A stretch of 64,000 nucleotides of DNA. Origin: Gemmatimonadota bacterium (lineage in GTDB: Bacteria > Gemmatimonadota > Gemmatimonadetes > Gemmatimonadales > GWC2-71-9). Of the stretch, positions 1 through 64,000 are shown piece after piece (position 1 is the stretch's first letter; each line of letters begins with the position of its first letter). The position numbers and the translations under genes are program-made. The stretch spans positions 1 to 64,000 of the forward strand of contig JAZDCY010000098.1 in the NCBI GenBank assembly GCA_036679645.1, given 5' to 3'. The notes beneath the pieces are model-generated. The model had not been told where the DNA came from. It saw only the letters and a list, made by a program, of their open reading frames with translations, and did not search any database.

Positions 1-59
1 GTCACCATGTGGATCATCATCCGGTTCGCGGGGGGCAAGGCCGAAACGGCGGTCTCGGA

Positions 60-998
60 CTAGTCGGTCCCGTTGCCCCGCGCCATGGTGACGGCGAGGG
101 TCGCGGCGCCCAGCGCAGGGTCGGGCACCGCATCGGTGAGAGTCACGCGTTGGGCGAGGGTGCCCAGCGTTTCCGTGAGCCGGCGCCGTACCGGCGATCC
201 CGGCGAGAGGACGCCACCCCAGAGTGCCAGCCGAACCGGCGCGTCCGCCGGATAGTGCAGCAACAGTTGGGAGACGAGGTAGGCAAGCGCCGCTGCCGCA
301 TCTTGCACGATGCCGCCCGCGAGTTCGTCCCCCTCTCCCGCCGCGGCCTGGACTGCCCGTGCGAGCGATGCGACCTGGGCGGGTTGCGCGGTGTTGGCCC
401 AGGTAAGGAGAGCGGTGCGCGAGCCCGTCTCCGTTGCCGAGGTCAACGACGCGACGAGCGCCCGAGCGGGGCCCCGTTCTTCTGCTGCCATCTCCACCGC
501 CTTCAGCGCAGCGCGACCGATCGCGTACCCACTTCCCTCGTCTCCGCGCTGCCAGCCAAGACCGCCCGCGCGCCACTCGGTTCCTCCACCATCACAACCA
601 ACGGCGATGGATCCCGATCCGGCGATCAGCAGCATCCCAGATCCGTCCCCGAATACGCTTCGGTACGCAATGGCGGCATCGGTCGTGACAGTTACCGCGT
701 GTGCGATGCGAGCGCGTTCCAGCGCCTCGCGCAGGCGGGCCCGCACCTCGGCCTGGCCGCCCCCGGCGGCACCGACGACGAGTACCCGCGGACCCGTGTT
801 CCTATGAGCGCGCTCGACTGCCCGCTGAACCGTCCGGACGATGGCATCGGCGGGCAGGTCGATGCGATCGGTCGCGATTGCGCCTGCCGGTCCCCGTTCC
901 CGCGCGAGAACCTCGAGTGTGTGGTCGGTGACCACGGCTTCGCTGTGCGATCCGCCCGCATCGACGCCTACGTAGATGGCCGAATCCAAGTCCCTCAC
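60..998 (-). CDS. BadF/BadG/BcrA/BcrD-family sugar kinase (N-acetylglucosamine kinase-like)
   Basis: Motifs YVGVDAGGSHS, LIAGSGSIA and GLGWQRGDEGSGYAIG. Start is GTG 998 or TTG 989; the ORF-track extension to 1394 runs through the repeat and the upstream gene. Confidence 0.8.
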   Translation of the reverse strand: MRDLDSAIYVGVDAGGSHSEAVVTDHTLEVLARERGPAGAIATDRIDLPADAIVRTVQRAVERAHRNTGPRVLVVGAAGGGQAEVRARLREALERARIAHAVTVTTDAAIAYRSVFGDGSGMLLIAGSGSIAVGCDGGGTEWRAGGLGWQRGDEGSGYAIGRAALKAVEMAAEERGPARALVASLTSATETGSRTALLTWANTAQPAQVASLARAVQAAAGEGDELAGGIVQDAAAALAYLVSQLLLHYPADAPVRLALWGGVLSPGSPVRRRLTETLGTLAQRVTLTDAVPDPALGAATLAVTMARGNGTD

Positions 999-1087
999 GC
1001 CCTCCCGCCTTCCCGCCCTCACGCCCTCTCGCCTTCCCGCCCTCCCGCCTTCCCGCCGTCCCGCCCTCCCGCCTTCCCGCCTTCCCA
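992..1087. repeat. Tandem array of 12 degenerate octamers (consensus CCYTCCCG)
   Basis: Read directly: ccctcacg ccctcccg ccttcccg ccctcacg ccctctcg ccttcccg ccctcccg ccttcccg ccgtcccg ccctcccg ccttcccg ccttccca. Confidence 0.95.
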
Positions 1088-2506
1088 CCTCTCCCCCAAG
1101 GACGCGACGGTTCCCACCACGAGCGTGATCGCCAATCCCATCGGCACATACCAGGGCCAGGCGAGGGTCGCGAAAGGTCCCGGTTTCACGAGCACGACGA
1201 TCACCATCGCGACGGTTGCGCTGACGAGGCCGATTAGTGCCGACCGCTGTTTCGCGCGGGGCACGAGCCCGCCCAGCATGTACGTGCCGAGCAGCGCTCC
1301 ATAGGTAATGGATGCGATGGCCAGGGCGAGTTCGACGGCCGGGGTGTCCGTGGAGCGGAAGAGCAACGCGCCGCCGCCAAGTACTGCGGCCCACGCGACG
1401 GTGGCGAGGCGCCCGACGCGAAGCAAATGTGTGGGCTCCCGCCGACCGCTGAGGGGTGCATAGAAATCATGCGTAACGGCCGACGCGAGCGAATTGAGTG
1501 ATGAGCTGACCGTGCTCATCGCGGCGGCGAGGATGCCGGCGATAACCAGCCCCGAGAGCCCAATAGGCATGTGTTGTGTCACGAAGATCGGAAAGAGGCG
1601 GTCGCCCGATCCCGTTCCGTCGTCTATACCGGCCGCCCAGAGCATCGTGCCCACGAAGAGAAAAAGGGCGAACTGTCCAATCACGAGCACGCCCGATCCC
1701 ACGAGCGCGCGGCGCGCATCGGCGAGAGATCGCGTTGCGAGCAGACGCTGGACGATGAGGTGGTCTGTGCCATGTGAGGCGGCTGACAGGAGCGCCCCCC
1801 CCAGCATTGCCCCGAAGAAGGTGTAGGTCACCGAGAACGAGAACTTGAAATCGAAGACGGCCAGCTTGTCGGAAGCGGATGCGAGATCGAGGGCGTGTGG
1901 CAATCCGCCGGCTAGTCCTGCTGCAATCGTGACAGCGGCCAGTCCCGCCACCACGTAGAGGCCGAGTTGGACCACATCGACCCAGACGACCGCCTGTAGT
2001 CCCCCGCGCCACGTATAGACTAACGTCACGACCACGACGACCGTGACGCTCACGGGGATGGACCAGGCCGTGAGGATTGCGATTGGAATTGCACTGACGA
2101 ACACGCGCACGCTGTCGCCCAGCGCACGAATGATCATGAACAGGAGCGAGGCCGCCCGCCGTGTAGTAGGCCCGAAGCGTGATTCGAGACGCGCGTACGC
2201 CGTTTCCTGGTCACCGGCGAAGTATCCGGGAAGAAGCCAGATTGCGACGCCGATACGCCCTATGAGATACCCAAAGGCGAGTTGGAGAAACGTGAAATTC
2301 CCACGCGCTCCGAGGGCGGGGACGGAGATGACGGTGAGCGCCGAGGTCTCGGTTGCGACGATCGAGAACATCACGGCCCACCAGGGCAGGTTGCGGTGCC
2401 CCAGGAAGTAGTCCGCCGCATCGCCCTGTCGGCGTGCGAAATGTGCGCCGATGCCGATAACGACGGCGATATAGGCGGCCATGACCGCGAAATCGGCGGC
2501 GGCCAT
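1019..2506 (-). CDS. Sodium:solute symporter (SSS family), likely amino-sugar uptake
   Basis: Many TM helices; DYFLGHRNLPWWAV, SIVATETSALT, GGLQAVVWVD and AAAMSTVSSSLNS motifs; adjacent to sugar kinase. Confidence 0.9.
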   Translation of the reverse strand: MAAADFAVMAAYIAVVIGIGAHFARRQGDAADYFLGHRNLPWWAVMFSIVATETSALTVISVPALGARGNFTFLQLAFGYLIGRIGVAIWLLPGYFAGDQETAYARLESRFGPTTRRAASLLFMIIRALGDSVRVFVSAIPIAILTAWSIPVSVTVVVVVTLVYTWRGGLQAVVWVDVVQLGLYVVAGLAAVTIAAGLAGGLPHALDLASASDKLAVFDFKFSFSVTYTFFGAMLGGALLSAASHGTDHLIVQRLLATRSLADARRALVGSGVLVIGQFALFLFVGTMLWAAGIDDGTGSGDRLFPIFVTQHMPIGLSGLVIAGILAAAMSTVSSSLNSLASAVTHDFYAPLSGRREPTHLLRVGRLATVAWAAVLGGGALLFRSTDTPAVELALAIASITYGALLGTYMLGGLVPRAKQRSALIGLVSATVAMVIVVLVKPGPFATLAWPWYVPMGLAITLVVGTVASLGERWEGGKAGGRDGGKAGGREGERA

Positions 2507-2579
2507 GGCTCAGGGCACGACAAACGGGCCTACGTTGTACGCAGGCCCGTGGGGCAAGTTGCCGGGATGGGTCAACGTG

Positions 2580-2942
2580 TTACGCGGAGAACGAACTACC
2601 GCACCCGCATCCGCCCGTGGCGTTGGGGTTCTCGAAGGTGAACCCGGTTCCCATCATCGATGAGTGATAGCCTATGGTCACGCCATCGAGGTGGGGTGCG
2701 CTGAAGTGATCCACGAAAAGTCGAATTCCCTGTTTCTCGACGACGAGATCGTCCGCTTCGGGCGCGTCCTCGACCTCGAGGGCGTACTTGAATCCAGAAC
2801 ATCCGCCCGGCAGGACCGAGACCCTAAGCCCACCGACCTCATGGTCGATCTCCTGCGCCTCGAAGAAGCCCCGCACCTGCTCGGCGGCAACGTCGGTCAG
2901 TTGGACGGACAACGTAAACTGAGGCTGTTGTGTCGTGCTCAT
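2580..2942 (-). CDS. Iron-sulfur cluster assembly accessory protein (HesB/IscA/ErpA family)
   Basis: GGCSGFKY and C-terminal NPNATGGCGCGSSF motifs. Confidence 0.95.
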   Translation of the reverse strand: MSTTQQPQFTLSVQLTDVAAEQVRGFFEAQEIDHEVGGLRVSVLPGGCSGFKYALEVEDAPEADDLVVEKQGIRLFVDHFSAPHLDGVTIGYHSSMMGTGFTFENPNATGGCGCGSSFSA

Positions 2943-3051
2943 GCAGTACCCCGTGGTTCTTCCCTAAGCTAGGCTAGGCCCGGACGAGTGTCAATTCGCG
3001 AGTGACGTCTTCAGGAAGCAAAAGCCCTGCCAGCCGGGGCCGGTTCCCGCG

Positions 3052-4821
3052 TCAGTCAATGATGCGAATCCCACTGCCACGCGGATATGCCGGCGAGAGC
3101 GTAATCGGCAGACGTCCGGTGATGGGCTCGCGCCCAGCGAGGGCGCGCGCCGTCGCGCGTTCAGTCGCTTCGTTCGCACTCCATCCGATCAGATACCCGC
3201 CCGCAAAGTCCGGTAGCTGATTGAGGAGATACGGGCTGCCCAACGACGCGAGCATGGTCGGAGTATGCGCGGCCGTCCGCGTGACGAGATCTGCCAGCGA
3301 GTCGGGCAGTGCCACATGACCGCGCCACGCAATGGGGCGCACGCTGCTTGCGAAAAGCGTTCGTTCCGCCCGGTCGATCACCGTGCGAGCCGAGTCGTAG
3401 GAGAGGGGTCCCGACGCCGGATACAGGCGGAAAGTCGTGACCGACGCACCCAAGCGGCGCAGCTCGCTCACGAGCCGGTGCCCGAAAGTCAGGTTCGTTT
3501 CCTCGGCGTAAGTGATGACCGCGAGTGGTTGGGGCTCCGCCCGGAACGCGTCGATAGGGCCGCGAAGGACCAACGTCAACGCGCGTTGCGCAATGTCGTT
3601 CGCCGCATCCTGGAACGCGCGACGTCCTACCACTAGAGGTACGCTGTCGAGGGGGACGGTGCGACGCGTGAATAGCCCGAGACCCGCCTTGAGGCGCAGC
3701 AACCGAGCCACTGACTCGTTCAGCCGCTCTTCGGTGATGCGGCCCTCCGCAATCGCCGCGCGCATAGCGGTCATGGCCTCGCCAACGTCCGCTGGCATCA
3801 GCAGCACGTCACTCCCGGCCAGGAACGCCAGCACGGCGGTCTCGCCCGCACCGAATCTCTCGACGATGGCGCCCATGACGAGCGCATCGGTGACGATCAA
3901 CCCGTCGAATCTCAGGGAGTCGCGCAGGATGCCCGACATGATCGACGGCGACAGGGTGGCCGGGAGCGGGTCAGCTCCGTCGAAGCAGGGAAGGGCGATG
4001 TGCGCTGTCATCACGGCGGTGACGCCGCCTGCGATAGCCGCGCGGAAGGGGAGCAGCTCCAGCGTGTCGAGGCGACTCCAGCACCCAGGAGCTACCGGCA
4101 CCGTGATGTGCGAGTCGGTACCGGTGTCCCCGTGTCCCGGGAAGTGCTTGGCCGTTGTCCGCAGCCCGTGACGCTCAGCACCGCTGATGTAGGCCTCGAT
4201 CAGGCGGCTGACCTCGTACGGGTCCTCGCCAAACGAACGCGTGTTGATGATGGGGTTCGCCGGATTGTTGTTGACGTCGGCGACGGGCGAAAAGGTGAGG
4301 TGGATGCCAACTGCCCGAGCTTCGAGGGCCGTTATGCGGCCCATCTCGTAGGCGTCGGCCGCGCGGCCGGTGGCGCCAAACGCCATCGGCATGGGGAACG
4401 AGGTGCCCCCGTCCAACCGCATGCCGGTACCCCACTCGAGGTCGGAGGCCACGAGCAGTGGCAGGCGCGACCGCCGCTGTAGCGTGTTCAGCTTGGCCGC
4501 CACGCCCAACGGTGTCCCCACAGATATGATGATGCCCCCCACCCCGAACGAGTCGATCGCCGCAAGCGTCCGCTCGAGTCCCTCGCCGTCCTCCGCGCTA
4601 TAGCTGCCAATCAGCCATGGCATCACGAGCTGCCCAATCTTCTCATCGACGGAAAGCGTGGCGAGCAGCGCATCGATTCCCGCGTTAGGTTGCCCGCGAT
4701 CGACCGCGACGGGTGGCAGGACCGCGTGCGGTTCGGGGATCGGTGTGATCGGCGCCTCCCGCGACCTGGATGAGCAGCTGAGCAACACGAGGAGGATAGG
4801 AAGACCATGGCGGACAGGCAC
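3052..4821 (-). CDS. Glycoside hydrolase family 3 beta-N-acetylglucosaminidase (NagZ-like), lipoprotein
   Basis: SDLEWG, INTRSFGEDP, KHFPGHGDTGTDSH and TDALVMGA motifs; lipobox-like LLVLLSC. Start inferred at GTG 4821. Confidence 0.88.
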   Translation of the reverse strand: MPVRHGLPILLVLLSCSSRSREAPITPIPEPHAVLPPVAVDRGQPNAGIDALLATLSVDEKIGQLVMPWLIGSYSAEDGEGLERTLAAIDSFGVGGIIISVGTPLGVAAKLNTLQRRSRLPLLVASDLEWGTGMRLDGGTSFPMPMAFGATGRAADAYEMGRITALEARAVGIHLTFSPVADVNNNPANPIINTRSFGEDPYEVSRLIEAYISGAERHGLRTTAKHFPGHGDTGTDSHITVPVAPGCWSRLDTLELLPFRAAIAGGVTAVMTAHIALPCFDGADPLPATLSPSIMSGILRDSLRFDGLIVTDALVMGAIVERFGAGETAVLAFLAGSDVLLMPADVGEAMTAMRAAIAEGRITEERLNESVARLLRLKAGLGLFTRRTVPLDSVPLVVGRRAFQDAANDIAQRALTLVLRGPIDAFRAEPQPLAVITYAEETNLTFGHRLVSELRRLGASVTTFRLYPASGPLSYDSARTVIDRAERTLFASSVRPIAWRGHVALPDSLADLVTRTAAHTPTMLASLGSPYLLNQLPDFAGGYLIGWSANEATERATARALAGREPITGRLPITLSPAYPRGSGIRIID

Positions 4822-6024
4822 GCGCTGAGATGCCTGGCGGCGTTGCTGATCGGCGCCGGCTGCGCGCGATCCACTCCAGAGATCGAGCGCGTCCGCCCGG
4901 GCATCGATGTGCTGCTCGCGGACTCGATTCATCTCGTCACCGGCCGGCGGGTCGGCGTGCTCACCAACCAGACCGGCATCGACGCGGCTGGCGTGGATGA
5001 TATCACTCGTTTGCGCGACGCTGGAATTCGTCTCACGGCGATCTTCAGTCCCGAGCATGGGTTCCGAGGCGTCCTCGACCAAGAGAATATCGATCATGGG
5101 ATCGACTCCGCCACTGGTCTGCCGATCTTCAGCCTGTATGGAGCTACCCGGCAGCCGACGCCGGCGATGCTCGCCGACGTGGACGTCTTGCTCATCGACC
5201 TCCAGGACATCGGCGGTCGCCCGTACACGTATATCTCGACCGTGCTCGGAACGTTGCGAGTAACGGGCGCCGCGGGCGTTGACGTCATCTTGCTCGATCG
5301 GCCCAATCCCATTGGAGGTGTTCACGTCCAGGGGCCCGTGCTCGACGGTGCGTTTGCCTCCTGGGTGGGGATGCTCGCGGTTCCGCTGCGGCACGGCATG
5401 ACACTGGGTGAGCTGGCACGGTTGGGCAACGCGGAACTCGAGCTTGCAGGTCTATTGACGGTGGTACCCGCTGCCGGCTGGCGGCGGTCCATGTGGTTTG
5501 ATGATGTTGGCCTGCCGTGGGTCAAGCCGTCTCCCAACATGCCCAACCTCGAGAGCGCGACACACTATCCAGGCATCGTGCTTTTCGAGCGTACCAACCT
5601 GTCGGTAGCGCGGGGAACGCCAATCGCCTTCCAGGCGGTTGCGGCGCCGTGGCTCGATGCGCCGGCCGTGGCCCAGGCCGTGAGTGATCAGGCCGGTGTG
5701 GTGGTGATCGACACAACGATCATCCCACGCGACCCGACCGACGGCAAGTACGGCGGGATGGCGATCCCCGCCGTTCGGTTCCGGGTCGCCGACCGGTCTG
5801 TCTACGACCCGACCGCCTTTGCCGTGGGGTTGCTGACCGCCATACGGAGGCAGCACCCTAGCGACTTCACGATTTCGGCGCGCGGGTTTGACGAGCGGGC
5901 GGGAACTGACGCGCTACGTCTGGCCATCGGGTCCGGCGTTGCATGGGGTGACATCGTTCGGTCATGGGAGCCCGACCTGGCGGACTTCCGCGAGCGCCGG
6001 CGGGGTTACCTGCTGTACCAGTAG
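4807..6024 (+). CDS. DUF1343 / exo-beta-N-acetylmuramidase NamZ-like lipoprotein
   Basis: VGVLTNQTG, FSPEHGFRG, DLQDIGGRPYTY, LDRPNPIGG and PSPNMP motifs; lipobox IGAGC. Confidence 0.9.
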   Translation: MADRHALRCLAALLIGAGCARSTPEIERVRPGIDVLLADSIHLVTGRRVGVLTNQTGIDAAGVDDITRLRDAGIRLTAIFSPEHGFRGVLDQENIDHGIDSATGLPIFSLYGATRQPTPAMLADVDVLLIDLQDIGGRPYTYISTVLGTLRVTGAAGVDVILLDRPNPIGGVHVQGPVLDGAFASWVGMLAVPLRHGMTLGELARLGNAELELAGLLTVVPAAGWRRSMWFDDVGLPWVKPSPNMPNLESATHYPGIVLFERTNLSVARGTPIAFQAVAAPWLDAPAVAQAVSDQAGVVVIDTTIIPRDPTDGKYGGMAIPAVRFRVADRSVYDPTAFAVGLLTAIRRQHPSDFTISARGFDERAGTDALRLAIGSGVAWGDIVRSWEPDLADFRERRRGYLLYQ

Positions 6025-6103
6025 GTCGCGCGCGCCAGCGTTTGGGGGCGCGGGCATCGCCAATTGCCGTAGCCGCAAGCGCCAGTTATTCTTAGCGCCG
6101 CCC

Positions 6104-6808
6104 ATGAGTCTGATACCGCGCTCGCTGAAGCGGGGTTTCGAAGCCTCGCTGACGCCCCTTGTGGACGTTCTCATCGCCCGCAAGGTTTCGCCCAACACGA
6201 TCACTGGTATCGGCACGCTGGTCCTCGTCGGGGCCGGTGTGGCATACGGCTCGGGCGCAGTTCGCATTGGGGGGCTCCTGCTCTTGGTGAGCGGTGTCCT
6301 GGACATGTTGGACGGGCGGATCGCCCGTGCGCGGGGCGAGACCACTGCTTTCGGCGCGTTCCTGGACTCGACCCTCGACCGGATCGGCGAATCGGCTCTG
6401 TTGGGTGGGATCACCGTGTACTTCATGCGGGGTGGTGTGCCGGTGGCGTGGGAGGTGCCGGCTGTCGTGGTGGCGCTGATCGCGCTGTCGGCCGGGTTGA
6501 CGGTGTCGTATGCGCGCGCGCGGGCCGAAGGGCTTCAGCTCGAGTGCAAGGTAGGCCTCACGCAGCGCGCAGAGCGGATTCTCGGTCTCGGCGTCCCGGC
6601 GCTCTTCTTCGGTGCGGGCCCGAACGGCTTTCTCTTACTGACGCTCGTCGCGATCCTGGCGGCCACCGGATCGATTACGGTGTGGCAACGCATCGCTCAC
6701 GTGCATCGCATCACCCGGGCGGTGCCGAGCCGGCGCGTCACGCGGATCGGCCGAGTTACCCCGAAACTTGCGCAATACCTTGGGAAAGGACCATCAGGTG
6801 ACGGATAG
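6104..6808 (+). CDS. CDP-alcohol phosphatidyltransferase (phosphatidylinositol-phosphate synthase-like)
   Basis: Signature DMLDGRIARARG...GAFLDSTLDR, plus SPNTIT, SYARARAE and QRAER; directly upstream of ino1. Confidence 0.85.
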   Translation: MSLIPRSLKRGFEASLTPLVDVLIARKVSPNTITGIGTLVLVGAGVAYGSGAVRIGGLLLLVSGVLDMLDGRIARARGETTAFGAFLDSTLDRIGESALLGGITVYFMRGGVPVAWEVPAVVVALIALSAGLTVSYARARAEGLQLECKVGLTQRAERILGLGVPALFFGAGPNGFLLLTLVAILAATGSITVWQRIAHVHRITRAVPSRRVTRIGRVTPKLAQYLGKGPSGDG

Positions 6809-8123
6809 TCAGAGGCGCGATGTCGCGCAGGCCGAAGGGAAGCTTGGTGTACTCCTGGTCGGGCTTGGCGCGGTGGCCACGACGTATATCGCAGGCGTTC
6901 TCAACGTGCGGCGAGGGACAGGAACGCCTGTCGGGTCCCTGGCCGAGTTGAATACCATCCGGCTGGGCAAGCGTACCGACCAACGGGCCCCAACCATTCG
7001 AGAATTTGTGCCGCTCGCGGCACTCGACGATCTGGTGTGGTGCGCTTGGGATCCGATTGCGGACAACGCCTACGAGTCGGCCAAGGTTGCCGGCGTGCTG
7101 GACCTGCCGCACATCGAGCCTGTTGCAGAGGAGCTGACCGCCATCAAGCCGATGCCAGCCGTCTTCGATCAGGACTACGTGAAGCGAATCGAAGGCATCA
7201 ACGTCAAGACCGGTCGCACCAAGCGAGATCTTGCCGAACAGCTGCGTGAGGACATTCGCCGCTTCAAGAGCGACAACGCCTGCGACCGGCTCGTGATGGT
7301 GTGGTGCGCTTCCACAGAGGTGTTTCTCAAGCCCGGTCCTGCTCACGCCTCCCTCGAAGCGTTCGAGCGGGCGATGGACGAGAACGATCCTACCATAGCT
7401 CCGTCGATGCTCTATGCGTACGCTGCGCTGCAGGAAGGTGTACCGTTTGCGAATGGCGCGCCCAACCTGACAGTCGATACGGAGGCGATCCGGCAACTCG
7501 CGCGGCAGAAGGGCCTCCCGATTGCGGGCAAGGACTTCAAGACCGGTCAAACGATGATGAAGACCGTCGTCTCGCCCATGCTCAAAGCTCGCATGTTGGG
7601 ACTGGCCGGCTGGTATTCCACCAATATCCTCGGTAACCGGGATGGCGAGGTGCTGGACGATCCGGAGGCGTTCAAGACCAAGGAAGAATCGAAACTCGGC
7701 GTCCTGGAGCACATCCTGCAGCCGGCCGTGTATCCCGAACTCTACGGTAACATCTATCACAAGGTCCGGATCAACTATTACCCACCGCGCCGTGACAACA
7801 AGGAAGGGTGGGACAACATCGACATCTTCGGATGGCTCGGCTATCCGATGCAGATCAAGATCGACTTTCTTTGCCGTGACTCTATTCTCGCGGCCCCGTT
7901 AGTCCACGATCTGGCCCTGTTCATGGATCTGGCCCAGCGTGCCGGATTGACCGGCATCCAGGAGTGGCTGTCGTTCTATTTCAAGAGTCCAATGGCTGCC
8001 CCCGATCTCCCACCCGAGCACGATCTCTTCATCCAGCACACGAAGCTGATGAACACATTGCGGTGGATCATGGGTGAAGAACAGATCACGCATCTGGGCG
8101 TGGAGTACTACAACTACGAGTAG
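6798..8123 (+). CDS. ino1: Myo-inositol-1-phosphate synthase
   Basis: GLGAVAT, VWCASTE, ANGAPN, GKDFKTGQT, NILGNRDG, CRDSILAAP and SFYFKSP motifs. Confidence 0.93.
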   Translation: MTDSQRRDVAQAEGKLGVLLVGLGAVATTYIAGVLNVRRGTGTPVGSLAELNTIRLGKRTDQRAPTIREFVPLAALDDLVWCAWDPIADNAYESAKVAGVLDLPHIEPVAEELTAIKPMPAVFDQDYVKRIEGINVKTGRTKRDLAEQLREDIRRFKSDNACDRLVMVWCASTEVFLKPGPAHASLEAFERAMDENDPTIAPSMLYAYAALQEGVPFANGAPNLTVDTEAIRQLARQKGLPIAGKDFKTGQTMMKTVVSPMLKARMLGLAGWYSTNILGNRDGEVLDDPEAFKTKEESKLGVLEHILQPAVYPELYGNIYHKVRINYYPPRRDNKEGWDNIDIFGWLGYPMQIKIDFLCRDSILAAPLVHDLALFMDLAQRAGLTGIQEWLSFYFKSPMAAPDLPPEHDLFIQHTKLMNTLRWIMGEEQITHLGVEYYNYE

Positions 8124-8125
8124 CA

Positions 8126-8551
8126 GTGAGCCCGGCTGACATTGTCGTCATCGTAGTCGGCGTCGGCCTGATCGGCGGTGAGTTGTGGTACTTTCTGGTC
8201 CCGCGACGGGACCCACCGGCGGCGCACAAGGGCGGGGTTCAGGAGATCCGCGTTCTCGTCAAGGGTGGATACGATCCGGACACGATTACGGTTGAAGCGG
8301 GACGGCCCGTGCGCCTGCAGTTCTATCGCGATGAGACCGCGGAGTGCTCGGCGCGCGTCGTGTTCGAGACACTCGGCATTGAAGAATCGTTGCCCGCTTA
8401 CGAGACGACGACGGTCGAGTTCACCCCAACGACACCGGGCGACTACCCGTTCCGCTGTGGGAAATCTGTCATGCGCGGACGTGTGGTCGCGCAGATCGGA
8501 CGCGAAGCAGCTCGCGTGAACCTCGGGCGAGGGCACGACAAGCATGGGTAG
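8126..8551 (+). CDS. Membrane-anchored cupredoxin-domain protein (CupA-like)
   Basis: N-terminal TM helix; [14 protein letters not shown]...FRCG; overlaps copA start. Confidence 0.85.
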
Positions 8552-11075
8552 CCGGGTCACGCTTCCCATCGAGGGCATGACGTGCGGGGCCTGCGCCATC
8601 ACCGTCCAGAACCGCCTGAGCGAAGCGGACGGCGTGCGTGAGGCCACCGTCAACTACGCCACGGCCCGGGCCACCATCACGCTCGACCGAGACGACGTGC
8701 AGGTTGCCGATCTGGTGCGGGCGGTCCGCGAGGTCGGGTACGACTGCGGCAAAGCGACCGTCGAGTTCGCCATCCAGGGACTTCACTACGCGACTGGCAT
8801 GAGCCGGCTCGAAGGAGCGATCCTCGCACTGCAGGGCGTTCTCTCGGCGACCGCGAATCCCGCGACCGAAACGGTGCGCGTAGAGTACGTCCCCGGGCTG
8901 GTCACTGGCCGCCAGTTCGAGGATGCCGTACGCCGCTGCGGTTTTGACCTGGCGGAGCCTATTCCTGAAGAGGATCCCGTCGAGCGAGAGCGGGTACGCC
9001 GGCGCGCCGAAACGCGCGTTCTGACGTGGAAGTTCGTCGTAGCGGCCCTCGCCTCGCTGGTCACCGGTGTCGGCAGCATGCCGTTGATGGCGACGTCCAT
9101 GAAGCAGGAGATGGATCTGTTTGCGCGGATCCTGGCTCCGCTGGACGGCGTCCTACGCAATGCGATACCGGCCCTCTACGAGTTTAGCCCGCAGAATCTG
9201 CGTCTCATCCTCCTCGGCGTCACCGTGCCGGTTCTCCTGTGGAGCGGCTGGCAGTTCTTCCGGGCGGCGTGGAGCGGCTTCAAGCACCGCACGGCGGACA
9301 TGAATACGCTGATCGCGGTGGGCACCGGCGCCGCGTTCCTCTATTCGGCGGTCGCAACCGCGTTCCCATCGACGTTCACCGGGGCCGGGCTGCAGGCGGA
9401 TGTGTACTTCGAGTCGGTGAATTTCATCATCGCGTTCATTCTGCTGGGCCGTCTGCTCGAATCACGCGCAAAGAGCCGTACCTCGGAGGCGATCCGCTCG
9501 CTCCTCGGGCTGCGGCCGAAGACCGCTCTCGTGCAGCGCGGCGGGACCGAACAGGAAGTGCCGTTCGAAGAGGTCACCGTCGGGGATCGCGTCATCGTGA
9601 AGCCGGGCGAGACGATCGCGGTGGATGGGGTGGTGGTAGAGGGAGAGTCAACCGTCAACGAGGCGATGCTCACCGGCGAACCGATGCCCGTCACCAAGAA
9701 TCCCGGCGACGAGGTCGTAGGTGGGACGATCAACGGCACCGGGGCGTTCGTGTTCGAGGCAAAGGCGGTCGGGAAAGACACGGCGCTGGCACAGATCGTC
9801 CGTCTCGTCGAAGAGGCGCAAGGCGGAAAAGCGCCCGTACAGGCGCTGGCCGATCGCGTTGCCGGGGTCTTCGTTCCGGTGGTCATCGCCGTGGCCATCG
9901 CGTCGTTCGTGATCTGGTTCGTAGCGGGCCCCGAGCCCGGCCTGCTGTTCGGCACCGTTGCGCTCGTGACCGTTCTGGTGATCGCGTGCCCCTGCGCATT
10001 GGGGCTCGCGACCCCGACGGCCATCATGGTGGGGACAGGACGTGGGGCACAACTCGGTGTGCTCATTCGCGGTGCGGAGGCACTCGAGCGACTCCAGGAC
10101 GTCGACACGATCGTCTTCGACAAGACCGGCACCATCACCGAGGGACGTCCTGTCGTCACGCACGTACTCGGGGCGAAACGGGCCGATGGCAGCAAGGTGG
10201 CACCCCCGCAGATCCTGTCGCTCGCGGCTGCCGTCGAATCGCGGTCCGAGCACCCCATCGCGCAGGCCATCATCGAGGAGGCGCACGCCAAGCGGCTCGA
10301 GATCCCAGCGGTTGAGCGGTTCGTGGCCATGGAAGGGCGCGGCGCGCGAGGGATCGTGGGCAAGTACCTGGTCGAGGTCATCAGTTTTCGCCACGCGAAG
10401 GAGCGCAGTATCGATCCCGGCGGTCTGGGCAAGGACGCGGACAAACACGTTCTTGGTGGGAAGACGCCGGTCCTGGTTGTCGTCAATGACACGGTTCAGG
10501 GTCTGGTAATCATCGCCGACGCCGTGAAACCGAGTGCAAAACCGGCGATCGCGCGCCTGCGCGAGTTGGGCTACGACCTCTATCTCCTGAGCGGCGACTC
10601 CAAGGTCTCGGCGGGTCTGATCGGGAAAGAGGTTGGCATTGATCAGGTCGTCGCGGAGGTAGCGCCGGCTGACAAGGCCGACGAGATCCGTCGGCTGCGC
10701 AATCGGCACACGGTCGCCATGGTGGGAGACGGCATCAACGATGCCCCTGCACTCGCCGAGGCGGACGTGGGCTTCGCTATCGGGACCGGCACGGATGTCG
10801 CCATCGAGGCGTCCGATATTACGCTCATCCGGGGCGATCTCGGGGCCGTCGTCACGGCGATCCAGCTCTCGAAACGAACCATGCGGACGATCAAGACGAA
10901 CCTCTTTTTCGCCTTCATCTACAACACGCTGGGGATCCCGATCGCCGCGGGACTGCTCTATCCGGTCGCCCACGTCATGCTGAGCCCGGCCATTGCCGGA
11001 CTGGCCATGGCAATGTCCAGCCTGTCCGTTGTGTTGAATAGCCTGCGGCTCAGGAGGTTCGCGCCGGCGGCGTGA
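8544..11075 (+). CDS. copA: Copper-translocating P1B-type ATPase
   Basis: GMTCGAC HMA domain, [34 protein letters not shown] and MAMSS motifs. Confidence 0.95.
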
Positions 11076-11079
11076 TATA

Positions 11080-11148
11080 GTGCGCAGTGAGCGGTACGCC
11101 GTGCGCGGGATTATCTTTACCGCTCACCGCTCACCGCTCACCGCTCAC
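11080..11148. repeat. Inverted pair of heptamer tandem arrays (GTGMGCG-like x4 / CGCTCAC x4)
   Basis: gtgcgca gtgagcg gtacgcc gtgcgcg (11080-11107), then cgctcac x4 (11121-11148). Confidence 0.8.
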
Positions 11149-11156
11149 CGGCTCAT

Positions 11157-11447
11157 ATGCGCTACTTCCATCGTACATCCGTCTCCGCAGATGATGTTCT
11201 CGCCGCCGCCGATAAGTATTTTGGGGAGCGCATGTCACCTGCCGGCCGGGACGGACGTGTCTACAAGTACTCGTCGGGTATCGGAGCGGTGACGGTAGCA
11301 GTTCGTCCGGAGGGTGGACATTACACGCACATCGCGCTGACCACGGACGAGGTTGGCGAGAGCGAAGTAGACAAGTTTGCCAAACGGTTCCTCTCCGTCG
11401 TGCACCGACACGCCCACGTGGGGCACGAGGTGCGGGGCGCCTACTGA
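11157..11447 (+). CDS. Hypothetical protein (96 aa)
   Basis: ATG start, protein-like composition, fills the gap between copA and copZ. Confidence 0.7.
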   Translation: MRYFHRTSVSADDVLAAADKYFGERMSPAGRDGRVYKYSSGIGAVTVAVRPEGGHYTHIALTTDEVGESEVDKFAKRFLSVVHRHAHVGHEVRGAY

Positions 11448-11512
11448 CCCCGGGTTGAAATCCCGCCCGAGACCATCCAAGTTTCGCACTCCCCTCTATC
11501 ACCGGGCGGGCC

Positions 11513-11728
11513 ATGGCTTCCGCGACGCTCAGAATTGTCGGTATGACCTGCGACCATTGTCGCAAGACGGTCGAGGATGCCCTCAAGGGCGTGCCAGGGA
11601 CATTTGGTGCGGCCGTGTTCCTCGACGAGGGGGAGGGGGAAGTGGATTTCGATGACGGGAAGGCCTCGGTCGATCTGTATATCCGCGCCGTAGAGGGCGC
11701 GGGATATACTGCCCGCCTGTCCGAGTAA
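11513..11728 (+). CDS. copZ: Copper chaperone (HMA domain)
   Basis: GMTCDHC motif, 71 aa, ends AVEGAGY. Confidence 0.9.
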   Translation: MASATLRIVGMTCDHCRKTVEDALKGVPGTFGAAVFLDEGEGEVDFDDGKASVDLYIRAVEGAGYTARLSE

Positions 11729-11733
11729 CGAGG

Positions 11734-12789
11734 GTGGTGACGTCACCGAAGCGGGTCCCCGTGCCGGCGGGGCTTTCCCGGGACCAACTCCACGAAATCC
11801 ACTATTACCTGTGCCTCACGCGATCGTTCGACGAGCGCCTGCGCAACCTCTATCGACAGGGGAAGGTGATCGGCGGACTCTACAGTTCGCTCGGGCAGGA
11901 AGGTGAGAGCGTGGCGAGCGCCTACGCCCTGCGTGACGGTGACATTCTCTCACCGCTCATTCGGAATCTCGGGTCCATGCTGGTCCGGGGCGCCCGGCCG
12001 GTCGAGATTCTGCGACAGTACATGGCCAAGGCCACGGGTCCCACCGGCGGACGGGAGATGAACATTCACTTCAACGATCTCCAGCTCGGCTACCTCGGTC
12101 AGATTTCGCACCTCGGGGACATGGTGACCGTCATGGCGGGGATCGCGCTTTCCTTCAAGCTGCGGCAAGAGAAGCGTGTGGGGCTCGTGTATGTCGGTGA
12201 CGGTGCAACCAGTACGGGCGCGTTTCACGAGGGCGTGAACTTCGCGGCGGTGCAGCGAGCGCCACTGGTAGTCATTGTGGAGCACAATGGGTACGCGTAC
12301 TCCACGCCCACCGCGCGACAGACCGCGGTCGAGCGGCTCGCTGACAAGGCCCTTGCGTATGGTGTCCCGAGCGAGACTGTGGACGGGAACGATGTGCTCG
12401 CTGTGTACGAGGCGACCCAGCGTGCGGTCGCGCGCGCGCGCGATGGAGGAGGTGTGACGCTGCTGGAGTTCGTCACGTACCGCCGGAGAGGACACGCGGA
12501 GCACGATGATCAGGGCTATCAGCCGACGGAAGAGATCGCGGCATGGGAGGCGAACGACCCTATAGTGCGCTTTGAGCAACAGCTGACTAGTCGGGGTTGG
12601 GCCTCGCCGTCCGACCTCGCGGCAACCGCGACGCGGGTGACCGCGGAGCTGGACCAGGCGGTCGCCGATTCGGAGAACGACCCGGCGCCGGACCCCGAGA
12701 GCGCGCTGGGGGGCGTCTATGCCACTCCCCCGCCCACGGTGCAGCGTTCACCGCTCACAGCTTACCGCGCACCGACGTCCGATGCCTGA
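11734..12789 (+). CDS. 2-oxoacid (pyruvate or branched-chain) dehydrogenase E1 alpha subunit
   Basis: TPP motif GDGATSTG...N, GQEG and YRRRGHAEHD. Confidence 0.92.
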   Translation: MVTSPKRVPVPAGLSRDQLHEIHYYLCLTRSFDERLRNLYRQGKVIGGLYSSLGQEGESVASAYALRDGDILSPLIRNLGSMLVRGARPVEILRQYMAKATGPTGGREMNIHFNDLQLGYLGQISHLGDMVTVMAGIALSFKLRQEKRVGLVYVGDGATSTGAFHEGVNFAAVQRAPLVVIVEHNGYAYSTPTARQTAVERLADKALAYGVPSETVDGNDVLAVYEATQRAVARARDGGGVTLLEFVTYRRRGHAEHDDQGYQPTEEIAAWEANDPIVRFEQQLTSRGWASPSDLAATATRVTAELDQAVADSENDPAPDPESALGGVYATPPPTVQRSPLTAYRAPTSDA

Positions 12790-13762
12790 GGTCACGTATC
12801 TCGAGGCACTGCGCGACGGCATGCGCGAAGAGCTCGAGCGCGACGACCGGGTGTTCATTCTCGGTGAGGACATTGGGATCTACGGCGGCGCGTTCAAGGT
12901 CACCGACGGGTTCCTCGACCGGTTTGGTCCCAACCGCATCGTTGATACGCCTATCAGCGAAGCGGCCATTGTTGGTGCGGCGGCCGGAGCGGCACACATG
13001 GGCATGCGCCCGATTGCCGAGATGCAGTTCATCGACTTCATCTCGTGCGCATACGACATCCTCACCAACTATGTCGCCACCGCACGGTACCGCGCGGGGC
13101 TTGGGACCCCCATCGTCGTAAGGGGTCCATCGGGAGGGTTCGTCCGTGGAGGGCCCTTCCATTCCCAGATGCCGGAGGCCGCGTTCTTCCACACGCCCGG
13201 CCTGAAGCTCGTCGCACCGGCCACCGCCCGCGACGCCAAGGGACTCATCAAGGCGGCCGTGCGGGATGACGACCCGGTGATCTACTTCGAGCACAAGTAC
13301 CTCTACCGGCGTATCAAGGAAGACCTCCCTGAGGGCGAAGAGATTCTGACCCCCATAGGCAGCGCCCGCGTTGCAAGGGAGGGTACCGACCTGTCGATCA
13401 TCACCTGGTCCGCGATGGTCTGGAAGGTGCTCGAGGCGGCCGAACAGTTGGAACGAGAGGACGGGGCGTCGGTTGAGGTGATCGACTTGCGCACGCTCAT
13501 TCCGATGGATGACGACGCGGTCATGGCGACCGTCCGAAAGACTAATCGCGTCCTCGTCGTCCACGAGGATACGCGCACGGGCGGGATCGCGGGGGAGATT
13601 ACGGCACGCATCAACGAGCACGCCTTTGAATGGCTGGATGCACCCGTGCGACGGGTGACGGCGCACGATACGCCGTTGCCGTACGCGCCGACACTGGAGG
13701 ACTATGTACTGCCCCAGGCGGAGGATGTCGTCGCGGCAGCACGATGGCTGCTGGCGTACTGA
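12782..13762 (+). CDS. 2-oxoacid dehydrogenase E1 beta subunit
   Basis: GEDIG..GG.FKVT, DTPISEAAIVG, EMQFIDF, FHSQ and IDLRTL motifs. Confidence 0.93.
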   Translation: MPEVTYLEALRDGMREELERDDRVFILGEDIGIYGGAFKVTDGFLDRFGPNRIVDTPISEAAIVGAAAGAAHMGMRPIAEMQFIDFISCAYDILTNYVATARYRAGLGTPIVVRGPSGGFVRGGPFHSQMPEAAFFHTPGLKLVAPATARDAKGLIKAAVRDDDPVIYFEHKYLYRRIKEDLPEGEEILTPIGSARVAREGTDLSIITWSAMVWKVLEAAEQLEREDGASVEVIDLRTLIPMDDDAVMATVRKTNRVLVVHEDTRTGGIAGEITARINEHAFEWLDAPVRRVTAHDTPLPYAPTLEDYVLPQAEDVVAAARWLLAY

Positions 13763-13764
13763 TA

Positions 13765-14154
13765 TCAAGCTGTCGATACCTTCAACCCGCGTGCCAATTG
13801 CCGGCGGATGGTCGCTACTGAACCGGACCCGGTGAGTGCGGCGCACCAATGGCCCGTTGCGAAGAGCCGTTTCCCCACCCGGCAGACGGGTTTCTCGTGT
13901 ATCAGCCGGCGGGATGCTCGCTTGAGGCGGCTCACGACAGCGCGTTTCGAGACATATCGCGGCACCTCGATGAGTAGGTGTACGGTACGGGGCCTCACGG
14001 CGATGGTGTCGGCCCGCCAGCCGCTCTCTTCGCACGCCCGTCGCAGGAGGTGCTCGCAGAAGCGGGCTGTCGCGGCTATTTTGAAGGCGTCGCGTCGCCG
14101 GTGGGTGCTGAGCGACACATGATACCAGACGGTGTTGGACTTCCGAAAACGCAT
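13765..14154 (-). CDS. IS200/IS605 TnpA (Y1 HUH)-like protein with degenerate catalytic motifs
   Basis: YHVSLSTHRRR (cf. YHxVxxTKYRR), RTVHLLIEVP (cf. DHVHLLxxxP), VSRLKRASRR (cf. LKGxSS), LFATGHW (cf. LWxxGYF), TIRRQL (cf. IxxYI). Confidence 0.7.
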   Translation of the reverse strand: MRFRKSNTVWYHVSLSTHRRRDAFKIAATARFCEHLLRRACEESGWRADTIAVRPRTVHLLIEVPRYVSKRAVVSRLKRASRRLIHEKPVCRVGKRLFATGHWCAALTGSGSVATIRRQLARGLKVSTA

Positions 14155-14252
14155 GCCGGAAGAGTGATATCAATCCCGCACCAACACGTAGCCAAAATCT
14201 TGCCGCGCGTGATCGTTCCATCGACGCGGGCACGGCGGAGGGGAAACCACGG

Positions 14253-15623
14253 ATGCCCCGTGTAGATGTCATCATGCCGCAGATGGGTGAATCGATCGTC
14301 GAGGGGACGGTGTCGCGGTGGTTGAAACAGGTCGGCGATGAAGTGAAGCGCGACGAGGCGATTCTCGAGATCTCGACCGACAAGGTCGATGCCGAGATTC
14401 CGTCCCCGGCAGCCGGTGTCCTCGCCGAGATCAAGGTGCCCGAGGGCGAGACGGTCGAGGTGCAAACCGTGATTGCCGTCATCGATACGGATGGAAAAGC
14501 AGGGGGAGTGGCAGAGGTGGCAGCGGGCTCTGAGGCCGCAGTCACGGCACCGGCCGCGGAGGAACCCGCTACGGTGGTTCCCACCCCCACCCCCACCCCC
14601 ACTTCGGTGCCGCCGGCCCCCGTCGCGAGCCACCAGGAAGGTGGCGTGGTGACGGGCGCCGGCGGAGAAACCGCGGAAGAGCGGCTACGCACGAAATCCA
14701 CGCCGCTCGTACGACGGATCGCGGCGGAACACGACATCGATATCTCGCGCATACCGGGGACCGGTATCGCAGGACGCGTGACCAAGAAAGACATCCTATC
14801 GTTCATCGAAAGCGGCAAGGCGGCTGGCGCCCCCGCCCCCGCCCCCGCAACCGCTCCGCGTCCGGCAGCGGGTGGGGTCGCGTCGGGTGAGGTGCTGCAC
14901 CCGGTTGTCGAGCCGTGGCCCGGCGACCGAGTCGAGCCGATGAGCAAGATCCGGAAGCTCACGGCCGATCACATGGTGATGTCACGCCGCGTTTCGGCGC
15001 ACGTCACGAGCTTCTATGAGGTGGATTTCACGCGCATTGCAGCACTCCGGCGCAAGAAGAAGGGTGAGTACGAGCAACGTGGCGCCAAGCTCACGTACAT
15101 GGCCTTCATCATCAAGACCATCGCCGACAATCTGCGACGCCATCCCGTGCTCAACGCGTCGGTGAGCGGTGATTCCATCATCTATCGCCAACCCATCAAT
15201 ATCGGGATTGCCGTGGCGCTCGATTGGGGGTTGATCGTGCCGGTCATCAAGGGCACGGACGAACTGTCAATGCTCGGCCTGGCCAAGACCGTCGTGGATC
15301 TCGCGGAGCGGGCGCGCACCAAGAAGCTCAGTCCGGATGAAGTACAGAAGGGCACGTTCACCATTACCAACCCTGGGGTCTTCGGGTCGTACATCGGTGC
15401 GCCCATCATCAACCAGCCGCAGGTGGCGATCCTCGGCATAGGGGCGATCGAGAAACGACCCAAGGTGCTGACTCTGGATGACGGCCAAGACGTCATCGCC
15501 ATCCGTACGATGTCGATGTTGTCGATCGCATACGACCACCGCATTGTCGATGGAGCGGACGCCGACCGCTTCATGGCGGACGTGAAGAAAGACCTGGAGA
15601 ATTTCTCTGAGGGAGCGATCTGA
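14253..15623 (+). CDS. Dihydrolipoamide acyltransferase (E2)
   Basis: Lipoyl domain EISTDKVDAEI, E3-binding domain STPLVRRIA, catalytic YDHRIVDGA. Confidence 0.95.
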   Translation: MPRVDVIMPQMGESIVEGTVSRWLKQVGDEVKRDEAILEISTDKVDAEIPSPAAGVLAEIKVPEGETVEVQTVIAVIDTDGKAGGVAEVAAGSEAAVTAPAAEEPATVVPTPTPTPTSVPPAPVASHQEGGVVTGAGGETAEERLRTKSTPLVRRIAAEHDIDISRIPGTGIAGRVTKKDILSFIESGKAAGAPAPAPATAPRPAAGGVASGEVLHPVVEPWPGDRVEPMSKIRKLTADHMVMSRRVSAHVTSFYEVDFTRIAALRRKKKGEYEQRGAKLTYMAFIIKTIADNLRRHPVLNASVSGDSIIYRQPINIGIAVALDWGLIVPVIKGTDELSMLGLAKTVVDLAERARTKKLSPDEVQKGTFTITNPGVFGSYIGAPIINQPQVAILGIGAIEKRPKVLTLDDGQDVIAIRTMSMLSIAYDHRIVDGADADRFMADVKKDLENFSEGAI

Positions 15624-15626
15624 CAA

Positions 15627-15947
15627 ATGGCGCGACGATCGATCCAGGTCGATGGCGAGCGGTGGGACGTGTATCCCTCCGGTCGCGTGACGGTGTATGA
15701 GCGCGACGAGTTTGCCCTCGTGTTCGAGAAGGGGACGGGCCCCGATCGTGTGCGCCGTGTGGCACGCTATTCACCGCTCGGAGCCAGGCGCCGTGACGCC
15801 TCGTTGGCGGAGCTGTCCGACGAGCGACTCATCGAGTTCTTCCGGCAGTCCCAGGCAGACTGGACCAGCCCGGATACCGGGTACGCGCGGCCCGCCCCCG
15901 CCCCCGCCCCTGCCCCCGCCCCCGGTCGTCCCGGTGCGTCGGGTTGA
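15627..15947 (+). CDS. Hypothetical protein (106 aa)
   Basis: ATG 3 nt after the E2 stop; protein-like; Pro-Ala repeat tail. Confidence 0.7.
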   Translation: MARRSIQVDGERWDVYPSGRVTVYERDEFALVFEKGTGPDRVRRVARYSPLGARRRDASLAELSDERLIEFFRQSQADWTSPDTGYARPAPAPAPAPAPGRPGASG

Positions 15948-16785
15948 CCTGCACCTCCACTCCACGGCGTCCGATGGACGGGAGGCGCCGGCGGACGTCG
16001 TCCGGCTGGCCACTGGGGCCGGACTCGCGGTCATCGCCCTCACCGATCACGACACGCTCTCCGGCGTCGCGGTCGCGCGGGATGCGACCCAGGGAACAGA
16101 CCTCCGCGTAATCGCCGGCTGCGAGTTTAGTGTCCGGGTCCCGTGGGGGGAGTTGCATCTGCTGGGGTATTTCCTCCCGCTCGATGACCGGGAACTGGAG
16201 GGTTTTCTCGCGCAGCAACGACACGGCCGGGCGGAGCGAATGGATCGCATTGTACAGCGGCTGCAGGCGTCCGGTGTCTCGGTGACGCTCGCCGATATCG
16301 TACAGCGCGCCGCCGGCGCCGCACTGGGCCGGCCACACGCCGCGCACGCGATCGTCCGGCAAGGAGCGGCGACGGACGTCAACGACGCATTCGATCGGTA
16401 CCTGGGGCGTGGGCGACCGGCCTTCGTTGCCAAGACGCTCCCGCCCGTGGCTGACGTTTCCGACCTCATTCGGCGGTGTGGCGGCGTCAGCTCAGCGGCC
16501 CACCTCAAGGACCGGGCGGGCCGAAGCGCGCTCGCGCGGTTGCGAGATGCAGGTGTGGACGGCGTCGAGGTGCTCCACCCCGCGCACGACGAGGCCACCC
16601 GGGTGCGCATTGAACGCCTGGTGCGGGAACTGGATATGCTGCCGACAGGCGGGTCGGACTGGCATGGCGGCGGTGTGGGTGGATTGGGGCGAGCCGGTCT
16701 GGGAGAGATACCGGTCCCTCACGAGTGGTTGGAAGCCATTGAGGATCTGCATAACGAGCGACGATCGGCGGAGGCTACGACATGA
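15934..16785 (+). CDS. PHP-domain metal-dependent phosphoesterase (TrpH/YciV-like)
   Basis: DLHLHSTASDG, ALTDHDT, HLLGY, GRPH and TGGSDWHG motifs; GTG start at 15934. Confidence 0.92.
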   Translation: MRRVDLHLHSTASDGREAPADVVRLATGAGLAVIALTDHDTLSGVAVARDATQGTDLRVIAGCEFSVRVPWGELHLLGYFLPLDDRELEGFLAQQRHGRAERMDRIVQRLQASGVSVTLADIVQRAAGAALGRPHAAHAIVRQGAATDVNDAFDRYLGRGRPAFVAKTLPPVADVSDLIRRCGGVSSAAHLKDRAGRSALARLRDAGVDGVEVLHPAHDEATRVRIERLVRELDMLPTGGSDWHGGGVGGLGRAGLGEIPVPHEWLEAIEDLHNERRSAEATT

Positions 16786-17234
16786 CGGCGACTGCGTTGA
16801 TTCGGGTGGGTCACACGGCTGCGGATTTCACGTTGCCGGGGCACGATGGGGCAGTGTATCGCCTTGCGGAGTTAAGGAAACAGGGACACGTGATGCTCGT
16901 CTTCTATCCGGGCAACAACACGCCTGGGTGAAACCGTCAACTCTCCGCCGTGCGCGATGAGATTGAGCGGTTTCGAGCGGCACATGTACGCCCCTTCGGC
17001 GTCAACCCGGCCGGACTCGAGAGCCACGCTAAGTACGCGGCCAAGTTCAGGTTCCCATTCTCGCTCCTTTCGGATGCCGACCGCGTCGTGGCCGGCGCCT
17101 ACGGGGCTCTGAAAACGGGCGGCAAGCGTATTCAGCGAACGGTTGTGCTGATCGGAAGTGACGGGGTTGTGCGGTTTGCCCGGCGTGGGGCACCCAAGCC
17201 GGCCGAAGTCCTGGCCGCAGTGGAGGAAGGCTGA
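16782..17234 (+). CDS. Peroxiredoxin (BCP/PrxQ-like), probable selenoprotein (UGA at codon 50)
   Basis: ATG 16782 reads ...ADFTLP...MLVFYPGNNTPG-TGA(16929-16931)-NRQLSAVRD...LLSD...QRTVVLIG...; the UGA occupies the peroxidatic Cys of the PxxxTxxC motif. Confidence 0.88.
16930..16974 (+). promoter_or_regulatory. Putative bacterial SECIS hairpin
   Basis: Manual pairing: gaaaccg/cggtttc, tcaa/ttga, ctc/gag, tc/ga, cgc/gcg, with a CGU apical loop, starting at the UGA. Confidence 0.7.
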
Positions 17235-17241
17235 CCGACAC

Positions 17242-17954
17242 ATGCCTAATCTCACGGGGAAGATCGCTCTGGTAACGGGTGGCGGGCGCAGGTTGGGGCG
17301 CGTGATCGCCGAAGCGCTCGGGGCGGATGGGGCGCGTCTGGCTATTCACTACCACCGCTCGGCCCAGGGCGCGATCGAGGTGGCGGACATCCTGGGGGGA
17401 GCGGCTCGCGCAACGACCTTCGAGGCGGATCTTGCCGACGCCCGAGCAGCGGCCGCCCTCCCGCAGCGTGTAGTGGAAGAGATGGGCGGGCTCGACCCTT
17501 CGGGGAGGTAACTCCCGAAGACTGGGACCACGTCATGGATGTAAACCTGCGCGCGTACTTCTTCGTGGCACAGGGTGCCGCGCCGTCCCTACGCGCTCGA
17601 GGTGGGGCCGTGATCAATATCTCCGACGCGTCGAGTGTCGATCCGTGGCCGTCGTACCTGCCGCACAGTGTGAGCAAGGCAGGCGTCCAGATGCTCACGC
17701 GTGCGCTCGCGCTCGCGATGGCCCCGGAAGTCAGGGTCAACGGCATCGTTCCGGGGGCGGTGCTCCTGCCGGAATCGCTCGACGCCGACGCCGAACGGCG
17801 CATTGGCGAGCGGACTCCGCTGCAACGTCTGGGGAGTCCAGCGGACGTGGTCTCCGCCGTGAGATTTCTGCTCGAGACCGAATACGCCACCGGCAGCACG
17901 GTGGTCGTAGACGGCGGTGCCACCGTGCGGCCCCGGGTGTGGGAGACGGCGTGA
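17242..17954 (+). pseudogene. SDR oxidoreductase (pteridine reductase/FolM-like), frameshifted by an internal deletion
   Basis: TGGGRRLG N-terminus ends GGLD, then the frame shifts near 17496 to PFGEVTPEDWDHVMDVN; the conserved LVNNA-type segment is missing. Confidence 0.75.
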
Positions 17955-18074
17955 ACCGGCACCACGTCTTCCTGTAGCGCTTACATTTAGGCAAGCGGCT
18001 GGAACCACGGTGATTGGTTTGCCGTTAACTAGGAGATTTGTGGCGACACCGTGTTGAAACGAGAGGTAATCCCT

Positions 18075-19049
18075 ATGACAGACCAAGGGACAGAGAAGAC
18101 AACCGAATACGATGTGATCATCGTCGGCGGCGGCCCCGCAGGGCTATGCGCAGCCCTGTACGCCGGCAGGGGCATGTTGAACGCGCTGCTCATCGAGCGC
18201 GGGCTGCCTGGCGGCGAACTACTCAATACCGAACTCATCGAGGACTATATTGGCTTCGAGAGCATCCTAGGCCGTGACCTCGCGCAGAAGATGGCAGACC
18301 ACGCAAAGAAGTTCGGCGCCAACATCGCGACCGATACGGTCGATGCGGTGGAAAAACAGGATGACGGTGCTTTCCGCGTCACTACCCAACTTGGCAAGAC
18401 CTACGTTGCCCCTACGGTGATCCTCACCGCCGGCGGAACCCCCACGAAACTGGGAATCCCCGGCGAGCAGGAGTTTGCTGGGCGTGGGGTATCGTATTGC
18501 GCGGTGTGCGACGGTGCATTCTTCAAGGGCGAGACTATTGCGGTGGTCGGTGGCGGGGACGCAGCGGCTGAGGAGGCGGACTACCTCACCCGGTATACGG
18601 AGAAGGTGTACCTCATCCACCGGAGAGACCGGCTTCGTGCCTCGCCGCTCCTCGCGCAACGCGTATTCAACAATCCCAAGATCGAGGTGGTCTGGAACAA
18701 GGTCGTCGAGCAAATCGAGGGCGAGGTGAAGGGCGTGCAGCAACTCCGGTTACGCGATACGTCGACGGGGGAATCGTCAACGCTCGCCGTGACCGGCGTC
18801 TTCATCTTCATTGGGTTCATGCCCAATACCGGAGTCATCCGGGGACACTTCGACCACGATCCGGAAGGCTACCTCGTAACCGACGATCACATGATGACAT
18901 CGATCGAGGGGCTGTTCGCCGCAGGCGATGTGCGGGTGCAGGTGACCCGTCAGATCACGACGGCGGTTGGCGATGCCACGACGGCCGCGATCGCGGTCGA
19001 GAAATACGTCACCCAGCGAAAGGAGCAGGCTGCGGTTGGCGCTTCCTGA
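18075..19049 (+). CDS. trxB: Thioredoxin-disulfide reductase
   Basis: GGGPAG, GVSYCAVCDG, GGGDAA, IHRRD and FAAGD motifs; SD GAGAGG before ATG 18075. Confidence 0.95.
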   Translation: MTDQGTEKTTEYDVIIVGGGPAGLCAALYAGRGMLNALLIERGLPGGELLNTELIEDYIGFESILGRDLAQKMADHAKKFGANIATDTVDAVEKQDDGAFRVTTQLGKTYVAPTVILTAGGTPTKLGIPGEQEFAGRGVSYCAVCDGAFFKGETIAVVGGGDAAAEEADYLTRYTEKVYLIHRRDRLRASPLLAQRVFNNPKIEVVWNKVVEQIEGEVKGVQQLRLRDTSTGESSTLAVTGVFIFIGFMPNTGVIRGHFDHDPEGYLVTDDHMMTSIEGLFAAGDVRVQVTRQITTAVGDATTAAIAVEKYVTQRKEQAAVGAS

Positions 19050-19686
19050 GATCATCTGTCTCACCAACGGGATCTTCGAGGAGAACTGTTTCATCCTCGC
19101 TGACCGCGACCGGGGTGAAGCCGTTCTCGTGGATCCCGGTGAGGAAGCCGATCTCTTCCTGGCGCGGCTCGACTCCGAGCGTCTCGCGCTCACGGCCATC
19201 TGGCTCACGCATGCGCACCTCGATCACGTCATGGGTGTGGGTCGCGTGGTGGAGCAGACGGGGGTGCCGGTGTGGCTGCATCCCGACGACCGTCCCCTGT
19301 ACGATGCGGTGCCACAACAGGCTGCTAGCCTGCTCGGGATCGAGGTACCGCCGCCACCCACCCCCAATCACGATCTAGCCGACGGCAGTTCGCTTCGCGT
19401 GGGCGAATTGGTCTTCGACGTCCTCCATGTACCGGGGCACAGTCCCGGTCACGTCGCGTTCGTCATGCCGGGTGCCGCGGTATCAGGGGACGTTCTCTTC
19501 GCCGGATCGATCGGGCGCACCGACCTGCCCGGTGGCAGCGCGGAGACGCTCCTGCGCAGCATTCGCGAGCGATTGGCAGTGCTGCCCGACGATACGGTCG
19601 TCTACCCGGGTCATGGTCCAACGACGACGATCGGGTCCGAGAAGGCGACGAATCCGTTCCTGACCGGGGCGGTTCGGCTCGCCTAG
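19036..19686 (+). CDS. Metallo-beta-lactamase-fold hydrolase (glyoxalase II/YcbL-like)
   Basis: THAHLDH, PGHSPG, SGDVLFAGSIGRTD and YPGHG motifs; TTG start with AAGGAG SD. Confidence 0.92.
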   Translation: MALPEIICLTNGIFEENCFILADRDRGEAVLVDPGEEADLFLARLDSERLALTAIWLTHAHLDHVMGVGRVVEQTGVPVWLHPDDRPLYDAVPQQAASLLGIEVPPPPTPNHDLADGSSLRVGELVFDVLHVPGHSPGHVAFVMPGAAVSGDVLFAGSIGRTDLPGGSAETLLRSIRERLAVLPDDTVVYPGHGPTTTIGSEKATNPFLTGAVRLA

Positions 19687-19695
19687 GCAGAAAGA

Positions 19696-19797
19696 GTGCC
19701 CCGTTGCGGTTTCCCCATCCGCTCCCGTCCGTGGGGGTGCAAGAACCCGTGTCCCAACTGCGGCTTTGTCTATCCGTTGGGCGACTGCTCTGACTGA
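19696..19797 (+). CDS. Putative Cys-rich zinc-finger microprotein (33 aa)
   Basis: GTG-PRCGFPIRSRPWGCKNPCPNCGFVYPLGDCSD-TGA; 5 Cys including CPNCG; below the ORF-track cutoff. Confidence 0.55.
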   Translation: MPRCGFPIRSRPWGCKNPCPNCGFVYPLGDCSD

Positions 19798-19924
19798 AGA
19801 GCAGCGTCGCATGAAGTTTTCGTGAAGGTGATGCGTCTCGCCGACGCTCTTCATTTTTCGCCGATGGAACAACTTGCGTATCGCGCGGTGCTGCGGAATA
19901 TTTACGAGTACAGGGAGGGAAACC

Positions 19925-20380
19925 GTGCGTATTACAACGTGGGCTGAATACGGGCTCATCGTCACCATTCATCTGGCGCGCCGCGCCGATGAAGGGGCCA
20001 TTCCTGCTCGTACCATAGCGCAAGTAGAACACCTTCCGGCAGACTACGTCGAGCAGATACTCCTCAAGTTGCGGCGCGCCGGCGTGGTCAGCAGCGTGCG
20101 CGGCGCCAAGGGTGGCTACAGTCTGAGTGGGCCGCCCGAGGACACGACTATTCGTGACGTCATCCAGGCCGCCGAGGATCATACCTTCGAGGTGAATTGC
20201 GACGTACGGCGGGTTAATCCGGAACGGTGCGGACCAGGAGGCGATTGCACCCTCCGGCCGGTATGGCGCGCGCTGCAGGTGCGCGTAGACGACTTCCTCG
20301 AATCGATCTCGCTTGCCGATCTCATGGGCGACGAGGCGAGCGTCGAGCGGGCCGTGTTGTTCGCGTCGAGCGACGCCTGA
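19925..20380 (+). CDS. Rrf2-family transcriptional regulator (three Cys, IscR-like)
   Basis: MRITTWAEYG, YVEQILLKL, SVRGAKGGY and C-x9-C-x5-C; SD AGGGAGG. Confidence 0.92.
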   Translation: MRITTWAEYGLIVTIHLARRADEGAIPARTIAQVEHLPADYVEQILLKLRRAGVVSSVRGAKGGYSLSGPPEDTTIRDVIQAAEDHTFEVNCDVRRVNPERCGPGGDCTLRPVWRALQVRVDDFLESISLADLMGDEASVERAVLFASSDA

Positions 20381-20393
20381 TACCGGGGAAGTC

Positions 20394-21545
20394 ATGACGG
20401 GCCGCGACGGGCTATCGGCGGCGGAACTACGCCGGTACGCCAGGCACGTCATTCTTCCTGAAGTCGGTGAAGCGGGCCAGCTGCGGCTCAAGGCCGGCCG
20501 CGTGCTCCTGGTGGGCGCGGGGGGCTTGGGGTCGCCGGCCGCACTCTACCTTGCGGCAGCGGGTGTTGGCACGCTCGGCATTGTCGATGACGACATCGTC
20601 GACGAGAGCAACCTCCAGCGCCAGATCCTGCACGGGACATCGACAGTCGGGTTGGGCAAACTCGTGTCGGCCGAGGCGCGTGTCCACGACCTGAATCCGC
20701 ATGTCGTCGTTGAACCCTTTCCCACCAGACTGACTGCCGCCAACGCGCGGGAGATCATCTCCGCGTTCGACGTCGTGGTAGACGGCAGCGACAACTTCCC
20801 GACCCGCTACCTCGTGAACGATGCCTGCGTATTGGAGGGCAAGCCCGACGTATACGGTGCCATCCTCAAGTTCGAGGGCCAGGTCTCGGTCTTCGGTGCC
20901 AAAGGGGGGCCGTGCTACCGCTGCCTGTTCCGCGATCCGCCGCCACCCGAGTTGGTGCCGTCTTGCGAGGAAGCAGGGGTCATCGGTGTAATCCCAGGCA
21001 TCATCGGGACGTTGCAGGCGTTGGAGGTCGTCAAGCTGCTCACGGGAATCGGAACGCCGCTGGCCGGACGGCTGCTCATCCTTGACGGGCTCTCGACCCG
21101 GTTTCGGGAACTGACGTTGCAGCGAGACCCTCAGTGCCCGGTCTGCGGGACACACCCGACCGTGACGGAGTTGATCGACTACGAGGCCTTCTGCGGCGAG
21201 ACGGCAGGGGCCACGACAGAACGCGACGGATACGAGATCACGCCGGGAGAACTTGCCACGCGGCTGGTGGACGGTGCCCGACCGGTGCTCATCGACGTGC
21301 GGGAAGCGTGGGAGTGGCAGATCGGGTCCATCGATGGTTCGCTGCACATTCCGTTGGGGGAACTACCGGCACACGTTGAGGGGCTCGACAAGACGCAGCC
21401 GGTCGTCGCGTACTGCCATCACGGGGCGCGCTCGCTCGCAGCAGCACGCATCCTCTGGGGAGCTGGGTTTACGGACGTGCGGAGTCTCCGCGGCGGGATC
21501 GATGCGTGGGCGAGGGAGGTGGATGAGGAGGTAGGGACGTACTAG
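20394..21545 (+). CDS. moeB: MoeB/MoeZ adenylyltransferase-sulfurtransferase (ThiF plus rhodanese)
   Basis: RYARH, GAGGLGSP, SNLQRQ, PCYRC, CPVC and rhodanese YCHHGARS. Confidence 0.92.
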   Translation: MTGRDGLSAAELRRYARHVILPEVGEAGQLRLKAGRVLLVGAGGLGSPAALYLAAAGVGTLGIVDDDIVDESNLQRQILHGTSTVGLGKLVSAEARVHDLNPHVVVEPFPTRLTAANAREIISAFDVVVDGSDNFPTRYLVNDACVLEGKPDVYGAILKFEGQVSVFGAKGGPCYRCLFRDPPPPELVPSCEEAGVIGVIPGIIGTLQALEVVKLLTGIGTPLAGRLLILDGLSTRFRELTLQRDPQCPVCGTHPTVTELIDYEAFCGETAGATTERDGYEITPGELATRLVDGARPVLIDVREAWEWQIGSIDGSLHIPLGELPAHVEGLDKTQPVVAYCHHGARSLAAARILWGAGFTDVRSLRGGIDAWAREVDEEVGTY

Positions 21546-21631
21546 ACGCTCAGACGCTCAGCTGCACAGACGCTCAGGGGTTAACGGTGAGATCTCTGAG
21601 CAACTGTGCGTCTGAGCAACTGTGCGTCTAG
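21542..21631. repeat. Inverted pair of octamer tandem arrays (AGACGCTC-type)
   Basis: ctag acgctcag acgctcag ctgcacag acgctcag (21542-21577) is an imperfect reverse complement of ctgagcaa ctgtgcgt ctgagcaa ctgtgcgt ctag (21596-21631). Confidence 0.85.
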
Positions 21632-21639
21632 CGGTTCAG

Positions 21640-21723
21640 TGCCGAAGGGGGGATTCGAACCCCCACGGGCTTACGCCCACTGCGCCCTGAACGCAGCGCG
21701 TCTACCAGTTCCACCACTTCGGC
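21640..21723 (-). tRNA. tRNA-Leu (anticodon CAG)
   Basis: GCCGAAG acceptor stem, anticodon arm CTGCG-TTCAGGG-CGCAG, long variable arm, GTTCGAATC T-loop; CCA not encoded. Confidence 0.97.
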
Positions 21724-21836
21724 GTTCGCGCCGGCGGGAACACGGCGGCGCGCGGCGGAATATAGAACGGGTCCCGAGCGAGCGTCAACCGTCAGCTTGA
21801 CCGTCCGGAAACCGTTTCATATCTTGAAGTTAGCTT

Positions 21837-22316
21837 GTGTCCTCAGATCCTCAGAAATCCGTTGCCGGCGGTCCGGTAGTAGCGCGCAATCGCAAGGCGC
21901 GCCACGAATACCATTTGCTCGAGACGTGGGAAGCCGGACTCGTTCTCACCGGTACCGAAATCAAGTCCGTACGGGCGGGGAAGGTCAGTCTGAAAGAGGC
22001 CTTCGGCATCGTGCGGAACGGTGAGGTGTGGCTGGAAGGGATGAACATCTCACCCTACGAGTCTGCCGGCTACGCAACGCACGATCCCACGCGGTCGCGC
22101 AAACTCCTGCTCCATGTTCGGGAGATTCGCCGGTTGATTGGTGCGGTCGAACGACAGGGCCTCACACTCATTCCGCTGGACCTGCATCTCACGCGGGGTC
22201 GTGCCAAGGTCACTATGGCGCTGGCGCGTGGCAAGAAGCGTCACGACAAGCGTGAAGATGCCAAGCGACGAGATGCAGCGCGCGAGGCAGCCCGCGCGGT
22301 AGGGCGGCGGACGTGA
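21837..22316 (+). CDS. smpB: SsrA-binding protein
   Basis: NRKARHEY, EAGLVLTGTEIKS, RKLLLH and GKKRHDKRE motifs. Confidence 0.97.
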   Translation: MSSDPQKSVAGGPVVARNRKARHEYHLLETWEAGLVLTGTEIKSVRAGKVSLKEAFGIVRNGEVWLEGMNISPYESAGYATHDPTRSRKLLLHVREIRRLIGAVERQGLTLIPLDLHLTRGRAKVTMALARGKKRHDKREDAKRRDAAREAARAVGRRT

Positions 22317-23509
22317 TCGTGCGAGCGCTCTGGTTGGCGGCTGCCGTGCTGGGTCCGCCTACTGCCGATTCGTTCCCGCCGACGCCTCCGGCCGTCATGA
22401 TCGCCACATCCCGTGGCCAGCTATCGGTGCCCGTGACATCCAGGCGGGGGCACCCCGCGATCCCGGCTGCGCCACTCGTCTCGTTGCTCCCCATGACCCA
22501 CCGCGTGCAGGACGGATGGGCCACGGTGCACTTTGCTGGGCAGTCGTTTCGTTTCCTGCTGGGCGCGCCGGTGCTGGTGGACGCGGGGCGGCTCGTTCCC
22601 CTTGTCGGTGGGGCATTCGTCGAGCGTGACTCGCTCTTCGTGCCGCTGCAGTGGCTCACCGACTACGTCCCACGGCGGTTTCGGGAGGCGTATCACTACG
22701 ACCCGCTCGCCGCCCGCTTTGAGGAGGTGGGGTTTACCCCGGTCGTGCGGACCGCCTCGCCGGCCGCGAACGCTGCCGGGCTACGTAACTCGCACATGGT
22801 CGTGATCGATCCCGGGCATGGCGGTGCGGACCGGGGCAACCCCGGCCGATTCCTGCCGCGCGGCATGCAGGAGAAGCATGTGACGCTTGCCATATCGCTC
22901 TATCTCAGAGACGAGCTGGAGCGCCGTGGTGTCACCGTCGTGCTGACACGCACAACGGACACGTTGATCGGTCTGTACGATCGGGCGAATTCCTGTCTAC
23001 GGGACTGCGACCTGTTTGTGAGCGTGCATGTGAACGCCCTCAACCCCAGTCCCGGGTATCAGCGTGTCGCCGGTGTGAACACGTACTTTCTCGGTGATGC
23101 TCTCACCGCAGAATCCCGTCGAGTGGCGGCGATCGAGAACGAGGCGATTCGCTACGAAACGGGCCGGCCGTTCGAGCCAGACGACCCGCGGCTGTTCATC
23201 ATGAAGGCGTTGCAGACCAACGAGTTTCTTCGCGAGTCGGCGCTGCTCGCCGAGCTGGTGCAGGAATCCGCCTCCGCAGTGCACCCGGGCCGCAATCGTG
23301 GGGTGGCGGAGAACCGGTTCGTTGTGCTGGCCACGGCACGGCGACCCGCCATCTTGGTAGAGACGGGGTTTGCTACGAACCGGAGTGATGCCCAGTACCT
23401 CGCATCGCGGCGCGGGCAGCAGCGTCTCGCGCGTGCGATAGCCGAGGGCGTTGTCGAGTACCTCCGGCGCTACGAGGCCAAGACCGGGGTGGGTGGGGGG
23501 GGGCCGTGA
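22313..23509 (+). CDS. N-acetylmuramoyl-L-alanine amidase (Amidase_3)
   Basis: VIDPGHGG, EK, FVSVHVNA and AILVETGF motifs; signal peptide. Confidence 0.92.
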   Translation: MIVRALWLAAAVLGPPTADSFPPTPPAVMIATSRGQLSVPVTSRRGHPAIPAAPLVSLLPMTHRVQDGWATVHFAGQSFRFLLGAPVLVDAGRLVPLVGGAFVERDSLFVPLQWLTDYVPRRFREAYHYDPLAARFEEVGFTPVVRTASPAANAAGLRNSHMVVIDPGHGGADRGNPGRFLPRGMQEKHVTLAISLYLRDELERRGVTVVLTRTTDTLIGLYDRANSCLRDCDLFVSVHVNALNPSPGYQRVAGVNTYFLGDALTAESRRVAAIENEAIRYETGRPFEPDDPRLFIMKALQTNEFLRESALLAELVQESASAVHPGRNRGVAENRFVVLATARRPAILVETGFATNRSDAQYLASRRGQQRLARAIAEGVVEYLRRYEAKTGVGGGGP

Positions 23510-24843
23510 GCCGGCGCGTCGCGGTTGCCGTCACGCTCGTGCTGCTTGGGGCGGGGTGTGCGTACTACAACGGGCTCTACAACGCCAATCGGCTCGCGAA
23601 CGACGCGCGCCGCGCCGAGCGAGAGGGGCGGACCGGTGAGGCGCGGTCCCTCTGGTCGCAGGTGGCCATCAAAGCAGAATCGGTTGCTACCCGATTTCCC
23701 CACAGCAAGTATCGCGACGATGCGCTGCTGCTCCAGGGCACGGCCCTCTTCAACCTCCATGCGTGTAGCCAGGCGGTGAGTCCCCTCGCGGCGGCCGCCG
23801 ACTCGAGCCCCGATGCGGTCATCAGTGCGCGGTCACGTCTGCTGTTGGCCCGCTGCCGTCTCGCCATGTTCGAGCCCGACTCTGCCCGGCTGACGCTCGA
23901 TCCGCTCGTTGCCAAGGCCGATTCAGCCGACCGGCGGGAAGCGCTGTTGCTCCGCGGGCAGGCGGCGTTGGCCCTCGGAGATGACTCGGCTGCGCGGCGG
24001 GATCTAGAAGAGAGTGCGCACCCCCTTGCCGTGTTCCCGCTTGCCGTCGTGCTGGTGCGCCAGCACGAGCCCGATCGTGCCGCCGAGGTGCTCGCAGCCG
24101 CGACCGCGGCGCCGTACGACGAGGATCTCTGGCTCGAGACACTCGACACGCTCGGGGTTCCACGCATCGAGCGGGCATCGCGATTGGTCTCGACCCTGCT
24201 CGAGCGGCCGGATTTGGGTACTGGAGCGCGGGCCCGGCTCCTCGTCGACGACGGCGAGCGTTGGCAGGGTGCGGGCGAAGCGAAGCGTGCCGCCGGCCGC
24301 TTTCGTGTGGCAGCAGAGTTGGTTCCGGATTCCGTCGAGGGGCGTCTGGCGCAGACGTACCTCATGGTCGCCGCAATACGGCAGTCGCACGATCCCGATG
24401 ACATGCGTGATTTGCTAGACACGCTGCGCGCCGCGACGCAACGCGGTGGGGAACCGGCCGTGGTCGCCGGGCGGTTCGTGACGATCCTCGGGCGGGCGGT
24501 CGAGGCGATGTTGCAGGACACTGCGGATCTGGCTCTCTTCGTGGCCGCCGAAGATGTACGTGACACGCTCGGCATACGACCATTGGCCGCGGCACTCTTC
24601 GAGCGAGTCGCGCAAGCGTACCCGCGGTCGGTCATCGCGCCCAAGGCGCTTCTCGCCGCGGCCGTGCTCCAGCCCGATATGCGGCGCGTGCTCCTCGAGC
24701 GGGTGCGCAGGGAGTACCCTGGGTCGGTGTACGTCCGAGCCCTGAGTGGTCAAGCGGGTCCCGAGTATCAAGCGGTCGAGGACTCTCTGCGACAACTGCT
24801 GCCGGCAGTCACTGGGCGGCGGCGACGTCGATCCGGGAACTAG
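23506..24843 (+). CDS. TPR-like helical-repeat lipoprotein
   Basis: Lipobox LGAGC followed by AYYNGLYNA; Ala/Leu-rich helical repeats. Confidence 0.75.
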   Translation: MSRRVAVAVTLVLLGAGCAYYNGLYNANRLANDARRAEREGRTGEARSLWSQVAIKAESVATRFPHSKYRDDALLLQGTALFNLHACSQAVSPLAAAADSSPDAVISARSRLLLARCRLAMFEPDSARLTLDPLVAKADSADRREALLLRGQAALALGDDSAARRDLEESAHPLAVFPLAVVLVRQHEPDRAAEVLAAATAAPYDEDLWLETLDTLGVPRIERASRLVSTLLERPDLGTGARARLLVDDGERWQGAGEAKRAAGRFRVAAELVPDSVEGRLAQTYLMVAAIRQSHDPDDMRDLLDTLRAATQRGGEPAVVAGRFVTILGRAVEAMLQDTADLALFVAAEDVRDTLGIRPLAAALFERVAQAYPRSVIAPKALLAAAVLQPDMRRVLLERVRREYPGSVYVRALSGQAGPEYQAVEDSLRQLLPAVTGRRRRRSGN

Positions 24844-24845
24844 CC

Positions 24846-25727
24846 GTGACCGCTCGCCGTCCTCCAATCGAGCTGTTCGACACCACGTTCCAGAATCCTA
24901 TCCTTCTCGCCGCCGGCACCGCCGGTTTCGGGCGCGAACTCCAAGGTGTGGTGGCGTTGGATCGATTGGGCGGCGTTATCACCAAGTCGGTTAGCGCGGA
25001 GCCTCGCGTAGGTCATCCGGCTCCACGCGTGGCGGAGTTTGCTGGCGGCATGATGAATTCAGTCGGTCTCGCGAACCCGGGTGTTCGCGCCGTGCAGGAG
25101 GTCGAGCTCCCATGGCTGGCGGCACACGCCGGCGGGGCTCGGGTCATAGTGAGCGTGGTGGGTGCAACAGTGGCCGAGTATGTCGCAGTCGTGACCGAGC
25201 TGGAGGGAGAGGAGATCGTCACGGCGTTCGAGCTGAATCTCTCGTGCCCTAACAGCGAGCGCGGTGGCGAGCACTTTGGGGCGGATGATCGGGTGCTCGA
25301 GGGTCTCGTTGCCCAGTGCCGGCAGGCCAGTACTAGGCCTATCATCGCCAAGCTGGCGCCAACGCTCCCCGATGTGGCGCGGACGGCCAGTATCGCTGCT
25401 GGCGCGGGGGCCGATGCAATCGCGGTGGTGAACACTTTCCCCGGATTTCTCTTCTCGGCCGACTCGGGAACGACCGATCGGTTACCGCTCCTGGGTGCGG
25501 GCCAGGGTGGAGTGAGCGGCCCGGCGCTCCTGGCCGTAGGAATCCAGGCGACCCGCCGCGTGCGAGAGGCGACCGAACTGCCGGTGATCGGGGTCGGTGG
25601 CATTCGGCGGCCGGACGACGTGCGGCAGTACCTGGATGCGGGGGCAGCTCTCGTGGCGGTGGGTACGGCGGCGCTGGCGGATCCTCGTATCCCCGAGCGA
25701 CTCGCTGAGGCGTGGATGCGTGGCTGA
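24846..25727 (+). CDS. pyrD: Dihydroorotate dehydrogenase (class 1) catalytic subunit
   Basis: NSVGLANPG, ELNLSCPN, KLAP, GGVSGPA and IGVGGI motifs. Confidence 0.93.
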   Translation: MTARRPPIELFDTTFQNPILLAAGTAGFGRELQGVVALDRLGGVITKSVSAEPRVGHPAPRVAEFAGGMMNSVGLANPGVRAVQEVELPWLAAHAGGARVIVSVVGATVAEYVAVVTELEGEEIVTAFELNLSCPNSERGGEHFGADDRVLEGLVAQCRQASTRPIIAKLAPTLPDVARTASIAAGAGADAIAVVNTFPGFLFSADSGTTDRLPLLGAGQGGVSGPALLAVGIQATRRVREATELPVIGVGGIRRPDDVRQYLDAGAALVAVGTAALADPRIPERLAEAWMRG

Positions 25728-26383
25728 GGTGATCGTAGCGCTCGACCAGCCGACCGAGGCGGAAGCACTGGCCCTGGTGGATGAGTTGGACGGGCCGCGC
25801 TGGGTGAAGGTGGGTGCCACCCTCTTCGCCTCCGCGGGTCCGTCGGTGGTGACCGCGCTGCGCGCCCGGGAAATCGAGGTGTTCCTGGATCTCAAGTGGC
25901 ACGATATTCCGCATCAGGTGGAGGGGGCCGTATGCGCGGCGGCCAATCTCGGCGTCGCGCTGGCGACGGTCCATGCCTTGGGCGGGCCGTCGATGCTCGA
26001 GGTGGCAGCACGAGCAGCGGCGACCACCGGTATCGACGTGGTGGCCGTCACGGTCCTGACCTCGCACACGGCGGACGAGTTTGGACGGGTGATCGGTCGG
26101 CCGGACGTGTCTGGGCTGCAGCGAGACGTGGAACGGCTAACCGTGCTCGCTAGGGACGCCCACCTCGCCGGTGTGGTGGCCTCTGCCGATGAGGCAGCGG
26201 CAGCCCGGCAGTTGCTTGGGCCCGGAGGCATCATTGTAGTCCCGGGCATTCGTCTCGCGGAGGATGAGGCGGACGACCAGCGGAGAACGGCCAGTCCGGC
26301 TCGGGCCCTGGCGGCGGCGGTCGATCACGCGAGCCAAGAGCCCGCGAGCGGTGTATCAGCAGGTAATGGAGGTTGTCACGTGA
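25720..26383 (+). pseudogene. pyrF: Orotidine-5'-phosphate decarboxylase with a frameshifting deletion near the 3' end
   Basis: IVALD, DLKWHDIPHQ, VTVLTS, VPGIR and DDQRR, then a shift near 26317 to RSITRAKSPRAVYQQVMEVVT* (TGA 26381-26383). Confidence 0.8.
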
Positions 26384-26811
26384 TACGTGGAGTTCATGCG
26401 TCAGGCCTGATCGCTGGGCTGGTCCTCGTCGCTGCCGCGGGCCGAGTGGGCGCCCAGACACCGCTCGATCAGGTGGTGGAACGGGCGCGGGGCGCCTGGC
26501 TGGCCCATGCCGCACGCGCATTGGTGGAGCACAGCGATACCGTCCGGTTGCGGATCCCTGGGGTCGCAATCTCGGCGGCGGTCCGGCCAGGGCAGGCGGC
26601 GCGCCTGCTAGAGCGCTATTTCGAATCGACCGAGGAAGCGGGCTTCGAGTTGCGTGGTATCAGGCACGTCGGTGCCGACCACGCGTACGCAGAGTTGCTC
26701 CGCCGGTTCGTGGTCCAGGGCACGGACGACGAGCGGGAGGAAACGGTCTTCTTTGGGTTCCGCGTGATCGGCGGTGAATGGCGTCTGCGCGAGGTGCGTG
26801 TTACGCCGTAA
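26380..26811 (+). CDS. Hypothetical exported protein (143 aa)
   Basis: GTG overlaps the shifted-frame pyrF stop (GTGA); SD GGAGG; signal-peptide-like N-terminus. Appears fused to pyrF in the ORF track. Confidence 0.7.
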   Translation: MIRGVHASGLIAGLVLVAAAGRVGAQTPLDQVVERARGAWLAHAARALVEHSDTVRLRIPGVAISAAVRPGQAARLLERYFESTEEAGFELRGIRHVGADHAYAELLRRFVVQGTDDEREETVFFGFRVIGGEWRLREVRVTP

Positions 26812-26879
26812 CGGTAATGGCCCAGTTTGAATTGTGACAAAGTTGCGGCCAGGCTGGCCACCACACTAGGTTCAGATTC

Positions 26880-27089
26880 ATGGCCGGAAAAGAACTCACC
26901 CTCGATCAATGGGAGACCATTGTCCGCGATCTGACCGCGATCACGGAACGAATTGATAGGGCCAAGGACGGTCTTGATCGGCATAAGGCAGGGCAACGCG
27001 CGGTCTGGGACGAGCTTGACCTTGCCGAGGCTCGCCTTCAGGGTTTGTCGATGTTCCTCGGACTGCTCGTTGATCGTGCCGAAGTTTAA
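26880..27089 (+). CDS. Hypothetical helical protein (69 aa), IS passenger
   Basis: ATG start, amphipathic helical pattern, overlaps the next ORF. Confidence 0.6.
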   Translation: MAGKELTLDQWETIVRDLTAITERIDRAKDGLDRHKAGQRAVWDELDLAEARLQGLSMFLGLLVDRAEV

Positions 27090-27348
27090 GGACCCCGACG
27101 ACGCGAAGCTCCGCGAGGACACCGCCGAGACGGCCTCTCGGACGCTTCAGGAAGCGATAGGCGCACGGCCCAAGACCGTGGTGCCGCCATCGGAGCGCAC
27201 TGACGCGGAGAAGGACGCGCAGGCAGTCGAGCGGGGCCGGAAAGGTGGGGAGAAGGGCGGGAAGGCGCGGGCCGAAGGGATGACCGAAGACCAGAAAGCT
27301 GAGGTCGCCCGGCTCGCCGCGACGGCTCGCTGGCGAAAGACTGACTAA
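27076..27348 (+). CDS. Small protein with a KGG-like basic motif, IS-associated
   Basis: AVERGRKGGEKGGKARAEGMTEDQKAEVARLAATARW; GTG start at 27076. Confidence 0.75.
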   Translation: MPKFKDPDDAKLREDTAETASRTLQEAIGARPKTVVPPSERTDAEKDAQAVERGRKGGEKGGKARAEGMTEDQKAEVARLAATARWRKTD

Positions 27349-27359
27349 CTCTCCGACAA

Positions 27360-27839
27360 CTAGGCCGCCTCCGCGTCACTCTCCCCATCCAACTCTACGA
27401 CATCGCGAGTGAAATCCAGCACCAACTGAATTGGTGGAGTCTCTGCGTGTAGCTCGTTGAAGAACCGCACATCGTTGCTAAGCTGGCGGCAGTCGTAGAC
27501 AATGGAGTTTCGGCGCTGAGCCACAGAGATTCGCATGAACTCTGGTGATGTCGTGCGGATGTCGTCCCAGAACGTACCCTGCTCACCATCACGCCTCCTG
27601 GTCCTCGCGGGTACCTTCGCCCGAACGCGGTGCCCATGAGCGTCTGTCAGGTGTTCATCGCGCATGGAGTCGGCGATGAAGCTGCCACAGACACGAAGCT
27701 TGTCCTCACGACCGATCTCCCACATCCCACGGCCTAGGACCCACTCGGCAATCTCCGTTGCCTTCGCGGGCCAAGCACCACCAGCAAGTCGATACTCTCG
27801 AACAATACGCTGGCCCTGCTTCATGTAATGCGATGACAT
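27360..27839 (-). CDS. Hypothetical protein (159 aa), third gene of the higBA operon
   Basis: ATG 21 nt after the higA stop with an AGGA SD; globular composition. Confidence 0.8.
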   Translation of the reverse strand: MSSHYMKQGQRIVREYRLAGGAWPAKATEIAEWVLGRGMWEIGREDKLRVCGSFIADSMRDEHLTDAHGHRVRAKVPARTRRRDGEQGTFWDDIRTTSPEFMRISVAQRRNSIVYDCRQLSNDVRFFNELHAETPPIQLVLDFTRDVVELDGESDAEAA

Positions 27840-27860
27840 CGGACGATTCCTATTCTTGGG

Positions 27861-28985
27861 TTACCGAAGACCGATCTCAGGTGTGCTGCCAAAACCATCT
27901 ACCAATGCTGTTGAGGCGACAACGTGCCTGATCTTCGCAAGGTGACGCACGTACCTATTCCATTGATCGAATCGCTTGCGAAGCTGCCCTGCCACGAGCC
28001 CGGAGTGTCGGTCGATGCTATGCGCGAACCGGCGAATGTTATCATCGGTGAACAGCGGCCCCTTACGAGCCACAAAATCATCCAACAGCGCCTGGGGAAC
28101 GCAGAACTCGGCCGCTGCTCGGTTGGCCTTCCGTTCCTGCTCAGACACGTCATCCCCGGCTCGATCCACGTCGCTGTCGATCATGACTGCGTCTTTCCCG
28201 TCACCATTCAAGACATGCTCGATCTCATGCCGTAGGACGAACCAGAAGTTGTCGATCCGATCCTCCTTGAGCGACATGCCAATAACCGGCTTCTTCGGCT
28301 CGGGCCAGAAACAGACACCGTCCACGCGAAGCCCTGGCAACTTCTCCACTACGACGAATCTCACGCCCGCCTCTGCAAGAATTCGTGGAACCTGGTGGGC
28401 GTCATCCGGCGACCGAAGAAGCTCACCAAGTCTGTCGAGGGCCGCCTCCAGTTTGTGATTAGAGTAGGGAGCCACCGTAAGGGTCTGTGCCAGTTGCTTG
28501 ACTCTCAGGAGCCATGCTTCCTGCGTTGTCGTCGTTTCCGCATCGTAGGATGTCTGCTTCGCTGCGTAGGCCAGCTTTGGCCGTTGGCTCAATTCGGGAA
28601 CGCCGAGAAACTTGAGCACGTCACTTTCAAGCACATCGGTGTTTTTTGACGCCGTAATCCACCCCCGAATCGACATCTCTCGAACGGGACACCGCTCCCG
28701 AAGCCGCGCCCTGCGTGAAATACGCTTCGGTGCGGCTTCGGTGTTGGTCAAGCGGTAGGCGGCCTCTAGGTTGAGCCACAACTCGGCACCCGTGCCCAAC
28801 GCTGCCGCCAGCTCCTTGGCGATCTCGGGGGTAATAGCACGCTTCCCCTTCACAATCTGGCTGACCGCAGAAGCAGGTCGGCCGATAATGTCTGCGAACT
28901 CTGCCTGGCTCCAGCCCCGTGCGTCTAACTCGTCGCTCAGGTACTCACCAGGAGGGAATGTCTCTGCTGGGATGCGCGTATTCAT
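27861..28985 (-). CDS. HigA-type XRE HTH antitoxin fused to an ImmA/IrrE-type metallopeptidase
   Basis: N-terminal FPPGEYLSDELDARGWSQAEFA...KRAITPEIA...WLNLE; C-terminal RIDNFWFVLRHEIEH (HEXXH) and ERKANRAA. Confidence 0.88.
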   Translation of the reverse strand: MNTRIPAETFPPGEYLSDELDARGWSQAEFADIIGRPASAVSQIVKGKRAITPEIAKELAAALGTGAELWLNLEAAYRLTNTEAAPKRISRRARLRERCPVREMSIRGWITASKNTDVLESDVLKFLGVPELSQRPKLAYAAKQTSYDAETTTTQEAWLLRVKQLAQTLTVAPYSNHKLEAALDRLGELLRSPDDAHQVPRILAEAGVRFVVVEKLPGLRVDGVCFWPEPKKPVIGMSLKEDRIDNFWFVLRHEIEHVLNGDGKDAVMIDSDVDRAGDDVSEQERKANRAAAEFCVPQALLDDFVARKGPLFTDDNIRRFAHSIDRHSGLVAGQLRKRFDQWNRYVRHLAKIRHVVASTALVDGFGSTPEIGLR

Positions 28986-29001
28986 CGGTACACCACCCTC
29001 G

Positions 29002-29298
29002 TCAGTGGTAGTCGACAATCTCTATCACTCCAATTCGTTTCTTGGGCGCCTCGCCGCGAATCTCCAAAATCAGGCGCCATTGGTCGTTCAGTTTCATCGA
29101 GTGCTGGTCGGCGCGATCTCTTTCGAGCTTTTTGAAGTTGAGACCGCGCATGGCGTACAGATCGCGTTCGTCCACGGCAGCGCGAATGAACCCAATCGCC
29201 TTCCGGAACCCCTTCACAATGGCTGGCGCTAACCCGGCCGTGAATCCGGGGTCTGTTTCCAGCCGATCAAGGTCAGGATCGTCATACTCGATTTCCAT
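29002..29298 (-). CDS. higB: HigB/RelE-superfamily toxin (plasmid-maintenance killer type)
   Basis: LNFKKL..DR..QHSMKLNDQWRLI...IVDYH; toxin-first order. Confidence 0.9.
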   Translation of the reverse strand: MEIEYDDPDLDRLETDPGFTAGLAPAIVKGFRKAIGFIRAAVDERDLYAMRGLNFKKLERDRADQHSMKLNDQWRLILEIRGEAPKKRIGVIEIVDYH

Positions 29299-29406
29299 GC
29301 CCTAGTACATTAAGCCTTGAGCGCAGTTACCGCAATAGCGAAATTATGAAATTCGGTAATTCGCTGCCTGACCTTGCTTGAGCATTTGACTAGGTTGCCT
29401 GTGACA

Positions 29407-30252
29407 ATGAATAAGCTCCCCGTTGCAAGGCAGGCGGCCATTCTCCGGGCCCTCACGGAAGGCAACTCCAGCCGGGCGACCGCCCGGCTGGTCGGGATCT
29501 CCAAGACGACGGTTCTCAAGCTCCTGGTCGAGGTGGGGGAGTTCTGTGAGTTTTACCAGGACAAAGTCCTGCGGAACCTGCCGTGCACGCGGATCGAGGC
29601 CGGCGAGATTTGGGCCTTCGTCGGGGCCAAGCAGAAGCGCGCCACCCGGAAGGGCGACGGGGACATTTGGACATTCACGGCGATCTGTGCCGACACCAAG
29701 CTCATGGTCTCGTGGTCGGTCGGGTATCGGACTCACGCGTATGCCCACGCCTTCATCGAGGATGTGGCCTCGCGACTAACCAACAGAGTCCAGTTCACCA
29801 CGGACGGCCACCACATGTACCTGTCGGCGGTCGAAGAAGCCTTCGGCTACGGCGGCGTGGACTACGCGCAACTGGTGAAGATTTACAAGTCAGCGCCTGG
29901 TGTCGGATACAGCCCCGGCGAGTGCATCGGGACTCAGAAGGAACGGATCATGGGGCGGCCCGATCCCGAGAACGTGTCCACCAGTTACGTGGAGCGGTCA
30001 AACCTCAGCATCCGAATGGGGATGCGGCGGTTCACCCGGTTGACGAACGCCTTCAGCAAGAAGGTGGAGAACCACGCGCACGCCGTGGCCCTCTACTTCA
30101 TGCATTACAACTTCTGCCGCCCGCATCAGACGCTGACGAAGAAGGCCAACGGAGTGAAGGTCACGCCCGCAATGGCGAACGGGTTGACGGACCGGGTGTG
30201 GACGATGGAAGACGTTTTGGACCGCATGAATCCAGCTCGATTGTTACAATGA
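29407..30252 (+). CDS. IS1-family DDE transposase (single ORF, N-terminal HTH)
   Basis: EGNSSRATARLVGISKTTV HTH, (G)EIWAFV, TTDG, STSYVERSNLSIR, RRFTRLTNAFSKK, YNFCRPH and TPAMA motifs; stop codon lies in the right inverted repeat. Confidence 0.93.
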   Translation: MNKLPVARQAAILRALTEGNSSRATARLVGISKTTVLKLLVEVGEFCEFYQDKVLRNLPCTRIEAGEIWAFVGAKQKRATRKGDGDIWTFTAICADTKLMVSWSVGYRTHAYAHAFIEDVASRLTNRVQFTTDGHHMYLSAVEEAFGYGGVDYAQLVKIYKSAPGVGYSPGECIGTQKERIMGRPDPENVSTSYVERSNLSIRMGMRRFTRLTNAFSKKVENHAHAVALYFMHYNFCRPHQTLTKKANGVKVTPAMANGLTDRVWTMEDVLDRMNPARLLQ

Positions 30253-30283
30253 ACATGGGCCACTACCCGCCGTAACCCCTCAC

Positions 30284-30312
30284 TTGCGGTACATTTAGGC
30301 CCTCTCTATATT
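30284..30312 (+). promoter_or_regulatory. Putative sigma70 promoter of the rpmJ-rplQ operon
   Basis: TTGCGG-N17-TATATT upstream of an AAGGAG SD and rpmJ. Confidence 0.6.
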
Positions 30313-30353
30313 TACCGTTCTGGCCGCGATTTCTTGATACAAGGAGTGCGTTC

Positions 30354-30470
30354 TTGAAAGTTCGCTCGAGCGTTCGCCCCATGTGCGAGCACTGCAAAGT
30401 GGTCCGTCGCCGTGGTGTCACGCTCATCACCTGCAAGCGCAATCCCAAGCACAAGCAACGGCAGGGATAA
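30354..30470 (+). CDS. rpmJ: 50S ribosomal protein L36
   Basis: TTG start; [38 protein letters not shown]; absent from the ORF track. Confidence 0.97.
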
Positions 30471-30474
30471 AACC

Positions 30475-30855
30475 ATGGCGCGCATTGCAGGTGTCGATCT
30501 TCCGAGAGAGAAACGTGTCGAGATTGCCCTCACGTACATCTTTGGTGTGGGGCGGACGACGTCGCTGCGTATCCTCGACGAAACGGCCATCTCGGGCGAC
30601 ACGCGGGTCCGGGATCTGTCCGATGCCGAGGTAGCGCGGCTACGGCAGGCCATCGAGCGCGGGGTCAAGGTTGAGGGCGCGCTGCGCACAGAGGTCGCCA
30701 TGAACATCAAGCGGCTCATGGACATTGGGAGCTATCGGGGCATGCGGCACCGACGCGGCCTGCCGGTGCACGGACAACGGACGCACACCAACGCGCGCAC
30801 CAAGAAGGGGCCGCGCCGTGCAATTGCCGGGAGAAAGAAAGCGGTGAAGAAATAG
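30475..30855 (+). CDS. rpsM: 30S ribosomal protein S13
   Basis: [10 protein letters not shown]...[13 protein letters not shown]. Confidence 0.98.
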
Positions 30856-31236
30856 ATGGCGAGCACAGGCGCAAAGCGAAAAAAAGTCGTCGAATCGGAA
30901 GGGGTCGCGCACATCACTGCGACCTTCAACAATACGCTCATTACGATCACAGACCTGCGCGGGAACACCGTTGCCTGGGGTTCCGCCGGGAAATCCGGGT
31001 TCAAGGGATCCAAGAAGTCAACGTCCTTTGCCGCCACGGTGGCGGCCGAAAACTGTGGACGTGAGGCGTCTAACCTCGGTGTGAAGAAGGTGCACGTGCG
31101 CGTGCAGGGTCCCGGTTCCGGACGTGAGTCGGCCGTTCAGGCGCTCGCTTCTGCCGGTCTGCAGATTCTGTCGATTCGCGACGTGACGCCGATTCCGCAC
31201 AACGGGTGTCGGCCACCCAAGAAACGGCGGGTCTGA
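30856..31236 (+). CDS. rpsK: 30S ribosomal protein S11
   Basis: [14 protein letters not shown] and [14 protein letters not shown] motifs. Confidence 0.98.
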
Positions 31237-31238
31237 TC

Positions 31239-31874
31239 ATGGGGCGTTACACGGGACCTGCCTGCAGGCTGTGTCGCCGGGAGACCACCAAGCTCTTTCT
31301 GAAGGGGACCCGGTGCATTACCGACAAGTGTGCTATCGAGCGGCGTGGGTACGCGCCCGGGCAGCACGGCCAGTCAACGGGCCGTCGGCGTAAGACGTCC
31401 GAGTACGCACGCCAGTTGCGGGAGAAGCAAAAAGTCAAACGAATCTACGGGCTCTCGGAGCGGCAGTTCCGGATCATGTTTCGTAAGGTCCGCAATCAGC
31501 CAGGTGTCACTGGCGCCAACCTGATGATCGCCCTCGAGAGCCGGCTCGATAACCTCGTCTACCGCATGGGGTTTGCTCCCAGCCGCAGGGCGGCTCGGCA
31601 GCTCGTGCTGCATCGCCACATTCGCGTGAACGGGCAAACGGTGGATATCCCGTCGTACGCCCTCAAGCCGCGCGACGAGGTGCAGGTGCGGGAAGGGACA
31701 CGCGATTCCGCGATGGTGCGGGCGGCACTCGAGAACGCGCAACGTGGGGCCCCGATTGCGTGGCTCACCATAGATCCCGAAAAGGCGTCCGGGAAGCTGG
31801 CTGAAGTACCAACACGCGATGCGATTCCTGTCGCTGCACAGGAGCAACTGATCGTCGAGCTCTACTCGAAGTAG
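31239..31874 (+). CDS. rpsD: 30S ribosomal protein S4
   Basis: MGRYTGP, QLREKQK, LESRLDN and IVELYSK motifs. Confidence 0.98.
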   Translation: MGRYTGPACRLCRRETTKLFLKGTRCITDKCAIERRGYAPGQHGQSTGRRRKTSEYARQLREKQKVKRIYGLSERQFRIMFRKVRNQPGVTGANLMIALESRLDNLVYRMGFAPSRRAARQLVLHRHIRVNGQTVDIPSYALKPRDEVQVREGTRDSAMVRAALENAQRGAPIAWLTIDPEKASGKLAEVPTRDAIPVAAQEQLIVELYSK

Positions 31875-31876
31875 CC

Positions 31877-32941
31877 ATGAATATCGATCTTACTGGTCTC
31901 GTCCGTGCCTCCGTGGTCGAAATGACCAAGCGCGAGGAAGATCCTTTTGCCGCAGAGTTCCGACTTCAGCCCTTGGAGCGGGGGTACGGGTACACCCTCG
32001 GGAACGCGTTACGCCGCATGCTGCTGGCGTCGTTGCGTGGTACCGCCGTCTGGGGGTTCCGGTTGGAGGGTGTGGTGCATGAGCACCAGACGGTGCCGGG
32101 GGTCGTCGAAGATATCCACCAGATCATCCGGCGGCTCAAACAGCTGACGCTGGTCCTTGCGGACGACGTGGACGAGGCGGTGCTCAACATCAATGCCGAA
32201 AAGGCGGGCCCTGTCTACGGCCGGGATATCCAGCCGCACGGCTCGGTCGATATCGTCAATCCCGATCACCTCCTGTTCACGCTGCAGGAGGACCGCGAGA
32301 TCACCGGCGAGCTTTATGTGAACAAGGGCCGCGGGTACGTGGAGGCATCTCAGCATCCCGTCGATCGCTCGCTGCCGGTGGATCTGGTGCGGATCGACTC
32401 GATCTACAATCCCGTCCGGCGCGCCAACTTCACCGTAGCCGAGACGCGCGTCGGTCAGCGCACCGATTTCGATCGTCTGACGATCTCGGTGGAGACGAAC
32501 GGAACGATCTCGCCAGAAGATGCCGTAGCATACGGGGCCGCACTGCTCCAAGAGCATTTCCGGGCGTTCCTGGATTTCGGCAAGGTCCCCACGGTGGCCG
32601 ACGTGCCCGCCGAGGGCGAGACCGATGGCGCGCAAATGCGGGATCTGCTCTCCAAGCCAATCGACGACTGCGGGCTCTCGGTCCGATCGATAAACTCGCT
32701 CAAGAACTCGAGCATCAGCACCCTGGGAGATCTGGTCAAGTACACGGAAGATGATCTCCTCAAGGTGAAGAATGTTGGAGAGAAGGCGCTGTCCGAGATC
32801 TCGGAGCTGCTACGCCGCGAAAACCTGAACTTCGGGATGTCGTTTGAAGATCGGGGCGATGATTTCGTCGTGACGAGTGGGGGCCATCCGCCGGCAGATA
32901 TGGTGGCGGCGCCGGACATGGTAGCGGCGGCGGAGGAGTAG
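31877..32941 (+). CDS. rpoA: RNA polymerase alpha subunit
   Basis: PLERGYGYTLGNALRR, RVGQRTDFD and LSVRSINSL motifs. Confidence 0.98.
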   Translation: MNIDLTGLVRASVVEMTKREEDPFAAEFRLQPLERGYGYTLGNALRRMLLASLRGTAVWGFRLEGVVHEHQTVPGVVEDIHQIIRRLKQLTLVLADDVDEAVLNINAEKAGPVYGRDIQPHGSVDIVNPDHLLFTLQEDREITGELYVNKGRGYVEASQHPVDRSLPVDLVRIDSIYNPVRRANFTVAETRVGQRTDFDRLTISVETNGTISPEDAVAYGAALLQEHFRAFLDFGKVPTVADVPAEGETDGAQMRDLLSKPIDDCGLSVRSINSLKNSSISTLGDLVKYTEDDLLKVKNVGEKALSEISELLRRENLNFGMSFEDRGDDFVVTSGGHPPADMVAAPDMVAAAEE

Positions 32942-32948
32942 CGAGGCC

Positions 32949-33305
32949 ATGCGGCATCGCGTCAAGGGGCGCCAGTTATCTCGGACCGCGAGTCACCGGC
33001 GTGCCATGCTCGGCAACATGGCCACCGATCTCTTTCGCCACGAAGGGATCGTGACGACCCAGGCCAAGGCCAAGGAACTCCGTCCCTATGCCGAGAAACT
33101 CATCACGCTCGCGCGGCGCGGAGATCTTCACGCCCGCCGCCAGGTCGAACGCAAGATCCGCGATCGTACGGTCGCCGGCCGGCTCTTCAAGGAGATTGGT
33201 CCGCGATTCGCGGGGCGACCGGGCGGGTACACACGTATCGTCAAGTTGGGGCACCGGTCCGGAGACGGCGCCGAAATGGCGCGCATCGAACTGCTAGAGG
33301 AGTGA
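32949..33305 (+). CDS. rplQ: 50S ribosomal protein L17
   Basis: MRHR...TTQAKAKE...RPGGYTRI. Confidence 0.98.
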   Translation: MRHRVKGRQLSRTASHRRAMLGNMATDLFRHEGIVTTQAKAKELRPYAEKLITLARRGDLHARRQVERKIRDRTVAGRLFKEIGPRFAGRPGGYTRIVKLGHRSGDGAEMARIELLEE

Positions 33306-33329
33306 GCGGGAACGGCGGCCAACGAATGC

Positions 33330-33357
33330 AAAACGGGGACCTGCGGGTCCCCGTTTT
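33330..33357. terminator. Bidirectional intrinsic terminator between rplQ and rpmB
   Basis: AAAACGGGGACC-TGCG-GGTCCCCGTTTT between convergent genes. Confidence 0.85.
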
Positions 33358-33381
33358 CTTGGCGGCTACGTCGTGTACGTG

Positions 33382-33597
33382 CTAGCCGGCAGCGACCGCC
33401 GGCCCGCGCGGCGCTCTCACCACACGCCCCGACTTGATGCACTGGGTGCAAGCTCGGATCCGGCGCGACTTGCCGTCAATCAACGCCCGAACGGGCTGCA
33501 GATTGGGATACCAACGCCGGTTGGTCTTATTGTTCGCGTGGCTGACGTTGTGCCCGAACCGCGGGCCCTTGCCACAGATATCACACGTGCGTGCCAT
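33382..33597 (-). CDS. rpmB: 50S ribosomal protein L28
   Basis: [10 protein letters not shown]...[17 protein letters not shown]...CTQC. Confidence 0.97.
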
Positions 33598-33697
33598 AGT
33601 TGTTACTCGTAACGTGAGTTTCCAGAATGATCTACAGAATATGGAAAGCTAGCCGTACCGGGCCCGACCTTCAACCCTTACAGGAAGGCTGAGTCCC

Positions 33698-34666
33698 GTG
33701 CCTACCGCGCTGATCACCGGCGTCACCGGCCAGGATGGTTCCTACCTCGCCGAGTTTCTGCTGGAGCAGGGGTACCGCGTCGTCGGTGTAGTGCGCCGCA
33801 CTTCGCACGACTCGTACGAGCGCATCGGTCATCTGCTGGACCGGGTGGAGATCGTCCCCGCAGATCTGCTCGACCAGCACTCTCTGACTATGGTCATCAG
33901 GGACGTCGAGCCCGACGAGATCTACAACCTCGCGGCCCAAAGCTTCGTGCCCACCAGTTGGACCCAACCTGTGCTGACCGGTGAGTTCACGGCCCTCGGT
34001 GTGACTCGGCTGCTCGAAGCTGTTCGGTTGGCGCGGCCGCAGGCCAGGTTCTACCAGGCGTCGTCTTCCGAGATGTTCGGGAAGGCGCGCGAGACCCCGC
34101 AGTCGGAAACGACCGCGTTTCACCCGCGGTCTCCCTACGGCGTCGCCAAGGTGTACGGGCACTGGATTACGGTGAACTACCGCGAGTCCTACGACATCTA
34201 TGCGGTGAGCGGCATGCTCTTCAACCATGAATCTCCGCGCAGAGGTCTGGAGTTCGTGACGCGCAAGATCACCGACGGGGTGGCGCGAATCAAACTCGGG
34301 CTGAGCGACGAGTTGCGGCTTGGTAATCTCGACGCTCAGCGGGATTGGGGCTTTGCAGGCGACTACGTGCGCGCGATGTGGTTGATGTTGCAGCAGTCCA
34401 CCCCCGATGACTTCGTTATCGGATCAGGCAAGACCCACGCCGTACGCGAGTTCGTAGAACTGGCCTTCGGGCACGTGGATCTCGACTGGAAACAGCATGT
34501 GCGGATCGATCAGCGGTTCGTCCGACCCGCCGAGGTGGATCTGCTGCTCGCCGATCCCCGCAAGGCGCGCGACCAGTTGGGATGGGAACCGACGGTGAGT
34601 TTCCCCGAGCTTGTCACCATGATGGTGGACGCCGACCTCGAACGACTGGACGGTCACGGGCGGTGA
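33698..34666 (+). CDS. gmd: GDP-mannose 4,6-dehydratase
   Basis: [35 protein letters not shown] and RDWG motifs. Confidence 0.95.
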
Positions 34667-35589
34667 GAATCCTCGTCACGGGTGCCGACGGGTTCGTGGG
34701 GAGGCATGCCGTCGCGCGGTTCGGCCGTCTCGGTCACGACGTGACGGCCGTGGTGAAGCGGGGGGCAGCACCTGTCGACGCGGCGCGGTGTAGTGAGATG
34801 GATCTCGCCGACCGGGCAAGCGTCGCCGCGTTGGCCGATCCCGATGTGGAGGCGGTAGTGCACCTGGCAGCGGTGGCGTCAGGCGGCGACGCGCGACGAG
34901 ATCCGGGCGCGGCGTGGGAGGTCAACGCGGCTGGGACAGCGAGAGTCTGCGAGGTGTTTGGTCAACTCCAGGCCGAGGGTCGCTCGGATCCACTCGTACT
35001 CGTCGTGTCGACCGCCGAGGTGTATGGGCAGGGGGAAGCGCGGCTGCGCACCGAGCGTGACGTTCCCGCACCCTGCTCGCCGTATGCAGCGTCCAAGCTC
35101 GGCGCCGAGATTGCGGCTCAGGAGGTGGCCCGGCGCACGGGTCTTCGGGTGGTTGTCGTTCGCGCCTTTCCGCATTCGGGCGCGGGGCACGATACCCGAT
35201 TCGTGCTTCCGGCGTTCGCGCGGCGACTGATAGCGGCAAAGGCGGCGGGCGAGCGAACCGTTGCGGTGGGGAACGTGGATCCGATTCGCGATTTCCTACA
35301 CGTTTCCGATGTCGTGGACGCCTACGTGGCCCTGCTGGCGGACGGAGAGCCCGGTGAGGTTTATAATGTGGCGTCGGGGGAGGGCCATAGCATCCGGGAC
35401 CTCTTCGGGAAACTCGCGCACCTCGTCGGTGCGACGGTCGCCCCAGCGGTGGATCCGCACATGGTTCGCTCCGCGGAGATCGCGCATCTGGTCGGTGATG
35501 CTTCAAAGCTGCGTACACGAACAGGGTGGGAGCCTCGCGAGACCATTGATACCATGCTAGCAGAGATCGTACGTGCCCAAGCGAACTGA
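34663..35589 (+). CDS. GDP-4-dehydro-6-deoxy-D-mannose reductase (Rmd-like extended SDR)
   Basis: [15 protein letters not shown] and [10 protein letters not shown] motifs; overlaps the gmd stop. Confidence 0.75.
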
Positions 35590-38500
35590 CATCGAGAGCA
35601 TCCTGCTGATAGGCTCGGGGCCCATCGTCATCGGCCAGGGTGCGGAATTCGACTATTCGGGCACGCAGGCGGTCAGGGCGCTGCGCGAAGAGGGGTACCG
35701 GGTGATCCTGGTCAACTCGAATCCCGCGACGATCATGACCGACCCCGAGATGGCAGACCGGACGTACATCGAGCCCGTGACGCCGCAGTGGGTCACTAAG
35801 GTGATCGACCGCGAGCAGCCGGACGCGCTCCTGCCCACCATGGGCGGTCAGACTGCGCTGAACGTCGCCATCAGCCTGGCAGACGACGGGACCTTGGACA
35901 AATACGGGATCGAATTGATCGGGGCCGACGCGCGCGCCATTCGCATGGCCGAAGATCGCAAGGCCTTTGCGGAGGCAATGGAGCGGATCGGGCTGGCGGT
36001 CCCGCCCGGTGCGCTGGTTGCCAGTTTTGACGAGGCGGTGGCTGCCGCAGAGGTCACGGGGTTTCCGGCAATCATCCGACCCTCTTTCACGTTGGGAGGG
36101 ACTGGCGGAGGTGTCGCGTACAACCGGAAGGAGTTCGAGCAGGTTGTTCGTCGAGCGCTGGATCTCTCACCCGTTGGAACGACACTCGTCGAGCAGTCGG
36201 TACTCGGCTGGAAGGAGTTCGAGCTCGAGGTAATGCGCGACCAACGGGATAATGTCGTGATCGTTTGCTCGATCGAGAACATCGATCCCATGGGCGTGCA
36301 TACAGGCGACTCGATCACCGTTGCGCCCGCCATGACGCTGACGGACCGCGAGTACCAGACCATGCGGGATTCAGCCATTGCCATTATCCGTGAAGTGGGC
36401 GTGGCGGCCGGCGGCTGTAACATTCAATTCGCCGTTCATCCCGAGACCGGAGAGCAGGTGGTCATCGAGATGAACCCCCGCGTGTCCCGCTCATCGGCAC
36501 TCGCATCAAAGGCGACCGGATTTCCCATAGCCCGCATAGGCGCCAAGCTGGCGGTCGGGTTCACGCTCGACGAACTACCCAACGACATCACGCGCACCAC
36601 GCCGGCGTCCTTCGAACCGGTGTTGGACTACGTGGTGGTGAAGTGTCCGCGCTTCGCCTTTGAGAAATTCCCGACGGCCGATGTCGAACTCACAACACAG
36701 ATGAAGTCCGTTGGGGAGTCCATGGCGATTGGGCGGACCTTCAAGGAAGCCTTTCAGAAAGGCCTGCGCGCTCTCGAAATCGACCGACCCGGTTGGACGA
36801 CGGCCGCCAATCCCGAGGACGACAGGTTGGAATCGGGCGATGCGGATGATCTGCGTGCCGCCCTGCGACACCCCACACCCGAGCGGATCTTCCAGGTGAA
36901 GCGGGCACTGCTCGCCGGCTTCCAGGTCGAGGAAATCGCGGCGCTCACTGCGATCGATCCGTGGTTCCTAGGGCAACTGGCGGAGCTAGTCGAGGCAGAA
37001 CGAGACTTTGCGGAAGCGCCGGCGATCGACCGGGACACGCTGCGCGGGATGAAACGCGTTGGGTTCTCCGACGCACAATTGGCCGACTTGCGAGGAACGA
37101 CGGAAGACGACATCCGCGCTCAGCGCTGGGAGCTGGGTCTCCACCCCAGCTTCAAGATGGTCGACACGTGCGCCGGTGAGTTTCCCTCAGCAACCCCGTA
37201 TCTCTATTCGTCCTACGACGAGGAGAGCGAGTCGGAGCCGCTGGGTGCGGAGGGGGTCGTCATTCTCGGGAGCGGCCCAAACCGCATTGGGCAGGGTGTG
37301 GAGTTCGACTACTGCTGCGTGCGTGCGGGTCTCGCACTGCGCGAACTCGGGTTCCACACGATCATGATCAACTCGAATCCCGAGACCGTTTCTACCGACT
37401 TCGATATCTCCGACAAGCTGTACTTCGAGCCACTGACGTTCGAGGACGTGTTGGAGATCATCAGACTGGAGCGACCGAAGGGTGTTGTCGTTCAACTGGG
37501 CGGCCAAACTCCGCTGAAGCTCGCCAAAGGGCTCGAGGATGCCGGCGTGCCGATCCTGGGAACATCTCCCGAGGCCATCGATCTGGCCGAGGACCGCCAG
37601 CGCTTTGACGAACTCTCCCGTGAGCTCGGCGTACGGCAGCCACCCAACGGGACCGCGCGAGATGTGGCAGCAGCGGTGGAAATTGCCGACCGGGTGGGGT
37701 ACCCGGTGCTGGTGCGCCCCTCGTACGTTCTGGGTGGTCGTGCAATGGAGATCGTGTACGACGAGCCATCGCTGAGACGGTTCTTCGAGAAGGCTGTCCG
37801 CGTGGCGCCGGACCACCCGGTGCTGATAGACCGTTTTCTCGAGGATGCGTTCGAGGCCGACGTCGACGCAATTGCCGACGGTACGCGGTGCGTCATTGGT
37901 GGCGTCATGCAGCACATCGAAGACGCGGGCATTCATTCCGGCGATTCGGCCTGTGTGCTTCCACCGTACCTCATTGGCGACGATGCGGTTCGGGCCATGC
38001 GCGAGTACACCAAGGGTTACGCAAAGGCCCTGGGTGTGGTTGGGCTGATCAACGTGCAGTACGCCGTAAAGGACGACGTGGTCTACGTGCTGGAGGTGAA
38101 TCCCCGTGCCTCGCGTACCATCCCGTTTGTCAGCAAGGCGACGGGCGTACCGCTGGCCAAACTGGCCGCCGGTGTGATGGTGGGCCGGACTCTGGACGAG
38201 CTCGGCGTTCCGGACGAGATCCACGTGTCGAACGTCTCCGTCAAGGAGGCGGTATTCCCCTTCAACAAGCTCCCGAACGCGGCGATCGAGCTGGGGCCGG
38301 AGATGCGGTCGACGGGCGAGGTCATGGGAATCGCTGACAGCTTCGGGATGGCCTTTGCCAAAGCGCAGATCGCCGCCGAGGGGTCGTTGCCGCTCAAAGG
38401 CACGGTCTTCGTTACCGTGAACGACCCCGACAAACCGACCGTACTTCCCATCATGCGCCGGTTCCACGAGATGGGGTTCAGCATCTGTGCAACCGAGGGA

Positions 38501-38854
38501 ACCGCCCGCTACCTCAAGACGCGCGGCGTGCCCGCCGAGACCGTTCTCAAGGCGCACGAGGGTCGGCCTAACGGATTGGATCTCATCGCGTCAGGTAGGG
38601 TCGATTTGCTGATCAATACCCCACTTGGCAAGCTGACCCAGCGAGATGACTATCTGCTTCGGAGAACGGCGCTACAACATCGTCTTCCGTACGTGACCAC
38701 CATGTCCGCGGCCAGCGCCGCGTGCGACGCTGTACTGGCGCTCAAGAGCCGTGATGGCAGAGTATGCTGTCTCCAGGAATGGTATGAGATCGCCGGCGTT
38801 GGCCGGCGCTGGTTCTCGGAAGGCGGTGTGGCCGCGAGCACGCCGTCCACGTGA
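35573..38854 (+). CDS. carB: Carbamoyl-phosphate synthase large subunit
   Basis: [26 protein letters not shown]; two ATP-grasp domains and an MGS domain. Confidence 0.98.
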
Positions 38855-39774
38855 TCGAGACATCGTTGCGGGGTCTCGGTGAGCGACTTGCCGGCGAGGT
38901 GTCGTTCGACGTGCCGCTGGCACAGTTCACGACCTACCGCATTGGCGGAAACGCCGCGCTCCTGATCCAACCCTGCACGGCCGCCGACATTGCGCAGGCC
39001 GTGAGCGTCGCGCGCGAGAGTGGCGTGCCTTGGACGGTGTTGGGACTCGGGTCGAACGTGCTCGTGACCGATGCGGGGTTCCCCGGCGTCGTGATCCGTG
39101 TGGCAAACTGCCTCGCCGACATTGAGCCGCGTGAACCCGACGACCCGGTGTGGCGAGTGGGTGCCGGTCTTCCCACGCCGCTTCTGGCGCGGCGCACCGC
39201 CGACGCGGGATTCGCCGGCGTCCATCGACTCATTGGGGTACCCGGGTCGGTTGGGGGCGGCGTATTCATGAACGCCGGCGCCCACGGTCAGGAGTATCGT
39301 CGGGTCGTGCAAGAGGTCGAGGTCGTGACGCAAGAGGGCGTGCTCGAACGTCTCTCGACGGCCGACGTGCCTTGGGCTTACCGCAGCAGCGGACTCAGAG
39401 ACGTGGTGGTCACCGGTACGACACTGGAACTCGTGCCCGGCAATTCACGGCGACTCCGAGTGGAGATTGCCGAGCACTTACGATGGCGGAAAGCCGGAAC
39501 GCCGTTTACCGAACCGTGCTGTGGTTCGGTCTTCCGCAACCCGGCCGGCGACCGGACCGCCGGGCAGCTGATCGACGCCGTCGCTATGAAGGGATTCAGC
39601 GTGGGAGGAGCACAGGTCTCGTCGAAACACGCCAACTACATCGTCAATACTGGTGAGGCGTCGGCTGACGACGTGCTGCGCGTCATCGAAGCCGTGCGGT
39701 CGAAGGTGCTCGAGGAGGCCGGTATCGAACTCGAGTTGGAGGTCCAGATCGTCGGCGCGCACAGTATCGACTAA
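38851..39774 (+). CDS. murB: UDP-N-acetylenolpyruvoylglucosamine reductase
   Basis: TYRIGG, GSNVL, PGSVGG..MNAGA, GSVFRNP and KHAN motifs. Confidence 0.95.
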
Positions 39775-39788
39775 CTCTGCACCGTGAG

Positions 39789-40361
39789 ATGATGGAAGAC
39801 TACTTCGTACACGAGAGTTCCTTCGTCGATGACGGTGCCCAGGTTGGGGCGGGCACCAAGATCTGGCATTTCTGTCATGTAATGCCCGGCGCGGTGATCG
39901 GCGAGCAGTGCAGCCTTGGCCAGAATGTCGTTGTGATGGCCGGCACGAGGATTGGCAACAACGTGAAAATCCAGAACAACGTCTCCATTTATGAGGGGGT
40001 CGAACTAGAGGACGACGTGTTCTGCGGCCCATCGTGCGTGTTTACCAATGTGATCAACCCGCGTTCCCACGTGGTCCGGCGATCGGAGTTCATGCGGACG
40101 TTGGTCAAGCGCGGGGCATCGATCGGGGCCAATGCGACCGTCGTGTGTGGGACGACCCTTGGCGAGTACGCCTTCGTGGGCGCGGGTGCTGTGGTCACAA
40201 CTGACGTCCAGCCCTACGCGCTGATGGTGGGCGTACCGGCTCGCCGCGTGGGTTGGATGTGTCACTGCGGCGTGAGACTCCGACTGGCGGATCGACGGGC
40301 GACGTGTGAAGCGTGTGGCGCCGGGTACCGCGAAATCGACGGCTCGCTCAGGGCCAATTGA
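39789..40361 (+). CDS. Hexapeptide N-acetyltransferase (WbpD-like)
   Basis: KIWHFCH, KIQNNVSIY and FTNVINPRS motifs. Confidence 0.88.
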   Translation: MMEDYFVHESSFVDDGAQVGAGTKIWHFCHVMPGAVIGEQCSLGQNVVVMAGTRIGNNVKIQNNVSIYEGVELEDDVFCGPSCVFTNVINPRSHVVRRSEFMRTLVKRGASIGANATVVCGTTLGEYAFVGAGAVVTTDVQPYALMVGVPARRVGWMCHCGVRLRLADRRATCEACGAGYREIDGSLRAN

Positions 40362-40413
40362 CCCGCTGCCGGGTACCTGGTTAACCTTTACTGTTTATGC
40401 ACTTACACAATCC

Positions 40414-41526
40414 ATGAGCGTCCCGCTGCTGGACCTGCGCGCCCAGTTCGAAACCGTCCGGGACGAGGTAATGTCCGGACTGCTCGAGGTCGTCGATTCG
40501 CAGCGGTTTATCCTAGGGCCCAAGGTCGTTCAGCTCGAGGAGGCCGTGGCCGCACTGTGTCACGTGGGTCACGGGATCGCGTGCGCGAGTGGAACGGACG
40601 CGCTCTTCCTTTCCTTGAAGGCGTTGATCGAGCCGGGTGACGAGGTCATCACGTCGCCTTTTTCATTCTTTGCGTCAGCCGGCGCGATCTCGAATGCCGG
40701 CGGTCGGCCCGTGTTCGTGGACATCGATCCGGCCACGTTCATCCTCGACATGGACCAGGTCGAGGCGGCACTTACCGAGCGGACGCGGGCCGTCATTCCC
40801 GTGCACCTGTTCGGGCAGATGGCCCCTATGGAACGGTTGGCTGAGATGGCAGCGCACCGTGACCTCGTACTGGTAGAGGATGCCGCGCAGGCCATCGGTG
40901 CCAGGCGCCGCATCGAGGGCGCATGGCGTACCCCGGGCGAGTTGGGCTCCACGGCCGCCTTCTCGTTCTTCCCGAGCAAGAACCTGGGTGGCTGGGGCGA
41001 TGGCGGAATGATCGTGACCCGTGACGAGCCGCTGGCCGCGAGGCTGCGCAGGCTGCGCGCCCACGGCGGCGCAAAGCAGTACCATCACGAAGAGGTGGGA
41101 ACGAACTCGCGACTCGATGCGATCCAGGCCGCGGTGCTGGCGGCGAAGCTGCCGCATCTGGCAAAGTGGAACGCGGCGCGACGAGCCAATGCGGCGTTCT
41201 ATGACGAGGCGCTCGCGGGGTGCGCCGGCGTGACGACGCCGTACGCGGACCCAGCGAACGAGCATACGTATCACCAGTACACTGTTCGCGTGACGCGCCG
41301 CGATGAGCTGTTGGCAAGTCTCGAGGGGCAGGAGATCGGCTGCGCCGTCTACTACCCCACGCCACTCCACGTCCAGCCGTGTTTTTCGTCGCTAGGCTAC
41401 CGTCGTGGTCAGTTCCCGGAAGCCGAACGCGCTGCGTCAGAGGTCATCTCCCTGCCCATATACCCGGAGTTGCCTACCGATGCCCGTGCCCGCGTCGCCC
41501 ATGCGATCGGGAAGTTTGCCGCATGA
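40414..41526 (+). CDS. DegT/DnrJ sugar aminotransferase (WbpE-like)
   Basis: SGTDAL, EDAAQAIG, SFFPSKNLG and NSRLD motifs. Confidence 0.9.
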   Translation: MSVPLLDLRAQFETVRDEVMSGLLEVVDSQRFILGPKVVQLEEAVAALCHVGHGIACASGTDALFLSLKALIEPGDEVITSPFSFFASAGAISNAGGRPVFVDIDPATFILDMDQVEAALTERTRAVIPVHLFGQMAPMERLAEMAAHRDLVLVEDAAQAIGARRRIEGAWRTPGELGSTAAFSFFPSKNLGGWGDGGMIVTRDEPLAARLRRLRAHGGAKQYHHEEVGTNSRLDAIQAAVLAAKLPHLAKWNAARRANAAFYDEALAGCAGVTTPYADPANEHTYHQYTVRVTRRDELLASLEGQEIGCAVYYPTPLHVQPCFSSLGYRRGQFPEAERAASEVISLPIYPELPTDARARVAHAIGKFAA

Positions 41527-42545
41527 GTGCGCTACGCATTGCCGTTTTTGGGGCAGGCCGGTGGGGCCGCAACCACGTACGTGCAGTCGCCGGCCTCGCC
41601 GAGGCCGATCTGCTCGCCGTTTGTGATCCCGACCCGGCCCGGCAGGACGAGGTGAGCCGTCAGTATCCCGGCACTGTTGTGACGAGCGATGCCGCCGCGG
41701 CGCTCGACGGAGCGGAGGCTGTCGTTGTCGCGAGTCCAGCCGCCACGCACGTCGAGCTGGCGGAACTGGCCATCAAGCGTGGGCTCCCGGTGTTGATCGA
41801 GAAGCCGATGGCGCTCTCGGGCGACGCAGCGCGCCGCGTCGCGGACGCCGCTCGGGCAAACGACGTGCAGGTCCTGGTCGGGCACCTGCTGCTCTTTCAC
41901 CCCGCCGTCGAACAGCTGCGCGAGATGGTACAGTCGCAGGAGTTGGGCGACATCTTCTATCTGTACAGCCAGCGCGTGAATCTTGGCGAAGTGCGGCCGG
42001 ACGAGAGTGCATTGTGGAGCTTCGGGCCGCACGATGTGTCGGTCGCGCTCTATCTATTGGGAGAAGCGCCGGTCTCGGTGGCGGCACACGGACGCAGCTA
42101 CCTGCAGCCCGGTATCGAGGACGTCGTCTTTCTAATTCTGGAATTTGCCTCTGGCATCATGGCCCACGTCCAGATGTCGTGGCTGGACCCGCACAAATCC
42201 CGACGGCTCACCGTAGTCGGATCGCGACGGATGGTCATCTTCGACGACATGGAGCCACGCGAGAAACTAAAGGTCTTCGACAAAGGTATCGACCGACCCC
42301 CTGACTACGGGTCGTATGGAGAGAGCCTGTCGGTGCGAGAGGGCGACATCTTCATTCCCCGCGTGCCGAACGTGGAGCCGTTGACCGAAGAGTTGCGACA
42401 TTTCGTTGCTGTAGCGCGGGGCGAGATCGCTCCCCGCGCGGACGTTCAGTCGGGACTGGACGTGGTGGACGTTCTCGAGGCCGCCACCGAATCGCTGCGA
42501 CGCGAGGGGCAGGTCGTTCGGCTCGCGTCACTCACCAACACCTAG
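41523..42545 (+). CDS. Gfo/Idh/MocA oxidoreductase (WbpB-like)
   Basis: GAGRWG, EKPMA and PHD motifs. Confidence 0.85.
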   Translation: MSALRIAVFGAGRWGRNHVRAVAGLAEADLLAVCDPDPARQDEVSRQYPGTVVTSDAAAALDGAEAVVVASPAATHVELAELAIKRGLPVLIEKPMALSGDAARRVADAARANDVQVLVGHLLLFHPAVEQLREMVQSQELGDIFYLYSQRVNLGEVRPDESALWSFGPHDVSVALYLLGEAPVSVAAHGRSYLQPGIEDVVFLILEFASGIMAHVQMSWLDPHKSRRLTVVGSRRMVIFDDMEPREKLKVFDKGIDRPPDYGSYGESLSVREGDIFIPRVPNVEPLTEELRHFVAVARGEIAPRADVQSGLDVVDVLEAATESLRREGQVVRLASLTNT

Positions 42546-42565
42546 ACTCGGATCGCGGAGTCAGT

Positions 42566-43858
42566 GTGACCGACCACGAGAGTGTGTTGCTGCAAAAGGC
42601 CAAGGATCGCACCGCCGTTTTTTGTGTGGTGGGCCTCGGCTATGTGGGCCTACCGCTGGTAGTAGAGCTTGCCGACGCCGGGTATCGCGTCGTGGGCTTT
42701 GACGTCAACGCCGGGGTGGTGGAGCGCGTGAATGCGGGGGACTCGCACATCCAGGATGTGCCGAGTGACCGTCTCGCGCCGCTGGTGCGGGCGGGCCGGA
42801 TCGAGGCCACCGCGGACGAGAAGAAACTGGCGGATGTGGACGTCGTGTCCATATGTGTGCCCACTCCGCTGTCCAAGACCAAGGATCCCGACATCTCGTT
42901 CGTTCTGGCTGCAGCGGAGTCGGTGGAGCACACGGTCCGTCCGGGACAGGTTGTCGTGCTCGAGAGCACGACGTACCCAGGCACGACGCGGGAATTGCTG
43001 TTGCCCCGCATCGAACGCAGAGGACTGTCCGTCGGCAAAGACGCCTTCCTTTCCTTCAGTCCCGAGCGGGTTGACCCCGGGAATCCCACGTGGCAGACGC
43101 GGAACACGCCCAAGATCGTCGGCGGTGTCACCGAAGCGTGTAATCGCGTCGTGCTGGCGCTCTACGGGCCCGCTTTCGAGCAGCTGGTTCCCGTATCGTC
43201 ACCCGAGGCGGCTGAACTCGTGAAGCTCCTCGAGAACACGTTCCGCAGCGTGAACATCGGGCTTGCGAATGAGATGGCGATCGTGTGCGACAAGCTGGGT
43301 GTCGATGTCTGGGAGGTCATCGATGCAGCCGCGACCAAACCGTTCGGCTTCATGAAATTCACCCCCGGCCCCGGGTTGGGTGGGCACTGCATTCCCATCG
43401 ATCCCCATTACCTCGCGTGGAAGATGCGCGGACTGAACTACAAGACGCGGTTCATCGAGGTCGCCGGAGAGGTGAATTCGGAGATGCCGCACTTTTGGGT
43501 GCGGCAGGTATCTGAGCAATTGAACGAAGATGCGAAGTCGGTGCGCGGGTCGAAGATTCTGGTGATCGGCGCCGCGTACAAAAAGGACATCGCCGACGTA
43601 CGGGAGAGTCCCGCGCTGGACATCATCCGCCTCCTCCGGCAACAGGGAGCCAACGTTCGCTATCATGACCCGTTCGTCCCCGAACTCCGCGAGGAGGGCG
43701 ACGTACTTCGGTCACAAGAGCTGACCGGAAAACTCCTGGGCGACGTGGACTGCATCGTGATCGCCACGGACCACTCATCCGTCGACTACGGGTTGATCGC
43801 AGATGCCGCGACGCGTGTCGTCGACACGCGGAATGCGATGAGGAACCACGGCGTATGA
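42566..43858 (+). CDS. UDP-N-acetylhexosamine 6-dehydrogenase (WbpA/WecC-like)
   Basis: GLGYVGLP, CVPTP, ESTTYPG, KLLENTFR and GGHCIPIDP motifs. Confidence 0.92.
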   Translation: MTDHESVLLQKAKDRTAVFCVVGLGYVGLPLVVELADAGYRVVGFDVNAGVVERVNAGDSHIQDVPSDRLAPLVRAGRIEATADEKKLADVDVVSICVPTPLSKTKDPDISFVLAAAESVEHTVRPGQVVVLESTTYPGTTRELLLPRIERRGLSVGKDAFLSFSPERVDPGNPTWQTRNTPKIVGGVTEACNRVVLALYGPAFEQLVPVSSPEAAELVKLLENTFRSVNIGLANEMAIVCDKLGVDVWEVIDAAATKPFGFMKFTPGPGLGGHCIPIDPHYLAWKMRGLNYKTRFIEVAGEVNSEMPHFWVRQVSEQLNEDAKSVRGSKILVIGAAYKKDIADVRESPALDIIRLLRQQGANVRYHDPFVPELREEGDVLRSQELTGKLLGDVDCIVIATDHSSVDYGLIADAATRVVDTRNAMRNHGV

Positions 43859-45165
43859 GAGTATGCGTCGTGGGAACGGGGTATGTCGGTCTCGTCGTTG
43901 GAGCGTGCCTGGCGGAGACGGGAAACGACGTTGCGTGCGCGGACGTGGACGAGCGGAAGGTTCACGATCTACAGAGTGGGAAGGTTCCCATCTACGAACC
44001 CGGTCTCGAGCCGCTGGTTGAGCGAAACGTAGCAGCGCAGCGGTTGCGTTTTACCACCGACGTGGGCAAGGCGGTCGAAGCGTCGGAGGTTGTGTTCATC
44101 GCGGTCGGGACACCTCCTGATGAGGACGGGTCGGCCGATCTCCAGCACGTGCTCGAGGTCGCGAGCGTCATTGGCGATCACATGAACGACTCCAAGGTCG
44201 TCATCACCAAGTCGACGGTGCCGGTCGGGACGGCACAGAAAGTCCGCGAGACGATCGCCGAGCGAACGGACCAACCGTTCTACGTCTGCTCCAATCCGGA
44301 GTTTCTGAAGGAGGGGGCAGCGATCGACGACTTCATGAAACCCGATCGTGTGATCGTCGGTGTCGATGCGCCCGAGGCGGAGGTGAAACTCCGCGAGCTC
44401 TACGCGCCATTCGTCCGTACAGGTAACCCGCTCATGTTCATGGATATTCCGTCCGCGGAGATGACGAAGTACGCCGCGAACGCCATGCTCGCGACCCGCA
44501 TCTCGTTCATGAACCAGATTGCGGAGTTGTGCGAGGATGTCGGGGCCGACGTTAGCCGCGTGCGTGAAGGTATCGGCAGCGATCCTCGGATCGGGTCGGC
44601 CTTTCTGTTCCCGGGCCCAGGCTACGGAGGGTCATGCTTCCCCAAGGATGTCCGGGCATTGATCCGAACCGCAGCGGAATACGGCGTCGCGATGAACCTG
44701 CTCGAAGCGGTGGAAGCGGTCAACGATCGGCAGAAGCTCCGCCTGTTCCAGAAGGTACGAGACGCTCTTGATGGTAAGCTGCGCGGACGACGGATTGCCG
44801 TGTGGGGACTGGCGTTCAAGGCCAAGACAGACGACATGCGTGAGAGCCCGGCCGTGCCGCTCGTGCGACGACTTCTCGAAAACGGCGTGGCGGTCCGGGC
44901 GCACGATCCGCAGGCAGGCGCGAAGGCGCGGAGCTTGTTTGGGGATCGGGTAACGATTGCCGATAGTGCATACGCCGCGCTCGACGATGCGGATGCCGTG
45001 GTGATCGTGACCGAATGGCTCGAGTATCGTAATCCCGACTTCCGGCGCATGAAAGAGGCCCTAAGACAACCCATCATCGTCGATGGCAGGAATCTCTATG
45101 ATTGCGCAAAGATGCGCGCGCTCGGCTTCAGATACATAGGCGTTGGGCGCCGCGCCGCGCCATGA
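43855..45165 (+). CDS. ugd: UDP-glucose 6-dehydrogenase
   Basis: [22 protein letters not shown] and GGSCFPKD motifs. Confidence 0.94.
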
Positions 45166-46062
45166 CGATACTCGTTACCGGAGCCGCCGGGTTCCTCGGA
45201 TCACACCTCGTAGACAGGTTTCTCCGCGATGGGCACGAAGTTGTTGCGATGGACAACCTCGTGACGAGTGGGGCGCGGAACCTCGCGCACCTGGACTCGA
45301 ACGGAAACTTCACGTTCGTGCAGCATGGAAGGCATACTGCATTTCGCGTCGCCCGCCAGTCCCATCGACTATCTGAAACTGCCAATCCAGACCCTCAAGG
45401 TGGGGTCGTTGGGGACGCACAATACGCTCGGGCTGGCACTCGCGAAGGGTGCTCGGTACCTCCTTGCGAGTACCTCAGAGGTGTACGGCGATCCGGAGGT
45501 GAATCCCCAGCCCGAGACGTACTGGGGACACGTCAATTCGGTTGGTCCGCGCGGCGTGTACGACGAAGCCAAACGGTTCGCCGAGGCGATGACGATGGCT
45601 TATCACAGGTACCACGGCGTAGACACGCGGATCGTCAGGATCTTCAATACGTACGGCCCGCGCATGCGTCCGAGCGACGGACGGGTCGTGTCCAACTTCA
45701 TCGTGCAGGCGCTTCGAGGTGAGCCGCTCACGGTCTACGGCGACGGGAAGCAGACACGGTCGTTCTGCTACGTGGATGATCTCGTCGACGGCATTGTCCG
45801 GCTCTTCCACAGCAGTCAGGTAGATCCCGTCAACGTTGGCAACCCCGGCGAGTTCACCGTCCTGGAACTCGCGGAGCACGTCACGCGGCTGATCGATACC
45901 GGTTCAAAGGTCGATTTTCACCCGCTGCCCGTCGACGATCCGAAGCAACGGCGACCCGATATCTCGCGGGCCCGAGCACTGCTCGAGTGGGAACCCCATG
46001 TACAGCTGGAAGAGGGACTGCTGGCGACGATCCCTTATTTCCGGAACACCCTCGGTCTGTGA
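45162..46062 (+). pseudogene. UDP-glucuronate decarboxylase (UXS-like), frameshifted by an internal deletion
   Basis: [11 protein letters not shown]...FTFVQH, then a shift near 45326 to [12 protein letters not shown]...STSEVYGDP...YDEAKR...RIFNTYGP. Confidence 0.8.
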
Positions 46063-47039
46063 CGCCGGCTCGCGTCGTCGTCACCGGGGCCGCGGGATTC
46101 ATCGGCAGTCGCCTGTGTGGCCGGCTGCTCACCGAGGGATACGCCGTTGTGGGGATCGACAACTTCGATCCTTTCTACGGTCGCGGGATCAAGGAACGCG
46201 CGTTGACGCCGTTGCTGGGACGGCGGCGGTTCACGTTCCGTGATATCGATGTGCGCGACACGGAGACTGTCCGCGGGGTCATCCGCCCGGACGATGTGAT
46301 TGTGCACCTGGCTGCCCGGCCCGGTGTGCGGCAGAGCCTCGCCAATCCGGCACTGTACGAGCGCATCAACGTGCGAGGCACAGATACGGTGCTCGCGGCG
46401 GCGCGCGACGGTGGAGTGCGGCGCGTTGTGTTTGCGTCGTCGTCTTCCGTATATGGTGACCGAGACATTCCGTTTGTCGAGTCACACACACCGCTCCGTC
46501 CTTGCTCGCCGTATGGCGAGAGCAAACTCTCTGGCGAGCGGCTCTGCCAGCGCGCGTCACGCAGATGGGACACGCGCATTGCCTGCCTGCGCTTCTTTTC
46601 CGTGTACGGTCCCGGGCAGAGACCGGATCAGGCAATTCATCGCTTCGCGCGGCTGCTCGTGGACGGGCAGCAGATCGAGCGGTATGGTGCTGCGGACACG
46701 ATGCGAGACTATACGTACATCGATGATGCAGTGAACGCGGTTCTTGCAGCGATCGTGTGGACGGCTGACGGGCGGGGTATGGAGGTATTCAACGTCGGTT
46801 CAGGGCGAACGGTGGAGCTGCAAGAGGTGCTGGACCGCCTCGAGTGTCTGTTTCACCGGCCTGCAATTGTTCGGCAGCGCCCGGGACACCGGGCAGATGC
46901 CGCATGCACGCTCGCCGATCTCACGAAGAGCCGACGGGTGTTAGGATACGAGCCGGCCGTGTCGTTTGGCCAGGGCCTGGAAGCCTTTCTCCAATGGTTC
47001 GAGGTGGCGTATGGACTTGAGTCCCGCGCAGCTTCTTAA
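46059..47039 (+). CDS. NAD-dependent epimerase (UDP-glucuronate 4-epimerase-like)
   Basis: [24 protein letters not shown] and [13 protein letters not shown] motifs. Confidence 0.85.
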
Positions 47040-47736
47040 CAGCGCGAAGGAGCGGTTCGCGCTCCACGACCACTTTGGAGCGGTACATCTGCTCGAGGAG
47101 TTGATCGCGAGCGGCCGTGCATTTGCCGACGCGTACCATCTGTTGGGCCTGTCGTACTTCCTGATCGATCAGCCTGAGCGAGCGTTCGCCGCCCTGGAGG
47201 AGGCGATCCGGATCAACCCCCGCTATGTGGAAGCGCTCGTGCACCGGGGCATCGTGCTGAGCGAGTTGGGGCGTCACGAGGAGGCACAGGAATCCTTCGC
47301 CGAGGCCCGGTCGACCAACCGTCTCGGGGAAAGCGGCATCGCGGTGCATCACGCCGGCAAGCTTGCCAACCAGCACGCCACACTGGGCGAGGCCTATGCC
47401 GAGGCGGGGGCGTACGATCGAGCTGTGGAGCAGTACCGGCAGGCCCTGGCATTGTGTCCCGACTTCCACGACCTGCGGTTCCGCCTCGGCCGTATGCTGA
47501 TGGAGTCGGGTCGCATGCTCGAGGCACGGGAGGTCTTTGCCGAAGTCGCGCAGGCGAGAACCGGTTCCGCCGATGCGAAGGCCGCGGTGGGGCTGGCAAG
47601 CTACCTGTCCGGTGATCCCGATGCGGCGCGCGCCGTTTGGGAGCAGGCCCGGCAGGATCACCCCGGTGACGCGCGGCCGGCTGCGTATCTGGCGATGTTG
47701 GACCGCGCCGCCGCGCAGGATGCGCTTCAGCGATAG
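47011..47736 (+). CDS. Tetratricopeptide repeat protein
   Basis: TPR patterns (AIRINPRYVEA, ALALCPDFHD). Confidence 0.85.
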   Translation: MDLSPAQLLNSAKERFALHDHFGAVHLLEELIASGRAFADAYHLLGLSYFLIDQPERAFAALEEAIRINPRYVEALVHRGIVLSELGRHEEAQESFAEARSTNRLGESGIAVHHAGKLANQHATLGEAYAEAGAYDRAVEQYRQALALCPDFHDLRFRLGRMLMESGRMLEAREVFAEVAQARTGSADAKAAVGLASYLSGDPDAARAVWEQARQDHPGDARPAAYLAMLDRAAAQDALQR

Positions 47737-47739
47737 CGG

Positions 47740-48633
47740 GTGAGCATGCGTTGGGCGCTCGTCGTCATGGCGGTCACGGCCTGTGGCGGGTCTGCGGCCG
47801 ACCACCGGGTCCTGGGTGACAGAGCCTACGTCGACGGACACTTCGATGAGGCGCTCGCGGAGTATCGTCTGGCGCTCCGGCAGCGGACCCCCAATGCGAC
47901 GCTCCGCGCAAAGGCGGCCGCGGCGGCGGTCAGGATCGGTGAACTGAAGCCGGCGATCGAGGAGTACATTGCGCTTGCCCGCGAGGACGAGAAGCGGGCA
48001 ACCGAGGCGGCCGACGGGCTCGAGCGCGTCGCCCGGCTGGCGCTCGCGGGGAACGACCTGGTAGCGCTGCGGCTGGCAATCGGTGCTATTCGCGATCTGG
48101 GCGTGCATCGGGCGGTTAGCGGCACGTTCGCCCTGGCTTTGCTCGAGAACGCGGAGCCCGCAGGAGCGGTCGATCTCCTGCCGCTCGCGGCCGCAGCGGC
48201 GTCCGACACGCGCGCTCAGGACTCGTTGATGTACGAGTACGGCACCGTGCTACGCCGGACGGGCAGATGCGAGCAGGCGCTTCCCGTTCTGGAGAGCCTC
48301 GCTCGGCGGCGCCGGGTAATCTCGCTTGCCGAGGGCGCCGCGCGGGATGCAGCAAGCTGCGCGTTGACGCTCGGGCGGCGGGCGTTGAACCGGAACGCGC
48401 CGACCGTCGCGGAAGAATGGTTTCGCCGGGCAGTGACCCACGGTGGCGACACACCGGTCGGTCGGGCGGCGTATGTGGGTCTTGGGGATGTGATGTTCGC
48501 GCGTGGGGAATTCGAGGGCGCGGTGGAGGCGTTCCAGCGGGCCATGGCTGACGCCCCGGCCGGCGATTCGATTGCGGCCGTCGCCCGGGAGCGCCTAAAC
48601 CTCATAGGGAGCGCTGGAACGGTGTTCCGGTGA
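47740..48633 (+). CDS. TPR lipoprotein
   Basis: Lipobox VTAC; TPR-like helices. Confidence 0.75.
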   Translation: MSMRWALVVMAVTACGGSAADHRVLGDRAYVDGHFDEALAEYRLALRQRTPNATLRAKAAAAAVRIGELKPAIEEYIALAREDEKRATEAADGLERVARLALAGNDLVALRLAIGAIRDLGVHRAVSGTFALALLENAEPAGAVDLLPLAAAAASDTRAQDSLMYEYGTVLRRTGRCEQALPVLESLARRRRVISLAEGAARDAASCALTLGRRALNRNAPTVAEEWFRRAVTHGGDTPVGRAAYVGLGDVMFARGEFEGAVEAFQRAMADAPAGDSIAAVARERLNLIGSAGTVFR

Positions 48634-48647
48634 CGAGTGTCTAAGCA

Positions 48648-49394
48648 TTGATGTGGTTACGGATTATCGGCGCGGCCTGCGTTGTCGTGGGTGTTACGGC
48701 ATGCGGGTCGGGCTTCGACATAAGCCAATATCCAACTCCGCAAGCGTTGCTCGCGGCGTCGATCTCCGCGTACGAGCAGGGCGATTGCGGTGGCGCTGTG
48801 CGCGGCCTGCGCCGCGTGACAGTGGAACTCCCGCCACGCGACGCGCAGATCGCCGAGGCTCGGTTCTACCTCGCGGAGTGTCTGCTGCGCGACGGCGAGC
48901 GGATCGAGTCCGCCCGTGAGTTCAGGCGGGTAGCCGATGAGTTCCCGCAGCACGAGCGTGCGCCATGGGCACTGCTCCGAGCGGGCGACGCGCTGGCGCG
49001 ACTCTGGAAGCGGCCCGAACTGGATCCGACATACGGCACGAACGCGATCTCGACCTACTCCGAACTCCTGGGTCGGTATCCGCAGTCGGATGCAGCGGCA
49101 GAGGCGCGTGTGAAGCTGGCCGCGTTGCAGGACCGGTTCGCGCTCAAGGATATCAAGAACGGTGATTTCTATTCGCGACTGCACGCGTACGACTCCGCGA
49201 TCCTCTACTATCGCAGTGTCGTCGCCCAGTACCCGGATTCTCGGTACGCACCGATCGCCCTAATGAAGCTGGTGGGCACGTACCGGCGCATCGGCTACGA
49301 AGAGGAAGCGCGCGAGACGTGCGACCATCTGCGTCGCTTCTTTCCCGAGGTGGAGGGACTCGACGACCGCTGCCCCGCGCCCACCGCGAACTAG
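48648..49394 (+). CDS. bamD: Outer membrane protein assembly factor BamD
   Basis: Lipobox VTAC; TPRs with PELDPT, YPQS and FY...AYDSAILYY. Confidence 0.8.
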   Translation: MMWLRIIGAACVVVGVTACGSGFDISQYPTPQALLAASISAYEQGDCGGAVRGLRRVTVELPPRDAQIAEARFYLAECLLRDGERIESAREFRRVADEFPQHERAPWALLRAGDALARLWKRPELDPTYGTNAISTYSELLGRYPQSDAAAEARVKLAALQDRFALKDIKNGDFYSRLHAYDSAILYYRSVVAQYPDSRYAPIALMKLVGTYRRIGYEEEARETCDHLRRFFPEVEGLDDRCPAPTAN

Positions 49395-49398
49395 TCGA

Positions 49399-49977
49399 TT
49401 GCGGCTCGGGCTCTTTGGAGGGTCCTTTGATCCCGTGCACAACGGGCACCTCATCGTCGCGCGAGCCGCGGCGGATGCCTTGAACCTCGATCACCTGCGC
49501 TTTGTCCCTGCCCGCGAGCAGCCGTTCAAGGAAGGCCGGCATGGCGCCCACGCTTCCGACCGACTGGCCATGCTGGCGATGGCGCTTGCCGGCGAGCCCG
49601 GTTTCTCGGTCGATGACCGGGAGATCCACCGCCCGAGCCCGTCGTACACCATCGACACCGTACGCGAGATCCGGGCAGAGTGCCCGAACGATGAGTTATT
49701 TTTGGTAGTTGGGGCTGACGCGATCGTGGAGCTGCCCGCATGGCGTGAAGTGGAGGCACTGGCAAAGATGGTGAGCGTGGTGGCACTGACGCGTCCCGGC
49801 GTGCCCGTCCCGCATAGCGGCTCGCTGATCGACCGGGTGGTGGCGGTTCCTGCAGTCGAGATCTCTGCCAGCGCGATCCGGGCACGATTGCGCGAGGGCG
49901 GTGTCATCGACGATCTGGTACCTTCCGCCGTCGCGCGGTATGTGGCGGAACGCGGTCTGTATTTGCAAGGAGACTGA
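49399..49977 (+). CDS. nadD: Nicotinate-nucleotide adenylyltransferase
   Basis: [20 protein letters not shown] and ISASAIR motifs. Confidence 0.95.
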
Positions 49978-52900
49978 TGCTCAAGAAGCTGGCTGCAACG
50001 GTGTTCGGCACGCGCTTCGACCGAGAAACGAAGCGCATCCAGCCGCTCATTGACGAGATACATGCGCACGAGGAACGGCTGGCGACGGTGCCGGACGAGG
50101 AGATCAAGGCGCAGACGGAGAAGCTGCGCGGGCTGTTACGCGAGCGGGTCGGCGCGCTACAGGACGAGGTCGAGGCGGTGCGTACCGAGAAACACGCGTG
50201 TGCCGATCCCGCCAAACGCGAGGAATTGGAAGAGCAGGTCCACCGGCTCGAGGAGCGACTCAACGAGGATACGGGGGAAGCCCTCGGCGCCCTGTTGCCC
50301 GAAGCATTTGCCACGGTGCGAGAAGCCTGCCGCCGTCTCATGGGGTCGAAGGTCGTGGTGACGGCGCACGCACTCGAGTGGGACATGGTGCCCTACGATG
50401 TCCAACTCATAGGCGGGATCGTGTTGCACCAGGGCAAGATTGCCGAGATGGCCACCGGCGAGGGGAAGACGCTCGTCGCGACCCTGCCCATCTACCTCAA
50501 TGCGCTCACGGGACGTGGTGTGCACCTCGTCACTGTGAACGACTACCTGGCTCGCCGGGACTCCCAGTGGATGGGACATCTCTACAGCTTCCTCGGCCTC
50601 ACCGTGGGTTGCCTCGACGACACTCAGCCGTCGACCGAAGAGCGCCGCCAGGCGTACCACTGCGACGTCACCTACGGGACCAACAACGAATTCGGTTTCG
50701 ACTACCTGCGTGACAACATGGTCTTCTCGCAGGAACAACGGGTGCAGCGTCCGCATGCCTACGCGATAATCGATGAGGTCGACTCGATTCTGGTCGACGA
50801 GGCGCGCACGCCACTCATCATATCGGGTCCGGTCGGGAACGAGGAAGACAAGAAGTACGCACAGTTCAACACTGAGGTGGAGCGTCTGGCCCGCAAGCAG
50901 CTGGCGGTAGTGAACCGTCTGGTCGCCGATGGGGGGCGCATGCTGGCTGACGATCCCGACAGCTATGAGGGCGCGACGGCTCTCTACAAAGCGCAAAAAG
51001 GGGGTCCCAAGAACAAGCAGCTGATGAAGCTCCTGCAGGAGCCGCGGTTGCAGCAGTTCGTTCAAAAGATCGACCTCGACGCGATCGCCGATCGTAAGCT
51101 CCCGGCCAAAGACCAGAAACTACGCGACATCGAAGAAGACCTGTTCTACGTGCTCGACGAGAAGGGGCACTCCGTACACCTAACGGACCAGGGCGTCGAA
51201 GCAATGAGCCCTGATGACCCAGATCTCTTCTTGGTGCCCGACATTTCGGAGGAGGTGGGGCGTATCGAGCACGACGATGCGCTCACCGCCGAAGAGAAGA
51301 TCGAACGGCGACGTCAGCTGGAGGCTGAGTACGCGCAGAAGAGTGAGAAACTGCACATCATTCACAAGCTGCTGCAGGGGCACGCGCTCTACGAGAAGGA
51401 CGTCGAGTACCTCGTGCAGGATGGGCAGGTCTTCATCGTCGATGAGTTTACCGGCCGGATCATGGTGGGCCGGCGTTGGTCCGATGGACTGCACCAGGCC
51501 ATCGAGGCCAAGGAAGGAGTGACGGTACGCGGCGAGACGCAAACGCTCGCGACCATCACCATTCAGAACTACTTCCGGATGTACGACAAGCTGGCCGGCA
51601 TGACGGGTACCGCCGAGACCGAGGAGACGGAGTTCTTCCAGATCTACGGTCTCGAGGTCGTCGTGATCCCGACGAACCGACCGGTCCGGCGCGTCGACGA
51701 TCACGACCTGATCTACCGGACCCGTCGCGAGAAGTACAACGCAATCGTCGAGGAGGTCCATCGCCGGCATCAGCAGGGATTGCCGGTGCTCGTGGGGACG
51801 GTAAACGTGGAGATCTCGGAGACGCTGAGCCGGATGCTCAAACGACGCGGGATCCGGCACGAAGTCCTGAATGCCAAACAGCACCAGCGGGAAGCGGAAA
51901 TCATATTACAGGCGGGTCGCGCCGGATCGGTCACGATCGCCACCAACATGGCGGGTCGCGGAACGGACATCAAACTTGGCCCGAACGTCACACAGTGCGC
52001 CGTGTGCGGTGTGAAGGGAAAGGGTCTGGCCCCGTTCGGACAGCAAGTCGAGGAGCCCGATCTGTCGGCCGCCGAGATTCAGAGCCGCAAGTGCAATGAA
52101 GAGCCGCCGTGCGGGTTGGTGATCATCGGGACGGAGCGGCATGAGTCCCGCCGCATCGATCGACAGTTGCGGGGCCGTTCCGGTCGCCAGGGTGACCCGG
52201 GCCAGAGCGTGTTCTTCCTTTCGCTCGAAGATGATCTCATGCGGCTGTTCATTAGCGAGCGGGTCGCGCGGTGGATGGAAAAATCCGGGGTCGAAGAGGA
52301 CGAAGTCATCACGCATCCGCTCGTCACACGGGCAATCGAGAACGCTCAGAAGAAGGTCGAGATCCGGAACTTCGAGGCACGGAAGCGTCTCCTCGAGTAC
52401 GACGATGTGATGAACCAGCAGCGCGAGGTCGTGTACTCCTTGCGGCTGTTTGCGCTGGAGGGCGGAGAGGAGCTCAAGGCGGAGGCCGTCCGGATGATCC
52501 ACAGCGCGCTGGAGGGGTACGCCGGCGAGATCACCGCAGATGATCCAGAGGCGTGGGATCGCAAGCTCATGGGCACAGAGATCCTCATGCGCTTCATGCT
52601 CTCGCTGCCCGACCTGCAGGACGCCGACCGCACTCCGGACGCCGCGGAAGTCTCAGATCAACTCAAGGGGGCCGGTGAGGCGGCGTTTCACACCAAACTC
52701 GCCGCCTGGGGGGAAGTTGGGAAAACCAACGGCGTCGAGGATCTCGCGGGACGGTTGCTGTCACACGTCTTGCAGCAGGTACTGGACGAGAAGTGGAAGG
52801 ACCACCTCTACGATCTCGATCAGCTCCGCAACGCCATCCAGTACCGTGCCTGGGGGCAGAAGGACCCGCTCGTCGAGTACAAGCAGGAGGCCTTCGACAT

Positions 52901-53246
52901 GTTCGTGGACCTCATGACCGACATCCGGCGGACCTTCACCGAACGGTTGCTGAAGTTCCAGGTACAGTTCACCGGTGGCGCACCCACCCGTCCAATGCGG
53001 CGGCCTGTCCCGGTGGCGGTCGCGACACACCCTTCGAGTGATGCCGATCTCATGATGGCGGGGGCCCAACCAGGTGCCGCGAGGGCGCTGGCACCCGCAA
53101 CGACCACCTCGGCAGCAGGCGCGGGTGGCCCGGAGCCGGCACGGCCCATTCAGCGCAGTGTGGCCAAGGTGGGCCGCAACGACCCGTGCCCCTGCGGCAG
53201 CGGCAGGAAATACAAGAAGTGCCACGGGGCGTCGGCGTCGGCGTAG
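49977..53246 (+). CDS. secA: Protein translocase subunit SecA
   Basis: [44 protein letters not shown] and C-terminal [13 protein letters not shown]. Confidence 0.98.
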
Positions 53247-53263
53247 GGGCGCACGTCGCGTCC
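53243..53263 (+). repeat. GTAG-type REP-like hairpin (degenerate copy)
   Basis: GTAGGGGCGCACGTCGCGTCC; shares its first 13 nt with the copy at 60058; overlaps the secA TAG stop. Confidence 0.55.
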
Positions 53264-53339
53264 CGTTTCCGTACTTCCGATACCCGGCGCACGTTTTTGG
53301 CTAGGTAGACACCGGCCGGCCCAGACATCGTATGTCGCG

Positions 53340-54026
53340 ATGTCAGAACACCCCTTTGCGGCCCTCCGCGTACGTGAGCGCCCGCGCGAACGGCTCCGTT
53401 CGCTCGGGCCGGGTGCGTTGACGGTGGTCGAGCTCATCGCCATTCTCCTAGGTACGGGGACATCGCGTCGCCATGTACTGGAGGTAGCGGCCGAGCTGTT
53501 CGCCAGTGCTGGGGGTTCGCTGCGTGCGTTGGCGCGCCGGCCCGCTGGAGCGGTGGCGGACACCGACGGGGTGGGCAACGCCAAGGCCGCCCGGATCGCA
53601 GCGGCGCTCGAGCTGGCGCGTCGCATGGCCTGCGAGCCGATCGAGCGCGAGCGTGTAGTGCGGTCGCCGTCGGACGTGTCTCGCTGGTGTGGACCGGCAC
53701 TGTGTGACCTCGTGGTCGAGGAGTTTCGGCTCCTGACGCTCGATGCGCAAAACCGCATCACACGCGAGTTGCTGATCACGCGCGGCATTCTGAACAGCTC
53801 GCTGGTGCATCCGCGGGAGGTGTTCCGGGCCGCGATCGCGGAGGCGGCGGCCGGGATCATCGTGCTGCACAACCACCCGAGTGGGAACCCCGCGCCGTCG
53901 AGTGACGATCGTGCCGTTACCCGCCAGCTCGTGGAGGCAGGGCGCCTTCTGGATCTCCCGGTGTACGATCATGTGATCGTTGCGGGCAATCGCTACTTCA
54001 GTTTCGCCGAGGCCGGATTGCTGTGA
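53340..54026 (+). CDS. radC: RadC-family JAB-domain protein
   Basis: ERPRERL, VHPREVF, HNHPSG...S.DD and DHVI motifs. Confidence 0.95.
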   Translation: MSEHPFAALRVRERPRERLRSLGPGALTVVELIAILLGTGTSRRHVLEVAAELFASAGGSLRALARRPAGAVADTDGVGNAKAARIAAALELARRMACEPIERERVVRSPSDVSRWCGPALCDLVVEEFRLLTLDAQNRITRELLITRGILNSSLVHPREVFRAAIAEAAAGIIVLHNHPSGNPAPSSDDRAVTRQLVEAGRLLDLPVYDHVIVAGNRYFSFAEAGLL

Positions 54027-56197
54027 CCACTGCTATTGCCGCGTTGGACGCCGCCTTTGCTCAGGCGTTGGAGGAACGCAAGGACCGGCTCGCAATCGAC
54101 CGGATCGTCCAGGCGTTCATGTTCAGCGCCCAGGCGCATCAGGGCCAGAAGCGGAGATCGGGTGAGGACTTCGTGTCCCATTCGGTGGCCGTGGCGCGCA
54201 TTCTGGTCGAGCTCCAGATGGATACGACCACCATCGTCGCCGCTCTGCTGCACGATGTGGTGGAGGATGCGGACGTCTCGGTTGGGGAGATCCGGGACGC
54301 GTTCGGTGACGAGGTGGCGGCGATCGTCGATGGGCTGACGAAGCTCTCGAGCCTGACGTTCCGCTCGAGCACAGAGGAGCAGGTGGAGAACTATCGGAAG
54401 TTGCTCCTGTCGGTGGCCCGGGACGCGCGCGTAATCATCGTGAAGCTGGCGGATCGGCTGCACAACATGCGCACGCTCGAGCACCTGCCGCCGGAGAAGC
54501 AGAGCCGCATTGCCCAGGAGACGCATGAGATCTACGCGCCGCTCGCCCACAGATTCGGGATGGCGGGGGTCAAGGCGGAACTCGAAGATCTGGCATTCCG
54601 GTTCCTGGAGGAGGAGGAGTACAACGCGCTCGCGGCGAAGGTGCAGGCGGAGCGTGCCGAGCGGGAGGAGATGATCGAGCGCTTATGCCGACCGCTCGAG
54701 GAGGAGTTTACCCGAGCCGGGATCTCCGACTTCGAGCTGACCGGGAGATCCAAGCATCTCTGGTCGATCTACAAGAAGATCAAAGGCCGGAACAAGGCCT
54801 TTGAAGAGATCTATGACCTGATGGCGATACGAGTACTGGTGGAGTCAGTGCGTGACTGCTACCACGCACTCGGCATCATCCACCATCGGTGGACCCCACT
54901 CCAGGAACGCATCAAGGACTACATAGCCTCCCCCAAATCCAACGCGTATCAGTCGCTCCACACCACGATCTTCGGGCCGGGCGGACAGCTCTACGAAATC
55001 CAGATCCGCACGCGCGAGATGCATCGCACGGCGGAGTACGGTATCGCCGCCCACTGGGTGTACAAAGAGGGCCGGCACCCAGACGAACTCGACGAGCACT
55101 TCACGTGGTTCCGGCAGCTCATCGAGCTGCAGCAGGAGACCCACTCGCCCGAGGAGTTTCTCGAGTTTCTCAAGGTCGATCTCTACCAGGACGAGATCTT
55201 CGTGTTCACGCCTAAGGGAGACGTCAAGCGGTTGCCGGCTGGCTCGACGCCCATCGATTTCGCCTTTGCGGTGCATACGGAAGTGGGGTTGCGGTGCCGG
55301 GGTGCCAAACTCAACGGGCGAATTGCTCCGCTGCACCGGCCACTCAAGAACGGTGACACGGTCGAGATCATTAGCGGGCCGCAAGCGCGCCCGAGTCGCG
55401 ATTGGCTGAACCATGTGCGAACGGGGCGGGCGCGGCACAAGATCCGACAGTGGGTCAACAAGGAGGATGGAGAGCAGACTCTCGCGCTGGGGAAGGAGAT
55501 CCTGGGACGGGAACTGCGCCGCCGGCGCCTGGATCCTCCGCCGCAGGCCGCCTTTGCCGCCGCGGCCGACGCGCTCTCAGTTGGATCGGCCGAAGGCCTG
55601 TACCAGGCCCTCGGGCGCGGCGACGTCCCGACCGGCGCGGTCCTCAAGGCACTGTTTCCCGAGCGGCCGGCCAGCGAACTCCAGGCGCCAAAACCAACCA
55701 CCGCGTTTGGACGCGTCATCGACCGCTTCCGGCTCCGTAAGGGTGTCCGGGTCCAAGGGGTCGGAGGGATCGTCATTCGGTACGCCCAGTGTTGTCAGCC
55801 GGTTCCGGGCGACCCTGTCGTCGGGTTCGTGACGCGCGGGCGCGGGATCTCCATTCATCGGGCTGACTGTCCCAACCTGCTCACCATGCCGGCCGATGCC
55901 GATCGCCGAGTCGATATCGACTGGCACACGGTGGAAGGCGAGGTGTTCATCGTGACGCTGGCCGTGGTGGGTGAGGATCGGCGCGGTCTGTACGCGGACC
56001 TGATGGAAACGGTGTCGCACACCGGTACGAACATCAAGAGCGCAGAGCTGTCGAGCAAAGACGGTGCAATGTTCGGCTCGGTGGTAATCGAGGTAGAGCA
56101 CAGCGCTCACCTGTCGAAGGTGATGCGAGCAATGCGGCGCGTGAAAGGTGTGAACGTGGTCGAGCGGCGCGAGGCGAGCGCCGATACGCCGTCCTAG
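54023..56197 (+). CDS. Bifunctional (p)ppGpp synthetase/hydrolase (RelA/SpoT homolog)
   Basis: HDVVED, KLADRLHNMRTL, YQSLHT and EIQIRT motifs; TGS and ACT domains. Confidence 0.96.
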   Translation: MTTAIAALDAAFAQALEERKDRLAIDRIVQAFMFSAQAHQGQKRRSGEDFVSHSVAVARILVELQMDTTTIVAALLHDVVEDADVSVGEIRDAFGDEVAAIVDGLTKLSSLTFRSSTEEQVENYRKLLLSVARDARVIIVKLADRLHNMRTLEHLPPEKQSRIAQETHEIYAPLAHRFGMAGVKAELEDLAFRFLEEEEYNALAAKVQAERAEREEMIERLCRPLEEEFTRAGISDFELTGRSKHLWSIYKKIKGRNKAFEEIYDLMAIRVLVESVRDCYHALGIIHHRWTPLQERIKDYIASPKSNAYQSLHTTIFGPGGQLYEIQIRTREMHRTAEYGIAAHWVYKEGRHPDELDEHFTWFRQLIELQQETHSPEEFLEFLKVDLYQDEIFVFTPKGDVKRLPAGSTPIDFAFAVHTEVGLRCRGAKLNGRIAPLHRPLKNGDTVEIISGPQARPSRDWLNHVRTGRARHKIRQWVNKEDGEQTLALGKEILGRELRRRRLDPPPQAAFAAAADALSVGSAEGLYQALGRGDVPTGAVLKALFPERPASELQAPKPTTAFGRVIDRFRLRKGVRVQGVGGIVIRYAQCCQPVPGDPVVGFVTRGRGISIHRADCPNLLTMPADADRRVDIDWHTVEGEVFIVTLAVVGEDRRGLYADLMETVSHTGTNIKSAELSSKDGAMFGSVVIEVEHSAHLSKVMRAMRRVKGVNVVERREASADTPS

Positions 56198-56200
56198 GCC

Positions 56201-58255
56201 GTGGCGGGATTCGAACTCGAGCTGCCGTTCGAGCTGGCAGGTGACCAGCCAAGAGCGATCCGGCAGATCAACGCGGGATTCCGCGAAGACCTGAAGTACC
56301 AGACGCTATTGGGCGTCACGGGGTCGGGCAAGACGGTGACAATGGCGCACGCGATCGCGTCGTACGGGCGTCCGGCTCTTGTCTTGTCTCACAACAAGAC
56401 TCTTGCAGCACAACTCTATGGCGAACTCAAGTCGTTCTTCCCGCGCAATGCGGTGGAGTACTTCGTCTCCTACTACGACTACTACCAACCCGAAGCGTAC
56501 GTCGCGGCGACCGATACCTACATTGCCAAGGACGCGTCCATCAACGATGACATCGAGGCGCTGCGGCTGCGCGCGACAGCCAGCCTCATGGAGCGCGACG
56601 ACGTGCTGATCGTGGCGACGGTGAGCGCCATCTACGGGTTAGGAGATCCGGTCGAGTATCGGGAACTTCTAGTTACCATCGGAGTGGGCGACGAGCGCCC
56701 GCGGGACGATTTTCTCGCAGATCTGGTTCGCGTCCAATACCGCCGGAACGATGTGAGCCTCGAGCGGAGCATGTTCCGGGTCCGCGGCGATACGGTAGAG
56801 ATCTTTCCCGCCTATGACGAGCAGGCCGTCCGGATCGAGTTCTGCGGCGACGAGGTCGAGCGGATCACGAAGATCCACCCGCTCACCGGCGAACCGATAG
56901 CCACGCTCGACCGGTGTGCCGTGTATCCGGCGTCGCACTACGTCGTCCAGCGGCCGACGCTCGAGCGCGCGGTCCGGGCAATCCGGGAAGAGTTGAGCGA
57001 ACGCCTTGCCGCGCTGAAGCCGGAGGGCAAGTTGCTAGAAGCCCAGCGACTCGAGTCACGCACCGGGTTCGATATCGACATGATGGTGGAGATAGGGACC
57101 TGTGCCGGAATCGAGAACTACTCGCGACACCTCTCGGGGCGGCGCGAAGGCGAGCGACCGGCATGTCTGCTGGACTACTTCCCGTCGGACTACCTCACCA
57201 TCGTCGATGAATCGCACGTCACGTTGCCGCAACTCGGGGGCATGTCCCTGGGCGACCGGTCGCGCAAGCTCACGCTCGTGGAGCACGGCTTCCGTCTGCC
57301 CTCGGCGCTGGATAACCGTCCCCTGAACTTCGATGAGTTCATGGAGCTTACGCCGCGCATCCTGTTCGTGTCGGCCACACCGGGCGATTTCGAGCCCGAA
57401 CGGTCGGGTGGCGTCGTAGTAGAACAGATCATTCGGCCGACGGGGCTCGTCGATCCGGCGGTCGAGGTACGTCCGGTGAAGGGACAGGTCGACGACCTGC
57501 TCGCGCAGATACGTGTCTGCGAAGCCGCGGGCGATCGCGTACTCGTCACCACGCTGACCAAGCGCATGGCCGAGGATCTCACGGACTACCTGCAGCAGGC
57601 GGGTGTCCGCGTGCGGTACATGCACTCCGACATCCCTACCATCGAGCGCATGGAAATCGTGCGCGGACTGCGACTTGGCGAATTCGACGTGCTGGTAGGA
57701 ATCAATCTCCTGCGGGAAGGGTTGGACCTGCCGGAGGTCGCGTTGGTCGCGATCCTGGACGCGGACCAAGAAGGCTTTCTGCGGTCTGACAAGTCGTTGA
57801 TCCAAACCGTCGGGCGTGCCGCACGGCACGAGCGCGGGAGGGCCGTCCTGTATGCGGATCGGATGACCGGGTCAATGGAGCGTGCGCTGGCGGAGATGAC
57901 GCGTAGGCGCAACGTGCAACAGGCCCACAACGCCAAGCACGGGATCACGCCGACCTCGATCCACAAGTCGGTGCAAGAGGTCCGCTTCGTGACTAGGGTC
58001 GCGGACGTGCGGGAACGGGCCGACAAGCCGGCTCCGGCGGAGGAACCGGAACACCTGGATAGCGGGCAGCTGATCGAGGTGCTCGAGCAGCAGATGCGCG
58101 AGGCCGCGGCGGATCTGGATTTTGAGCGTGCGGCCCAACTGCGCGACCAGGTCTTCGAGTTGAAGGCGTCGACCGACCCGGTCCGGCGTGCACCTGCGGG
58201 CGTCGATGGAAAGGGCCGACGGGGGCGGTCGCGAGGCCGTGCACGGCGCCGCTGA
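56201..58255 (+). CDS. uvrB: Excinuclease ABC subunit B
   Basis: [32 protein letters not shown] and [11 protein letters not shown] motifs. Confidence 0.97.
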
Positions 58256-58661
58256 CACGACCGTCGAGCTGGCCGAGGTTCCGGCTGTGGCTCACCGGCT
58301 GTGGGACGACGTGCCCGCCGGTGGTGTCGTCTGGCTGTCGGGCGAGATTGGGGTGGGGAAGACGACGCTGGTGCGGGAACTGGCTCGAGTGAGTGAGGGG
58401 ACGGCGGCGCGCAGCCCCACGTACGCGTTGGTGCACGAGTACACGTCACCGCACGGCCTCCTCGTGCACGTCGATTGCTACCGCCTGCGCCAACCCGATG
58501 AGGCCATCGACATCGATTTTGGCGGCCTTCTAAGGCGTGCGCGGCTACTCGTGATCGAGTGGCCCGAGCGCGGGGGCGCCCATGTGCCGCACCCAGATGT
58601 ACACATCCGGCTCCATCATGTCGACGACCCAACGCGCCGCCGTATCGAGCGCGTGCAATGA
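58239..58661 (+). CDS. tsaE: tRNA t6A biosynthesis ATPase
   Basis: [22 protein letters not shown] and IEWP motifs. Confidence 0.93.
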
Positions 58662-59392
58662 CGCTTACGCTCGCTATCGACACGGCCACCGACACCATGG
58701 TTGCGGCACTCGGCGATGCCCGGGGCGTGCGTGCCGAGATGGCGCTCAGAAGACGTCGGCATGCGGCATCACTCGTTCCGGCCATTGTGGAGTTGTGCCG
58801 CAGCGCGGGCGTATCGCTCGCAGATGTCACCGATATCATCGTGGCGGACGGGCCCGGAAGTTTCACCGGACTTCGCATCGGGCTGGCGACCGCGCAGGGG
58901 TTGGTCCGGGCGCGCGAGGCAATCACCCTCTGGAAGGTCCCGTCACTCCTCGTGACAGCCCGCGTGGGGAGCGCGTTTGTCGACGGTCCGGTCGCCGCAC
59001 TCTACAATGCGCTACGGGGCGATGTCTATGGTGCGGTGTATCGGTTTGGGAGGGAGGGGGACAGGTTGGACACGCTGCTGGCCCCCACGTTGGGCACGCT
59101 CTCCTCTCTCGCCGACGCCGTGGGGGACGTCCCGGCCGTCGCGCTGGGGGATGGGGCCGTTGCGTACGCAGACGAGGTGGTCGCGTGGACCGGTCGTGCC
59201 CCCGTCGGCCCACCGCACGCCTCGCCCAATGGCGCGGCCCTCTTGTCGCTCGCGACGGTGCCGGGTGCGCTCATTCGGGTCGCCGATCCGACGGCGTTCG
59301 AGCTTACCTACGGCAGACCTGCCGAGGCCCAGGCTCAGTGGGAGAAAGCGCACGGTCGATCCCTACCGGATTCGCCAGGCCGGTTCCGGTGA
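58658..59392 (+). CDS. tsaB: tRNA t6A biosynthesis protein
   Basis: LAIDTAT and GPGSFTGLRIG motifs. Confidence 0.93.
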   Translation: MTLTLAIDTATDTMVAALGDARGVRAEMALRRRRHAASLVPAIVELCRSAGVSLADVTDIIVADGPGSFTGLRIGLATAQGLVRAREAITLWKVPSLLVTARVGSAFVDGPVAALYNALRGDVYGAVYRFGREGDRLDTLLAPTLGTLSSLADAVGDVPAVALGDGAVAYADEVVAWTGRAPVGPPHASPNGAALLSLATVPGALIRVADPTAFELTYGRPAEAQAQWEKAHGRSLPDSPGRFR

Positions 59393-59559
59393 TACCGTCG
59401 CGGCCGGGAAATTGTCGGGATCTCGGCCGACGATGCGGTGTCGTATTTGGTGAAGCGTAGTTCGGGCGATGTGATGCGCGCATTTGGTTGACGTCTTTGG
59501 CGCGCGTCGCGTACGTTGTATTCCGTCCGGGTTCCATCCTGCCTACTTCGGAGGTCGTT

Positions 59560-60045
59560 GTGAGTCGCAGTCTGAACAGGATCATGTTGATCGGGAACCT
59601 CGGTGCGGATCCCGAGGTGCGAAGCACGGCAAACGGGTCGCGCGTGGCGACGTTGTCGGTGGCGACGAGCCGCCAGTGGACGAATCAGGCGGGCGAGCGC
59701 CAGGAGAAGACCGAGTGGCATCGCGTGGTGTTGTGGAACAATCGCGGTACGCAGCTCGCGGACATCGCAGAGAAGTACATGTCGAAGGGCGACCGGATCT
59801 ACGTAGAGGGCCGCATCGAGTACCGCACGTGGGAGGACCGCGAGGGCAAGACGCGGTACACCACAGAGGTCTCGGCTCGGGAGGTCATCATGTTGTCGCC
59901 GCGCGGTGCGGCGCTCGATGATCCGGACGCACCGACGGAGACGGCACCCCAGACAGCCCAGCCGGCTGTGGCGGAGTCGAAGAACGAATCCTACGAGGAT
60001 TTCCCCGAGACGCTGGATGAGGAGGAGGACGACCTCCCGTTCTGA
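59560..60045 (+). CDS. ssb: Single-stranded DNA-binding protein
   Basis: LIGNLGADPE, TEWHRVV and C-terminal DDLPF; SD GGAGG. Confidence 0.97.
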   Translation: MSRSLNRIMLIGNLGADPEVRSTANGSRVATLSVATSRQWTNQAGERQEKTEWHRVVLWNNRGTQLADIAEKYMSKGDRIYVEGRIEYRTWEDREGKTRYTTEVSAREVIMLSPRGAALDDPDAPTETAPQTAQPAVAESKNESYEDFPETLDEEEDDLPF

Positions 60046-60056
60046 ACGGTGCGCGC

Positions 60057-60085
60057 TGTAGGGGCGCACGGCGTGCGCCCCTACA
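60057..60085. repeat. Perfect GTAG-type REP-like palindrome
   Basis: TGTAGGGGCGCACG-G-CGTGCGCCCCTACA just downstream of ssb. Confidence 0.8.
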
Positions 60086-60275
60086 CGCGCGCATCTGGGT
60101 CGGCGTTATCCTGACCCCACCCGTGCGAGCCGGGAGCCACCTTGTGTACGGCTTGAGGCGAACCCGGCTATGGCGTTGATTCACAGGGACTTATATATTG
60201 TGGGCCGGCTGACGATCCTTATGAGTGCCTTGGTGGCTCGGGGACGGGTCGCCGCAGACGTTGAGAGGTAAGTCT

Positions 60276-61433
60276 ATGCCGCGCAAGAACTTTCGTTTGC
60301 ACATCGCGTTCCTTGGCCTAGCGCTGGTCGCGGCGGTGCCGCGGACTGCCCCGGCCCAGGACTCCCTGCAAGTAGCCGGGCAAGAGCAGGTACACATCGT
60401 CCAGGTTGGGGAAACTCTCTGGGAGCTGGCGCGCCTGTACATGGGCGATCCATTTCTCTGGCCTGAGATCTACCGGATCAACACGATGGTCGTGGAAGAT
60501 CCGCACTGGATCTTCCCCGGCGAGGAACTGCGCCTGGTTCCGGCGGACGAGACGGTGGTAGCTGTGGCACCGCCCGAGGGTGAGGTCCCGGAGACCGAGC
60601 AGGGTCTCGAGCGGCCGGTCGAGCCGGTCGTCGTTGCGCCTCCCCCGCCTCCGCCGCCCCCACCGGTGCAGCAGGATGCCCCGACAGTGTTCGTCGAGCG
60701 CCAGTCTGCGGCCGCACGTGCAATTCGTGTTGGGCTGACCTCGTCGTACCGCGCGGTGCGACGCGGCGATTTCTACTCGGCCGGTTTCTTGACCGAGGGC
60801 GATGATCTACCGTGGGCGGACGTCCGGGGCAACGTAGAGCCCGGATCGGCCGGTGGTCCGTTTGGGACCGCACCCGCAATGCTCCACGGACGGATTGGGG
60901 TTCGGGCGCCGAGCGGCGCGACCTATCACGTCGGCGATACGCTGTTAATCGCGGTGCTGCCGCGTGATGTCCCGGGTTGGGGACGGGTGGTACTCCCCAC
61001 CGGTCTAGCCCGCGTGACCTACGCGGCCGGCCGGGATATCGAGGCCGAGATCGTGAGCCAGTTCTCGCGTATCTCGAGCGGTCAGGTGGCGATGCCGGTC
61101 GAGCCGTTCCGGAGCACCGGTTCCGCTCGCCCGCAGCCGGTGCAGGAGGGCTTGTCTGCGCAGATCGTCGCCCTTCGCGACCTGCACCCTCTACCGAATC
61201 AACAGAACGTCATCTTCATAGATCGGGGACGTCAGGACGGCGTTATTCCCGGGGACATCTTCGAGGTCATCAGGCCGTCAAATGGTATGGGCGATCGGAC
61301 TCCGGACCGCGTGGCGACGATTCAGATCGTCCACGTGCGGGAGCGGTCATCTTCCGGCATGGTGCTGCAGATCGTCCGCACGGGAGTGCGGGATGGTGCG
61401 CCGGTGCGGCTGATCGCAAAGATGCCCTCGTAG
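60276..61433 (+). CDS. LysM peptidoglycan-binding exported protein
   Basis: Signal peptide; HIVQVGETLWELA...WPEIY...DPHWIFPG. Confidence 0.88.
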   Translation: MPRKNFRLHIAFLGLALVAAVPRTAPAQDSLQVAGQEQVHIVQVGETLWELARLYMGDPFLWPEIYRINTMVVEDPHWIFPGEELRLVPADETVVAVAPPEGEVPETEQGLERPVEPVVVAPPPPPPPPPVQQDAPTVFVERQSAAARAIRVGLTSSYRAVRRGDFYSAGFLTEGDDLPWADVRGNVEPGSAGGPFGTAPAMLHGRIGVRAPSGATYHVGDTLLIAVLPRDVPGWGRVVLPTGLARVTYAAGRDIEAEIVSQFSRISSGQVAMPVEPFRSTGSARPQPVQEGLSAQIVALRDLHPLPNQQNVIFIDRGRQDGVIPGDIFEVIRPSNGMGDRTPDRVATIQIVHVRERSSSGMVLQIVRTGVRDGAPVRLIAKMPS

Positions 61434-61567
61434 CGGACGCCGCAAGGAGCGGCGACCACTTAGGCGGCGGGGCTTGCCGGTCTCGGAGATGCTGACCGGA
61501 TAAGCGCCGCCGCTTTGCATACGGTTCAACGCAACAACCCGAACACGTACACGATCAGCGGAGAAAC

Positions 61568-62518
61568 ATGACGCGAAGGGTCTTGGTTTCTGGAGGGGCG
61601 GGGTTCATCGGCTCCCATATAGCGGAACAGTATCTCGAGAACAGTTACGAGGTCACTGTGCTCGACGACCTCTCGAGCGGCAAGCGGGAGAATGTCCCCA
61701 ACAGGGCAACCTTCGTGCAGGCCGACATCGGCTCATCTGAGGCGCGCAAACTACTCGCGACGGGTGGTTATACTGTACTGAATCACCAGGCCGCACAGAT
61801 GGATGTGCGCGTCTCGGTGCGCGATCCGATGCTCGACGCACGCACCAATCTCCTGGGCTTGCTCAACCTCCTCGAAGGCGCTCGTGCGGGCGGCGTCGCC
61901 CGCGTGGTCTTCGCCTCTTCCGGTGGAGTCGTGTACGGGGAGAGTGATGAGTTGCCGCACAGCGAAGGGGCGCGTAAGCTGCCCGTCTCGCCCTACGGTG
62001 TCTCGAAGCTCGGGTCGGAGTTTTATCTGGTCCAGTACGCGCTACTGCACGGGCTTACGGTGCGGTGTCTCCGATATGCCAACGTGTACGGTCCGCGTCA
62101 GAGCCCTCACGGGGAAGCCGGCGTCGTCGCCATATTCGGCAACAGGTTACGGCACGGTGAGGCGATCACGGTGTACGGCGATGGGGAACAGACCCGTGAC
62201 TACGTGTTCGTAGGCGATGTGGCCCGAGCCAATCTCCTCGCGACGACCGACGAGCTTGGCGTTCCGACGTCGATTGACGACGTAGCGTACAACGTAGGGA
62301 CCGGACGCGAGACCAGCGTCAACGCGCTCGCCGCGGCGCTCATCGAGGCATCGGGTGTGACCGTTCCCATCGAGCAGGCCCCGGCGCGGCCGGGAGAACT
62401 GCAGCGCAGTGCCGTGGGTGTGCACAAGGCCGCCGAACGGCTCGGCTGGAAACCCGAAGTGTCGTTGGAGGACGGGTTGCGCCGCACGTACGAGTGGATT
62501 TGCCAGGTGGCGATGTGA
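61568..62518 (+). CDS. NAD-dependent epimerase (UDP-glucose 4-epimerase-like)
   Basis: GGAGFIGSH, SPYGVSK and RYANVYGPRQ..GEAGVV motifs. Confidence 0.88.
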   Translation: MTRRVLVSGGAGFIGSHIAEQYLENSYEVTVLDDLSSGKRENVPNRATFVQADIGSSEARKLLATGGYTVLNHQAAQMDVRVSVRDPMLDARTNLLGLLNLLEGARAGGVARVVFASSGGVVYGESDELPHSEGARKLPVSPYGVSKLGSEFYLVQYALLHGLTVRCLRYANVYGPRQSPHGEAGVVAIFGNRLRHGEAITVYGDGEQTRDYVFVGDVARANLLATTDELGVPTSIDDVAYNVGTGRETSVNALAAALIEASGVTVPIEQAPARPGELQRSAVGVHKAAERLGWKPEVSLEDGLRRTYEWICQVAM

Positions 62519-63225
62519 TGTTACAGGTCGGCGGGGCGCTGCCCAGTTCTCCGTGGGAACTCGTGGCGACATCTAGTGGAGCAACCAAGTTCGTGCTGCT
62601 CGTGCTCGTGTCTTTTTCCCTGTTGAGCTGGTTTCTCATCGTGCTGAAATGGTGGCAGTTCCACCGCGTGCGCCGGGAAGGTGAGCGGTTCTTCGACTCG
62701 CTCGAGCGCACCAGTCGACTCGAGGATGCGTACCACGCGGTCATGAAACTGCCGCCATCGCCATACGGTCGCGTGCTGCGCGAGGGCGTGAACTTCTTCT
62801 CCGAACTGCGTCCCGGCGCGCTTCAGGGTACAGATACGTCCGCCGCAACGCTGACCTCAACCCAACTCGAGGCGCTCCGGATGGTGCTCGCGAAGGAGAT
62901 CAGTGCGGAGCGTGACCTGATGGCGCGCTTCCTCACCTGGCTCGCCACGATCGGTTCCGTGAGTCCGCTACTGGGTCTCCTGGGTACTGTGCTGGGTGTG
63001 ATGGACGCGTTCCTCGGCATCGCGGCGGGTGGGTCGGGGAACATCTCCACTGTGGCGCCCGGGGTGGCGGAAGCGCTGACCACGACCGTCGCCGGTCTTG
63101 CGGTCGCTATTCCCGCCGTCATCGCGTACAACCTCCTCGTCAACCGGCTCGGCCTCTTCGCGGGTGAGATGGAAGGCTTCGCGCACGAGATCGTCGGCAC
63201 ACTTGCGCGCGAGGGGCGGCTCTAG
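62518..63225 (+). CDS. MotA/TolQ/ExbB proton channel protein
   Basis: LATIGSVSPLLGLLGTV and APGVAEAL..T.AGL.VAIPA motifs. Confidence 0.93.
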   Translation: MLQVGGALPSSPWELVATSSGATKFVLLVLVSFSLLSWFLIVLKWWQFHRVRREGERFFDSLERTSRLEDAYHAVMKLPPSPYGRVLREGVNFFSELRPGALQGTDTSAATLTSTQLEALRMVLAKEISAERDLMARFLTWLATIGSVSPLLGLLGTVLGVMDAFLGIAAGGSGNISTVAPGVAEALTTTVAGLAVAIPAVIAYNLLVNRLGLFAGEMEGFAHEIVGTLAREGRL

Positions 63226-63226
63226 G

Positions 63227-63646
63227 GTGCGGTCGGGGCTGCGTGGCCACGGCGAGTTGCCACTCATGGCGGATATCAACGTCACGTCGCTCGTGGACGT
63301 CGCGTTCGTGTTGCTGATCATCTTCATGATCACCGCGCCAATCATGCAGGGCGGCGTAGATGTCCAGTTGCCGCGCGCAGAGGCGCGCCCGCTACAGCCA
63401 AACGAAGGGCTGATCGTATCGATCGACCGGCAGGGCCGCATTTACGTCGATGAGACGCCGCTAACGTACGAGGACTTTCGGGCGGCCTTCCCGGCCATGG
63501 TGTCCTCCCGCAACCCGTCCGGCGTCTACCTGCGCGCGGACCGTCGGGTCGAGTATGGGGTCGTGGTGCGTGTGATGGCAGTCATGACCCAGGCGGGTGT
63601 GACCAACCTCGGCGTGGTAGCCGAGGAGGAGGACATCCGGCGGTGA
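63227..63646 (+). CDS. ExbD/TolR protein
   Basis: INVTSLVDVAFVLLIIFMITAP and LRAD..V.YG motifs. Confidence 0.93.
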   Translation: MRSGLRGHGELPLMADINVTSLVDVAFVLLIIFMITAPIMQGGVDVQLPRAEARPLQPNEGLIVSIDRQGRIYVDETPLTYEDFRAAFPAMVSSRNPSGVYLRADRRVEYGVVVRVMAVMTQAGVTNLGVVAEEEDIRR

Positions 63647-64000
63647 GACATGCGGGGCGTGCCCGCAAGCAGATTCGCGCTGCGGCGACCGGCAGGCACG
63701 TCGCATCGATCGGCACGGCGACGCTTCACGTCCTGGTGGGGATCGTGCTCTTCGGTGCACCGCGCGTGGACGGACGCCAGCTGCCCCCGGTGTACCGTAT
63801 CGAGTTGGTGGCCGCGCCTAAGCCAAATCCGCAGGCGCGCCGCGCACCCCAGGCCGTCGAGCGGCCGGCCGAGCGCGTTGCGCCCACCCCGCGTCCGCGC
63901 CGCACGTCTGTTGCGGAAACGCCGCCGCCTCCGGAAGCGGAGCCGGCAGTGGAACGGGAGCCCGCCCCTCGGACCACCCCCGAGGCGGAGCCCCTGCCAG
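63643..64000 (+). CDS. TonB/TolA-like protein, N-terminal part (runs off the window)
   Basis: GTG overlaps the exbD/tolR stop; TM segment with T-x-x-L-H, then a Pro/Glu-rich linker; open to the window end. Confidence 0.7.
   Translation, partial: MRHAGRARKQIRAAATGRHVASIGTATLHVLVGIVLFGAPRVDGRQLPPVYRIELVAAPKPNPQARRAPQAVERPAERVAPTPRPRRTSVAETPPPPEAEPAVEREPAPRTTPEAEPLP

Follow-up and report, generated by a model that had tools for sequence, protein, structure and literature searches.

In a genome of the Gemmatimonadales, we identified an intact gene for a peroxiredoxin of the BCP/PrxQ type that carries an in-frame UGA at the peroxidatic position. The UGA is very likely decoded as selenocysteine (Sec), and the product, as judged from its sequence, would reduce peroxides with one catalytic selenol and would lack a resolving Cys. 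The gene lies in a 64,000-nucleotide stretch of contig JAZDCY010000098.1, which is referred to as the window; the genome that the contig belongs to is referred to as the source genome.

Gene structure and annotation

The reading frame opens at ATG 16782, which overlaps the stop codon of the upstream PHP-domain gene (16783-16785) as ATGA, and it runs through FYPGNNTPG-TGA-NRQL to a TGA stop at 17232-17234. The TGA at the catalytic position is the sole internal one, and the read-through translation contains QRTVVLI. The preliminary description of this DNA had placed the start at the same ATG and had read an in-frame UGA inside a 150-residue, Cys-free peroxiredoxin with this QRTVVLI segment; the sequence and its translation agree on each point. 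It had also predicted that standard gene callers would truncate the gene. The ORF scan places the start at GTG 16950, yielding a 94-residue fragment, and the NCBI record for the locus holds that fragment alone. The peroxiredoxin has thus been missed across a common bacterial order, because the public calls list only the 94-residue piece.

Table 1. Positions of the peroxiredoxin gene, its elements and neighbors in the window, and of other in-frame UGAs in the source genome (given as contig:position).
Feature	Position	Strand	Remarks
PHP-domain phosphatase-like ORF	15697..16785	+	upstream; true start probably near 15930-15950
Shine-Dalgarno-like GGAGG	16770..16774	+	7 nt 5' of ATG 16782, within the end of the PHP gene; read from the sequence, putative in function
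BCP/PrxQ-type peroxiredoxin gene	16782..17234	+	150 aa, in-frame TGA at codon 50, no Cys
Active-site motif P43-x-x-x-T47-x-x-U50 (PGNNTPGU)	16908..16931	+	from the translation; P43, T47 and position 50 invariant
Peroxidatic-site UGA, a likely Sec codon	16929..16931	+	TGA 189, TGC 18 of 207 distinct orthologous DNAs
Extended 45-nt hairpin	16930..16974	+	lower stem predicted, not conserved among orthologs
Conserved SECIS core	16941..16961	+	loop CGUGC 16949-16953, 17 nt 3' of the UGA, G at loop position 2
Catalytic Arg119 codon	17136..17138	+	aligned to the Arg of ERSTF in BCP 5enu
Thioredoxin reductase trxB	18051..19049	+	downstream; TIGR01292 366.1 bits, cut-off 343.45
Further in-frame UGAs (L272-L282)	C62:31750, C32:6332, C66:56837, C42:36387, C8:101347, C8:100193, C7:217212, C37:61536, C78:6672, C17:30220, C17:31799		
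Further position in the selenoprotein/SelD list	C5:100499		

Protein family and catalytic residues

The Pfam AhpC-TSA domain covers residues 9-132 and spans the TGA (99.3 bits). A structure predicted with Cys in place of Sec (pLDDT 96.3, pTM 0.91) has the thioredoxin-like peroxiredoxin fold, and the sequence contains both the Pxxx(T/S)xxC/U signature and the conserved Arg. The top 15 Foldseek matches of the model are all of the BCP/PrxQ type, with TM scores of 0.80-0.88 and an E-value of 1.8e-16 to 5enu; the five best solved relatives by sequence are of the same type (5enu, E 6e-19). An alignment of 30 rows shows no variation at Pro43, Thr47, position 50 or Arg119, and column 119 is Arg in every Sec and Cys ortholog aligned there.

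The protein shares its length of 150 residues, the FYPxxxTPG motif and the catalytic Arg with BCP/PrxQ enzymes, including 1-Cys BCPs (PDB 5enu, 5epf and 3drn). It differs from them in having Sec where they have Cys, and in the NRQLS that follows the catalytic residue, where BCPs mostly have TxEAC. The resolving Cys of 2-Cys BCPs, located in helix alpha2 or alpha3, is absent, as is any other Cys; 172 of the 189 Sec forms described below are likewise entirely Cys-free. About one-third of PrxQ proteins lack a resolving Cys, according to the portion of the literature consulted (PMC4749874). The scores against the NCBIfam BCP equivalog PRK09437 (64.2 bits, cut-off 140) and the 233-position PrxU profile NF040737 (37.8 bits, cut-off 270) are both below threshold; therefore, we file the protein as BCP-like, and as neither a BCP equivalog nor a PrxU. 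PrxU of Eubacterium acidaminophilum, described by Sohling in 2001 and reportedly the experimental reference cited for the Sec-peroxiredoxin family, likewise contains Sec, but by this profile score it is not an ortholog. The 1-Cys enzyme AhpE of Mycobacterium tuberculosis also has one catalytic residue and a comparable size, with TM scores of up to 0.91, but it is a Cys enzyme with a weaker sequence match (E about 1e-10) and ranks below the BCPs in Foldseek. AhpE is recycled by a low-molecular-weight thiol system, and a small-thiol reductant would be a further likeness.

Protein matching found no canonical Cys BCP in the source genome, which is 92.67% complete, and BCP-type defense in this organism may therefore depend wholly on selenium. 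The matches to the peroxiredoxin within that genome are the protein itself, a second TxxU peroxiredoxin (contig C62) and a Prx6-like protein (C7).

Genomic neighborhood and putative reductant

Where the flanking sequence suffices, the peroxiredoxin gene is preceded by the PHP gene in 152/159 Sec loci and 17/17 Cys loci. A small protein (15627-15851, + strand) without a Pfam or NCBIfam match lies between an E2 subunit gene and the PHP gene, and it is found upstream of the latter in 157/159 Sec and 17/17 Cys loci. On the 3' side, an SDR gene (17242-17954, + strand) is split by a frameshift near 17496 into two halves that both match the Pfam SDR family. The frameshift probably reflects a deletion made in assembly or a difference between strains, since contigs from two public sequencing runs have 36 extra letters at 17496. 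Canonical BCPs of relatives were considered as positional replacements of the peroxiredoxin and rejected; their 7 loci have zero neighbors in common with it.

The preliminary description had noted trxB nearby, and the gene is indeed present downstream (Table 1). Where at least 2.8 kb of flank was available, a trxB-like match follows the peroxiredoxin in 62/64 Sec loci and 11/11 Cys loci, although a few matches near 40% identity may be paralogs. Its proximity is weak evidence of a partnership, because trxB adjoins the Cys forms too and belongs to a long string of housekeeping genes.

An outside thiol would have to resolve the oxidized Sec50, because the protein has no second Cys or Sec. In 1-Cys peroxiredoxins, the oxidized residue is resolved by a small thiol or another protein (PMC4749874, consulted in part), and a 1-Cys BCP is reduced by thioredoxin and better by glutathione/glutaredoxin (PMC8945050, in part). 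The source genome encodes two CGPC thioredoxins and BshC; no match over cut-off was found for Grx, GshB or YpdA, which at 92.67% completeness does not demonstrate their absence. From these gene contents, the position of trxB and the precedents for 1-Cys reduction, we place thioredoxin recycled by the neighboring TrxB first, as a candidate somewhat better than even, and bacillithiol second, as a possible but considerably less probable resolving thiol.

A different role would be that of a redox relay or sensor, or an enzyme served by a partner beyond thioredoxin and bacillithiol, for example the lipoyl arm of the E2 encoded upstream, acting through an AhpD-like protein. A sucB-like E2 gene is found upstream, within the retrieved flank, in 103/159 Sec loci, and the source genome has two AhpD-like genes that read CFY-UGA; AhpD can feed peroxiredoxins from lipoamide proteins (PMC8945050, in part). 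However, the full catalytic set of a peroxiredoxin is retained and precedent points more directly to trxB as the partner; we regard such a role as improbable, though it is the best surviving alternative to a peroxide-reducing selenoenzyme.

Conservation of the UGA and the selenocysteine machinery

Of 233 pooled loci, 225 covered column 50 and reached 110 bits or more in tblastn; after merging, 207 distinct DNAs remained. At column 50, 189 of them carry TGA and 18 carry TGC, and neither TAA nor TAG occurs. The alignment of homologs that had been proposed as a check on Cys/UGA pairing thus gave a clear pairing. The TGA is kept across orthologs at about 45-65% protein identity, with both halves of the gene conserved. 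All 80 genome loci found with an alignment are labeled Gemmatimonadota, mostly Gemmatimonadales or Gemmatimonadaceae. In a sample of the phylum, 97 of 401 genomes have an ortholog at E<=1e-30, 90 with a TGA in the match and 7 without; one unpublished TGA row (G175) was left out of later work. Among the 120 protein homologs listed, column 50 is Cys in 84, Arg in 1 and Ser in 1, while the remaining 34 miss it, being fragments that match from residue 53 or later only.

Profile searches of the source genome detected SelA (425.6 bits), SelB (359.2 bits) and SelD (366.1 bits, with an in-frame TGA of its own), and a tRNA-Sec with anticodon UCA (76.1 bits), each above the curated cut-off. The products of selA, selB, selC and selD, for which a search had been suggested, are thus all represented. 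For genomes without a retrieved locus, the TGA form was defined by a stop listed within the homology match. With this definition, selA is present in 70/73 TGA-form genomes, in 20/22 among near relatives and in 12/12 further rows (three of them repeats). The five TGA-form genomes without selA have selB in 5/5 and tRNA-Sec in 4/5 cases; every TGA-form genome checked has selA or selB. In six of the 13 Cys-form genomes, no selA, selB or tRNA-Sec was detected; six have all three, and in one, tRNA-Sec alone was detected. The six empty genomes are incomplete assemblies, and they are not independent cases, because five of them share one clade. Since 6/13 Cys-form genomes retain the full machinery, the use of Sec at this position is not obligatory. 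The Cys-form genome with tRNA-Sec (G418, locus L135), in which selA and selB were not found, may have lost part of the machinery or may be incompletely assembled.

These data also bear on whether UGA might instead specify Cys or Trp, either because the genetic code is altered or because a suppressor tRNA acts on it. ARAGORN listed neither a tRNA-Cys nor a named tRNA-Tyr in the source genome, probably because the assembly is incomplete (92.67%), and the missing tRNA-Cys is the one observation that would suit such a reading. Against it, the TGA forms terminate at any of the three stop codons, with TGA as the true stop in 149/189, the sole UCA-anticodon tRNA listed scores as tRNA-Sec, the in-frame TGAs sit at redox-Cys positions, and loss of the machinery accompanies TGC in the 6 genomes described above. 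We consider a reassigned UGA very improbable.

A non-exhaustive screen of the source genome detected, besides that of SelD, no fewer than 11 further UGAs that are in frame and located at redox-Cys positions (Table 1). They fall in three redoxins, an OsmC-like protein, two DUF3179 proteins, the two AhpD-like proteins, a DUF411 protein, an HMA domain and an APT-UGA-GGC protein without a family match. Ten of the 11 genes have a Pfam match, and nine of these matches span the UGA. A folding filter was unspecific in this genome of 64% GC (296 of 501 coding-like TGAs passed, and 73, mostly implausible, passed a stricter version); therefore, a further gene was counted as a selenoprotein only if a family match spanned its TGA. 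The source genome looks selenoprotein-rich. Sec-containing formate dehydrogenase is usually the commonest bacterial selenoprotein. Six Molybdop_Fe4S4 genes of the source genome (on C14, C9, C84, C60, C33 and C86; L257-L262) have no in-frame stop in the 260 residues examined, and the FdhA-like gene on C9 reads RLCHS, a Cys form.

SECIS element

The preliminary description had proposed a 45-nt SECIS-like hairpin that starts at the UGA. A hairpin does fold at these positions with a G in its loop, but conservation is limited to its upper 21 nt and does not extend to the lower stem, in which the UGA is paired. Among the 189 TGA orthologs, the upper pairs are kept in 97-100% and five lower-stem pairs in 3-29%. 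The pairing with the UGA is therefore incidental, the whole 45-nt hairpin is ruled out as the SECIS, and the conserved element is the core at 16941-16961. Folding energy is weak evidence by itself, since the z-score of the 45-nt hairpin is -3.99 when the sequence is trimmed to it and -0.70 in an untrimmed 65-nt stretch.

The location of the SECIS just 3' of the UGA is indicated by codon usage, because synonymous codons are fixed there in the TGA forms and relaxed in the Cys forms. At codons 54-58, the top codon accounts for a share of 0.99-1.00 among the TGA forms, compared with 0.56-0.93 among the Cys forms; at the other degenerate columns (n=62), the mean is 0.57 and the maximum 0.85. The share is 0.98-1.00 in 58 rows that were found without a pattern over this stretch. 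An identical 17-nt core occurs in 184/189 TGA forms, compared with 3/18 Cys forms. This synonymous fixation supports a constraint acting at the level of RNA. Covariation is absent, because the core is nearly invariant.

The bacterial SECIS consensus, as given in the part of PMC13188914 that was available, has a loop of 3-9 nt located 16-37 nt from the UGA, a G in the first two loop positions and an upper stem of 4-16 bp. Here, the loop is 5 nt (3 nt in an alternative register), the spacing is 17 nt, a G at the second loop position is followed by U, and the core has 6-8 pairs. The predicted energies are -6.5 kcal/mol for a 23-nt core (z -1.66) and -9.5 kcal/mol for a 33-nt stretch (z -1.23), with a consensus limit of -7.5; the two core registers are only 0.3 kcal/mol apart.

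The miscalled start, GTG 16950, sits inside the SECIS loop. It could be proposed that the locus encodes two short proteins, of 49 residues and of 94 residues from this GTG, with the conserved RNA as the start signal of the second. The gene callers do give the 94-residue piece, the 34 listed homologs that miss position 50 are in line with it, and the GTG is fixed in all TGA forms with Val at position 57. However, the break would fall at the catalytic residue, the Cys orthologs are single chains (84 of the 120 listed), the GTG is enclosed in a hairpin loop, and the distant TGA ortholog L070 differs in sequence here and still retains a hairpin with GU in the loop. A split gene is accordingly less probable still than a reassigned UGA.

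That the TGA arose from TGC or TGT by a nonsense mutation or a sequencing error is the least probable reading of all: TGC is one base from TGA, Cys orthologs exist and the assembly has an apparent deletion 260 nt downstream, but the conservation of the UGA column, with no TAA or TAG and both gene halves preserved over the identities given above, refutes it. Reads with TGC or TGT at 16929-16931 had been named as a possible sign of such an error; instead, a public-run contig (depth 94.8) is identical to the window over 16400-17496, the TGA included. This contig is not independent evidence, because it possibly derives from the source sample itself. The proposal of a 1-Sec peroxiredoxin is therefore supported, and none of the three outcomes named as refuting it (a genome without Sec machinery, reads with a Cys codon at the site, a lack of homologs with UGA at this column) was found.

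Evolutionary history

A quick tree of 165 rows was calculated first. From it, 56 rows were picked by hand for a second tree with the catalytic column masked, comprising 31 of 117 Sec, 22 of 41 Cys and 3 of 7 canonical BCP rows; metagenome Sec rows are outside both trees. The canonical BCPs of relatives form a clade separate from the Sec peroxiredoxin (100/100). On the 56-row tree, the Sec label must change 11 times, and starred branches force 8 of these changes; a single Sec clade is rejected by an AU test (p 1.7e-11). Cys rows are found outside the Gemmatimonadales group, within which Sec rows branch first. The simplest reading is one gain of Sec followed by about ten reversions to Cys; alternatively, Sec may have been gained repeatedly. 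Three Cys-form orthologs (L103, L170 and L181) and none of the Sec forms have a second Cys at column 55, the resolving position in helix alpha2, where a 2-Cys mechanism was possibly regained after reversion.

Discussion

In the selenoprotein that we propose, SelB loaded with Sec-tRNA would bind the hairpin at 16941-16961 and Sec would be inserted at codon 50. With Pro43, Thr47 and Arg119 holding it in place, Sec50 would attack H2O2 or organic peroxides and be converted to the selenenic acid. If the insertion of Sec failed, translation would end after 49 residues; therefore, the output of the gene would follow the selenium supply.

Sec-peroxiredoxins of the COG1225/Bcp type with a TxxU motif have been known since 2001-2005. 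The surveys, each consulted in part, count 43 genes of the family (COG1225 (Bcp)/PF00578) in the Sargasso Sea (PMC1088965), 12 genes in 2006 (PMC1794560) and 91 genes in 78 organisms in 2016 (PMC5029168), and the family is listed as experimentally verified (PMC9312934 and PMC13188914, likewise in part). The protein described here shares with it the AhpC-TSA domain, the PxxxTxxU motif, the pairing of Sec and Cys homologs, a SECIS directly 3' of the UGA, and SelA, SelB, SelC and SelD. The parts of these sources that we consulted place the known members in Deltaproteobacteria, Clostridia and marine metagenomes, whereas the present ones are from Gemmatimonadales. The 2006 survey, as far as consulted, counted 5 Cys-to-Sec and 0 Sec-to-Cys events for peroxiredoxins (PMC1794560), whereas here one gain and about ten reversions are apparent. 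The string "Gemmatimonad" had no match in the main texts of three of the surveys, and their supplements may list such genes. A literature search of titles and the beginnings of abstracts found no paper on a Gemmatimonadota selenoprotein or a Sec-containing BCP/PrxQ, and no RNA data were listed among the public runs carrying the locus.

The finding extends the Sec-peroxiredoxin family to Gemmatimonadales; it is no new recoding or catalytic mechanism. The apparent addition from the sequences is a 1-Sec clade that spans the lineage and seems to have reverted to Cys about ten times. We think it reasonably probable that a distinct clade of 1-Sec BCPs originated a single time close to the base of Gemmatimonadales and froze a 17-nt SECIS core in its catalytic helix, and that it then reverted to Cys about ten times, in some cases with and in others without loss of the whole machinery. 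On this view, the present member is part of a redox selenoproteome that comprises at least 12 genes and showed no Sec formate dehydrogenase, and it would be recycled by thioredoxin or bacillithiol without a resolving residue of its own; matched Sec/Cys pairs in this history are about 60% identical. Many closely related Sec/Cys pairs are thus available to ask why selenium has been kept, and a peroxiredoxin without a thiol of its own offers a case for studying how a single selenol is regenerated and shielded from over-oxidation.

Follow-up and report, generated by a model that had tools for sequence, protein, structure and literature searches.

The window analysed here, that is, the whole stretch of 64,000 nucleotides, contains an IS1-family element of 3,455 bp at 26813-30267 (coordinates rechecked on the window), which has matching ends and is flanked by a perfect 9-bp duplication. 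Its features and those of the adjoining host genes are collected in Table 1. The left end from 26813 reads GGTAATGGCCCA, and the right end (30267), when reverse-complemented, reads GGTAGTGGCCCA, agreeing with the left tip at 11 of 12 positions; the inner boxes, 26831-26840 and 30241-30250, are 9/10 identical with an offset of one base, and the left inverted repeat scores 25.3 on a matrix built from the ends of relatives. The duplicated CGCCGTAAC stops at 9 bp, the bases flanking it being A and C. On the whole, recomputation agrees with the preliminary description as to the family, the coordinates, the end matches, the non-extending duplication and the layout, with a single IS1-family transposase ORF in the right quarter (24% of the element length), five ORFs upstream of it, and passenger genes among them. 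No letter of the element differs in the Logan contig of run X1, which is regarded as a second assembly and not as a second sample, since X1 may be the source sample.

Table 1. Features of the element and of the rpmJ insertion site, in window coordinates
Feature	Position	Strand	Remarks
Upstream host gene, 143 aa, without Pfam family	26380..26811	+	TAA stop within left duplication, preserved
Target-site duplication, left copy, 9 bp	26804..26812	.	CGCCGTAAC; single copy in G001 and G010
Left inverted repeat	26813..26840	+	12-bp tip and inner box 26831-26840
orfA, 69 aa (possibly not a gene)	26880..27089	+	no family match
orfB, 90-aa basic protein	27076..27348	+	core gene of the element family; relatives annotated 'histone H1'
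orfC, 159-aa conserved protein	27360..27839	-	neither family nor fold match; follows the HTH-peptidase in every assessable locus
HigA-type XRE HTH fused to ImmA/IrrE Zn-peptidase	27861..28985	-	PF01381, PF06114, TIGR02607; HEIEH motif intact
HigB/RelE-like toxin, 98 aa	29002..29298	-	PF05015, phrog_3066
Divergent control region between higB and transposase gene	29299..29406	.	no promoter in strict consensus scan
Copy of inner IR box over transposase start codon	29400..29411	+	11/12 direct repeat of 30242-30253
Single-ORF IS1-family DDE transposase, 281 aa, with HTH at the N-terminus, zinc finger absent	29407..30252	+	PF03400, NF033558
Codon 66, GGC (Gly), at first catalytic Asp position	29602..29604	+	Asp in relatives; same letters in Logan contig
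Right inverted repeat	30241..30267	-	overlaps transposase stop codon
Target-site duplication, right copy, 9 bp	30268..30276	.	CGCCGTAAC
Predicted sigma70-type promoter of rpmJ-rpsM	30284..30312	+	-35 TTGCGG 30284-30289, 17-bp spacer, -10 TATATT 30307-30312
rpmJ, for ribosomal protein L36, at the head of the host operon	30354..30470	+	PF00444

The transposase is above the cut-off of PF03400 (34 bits against 24.1), and its best NCBIfam match is NF033558 with 58 bits, below the cut-off of 100; the latter model is matched by all 88 aligned members of the family, and plasmid relatives are named 'IS1 family transposase' in RefSeq/GenBank. No insA/insB-type frameshift is present in the window transposase, which is one ORF, and N-terminal cysteine pairs are absent from it, the HTH standing at its start. 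The first catalytic Asp, found in 80 of 80 relatives aligned and in 106 of 115 in another alignment (two N, one T and six unaligned), is replaced by Gly66, so the DDE triad, complete in relatives, is incomplete here, with D133 and E196 present. Owing to this replacement the copy probably cannot move by itself and is likely stranded; the mini-transposon described at first is real as an element, and its power to mobilise cargo is what this copy has probably lost. A recent insertion is plausible from the perfect duplication, yet the transposase lacks one catalytic residue and genome G000 holds one copy. The inner-box copy over the start codon, seen in 4 of 97 elements (the window, L021, L137 and L139), is a possible autoregulatory site, and a strict consensus promoter scan of 29299..29406 called no promoter.

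Relatives of the element occur in many bacterial phyla (at least nine). They measure 2-6 kb with a median of 3.1 kb, carry passenger genes on one side or on both and are mostly single-copy, with a family match in 29 of 401 genomes of the phylum. Their inverted-repeat consensus begins GGTAGTG, the end search itself having required the GGnnnTG pattern, and their duplications are of 8 bp in 48 cases and 9 bp in one in set 1, and of 8 bp in 41 and 9 bp in nine in set 2, with duplicates still counted there. When the homologous elements are collected and their cargo compared, the peptidase and orfC go together, HigB is optional, and orfB, a small basic gene adjoining the left end, is near-universal. 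With 92 of 96 elements carrying it, and 44 of 47 of the held-out ones, orfB is a core gene and not a passenger. The status of orfA as a gene is doubtful, because profile and homology searches gave neither a family match nor a clear homologue, and none in transposase-linked loci. Among the five passengers originally proposed, therefore, HigB, the peptidase and orfC stand as cargo, orfB does not, and orfA may not be a gene. The core status of orfB had gone unnoticed in the preliminary description, as had the loss of the Asp and the promoter position 7 bp upstream of -35.

The cargo is likely of the toxin-antitoxin or anti-phage type, as was first suggested, with the qualification that its core is the peptidase plus orfC and the toxin is optional. 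In fact, orfC follows the peptidase in all 16 assessable transposase-linked loci and in all six further orfC loci, while HigB is absent from 9 of 18 transposase-linked loci, which have no room for its gene. The HTH-peptidase matches PD-Lambda-2_B (PDLC03982) over nearly its full length (E 2.5e-45, residues 6-355) and exceeds the cut-off of TIGR02607 HigA, and RmrA profiles match it weakly and partially (best E 1.9e-08, in the HTH part). The toxin matches phrog_3066 (E 5e-10) and PF05015 (E 1.7e-05; 25.6 bits, below the cut-off of 27). For orfC, 139 homologues were found and a structure was predicted with pLDDT 93; fold searches with this model gave no match, and none of the PADLOC models matched OrfC and its homologues consistently.

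We give about even chances to the reading in which the cargo would be an abortive defence switch like PD-lambda-2 or RosmerTA, the peptidase controlling OrfC, which would be a toxin, a substrate or a sensor, with HigB as an optional second partner. The obligate peptidase-orfC linkage argues for it, as do the PD-Lambda-2_B match and the weaker RmrA matches, and the cassette is also found near the integrase of a temperate-looking Achromobacter phage and on a plasmid, adjoining restriction and Abi genes. In PD-lambda-2, toxicity lies with the peptidase fusion, and defence requires the third gene (PMC9519451); in RosmerTA, the antitoxin is a Zn-peptidase and its partner a toxin whose function is unknown (bioRxiv 2022.05.11.491447). 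Against such a switch, neither PD-Lambda-2_A nor PD-Lambda-2_C is matched, and the C model has 374 positions where OrfC has 159 aa. An ordinary HigBA addiction module with orfC as an unrelated hitch-hiker would agree with the HigA match, with the HigB-like toxin directly upstream of the HTH-peptidase and with the RefSeq names of relatives (RelE/ParE toxin and HigA), and is nevertheless unlikely, given that the linkage of orfC to the peptidase holds in every assessable locus while HigB is missing from half of the loci.

At the insertion site, the -35 of the predicted rpmJ promoter begins 7 bp after the duplication, which puts the element end 16 bp from it. A strict consensus scan misses this promoter, which is too far from consensus; TTGC...TATAT is kept at the same spot in close relatives. 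The upstream host gene has orthologues in 21 of the 31 genomes searched, G000 included. An empty site reducing to one copy of the duplication had been proposed as a check, and G001, of the same genus, has a single CGCCGTAAC and a gap of 83 bp between the upstream gene and rpmJ, as against 84 bp after removal of the element. Comparison of 19 rpmJ loci, one without a usable match, shows that all 18 assessed lack a full element, with gaps of 75-179 bp. Nor do relatives without the transposase keep the passengers at this position, the G001 cassette lying on another contig.

The position beside a promoter recurs in the family. The idea of a register came from set 1 (96 flanks), and set 2 (82 flanks) was held out. 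After the duplication, TTG occurs at spacers 6, 7, 8 and 9 in 3, 22, 4 and 0 flanks of set 1 and in 1, 17, 6 and 1 of set 2 (pooled 4, 39, 10 and 1), over a background of 1.4-1.6% per flank and with a maximum count of 6 at any spacer from 12 to 99. Promoters with TTG and TAnnnT number 9 and 14 in the two sets at spacers 7-8, whereas all spacers from 12 to 79 together give 3 in each set. These promoters are sequence predictions with ad hoc weights; the flanks are less than independent, some elements being related and some hotspots shared (L090/L176, L136/L139), and the counts retain four doubtful elements (L032, L053, L133 and L162). The aligned targets give a sigma70-like logo, TTG-A/C-C-A, with a -10 having A in 27 and the last T in 19 of 37. 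Among elements with TTG on neither side, TAnnnT stands in register in 11 of 36 (control mean 1.3, maximum 4), which suggests that the whole promoter is sensed and not TTG alone. The distance from element end to -35 tracks the length of the duplication, being 15 bp for 34 of 44 eight-bp elements and 16-17 bp for seven of seven nine-bp elements. Insertion at a set distance of 7 bp upstream of predicted sigma70-type -35 boxes is a habit of the family.

TTG at spacer 7 or 8 is present in 48 of 89 elements, usually on one side (both sides in 4, against 7.3 expected), and is missing at the register in the other 41, and 46 of 97 have no promoter call; such elements could lie at weak promoters or at those of other sigma factors, or stem from untargeted insertion. 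Among the plasmid elements examined, two disagree, L252 having TTGAC at spacer 7 and L217 nothing. The nine-bp elements turn their right end toward the promoter in 7 of 7 cases (6 asymmetric), and asymmetric 8-bp elements do so with the left end in five and the right in five; the asymmetry of the repeats does not seem to set the orientation by itself. The genes downstream of the family sites include those for L36, S16, S1, IF-3, EF-P, ArgRS, Sdh and CoxII and tRNA operons.

With good though not strong confidence, we consider that a cargo-carrying IS1 transposon sits 7 bp upstream of the predicted rpmJ -35, in the register of its family, that the register probably arises from docking of the transposition complex on promoter-bound RNA polymerase, and that this copy is likely stranded; the docking itself we infer. 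The transposase would bind both ends and make two staggered target cuts, the promoter-proximal one held 7 (sometimes 8) bp from the -35 and the far one 8 or 9 bp further out, which would place the end 15 bp from the -35 with 8-bp duplications and 16-17 bp with 9-bp ones. The ruler would be the holoenzyme of RNA polymerase, which the transposase or OrfB, small, basic and conserved, would touch at sigma region 4 or at the alpha C-terminal domain. An adaptor role of OrfB is weakened by L032 and L179, which have no detectable orfB and yet lie at promoters, and which may have lost it later. The landing spot would be a safe harbour, where insertion breaks neither the core promoter nor the stop codon upstream, so that elements of 2-6 kb could be tolerated beside essential operons. 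The cargo may act as a stress- or phage-triggered switch with the HTH-peptidase and OrfC as core and HigB as add-on, likely favouring retention of a stranded copy.

Two other explanations of the register are to be weighed. Direct readout, in which the N-terminal HTH of the transposase or OrfB would read the sequence or DNA shape of the -35 with no contact to RNA polymerase, is improbable on our reckoning. The HTH does match Sigma70_r4_2 weakly (E 0.0066, below cut-off), a SigM model is matched in 2 of 88 relatives, and the family repeats have TTGA at nucleotides 15-18, at a similar distance from the cut. Generic HTH matches are common, however, the -10 boxes in register where TTG is lacking lie about 30 bp from the cut, and the targets, 23 of 37 of which have C at position 5, resemble the sigma70 hexamer and not the repeat (A in 101 of 141); moreover, the rate of TTG targets is independent of TTG in the element's own repeats (8/15 against 42/79, p = 1.0). 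That insertion is random, and only harmless insertions upstream of promoters outlast selection, would suit data made up of surviving insertions in natural genomes and a mostly single-copy family, and is very improbable all the same: selection would allow any upstream position and not the one base where the pooled counts peak, the distance shifts with duplication length, and the rpmJ promoter is struck in the same register in several genomes.

The rpmJ promoter is in fact also occupied in L021 (offset 16), L023 (offset 15) and L102 (two stacked elements), and G002, of the same genus, has an inverted-repeat remnant there, the missing 90 bases matching the right end of the window element only at the tip of the repeat. 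One old insertion at rpmJ, handed down vertically while its cargo changed and since lost in most relatives, would fit these four genomes of one phylum with an element, the G002 remnant and the HigB-peptidase-orfC-orfB set that L102 shares with the window, but is scarcely credible, as the gap is short and free of any element in G001 and in 16 other relatives, the duplication pairs are perfect within each genome and different between genomes (in the window and L021 they match the genome's own local sequence), the offsets vary over 15, 16 and up to 17, and the four transposases fall in different subclades of a quick tree. Common descent with the L021, L023 and L102 insertions was accordingly rejected, whereas descent shared with the G002 remnant alone may hold.

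Returning to docking on RNA polymerase, a bolder version is only tentatively put forward: that this IS1 lineage, in at least nine phyla, evolved Ty3-style targeting independently, with a sigma70 RNA polymerase tether, OrfB, for which 'histone H1' would be a wrong name, as adaptor and a cut 7 bp from -35, making safe-harbour shuttles of swappable defence cassettes. If true, the elements would deliver such cassettes, including an undescribed peptidase-OrfC system, beside housekeeping operons.

Compared with known cargo systems, PD-lambda-2 consists of a HigB-like toxin, an Xre-HTH-peptidase and a third gene for component C, which is akin to an antitoxin of phage P4 (Vassallo et al. 2022, PMC9519451). 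The window cassette shares this gene order and the B match of the middle gene. It differs in OrfC, which is unrelated to PD-Lambda-2_C by profile (0 of 105 OrfC homologues match, and the model finds nothing in G000) and has less than half its length, and in a toxin that gives no match to the PD-Lambda-2_A profile and is missing from half of relatives. Like RosmerTA (Millman et al., bioRxiv 2022.05.11.491447), the cassette couples a regulator of the Zn-peptidase type to a gene whose function is unknown; the RmrA matches are weak, the RmrT profile matches neither OrfC nor its homologues, and an optional HigB lies upstream.

As for the transposon, IS1-family elements have GGnnnTG ends in terminal inverted repeats and 8-9-bp target duplications. 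Classical IS1 (the IS1A type) has the insA/insB frameshift and an N-terminal zinc finger, unlike the window transposase with its single ORF and HTH start; the ISMhu11 subgroup has passenger genes, an HTH without zinc finger and a size of 0.9-4.6 kb, features which the window element fits. IS1-family 'transporter IS' elements with passenger genes have reportedly been described, and PMC8496243 cites Siguier et al. 2009 for IS1/IS1595 transporter ISs. Our element is like these in its IS1-type DDE transposase encoded by a single ORF, its ends, its duplication and its passengers, and unlike them in the -35 register, the near-universal small basic gene at the left end and, for the window copy, the missing first Asp. 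None of the eight NCBIfam families matched by the 88 members at E 0.001 is a Mutator-type model (IS256/ISLre2/ISKra4), such models being presumably included in NCBIfam; since all 88 match the IS1 model, the promoter habit looks convergent. The Mutator-like TnGBS/ISLre2 (p-MULT 3) and ISKra4 (p-MULT 4) insert 15-17 bp upstream of housekeeping-sigma -35 boxes, in either orientation where the repeats are near-perfect, and contact with RNA polymerase is proposed for them, not demonstrated, according to the accessible text of PMC3942029, which also draws the analogy to yeast Ty3, integrating at Pol III promoters via TFIIIB/TFIIIC. Integration here is likewise tied to a promoter and is position-specific, not sequence-specific, although Ty3 is a eukaryotic retrotransposon whose integrase has an established contact, while ours we infer. 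Our literature search found no paper on a promoter register, or on a basic gene by the left end, for IS1. The window element lies 16 bp upstream of its predicted -35, as p-MULT 3 and ISKra4 would, with a register that is family-wide in two sets; in those families the targeting signature is within the transposase, whereas in the IS1 family studied here the candidates include a second conserved gene.

Homologous elements were collected from loci of related transposases, a complete element being defined by a pair of terminal inverted repeats (IRs) matching at least 11 of 14 positions together with a perfect target-site duplication (TSD). The discovery set (set 1) has 80 genome loci and yields 49 complete elements; the 31 loci left out before counting are 29 without an end pair, many of them truncated at contig edges, plus L027 with a weak pair and L088 with an imperfect TSD. 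The held-out set (set 2) has 115 loci, namely 35 phylum-genome stretches and 80 metagenome contigs, and yields 50 complete elements, or 47 after removal of duplicate sites, with 68 loci left out before counting (65 without an end pair and 3 duplicate sites). On the whole, the median element size is 3.1 kb, the hosts named in the transposase tree cover nine phyla, and the closest relatives of the window's element are found in Gemmatimonadales/Gemmatimonadetes. The comparison of cargo that the preliminary description had proposed shows a highly variable content and one nearly constant gene, orfB, which an HMM built on set 1 detects in 48 of the 49 set-1 elements and in 44 of the 47 held-out ones. 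In most cases the gene ends 260-350 bp from the element's left end. orfB is a core gene of the family and not a passenger. Among the five ORFs formerly described as passengers, the peptidase gene, orfC and the HigB gene stay as cargo, orfB does not, and orfA, an open frame with nothing further in its favour, may not be a gene. The small basic protein OrfB carries a conserved motif at its N-terminus and a basic helix at its C-terminus; it has no Pfam family, its single match in a PDB sequence search has an E value of 0.34, and its relatives are labelled 'histone H1', the Atlas clusters being 'histone H1' or unnamed and nothing else. A predicted complex that joins OrfB to the transposase of a relative and to domain 4 of sigma70 and the alpha-CTD of E. 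coli scores 0.00, with an uncertain OrfB fold, and speaks neither for nor against a contact.

Several further observations concern the family. No element ends are found around the distant plasmid transposases L250 and L251. Four related elements contain tRNA-like genes (L107:6720-6905, L048:6776-6862, L098:3006-3101 and L112:4346-4421), two of which are called with anticodon TTA, which reads a stop codon. Stacked or duplicated IR tips at element ends (L030:4594-4625, the right flank of L053 and the left flank of L049) would fit more than one round of insertion at the same site. In L032 a pyrF-like gene, from 8401 onward, falls within the limits of the called element and would be cargo; it may have been captured, or the element call may be wrong.

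The position of many of these elements relative to predicted promoters follows a fixed register. In the window, the right TSD is followed by 7 bp and then by a predicted promoter, TTGCGG, 17 bp and TATATT, behind which rpmJ (ribosomal protein L36) begins 41 bp later. Measured from the IR, a TTG starts at 15 bases in 20 of 94 set-1 flanks, and at 15, 16 and 17 bases in 14, 6 and 4 of 82 set-2 flanks; TAnnnT stands in register in 9, 7 and 5. Measured from the TSD end, the peak narrows to a spacer of 7 bases, with 22/96 flanks in set 1 and 17/82 in set 2 against a background of about 1.5%, while spacers 6 and 9 stay at background level; the nominal p values of 2e-19 (set 1) and 3e-15 (set 2) are overstated because the elements are related. 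A TTG at spacer 7 or 8 is present in 48 of 89 elements, and on both sides in 4 elements versus 7.3 expected. Promoters here are predictions, and by crude sequence tests about half of the elements show none. In the 51 for which one is called, the -35 lies 15 bp away in 34 of the 44 with an 8-bp TSD and 16-17 bp away in all seven with a 9-bp TSD, whose right end always faces the promoter. The distance thus tracks the TSD length, which points to a promoter-proximal cut at a fixed position. A second TTG peak in set 1, 5 bp from the IR (10/94 flanks), is absent in set 2 and was dropped.

What is observed is the 7-bp register and its dependence on TSD length; from these we infer that the transposition complex would be tethered to promoter-bound RNA polymerase, the contact being made by the transposase or by OrfB. 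A direct reading of the TTG of the -35 is possible and is disfavoured by two results. Among elements without TTG on either side, 11 of 36 keep a -10 box in register versus 1.3 in the control, and the targets are independent of the element's own IR sequence, the TTG-target rate being alike whatever that sequence is (8/15 vs 42/79). By the same rates, the idea that the target mimics the element's IR is rejected. Survivor bias without targeting cannot explain the register, as it would not yield a one-base peak. The genes behind the called promoters include L36, S16, S1, IF-3, EF-P, ArgRS, Sdh, CoxII and tRNA clusters, and 17 of the 24 downstream ORFs scanned have a Pfam family.

The rpmJ promoter is hit more than once. 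It is also occupied in L021 (16 bp) and L023 (15 bp; left end beyond the contig), and in L102 (contig C24 of genome G281) a remnant and a full element are stacked between the upstream gene and rpmJ, at 15-17 bp by junction reading. The complete element of L102 shares HigB, the peptidase, orfC and orfB with the window's element and has roughly 1.7 kb in addition. Because a quick tree puts the transposases of these four sites into separate subclades, the insertions look independent. A second hotspot is the promoter of an HNH-domain gene, which carries L022, L136 and L139. As for the uninterrupted rpmJ site, the host gene upstream of the element is present in 21 of 31 genomes searched, and its gap to rpmJ is 75-179 bp in 18 of 18 relatives assessed. 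Taking the element and one TSD copy out of the window gives an 84-bp gap, and the same-genus genome G001 has 83 bp with a single CGCCGTAAC, which is the predicted empty site. Because this site is empty with one TSD copy and the gaps of the relatives are short, neither of the outcomes named beforehand as speaking against the insertion is found, that is, passenger genes kept at this position in relatives lacking the transposase, or an empty site that does not reduce to one 9-bp copy. Another same-genus genome, G002, has about 95 additional bases at the site, ending in an IR-like tip 16 bp ahead of the same TTGC; this tip has a matrix score of 18.2, and the right end of the window's element one of 16.5. 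Elsewhere in G001 (L261, contig C39) lie higB, the peptidase gene and a truncated orfC, and no transposase match is found anywhere in that genome. Since the insertion in the window keeps 16 bp ahead of the -35 and the upstream stop codon, its cost to the host is likely small; rpmJ output may be altered by lost upstream promoter elements and by read-through from the transposase gene.

Positions of the element and its features in the window
Feature	Position	Strand
Element (3,455 bp)	26813-30267	
TSD, two exact copies of CGCCGTAAC	26804-26812, 30268-30276	
orfC	27360-27839	-
HTH-Zn-peptidase	27861-28985	-
HigB-like	29002-29298	-
Transposase ORF (281 aa)	29407-30252	

The IS1-family element of the window, with its borders and 9-bp TSD, is real and had been delimited correctly. 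Its tips agree at 11/12 positions and its inner boxes at 9/10, offset by one base, and G+C content is 62-71% in the 2 kb upstream versus 56-63% within the element. A Logan contig of sequencing run X1, which may be the source sample, covers the whole element with zero letter differences; neither an empty allele nor a circle junction is seen among the X1 contigs, which drop rare variants. The transposase matches PF03400 above and NF033558 below cut-off, the latter model being matched by 88 of 88 aligned members and a Mutator-type model by 0 of 88; its N-terminus is an HTH, a zinc finger is absent, and a PDB sequence search with the transposase profile gives no match. In the catalytic triad D133 and E196 are kept, and position 66 is Gly (GGC, 29602-29604); it is Asp in 80/80 relatives, and among 115 further relatives Asp in 106, Asn in 2, Thr in 1 and unaligned in 6. 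An assembly error is ruled out by the identical letters of the X1 contig. Since DDE enzymes require all three acidic residues, the window's copy is, judged from its sequence, likely inactive. The search for further copies in the genome of the window (4.05 Mb, 92.7% complete) detects neither a second DNA copy nor a second or trans-acting transposase. The proposal of a mobile single-transposase element stands for the IS1-type transposase and probably not for the mobility of this copy, which by itself is an ordinary transporter IS, and probably a dead one.

In the same genome an orphan ORF at C50:1318-1644 matches the C-terminal motif of OrfB (E 2.3e-08); the only transposase matched in this genome is that of the window. 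Outside the window, at C24:39983-40009, two IR tips of the family are fused into a palindrome of 27 bp that lacks a flanking duplication; a similar collapsed palindrome adjoins L162, and both are possibly footprints or minimal MITEs. Within the element, the sequence of the inner IR box forms a direct repeat (11/12 matches) over the start (29400-29411) and stop (30242-30253) codons of the transposase. Four of 97 elements, all of them closely related, have the copy at the start, and autoregulation by the transposase is possible. Upstream, pyrF (25720-26383) seems to run into the gene behind it through a frameshift at 26315; this is due to an assembly gap, since the Logan contig contains 23 additional bases at that point.

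In the cargo, the peptidase-orfC pair appears from gene order to be the core. The peptidase is found in 19 transposase-linked loci (18 distinct). In all 16 of these whose sequence extends far enough, orfC comes next; HigB is present in 9 of 18, and the remainder leave less than 155 bp between the peptidase match and the transposase. At six of six additional orfC loci the peptidase gene lies upstream, five of them also having HigB. The cassette also occurs in one phage and two plasmids, where the stretch examined contains no annotated IS. OrfC has 139 homologues and a confidently predicted model (pLDDT 93) of three helices, a hairpin and two long helices. It has no match in a PDB sequence search or in Foldseek against PDB and BFVD at E 0.001, and VIA-align gives no fold match (best Z 3.7); weak rows for a PadR/Fur fold were not trusted. 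Of the PD-lambda-2 models, PD-Lambda-2_B matches the peptidase fusion (E 2.5e-45), and PD-Lambda-2_A and PD-Lambda-2_C do not match the cassette. Its layout resembles PD-lambda-2 and RosmerTA, but as tested it is a member of neither, and the unnamed peptidase-OrfC pair is a candidate anti-phage system.

Promoter targeting by the family, and not the window's element, is the point likely to surprise IS specialists. It would account for the single elements found next to ribosomal and tRNA operons, suggests a possible function for a hypothetical protein that is very common under the name 'histone H1', and may offer a tool for inserting 2-6 kb of cargo with genes unbroken. What is new here is the 7-bp rule uniting 8-bp and 9-bp TSDs, replicated in the held-out set, together with the -10-only test, the repeated rpmJ hits, the loss of a catalytic Asp and the core of the cargo, peptidase and orfC. 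IS1-family transporter elements are already known, as PMC8496243 reports. According to PMC3942029, TnGBS, ISLre2 and ISKra4 insert 15-17 bp upstream of sigma-A -35 boxes, and there the protein contact is proposed rather than shown. IS1-family promoter targeting is not described in the literature searched, whose coverage excludes the main subscription reviews, so that an earlier mention is possible. Among the papers searched, promoter-tethered bacterial transposition is described for Mutator-like elements only. The IS1-family lineage is unrelated to these and forms a compact, two-gene second system, in which the surface of RNA polymerase that is contacted, and the protein that contacts it, can be tested for directly.

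Follow-up and report, generated by a model that had tools for sequence, protein, structure and literature searches.

What does a toxin–antitoxin operon do when its antitoxin carries a protease and a third gene, matching no annotated family, follows directly behind it? This question is raised by three genes within a 64,000-nucleotide stretch of DNA (the window) from a Gemmatimonadota bacterium. The original prediction for this locus described a HigB toxin, a HigA–ImmA/IrrE protease fusion and a 159-aa protein, and suggested that the protease releases the toxin in response to a signal. The genes, here called A, B and C, lie on the minus strand in the order A, B, C, with gaps of 16 nt (A–B) and 21 nt (B–C). 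B (GAGGGTGGTG) and C (AGGA) each have an SD-like purine-rich stretch ahead of them, exactly as first described; such a stretch was also looked for before A and none was found. The features of the locus are as follows.

26804..26812, no strand: left 9-bp target-site duplication, the same as 30268-30276, found once at the empty site in genome G070
26813..26835, plus strand: left terminal inverted repeat of an IS1-family element, 11 of its first 12 nt agreeing with the right end
26880..27089, plus strand: 69-aa passenger ORF of no assigned family
27079..27348, plus strand: basic ORF of 89 aa at the end of the IS, of a type annotated as 'histone H1' (phrog_2384, 1.2e-4)
27360..27839, minus strand: gene C, 159 aa, new family, with an Ala-Ala C-terminus at 27363-27368
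27861..28985, minus strand: gene B, 374 aa from its ATG, HigA/Xre HTH, linker and ImmA/IrrE (M78) Zn-peptidase
29002..29298, minus strand: gene A, 98 aa, HigB/GraT-type RelE-family mRNase homologue with an intact C-terminal DYH
29299..29406, no strand: AT-rich intergenic region between the divergent starts of higB and the transposase, with presumed promoters/operator
29407..30252, plus strand: IS1-family DDE transposase in a single ORF (PF03400, 3.7e-8; NF033558, 1.3e-15, below cut-off)
30246..30267, minus strand: right terminal inverted repeat
30268..30276, no strand: right 9-bp target-site duplication, upstream of rpmJ-rpsM-rpsK-rpsD-rpoA-rplQ

The trio are passengers of a complete 3,455-bp element (26813-30267) with imperfect terminal inverted repeats, flanked by the perfect 9-bp target duplication CGCCGTAAC. 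In the same-genus genome G070 the sequences on either side of the element join directly, sharing 9 bp, which marks an empty site. The DDE transposase, terminal repeats, 9-bp duplication and empty site in a relative place the element in the IS1 family, and support the earlier suggestion that the module is spread by an IS; we take the carrier to be an ISMhu11-type IS1-family transposon with passenger genes. It is single-copy in this genome and differs from its surroundings in composition, with a GC content of 59% (genome, 64%) and GC3 values for A, B and C of 0.66-0.67, compared with 0.77-0.78 for rpoA and carB. The transposase diverges from higB, and the small basic end ORF converges on C from the opposite end. 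Among loci with enough flanking sequence, the end ORF of IS1-borne copies has homologues that likewise converge on C (31/61 metagenome loci), and a divergent IS1 transposase shares the short intergenic region at 17/36 metagenome and 12/65 GTDB loci. The full IS1 layout, with transposase and end ORF, also occurs on two plasmids. Most GTDB loci have the module with no adjacent transposase, and it is also found in temperate phages and plasmids that lack the IS.

Several further observations concern the element and the window. One Acidobacteriota MAG has two copies of the same IS1-borne module on separate contigs (L018 and L019), a sign of recent transposition. Near the module at L022, L049 and L063 lies a common transposase-like ORF of another type, presumably IS1595-like, which suggests a second IS family carrying the module. 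The 69-aa ORF has no family above noise in Pfam, NCBIfam, PADLOC or PHROGs and no homologue at the other loci. The intergenic region 29299..29406 has no match to a sigma70 consensus, and no conserved operator or promoter motif was found upstream of 128 higB genes. The insertion lies just past the stop codon of the preceding gene and directly upstream of the ribosomal operon rpmJ-rpsM-rpsK-rpsD-rpoA-rplQ (window 30268-33305), which transposase read-through could affect. One public contig covers the whole window and has no letter differences in the module; it is probably from the source sample and is therefore not independent confirmation. A pyrF-like gene (window 25597-26811) is apparently fused in frame to the next ORF. 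At position 26315 the public contig of run X1 carries 23 extra letters, so the window may hold an assembly deletion there.

The product of gene A scores 25.6 bits against PF05015, under the cut-off of 27, and matches phrog_3066 (5e-10) and the GraT structure 6F8S_B (1.8e-8). As in HigBA and GraTA, it is a RelE-fold toxin homologue with C-terminal Tyr-His residues, encoded upstream of the antitoxin, and its DYH is kept in 115/128 loci. HigB is degenerate in Achromobacter phage CF418P1 and its near-copies (L104, L162 and L163), ending in TVH rather than DYH, and may there act only as the binding partner of B. In these phages the module has integrase-side genes on one flank and lysis genes on the other. 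The genome that carries the window has another, distant higB-like gene (G000:C28:24295-24483, 36% identity over 67 aa). At L194:1516-3015, beside an IS1 transposase, HigB and the HTH-peptidase are read in one open frame upstream of C, which is either an A–B fusion or a lost stop codon.

Gene B matches HTH_3, and both TIGR02607 (HigA) and Peptidase_M78 score above their cut-offs. The HTH occupies about residues 8-85 and is followed by a helical linker and the M78 peptidase. The zinc-peptidase domain predicted within this 374-aa antitoxin is present, its HEIEH intact at residues 253-257 (28215-28229) with E284 as third ligand. H253, E254, H257 and E284 are 99-100% conserved among 90 C-linked B proteins, and the conservation of zinc ligands and catalytic glutamate argues for an active peptidase. 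The structure model (pLDDT 91) consists of the HTH, helical linker, peptidase and a short helical tail of ~75 mostly helical residues. Foldseek, one of the comparisons proposed at the outset, was informative for this protein: the B model finds HigA structures first and then IrrE and CapP. Its HTH superposes on 4MCT with an rmsd of about 1 A over 75 residues, and the peptidase part matches 3DTE, 8SLN and 7T5T (IrrE/CapP) at E values of 3e-3 to 1e-2. A C-terminal TDGxG motif marks the C-linked clade of B and is missing from 25/27 unlinked B proteins.

What B lacks is of particular relevance for the signal. No GAF domain was found by Pfam or in the structure model, and no cysteine-switch Cys is conserved in the C-linked proteins. 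In CapP and IrrE, the GAF domain is described as one wall of a groove, with ssDNA bound between peptidase and GAF (bioRxiv 10.64898/2026.05.16.725639). The DNA-damage or ssDNA trigger that had been suggested for this module thus cannot be carried over from CapP/IrrE, and ssDNA activation cannot be assumed.

Distant relatives of B are found in other settings. At L112:514-3595 and L113:300-3586, an Xre-ImmA gene with no C is divergent from Bub-like operons (multiubiquitin, ThiF, DUF6527); its partner is a RelE-type toxin gene in L112 and a hypothetical gene in L113, where macro and DUF4433 genes also adjoin. Both of these Bub-adjacent homologues are on plasmids. From such arrangements, B-type fusions may be general regulators of defence operons.

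As had been predicted, the 159-aa product of gene C has no assignable motif: searches of Pfam, NCBIfam, PADLOC and PHROGs gave it no family at E<=1. It is nevertheless a real gene family, as 139 matches among 170 candidates and 1,399 representatives at 50% clustering (E<=1e-3) establish. The structure model is confident (pLDDT 92.7, pTM 0.75): after three helices comes a beta-wing, then a helix of 32 residues and one final helix. The first part of the protein (residues 1-97) is basic, with a pI of 9.7, and the rest (98-159) is acidic (4.4). Conserved residues, many of them polar, include R60, D66, R73, W91, D93, R109, R110, C117, D123, N128, D146 and E149, with R70 and H76 also conserved in the basic N-domain. 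The three helices and beta-wing resemble a winged HTH, and the weak Foldseek matches are the winged-helix proteins PadR and Fur (E>=0.6); with the full-length model, all winged-helix matches in Foldseek and VIA are non-significant. For C, then, Foldseek gave no PDB match at E<=1e-3 with the full-length model. Other searches gave similar results: the best BFVD match is the unnamed A0A220NS53 (9.9e-3, TM 0.43), a wide VIA search reached Z 5.1 with all matches on the long helix (Z 4.2 at best on re-alignment), and a PDB sequence search gave 0 matches. ESM Atlas returned unnamed clusters apart from DUF7225 (0.77-0.80), which is a lead only, and DUF6164 weakly matches 30/103 C members (best 1.6e-4). 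Neither Foldseek nor VIA, with the full-length model, revealed a recognisable catalytic or toxin fold. No paper describing gene C was found, and lists of candidate defence genes in supplements could contain it. Members of the family are present in cultured Bradyrhizobium, Mesorhizobium, Paraburkholderia and Acidipila strains, which makes C experimentally testable.

A further feature of C is its Ala-Ala terminus. This is found in 31/80 GTDB homologues (the best 80 of 167) and in 28/102 non-redundant homologues (<70% identity), compared with 0-10 at the next nine offsets. It occurs in 0/101 B and 0/75 A partners and in 1.6% of the long ORFs of this genome. The terminus also depends on tail length, being present in 28/83 C proteins with <=19 residues after the last conserved motif and in 0/14 with longer tails. 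Terminal Ala-Ala is reported as the core of ClpXP degrons, necessary but not sufficient (PMC10862746). From its sequence, the tail is likely to be such a degron and, with clpX present in the genome, C is predicted to be short-lived.

Whether the three genes form a genuine module depends on their linkage, which had been named beforehand as the point on which the proposal could fail. The neighbourhoods of C homologues bear out the linkage. In the GTDB set, which leans to the core clade as the best 80 of 167 confirmed C matches, 80/80 loci have B immediately upstream of C, and higB precedes B in 70/73 of those with >=1.6 kb upstream; three loci missed by the ORF-based count have higB by tblastn. 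Searches with queries from two more divergent C subfamilies gave B upstream of C at every metagenome locus that had DNA on that side (74/74; 80 of 229 matches listed) and in 17/17 phage loci, the other two of the 19 found being at contig edges. Another scan of phages gave 3/4, for a phage total of 20/21. The only C seen with no B in the 6 kb upstream is on a viral contig near a terminase-like gene (L095:5998-6552). Tree labels of the module span about ten phyla.

The reverse search, with B against 401 genomes of the phylum, matched 51, and 30 of 51 loci were listed. Among the loci listed, ten other B proteins have 43-58% identity, and 8 of them are accompanied by C (one split, one truncated); none of the 19 at 28-35% is. 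C is tied to one clade of B. It is missing in L121 and L122, split in L118 and truncated in L119 and L105; four of these loci (L105, L118, L119 and L121) keep intact A and B, and L122 has B alone. That C needs B and B tolerates the loss of C fits a toxin (C) with its controller (B), and the same asymmetry is also predicted by a sensor role for C.

The genes surrounding the module provide a modest defence context. Among 130 nearest flanking ORFs, picked mechanically, 15 match PADLOC at 1e-20 (3/60 upstream, 12/70 downstream), compared with 0/35 ORFs in a control consisting of one housekeeping window; 115 have no defence match, and some of the matches are generic (kinase, helicase). No fourth conserved gene was found near the module, the commonest neighbours being methyltransferases (6 loci). 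A large protein family that neighbours it in 5 loci probably represents type III restriction subunits, judging by sequence only.

The most informative feature of the distribution is the loss of higB. It is missing in 15/143 loci with a non-redundant, full-length B and C downstream. On the B tree, built by a quick method with no bootstrap, the presence of higB changes seven times, with four of the changes forced by well-supported branches. HEXXH is intact in 15/15 of the higB-less B proteins. In these proteins, F10 falls from 97% to 0/15, and A7, E8, E19, T55 and N72 also decay. E8, F10, E19 and N72 fall within one residue of R7, I9, E18 and N72 of GraA, as placed from alignment end points, and these four are among the toxin-contact residues of GraA reported in PMC6393540. 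Their decay in the absence of higB indicates that A would bind the HTH of B as in an ordinary HigBA pair. Covariation between A and B has its top pair at D11-R4 (Z 7.4), above five shuffles (5.6-6.2). The retention of B and C with an intact HEXXH implies that they have a function independent of HigB. The invariant core is therefore B+C rather than A+B, with HigB as an add-on, and the release of toxin by the protease, as originally proposed, cannot be the whole story.

Taken together, the sequence evidence makes it likely that the module is an anti-phage suicide switch in which C would be a new kind of effector. The version that we tentatively prefer, and hold at somewhat less than an even chance, has C as a short-lived effector held down by B, which would be both a repressor-protease switch and the antitoxin of HigB. 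B would be a self-cutting repressor-antitoxin with two outputs, the HigB RNase and C. Its HigA domain would bind HigB as in GraTA/HigBA, as homology and residue decay suggest, and B would, like its family, repress the operon. C would be kept low by B and by predicted ClpXP degradation through the Ala-Ala tail. A signal would then turn on the putative Zn-peptidase activity, cutting either the HTH part of B or the degron of C; C would accumulate and HigB, where present, would be freed. Growth arrest would abort phage replication, by analogy with PD-lambda-2 and RosmerTA.

This reading is the simplest because C needs B, B can do without C, HigB is an optional component and C has a likely degron. 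It also draws on the order of HTH-peptidase then effector, which matches that of RosmerTA, on carriage by IS1 elements, plasmids and temperate phages, and on the flanking PADLOC matches. Against it count the modest extent of that defence context (15/130), the orphan C at L095 and the lack of a recognisable toxin fold in C. Most C proteins do not end in Ala-Ala (the share that does is about one quarter to two fifths), and the motif is not sufficient for degradation by itself. B–C covariation, an underpowered comparison, has a maximum Z of 5.6 against 5.5-6.1 for shuffled pairings, and A–C covariation is also not above shuffles. Furthermore, toxicity in PD-lambda-2 is the reverse of the first step, as there B is toxic and A rescues. 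A bolder form of the same idea, which we regard as doubtful, would have B clip or override the ClpXP degron of C upon infection, so that C would represent a new-fold effector family and one hub would run two toxins, spread across phyla by IS1. If true, a single antitoxin-protease would control two unrelated toxins through a switch dispersed by IS1 transposons.

Instead of being the effector, C could be a sensor or activator that replaces the GAF domain, a refinement of the original proposal that we consider unlikely though still worth weighing. Its basic N-domain would detect phage nucleic acid or protein and C would bind B, turning on the peptidase, which would destroy the HigA domain and free HigB as the killer; the degron would limit accidental firing. 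The missing GAF wall of the ssDNA groove would be explained, and the pI of 9.7, the conserved R60, R70, R73, H76, W91 and D93, and the weak winged-helix matches (PadR and Fur, E>=0.6) all suit a nucleic-acid-binding part. The retention of DYH by most HigB proteins and the tolerated loss of C are also expected of a sensor, and the TDGxG tail of C-linked B proteins is a possible docking site. The same evidence on higB loss is difficult for this role, as B+C in at least four to seven lineages would be a switch with no output unless B itself is toxic. The degenerate HigB of the Achromobacter phages and a B–C covariation no higher than that of shuffled pairings also count against it.

It is less probable still that the module is a selfish addiction, maintenance or stress-regulatory cassette of its mobile element with no anti-phage role, acting through HigBA-type post-segregational killing or by control of the divergent transposase. 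The short intergenic region shared with the IS1 transposase (17/36 metagenome and 12/65 GTDB loci) and the reported control of ICE mobilisation by ImmA/ImmR would favour such a role. However, addiction brings little to an IS, which is rarely lost once integrated; the transposase is absent from most GTDB loci; prophage copies sit in accessory positions; and the nearest homologue with experimental data, PD-lambda-2, protects against phage. Finally, that C is a labile antitoxin or inhibitor of the B peptidase, cleared by ClpXP upon host shut-off to unleash B and HigB, is very improbable. In its favour, labile antitoxins typically bear an Ala-Ala degron, toxicity is known for PD-lambda-2B, and PD-lambda-2C is similar to a P4 antitoxin. 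But L105, L118, L119 and L121 keep A and B intact although C is missing or broken, and L122 has B alone, which shows that C is dispensable for viability.

This clade has a wider significance. It is a natural experiment in which higB has gone several times over and B has stayed, together with C and its predicted degron. It bears on the substrate of the protease and on the identity of the killing protein, both in PD-lambda-2, where the mechanism is unexplained, and for RosmerTA-like ImmA proteases. For C itself, a large family of 1,399 clusters (50% identity), the model is confident, and neither an annotation nor a fold match was found. PADLOC would detect only gene B, so the loci have probably been missed as systems.

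Different known systems share parts of this arrangement. IS1-family passenger transposons have the same single-ORF IS1 transposase, short inverted repeats, 9-bp duplication and small basic end ORF, and differ in that the cargo here is the three-gene module. The M78 peptidase with HEXXH...E and an Xre repressor are shared with CapH+CapP, IrrE-DdrO and ImmA-ImmR, whereas B is fused, co-oriented with its cargo, and has no GAF domain and no conserved switch Cys. CapH-CapP fusions are known beside defence operons (bioRxiv 2022.04.27.489752), and Bub operons are reported often to carry CapH+CapP (bioRxiv 2024.11.21.623953). HigBA/GraTA (4MCT, 6F8S; PMC6393540) has the toxin-first order, a GraT-like toxin with DYH and the HigA-fold HTH, whose toxin-binding surface is evident in B from TIGR02607, the 4MCT match and the residue decay in higB-less loci. 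Its contact residues are conserved in B only when higB is present, and the antitoxin here is about 290 residues longer, with a Zn-peptidase and an obligate third gene.

RosmerTA (RmrA-RmrT) is described as pairing an HTH and ImmA protease protein with toxins of various kinds, many of them unannotated (PMC10440598), and its layout of an HTH-ImmA protease followed by the next gene recurs in the higB-less B+C loci. RmrA models match B only weakly (best 1.9e-8, with the best stretch in the HTH), no RmrT model matches any of 103 C proteins, and HigB usually precedes B here. PD-lambda-2, as described by Vassallo et al. (2022; PMC9519451), consists of a HigB-like gene, an Xre-HTH with ImmA/IrrE peptidase and a third gene that is needed for defence but not for neutralisation; B is toxic on overexpression, A rescues, and the system protects against phage lambda. 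The order is the same, and PADLOC, another of the proposed checks, recognises B as PD-Lambda-2_B (PDLC03982 over 6-355, 2.5e-45, 153 bits). It does not recognise A or C: A has no match at E<=1 to any PADLOC model, including PD-Lambda-2_A, and PDLC03981 (PD-Lambda-2_A) has no match in this genome, where a control search was equally silent. PD-lambda-2 A is PF09907 and A here is PF05015/GraT-like, with only the RelE superfamily role in common. PD-lambda-2 C is P4 beta-like (PF14350, a 374-position model), unrelated to the 159-aa C; homology of C to P4 beta or PD-lambda-2C was considered and rejected, as 0/103 C proteins match PD-Lambda-2_C and hhalign to P4 beta gives a probability of 0.3%, and PF14350 is not among the matches listed for C members (25 of 36 families). 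The present clade also differs in losing higB repeatedly and riding on IS1 elements.

The locus is thus like PD-lambda-2 in layout and a non-member by two of three component tests. It had been put forward as an undescribed system; its architecture is that of PD-lambda-2, and C and the HigB subfamily are new. Also new are the invariant B+C core with repeated higB loss, the Ala-Ala tail of C and a B with no GAF domain. By analogy with these systems, the module would function in defence. It is a real, widespread and mobile module of the PD-lambda-2/RosmerTA kind, in which a known A–B core is joined to an uncharacterised third protein family.
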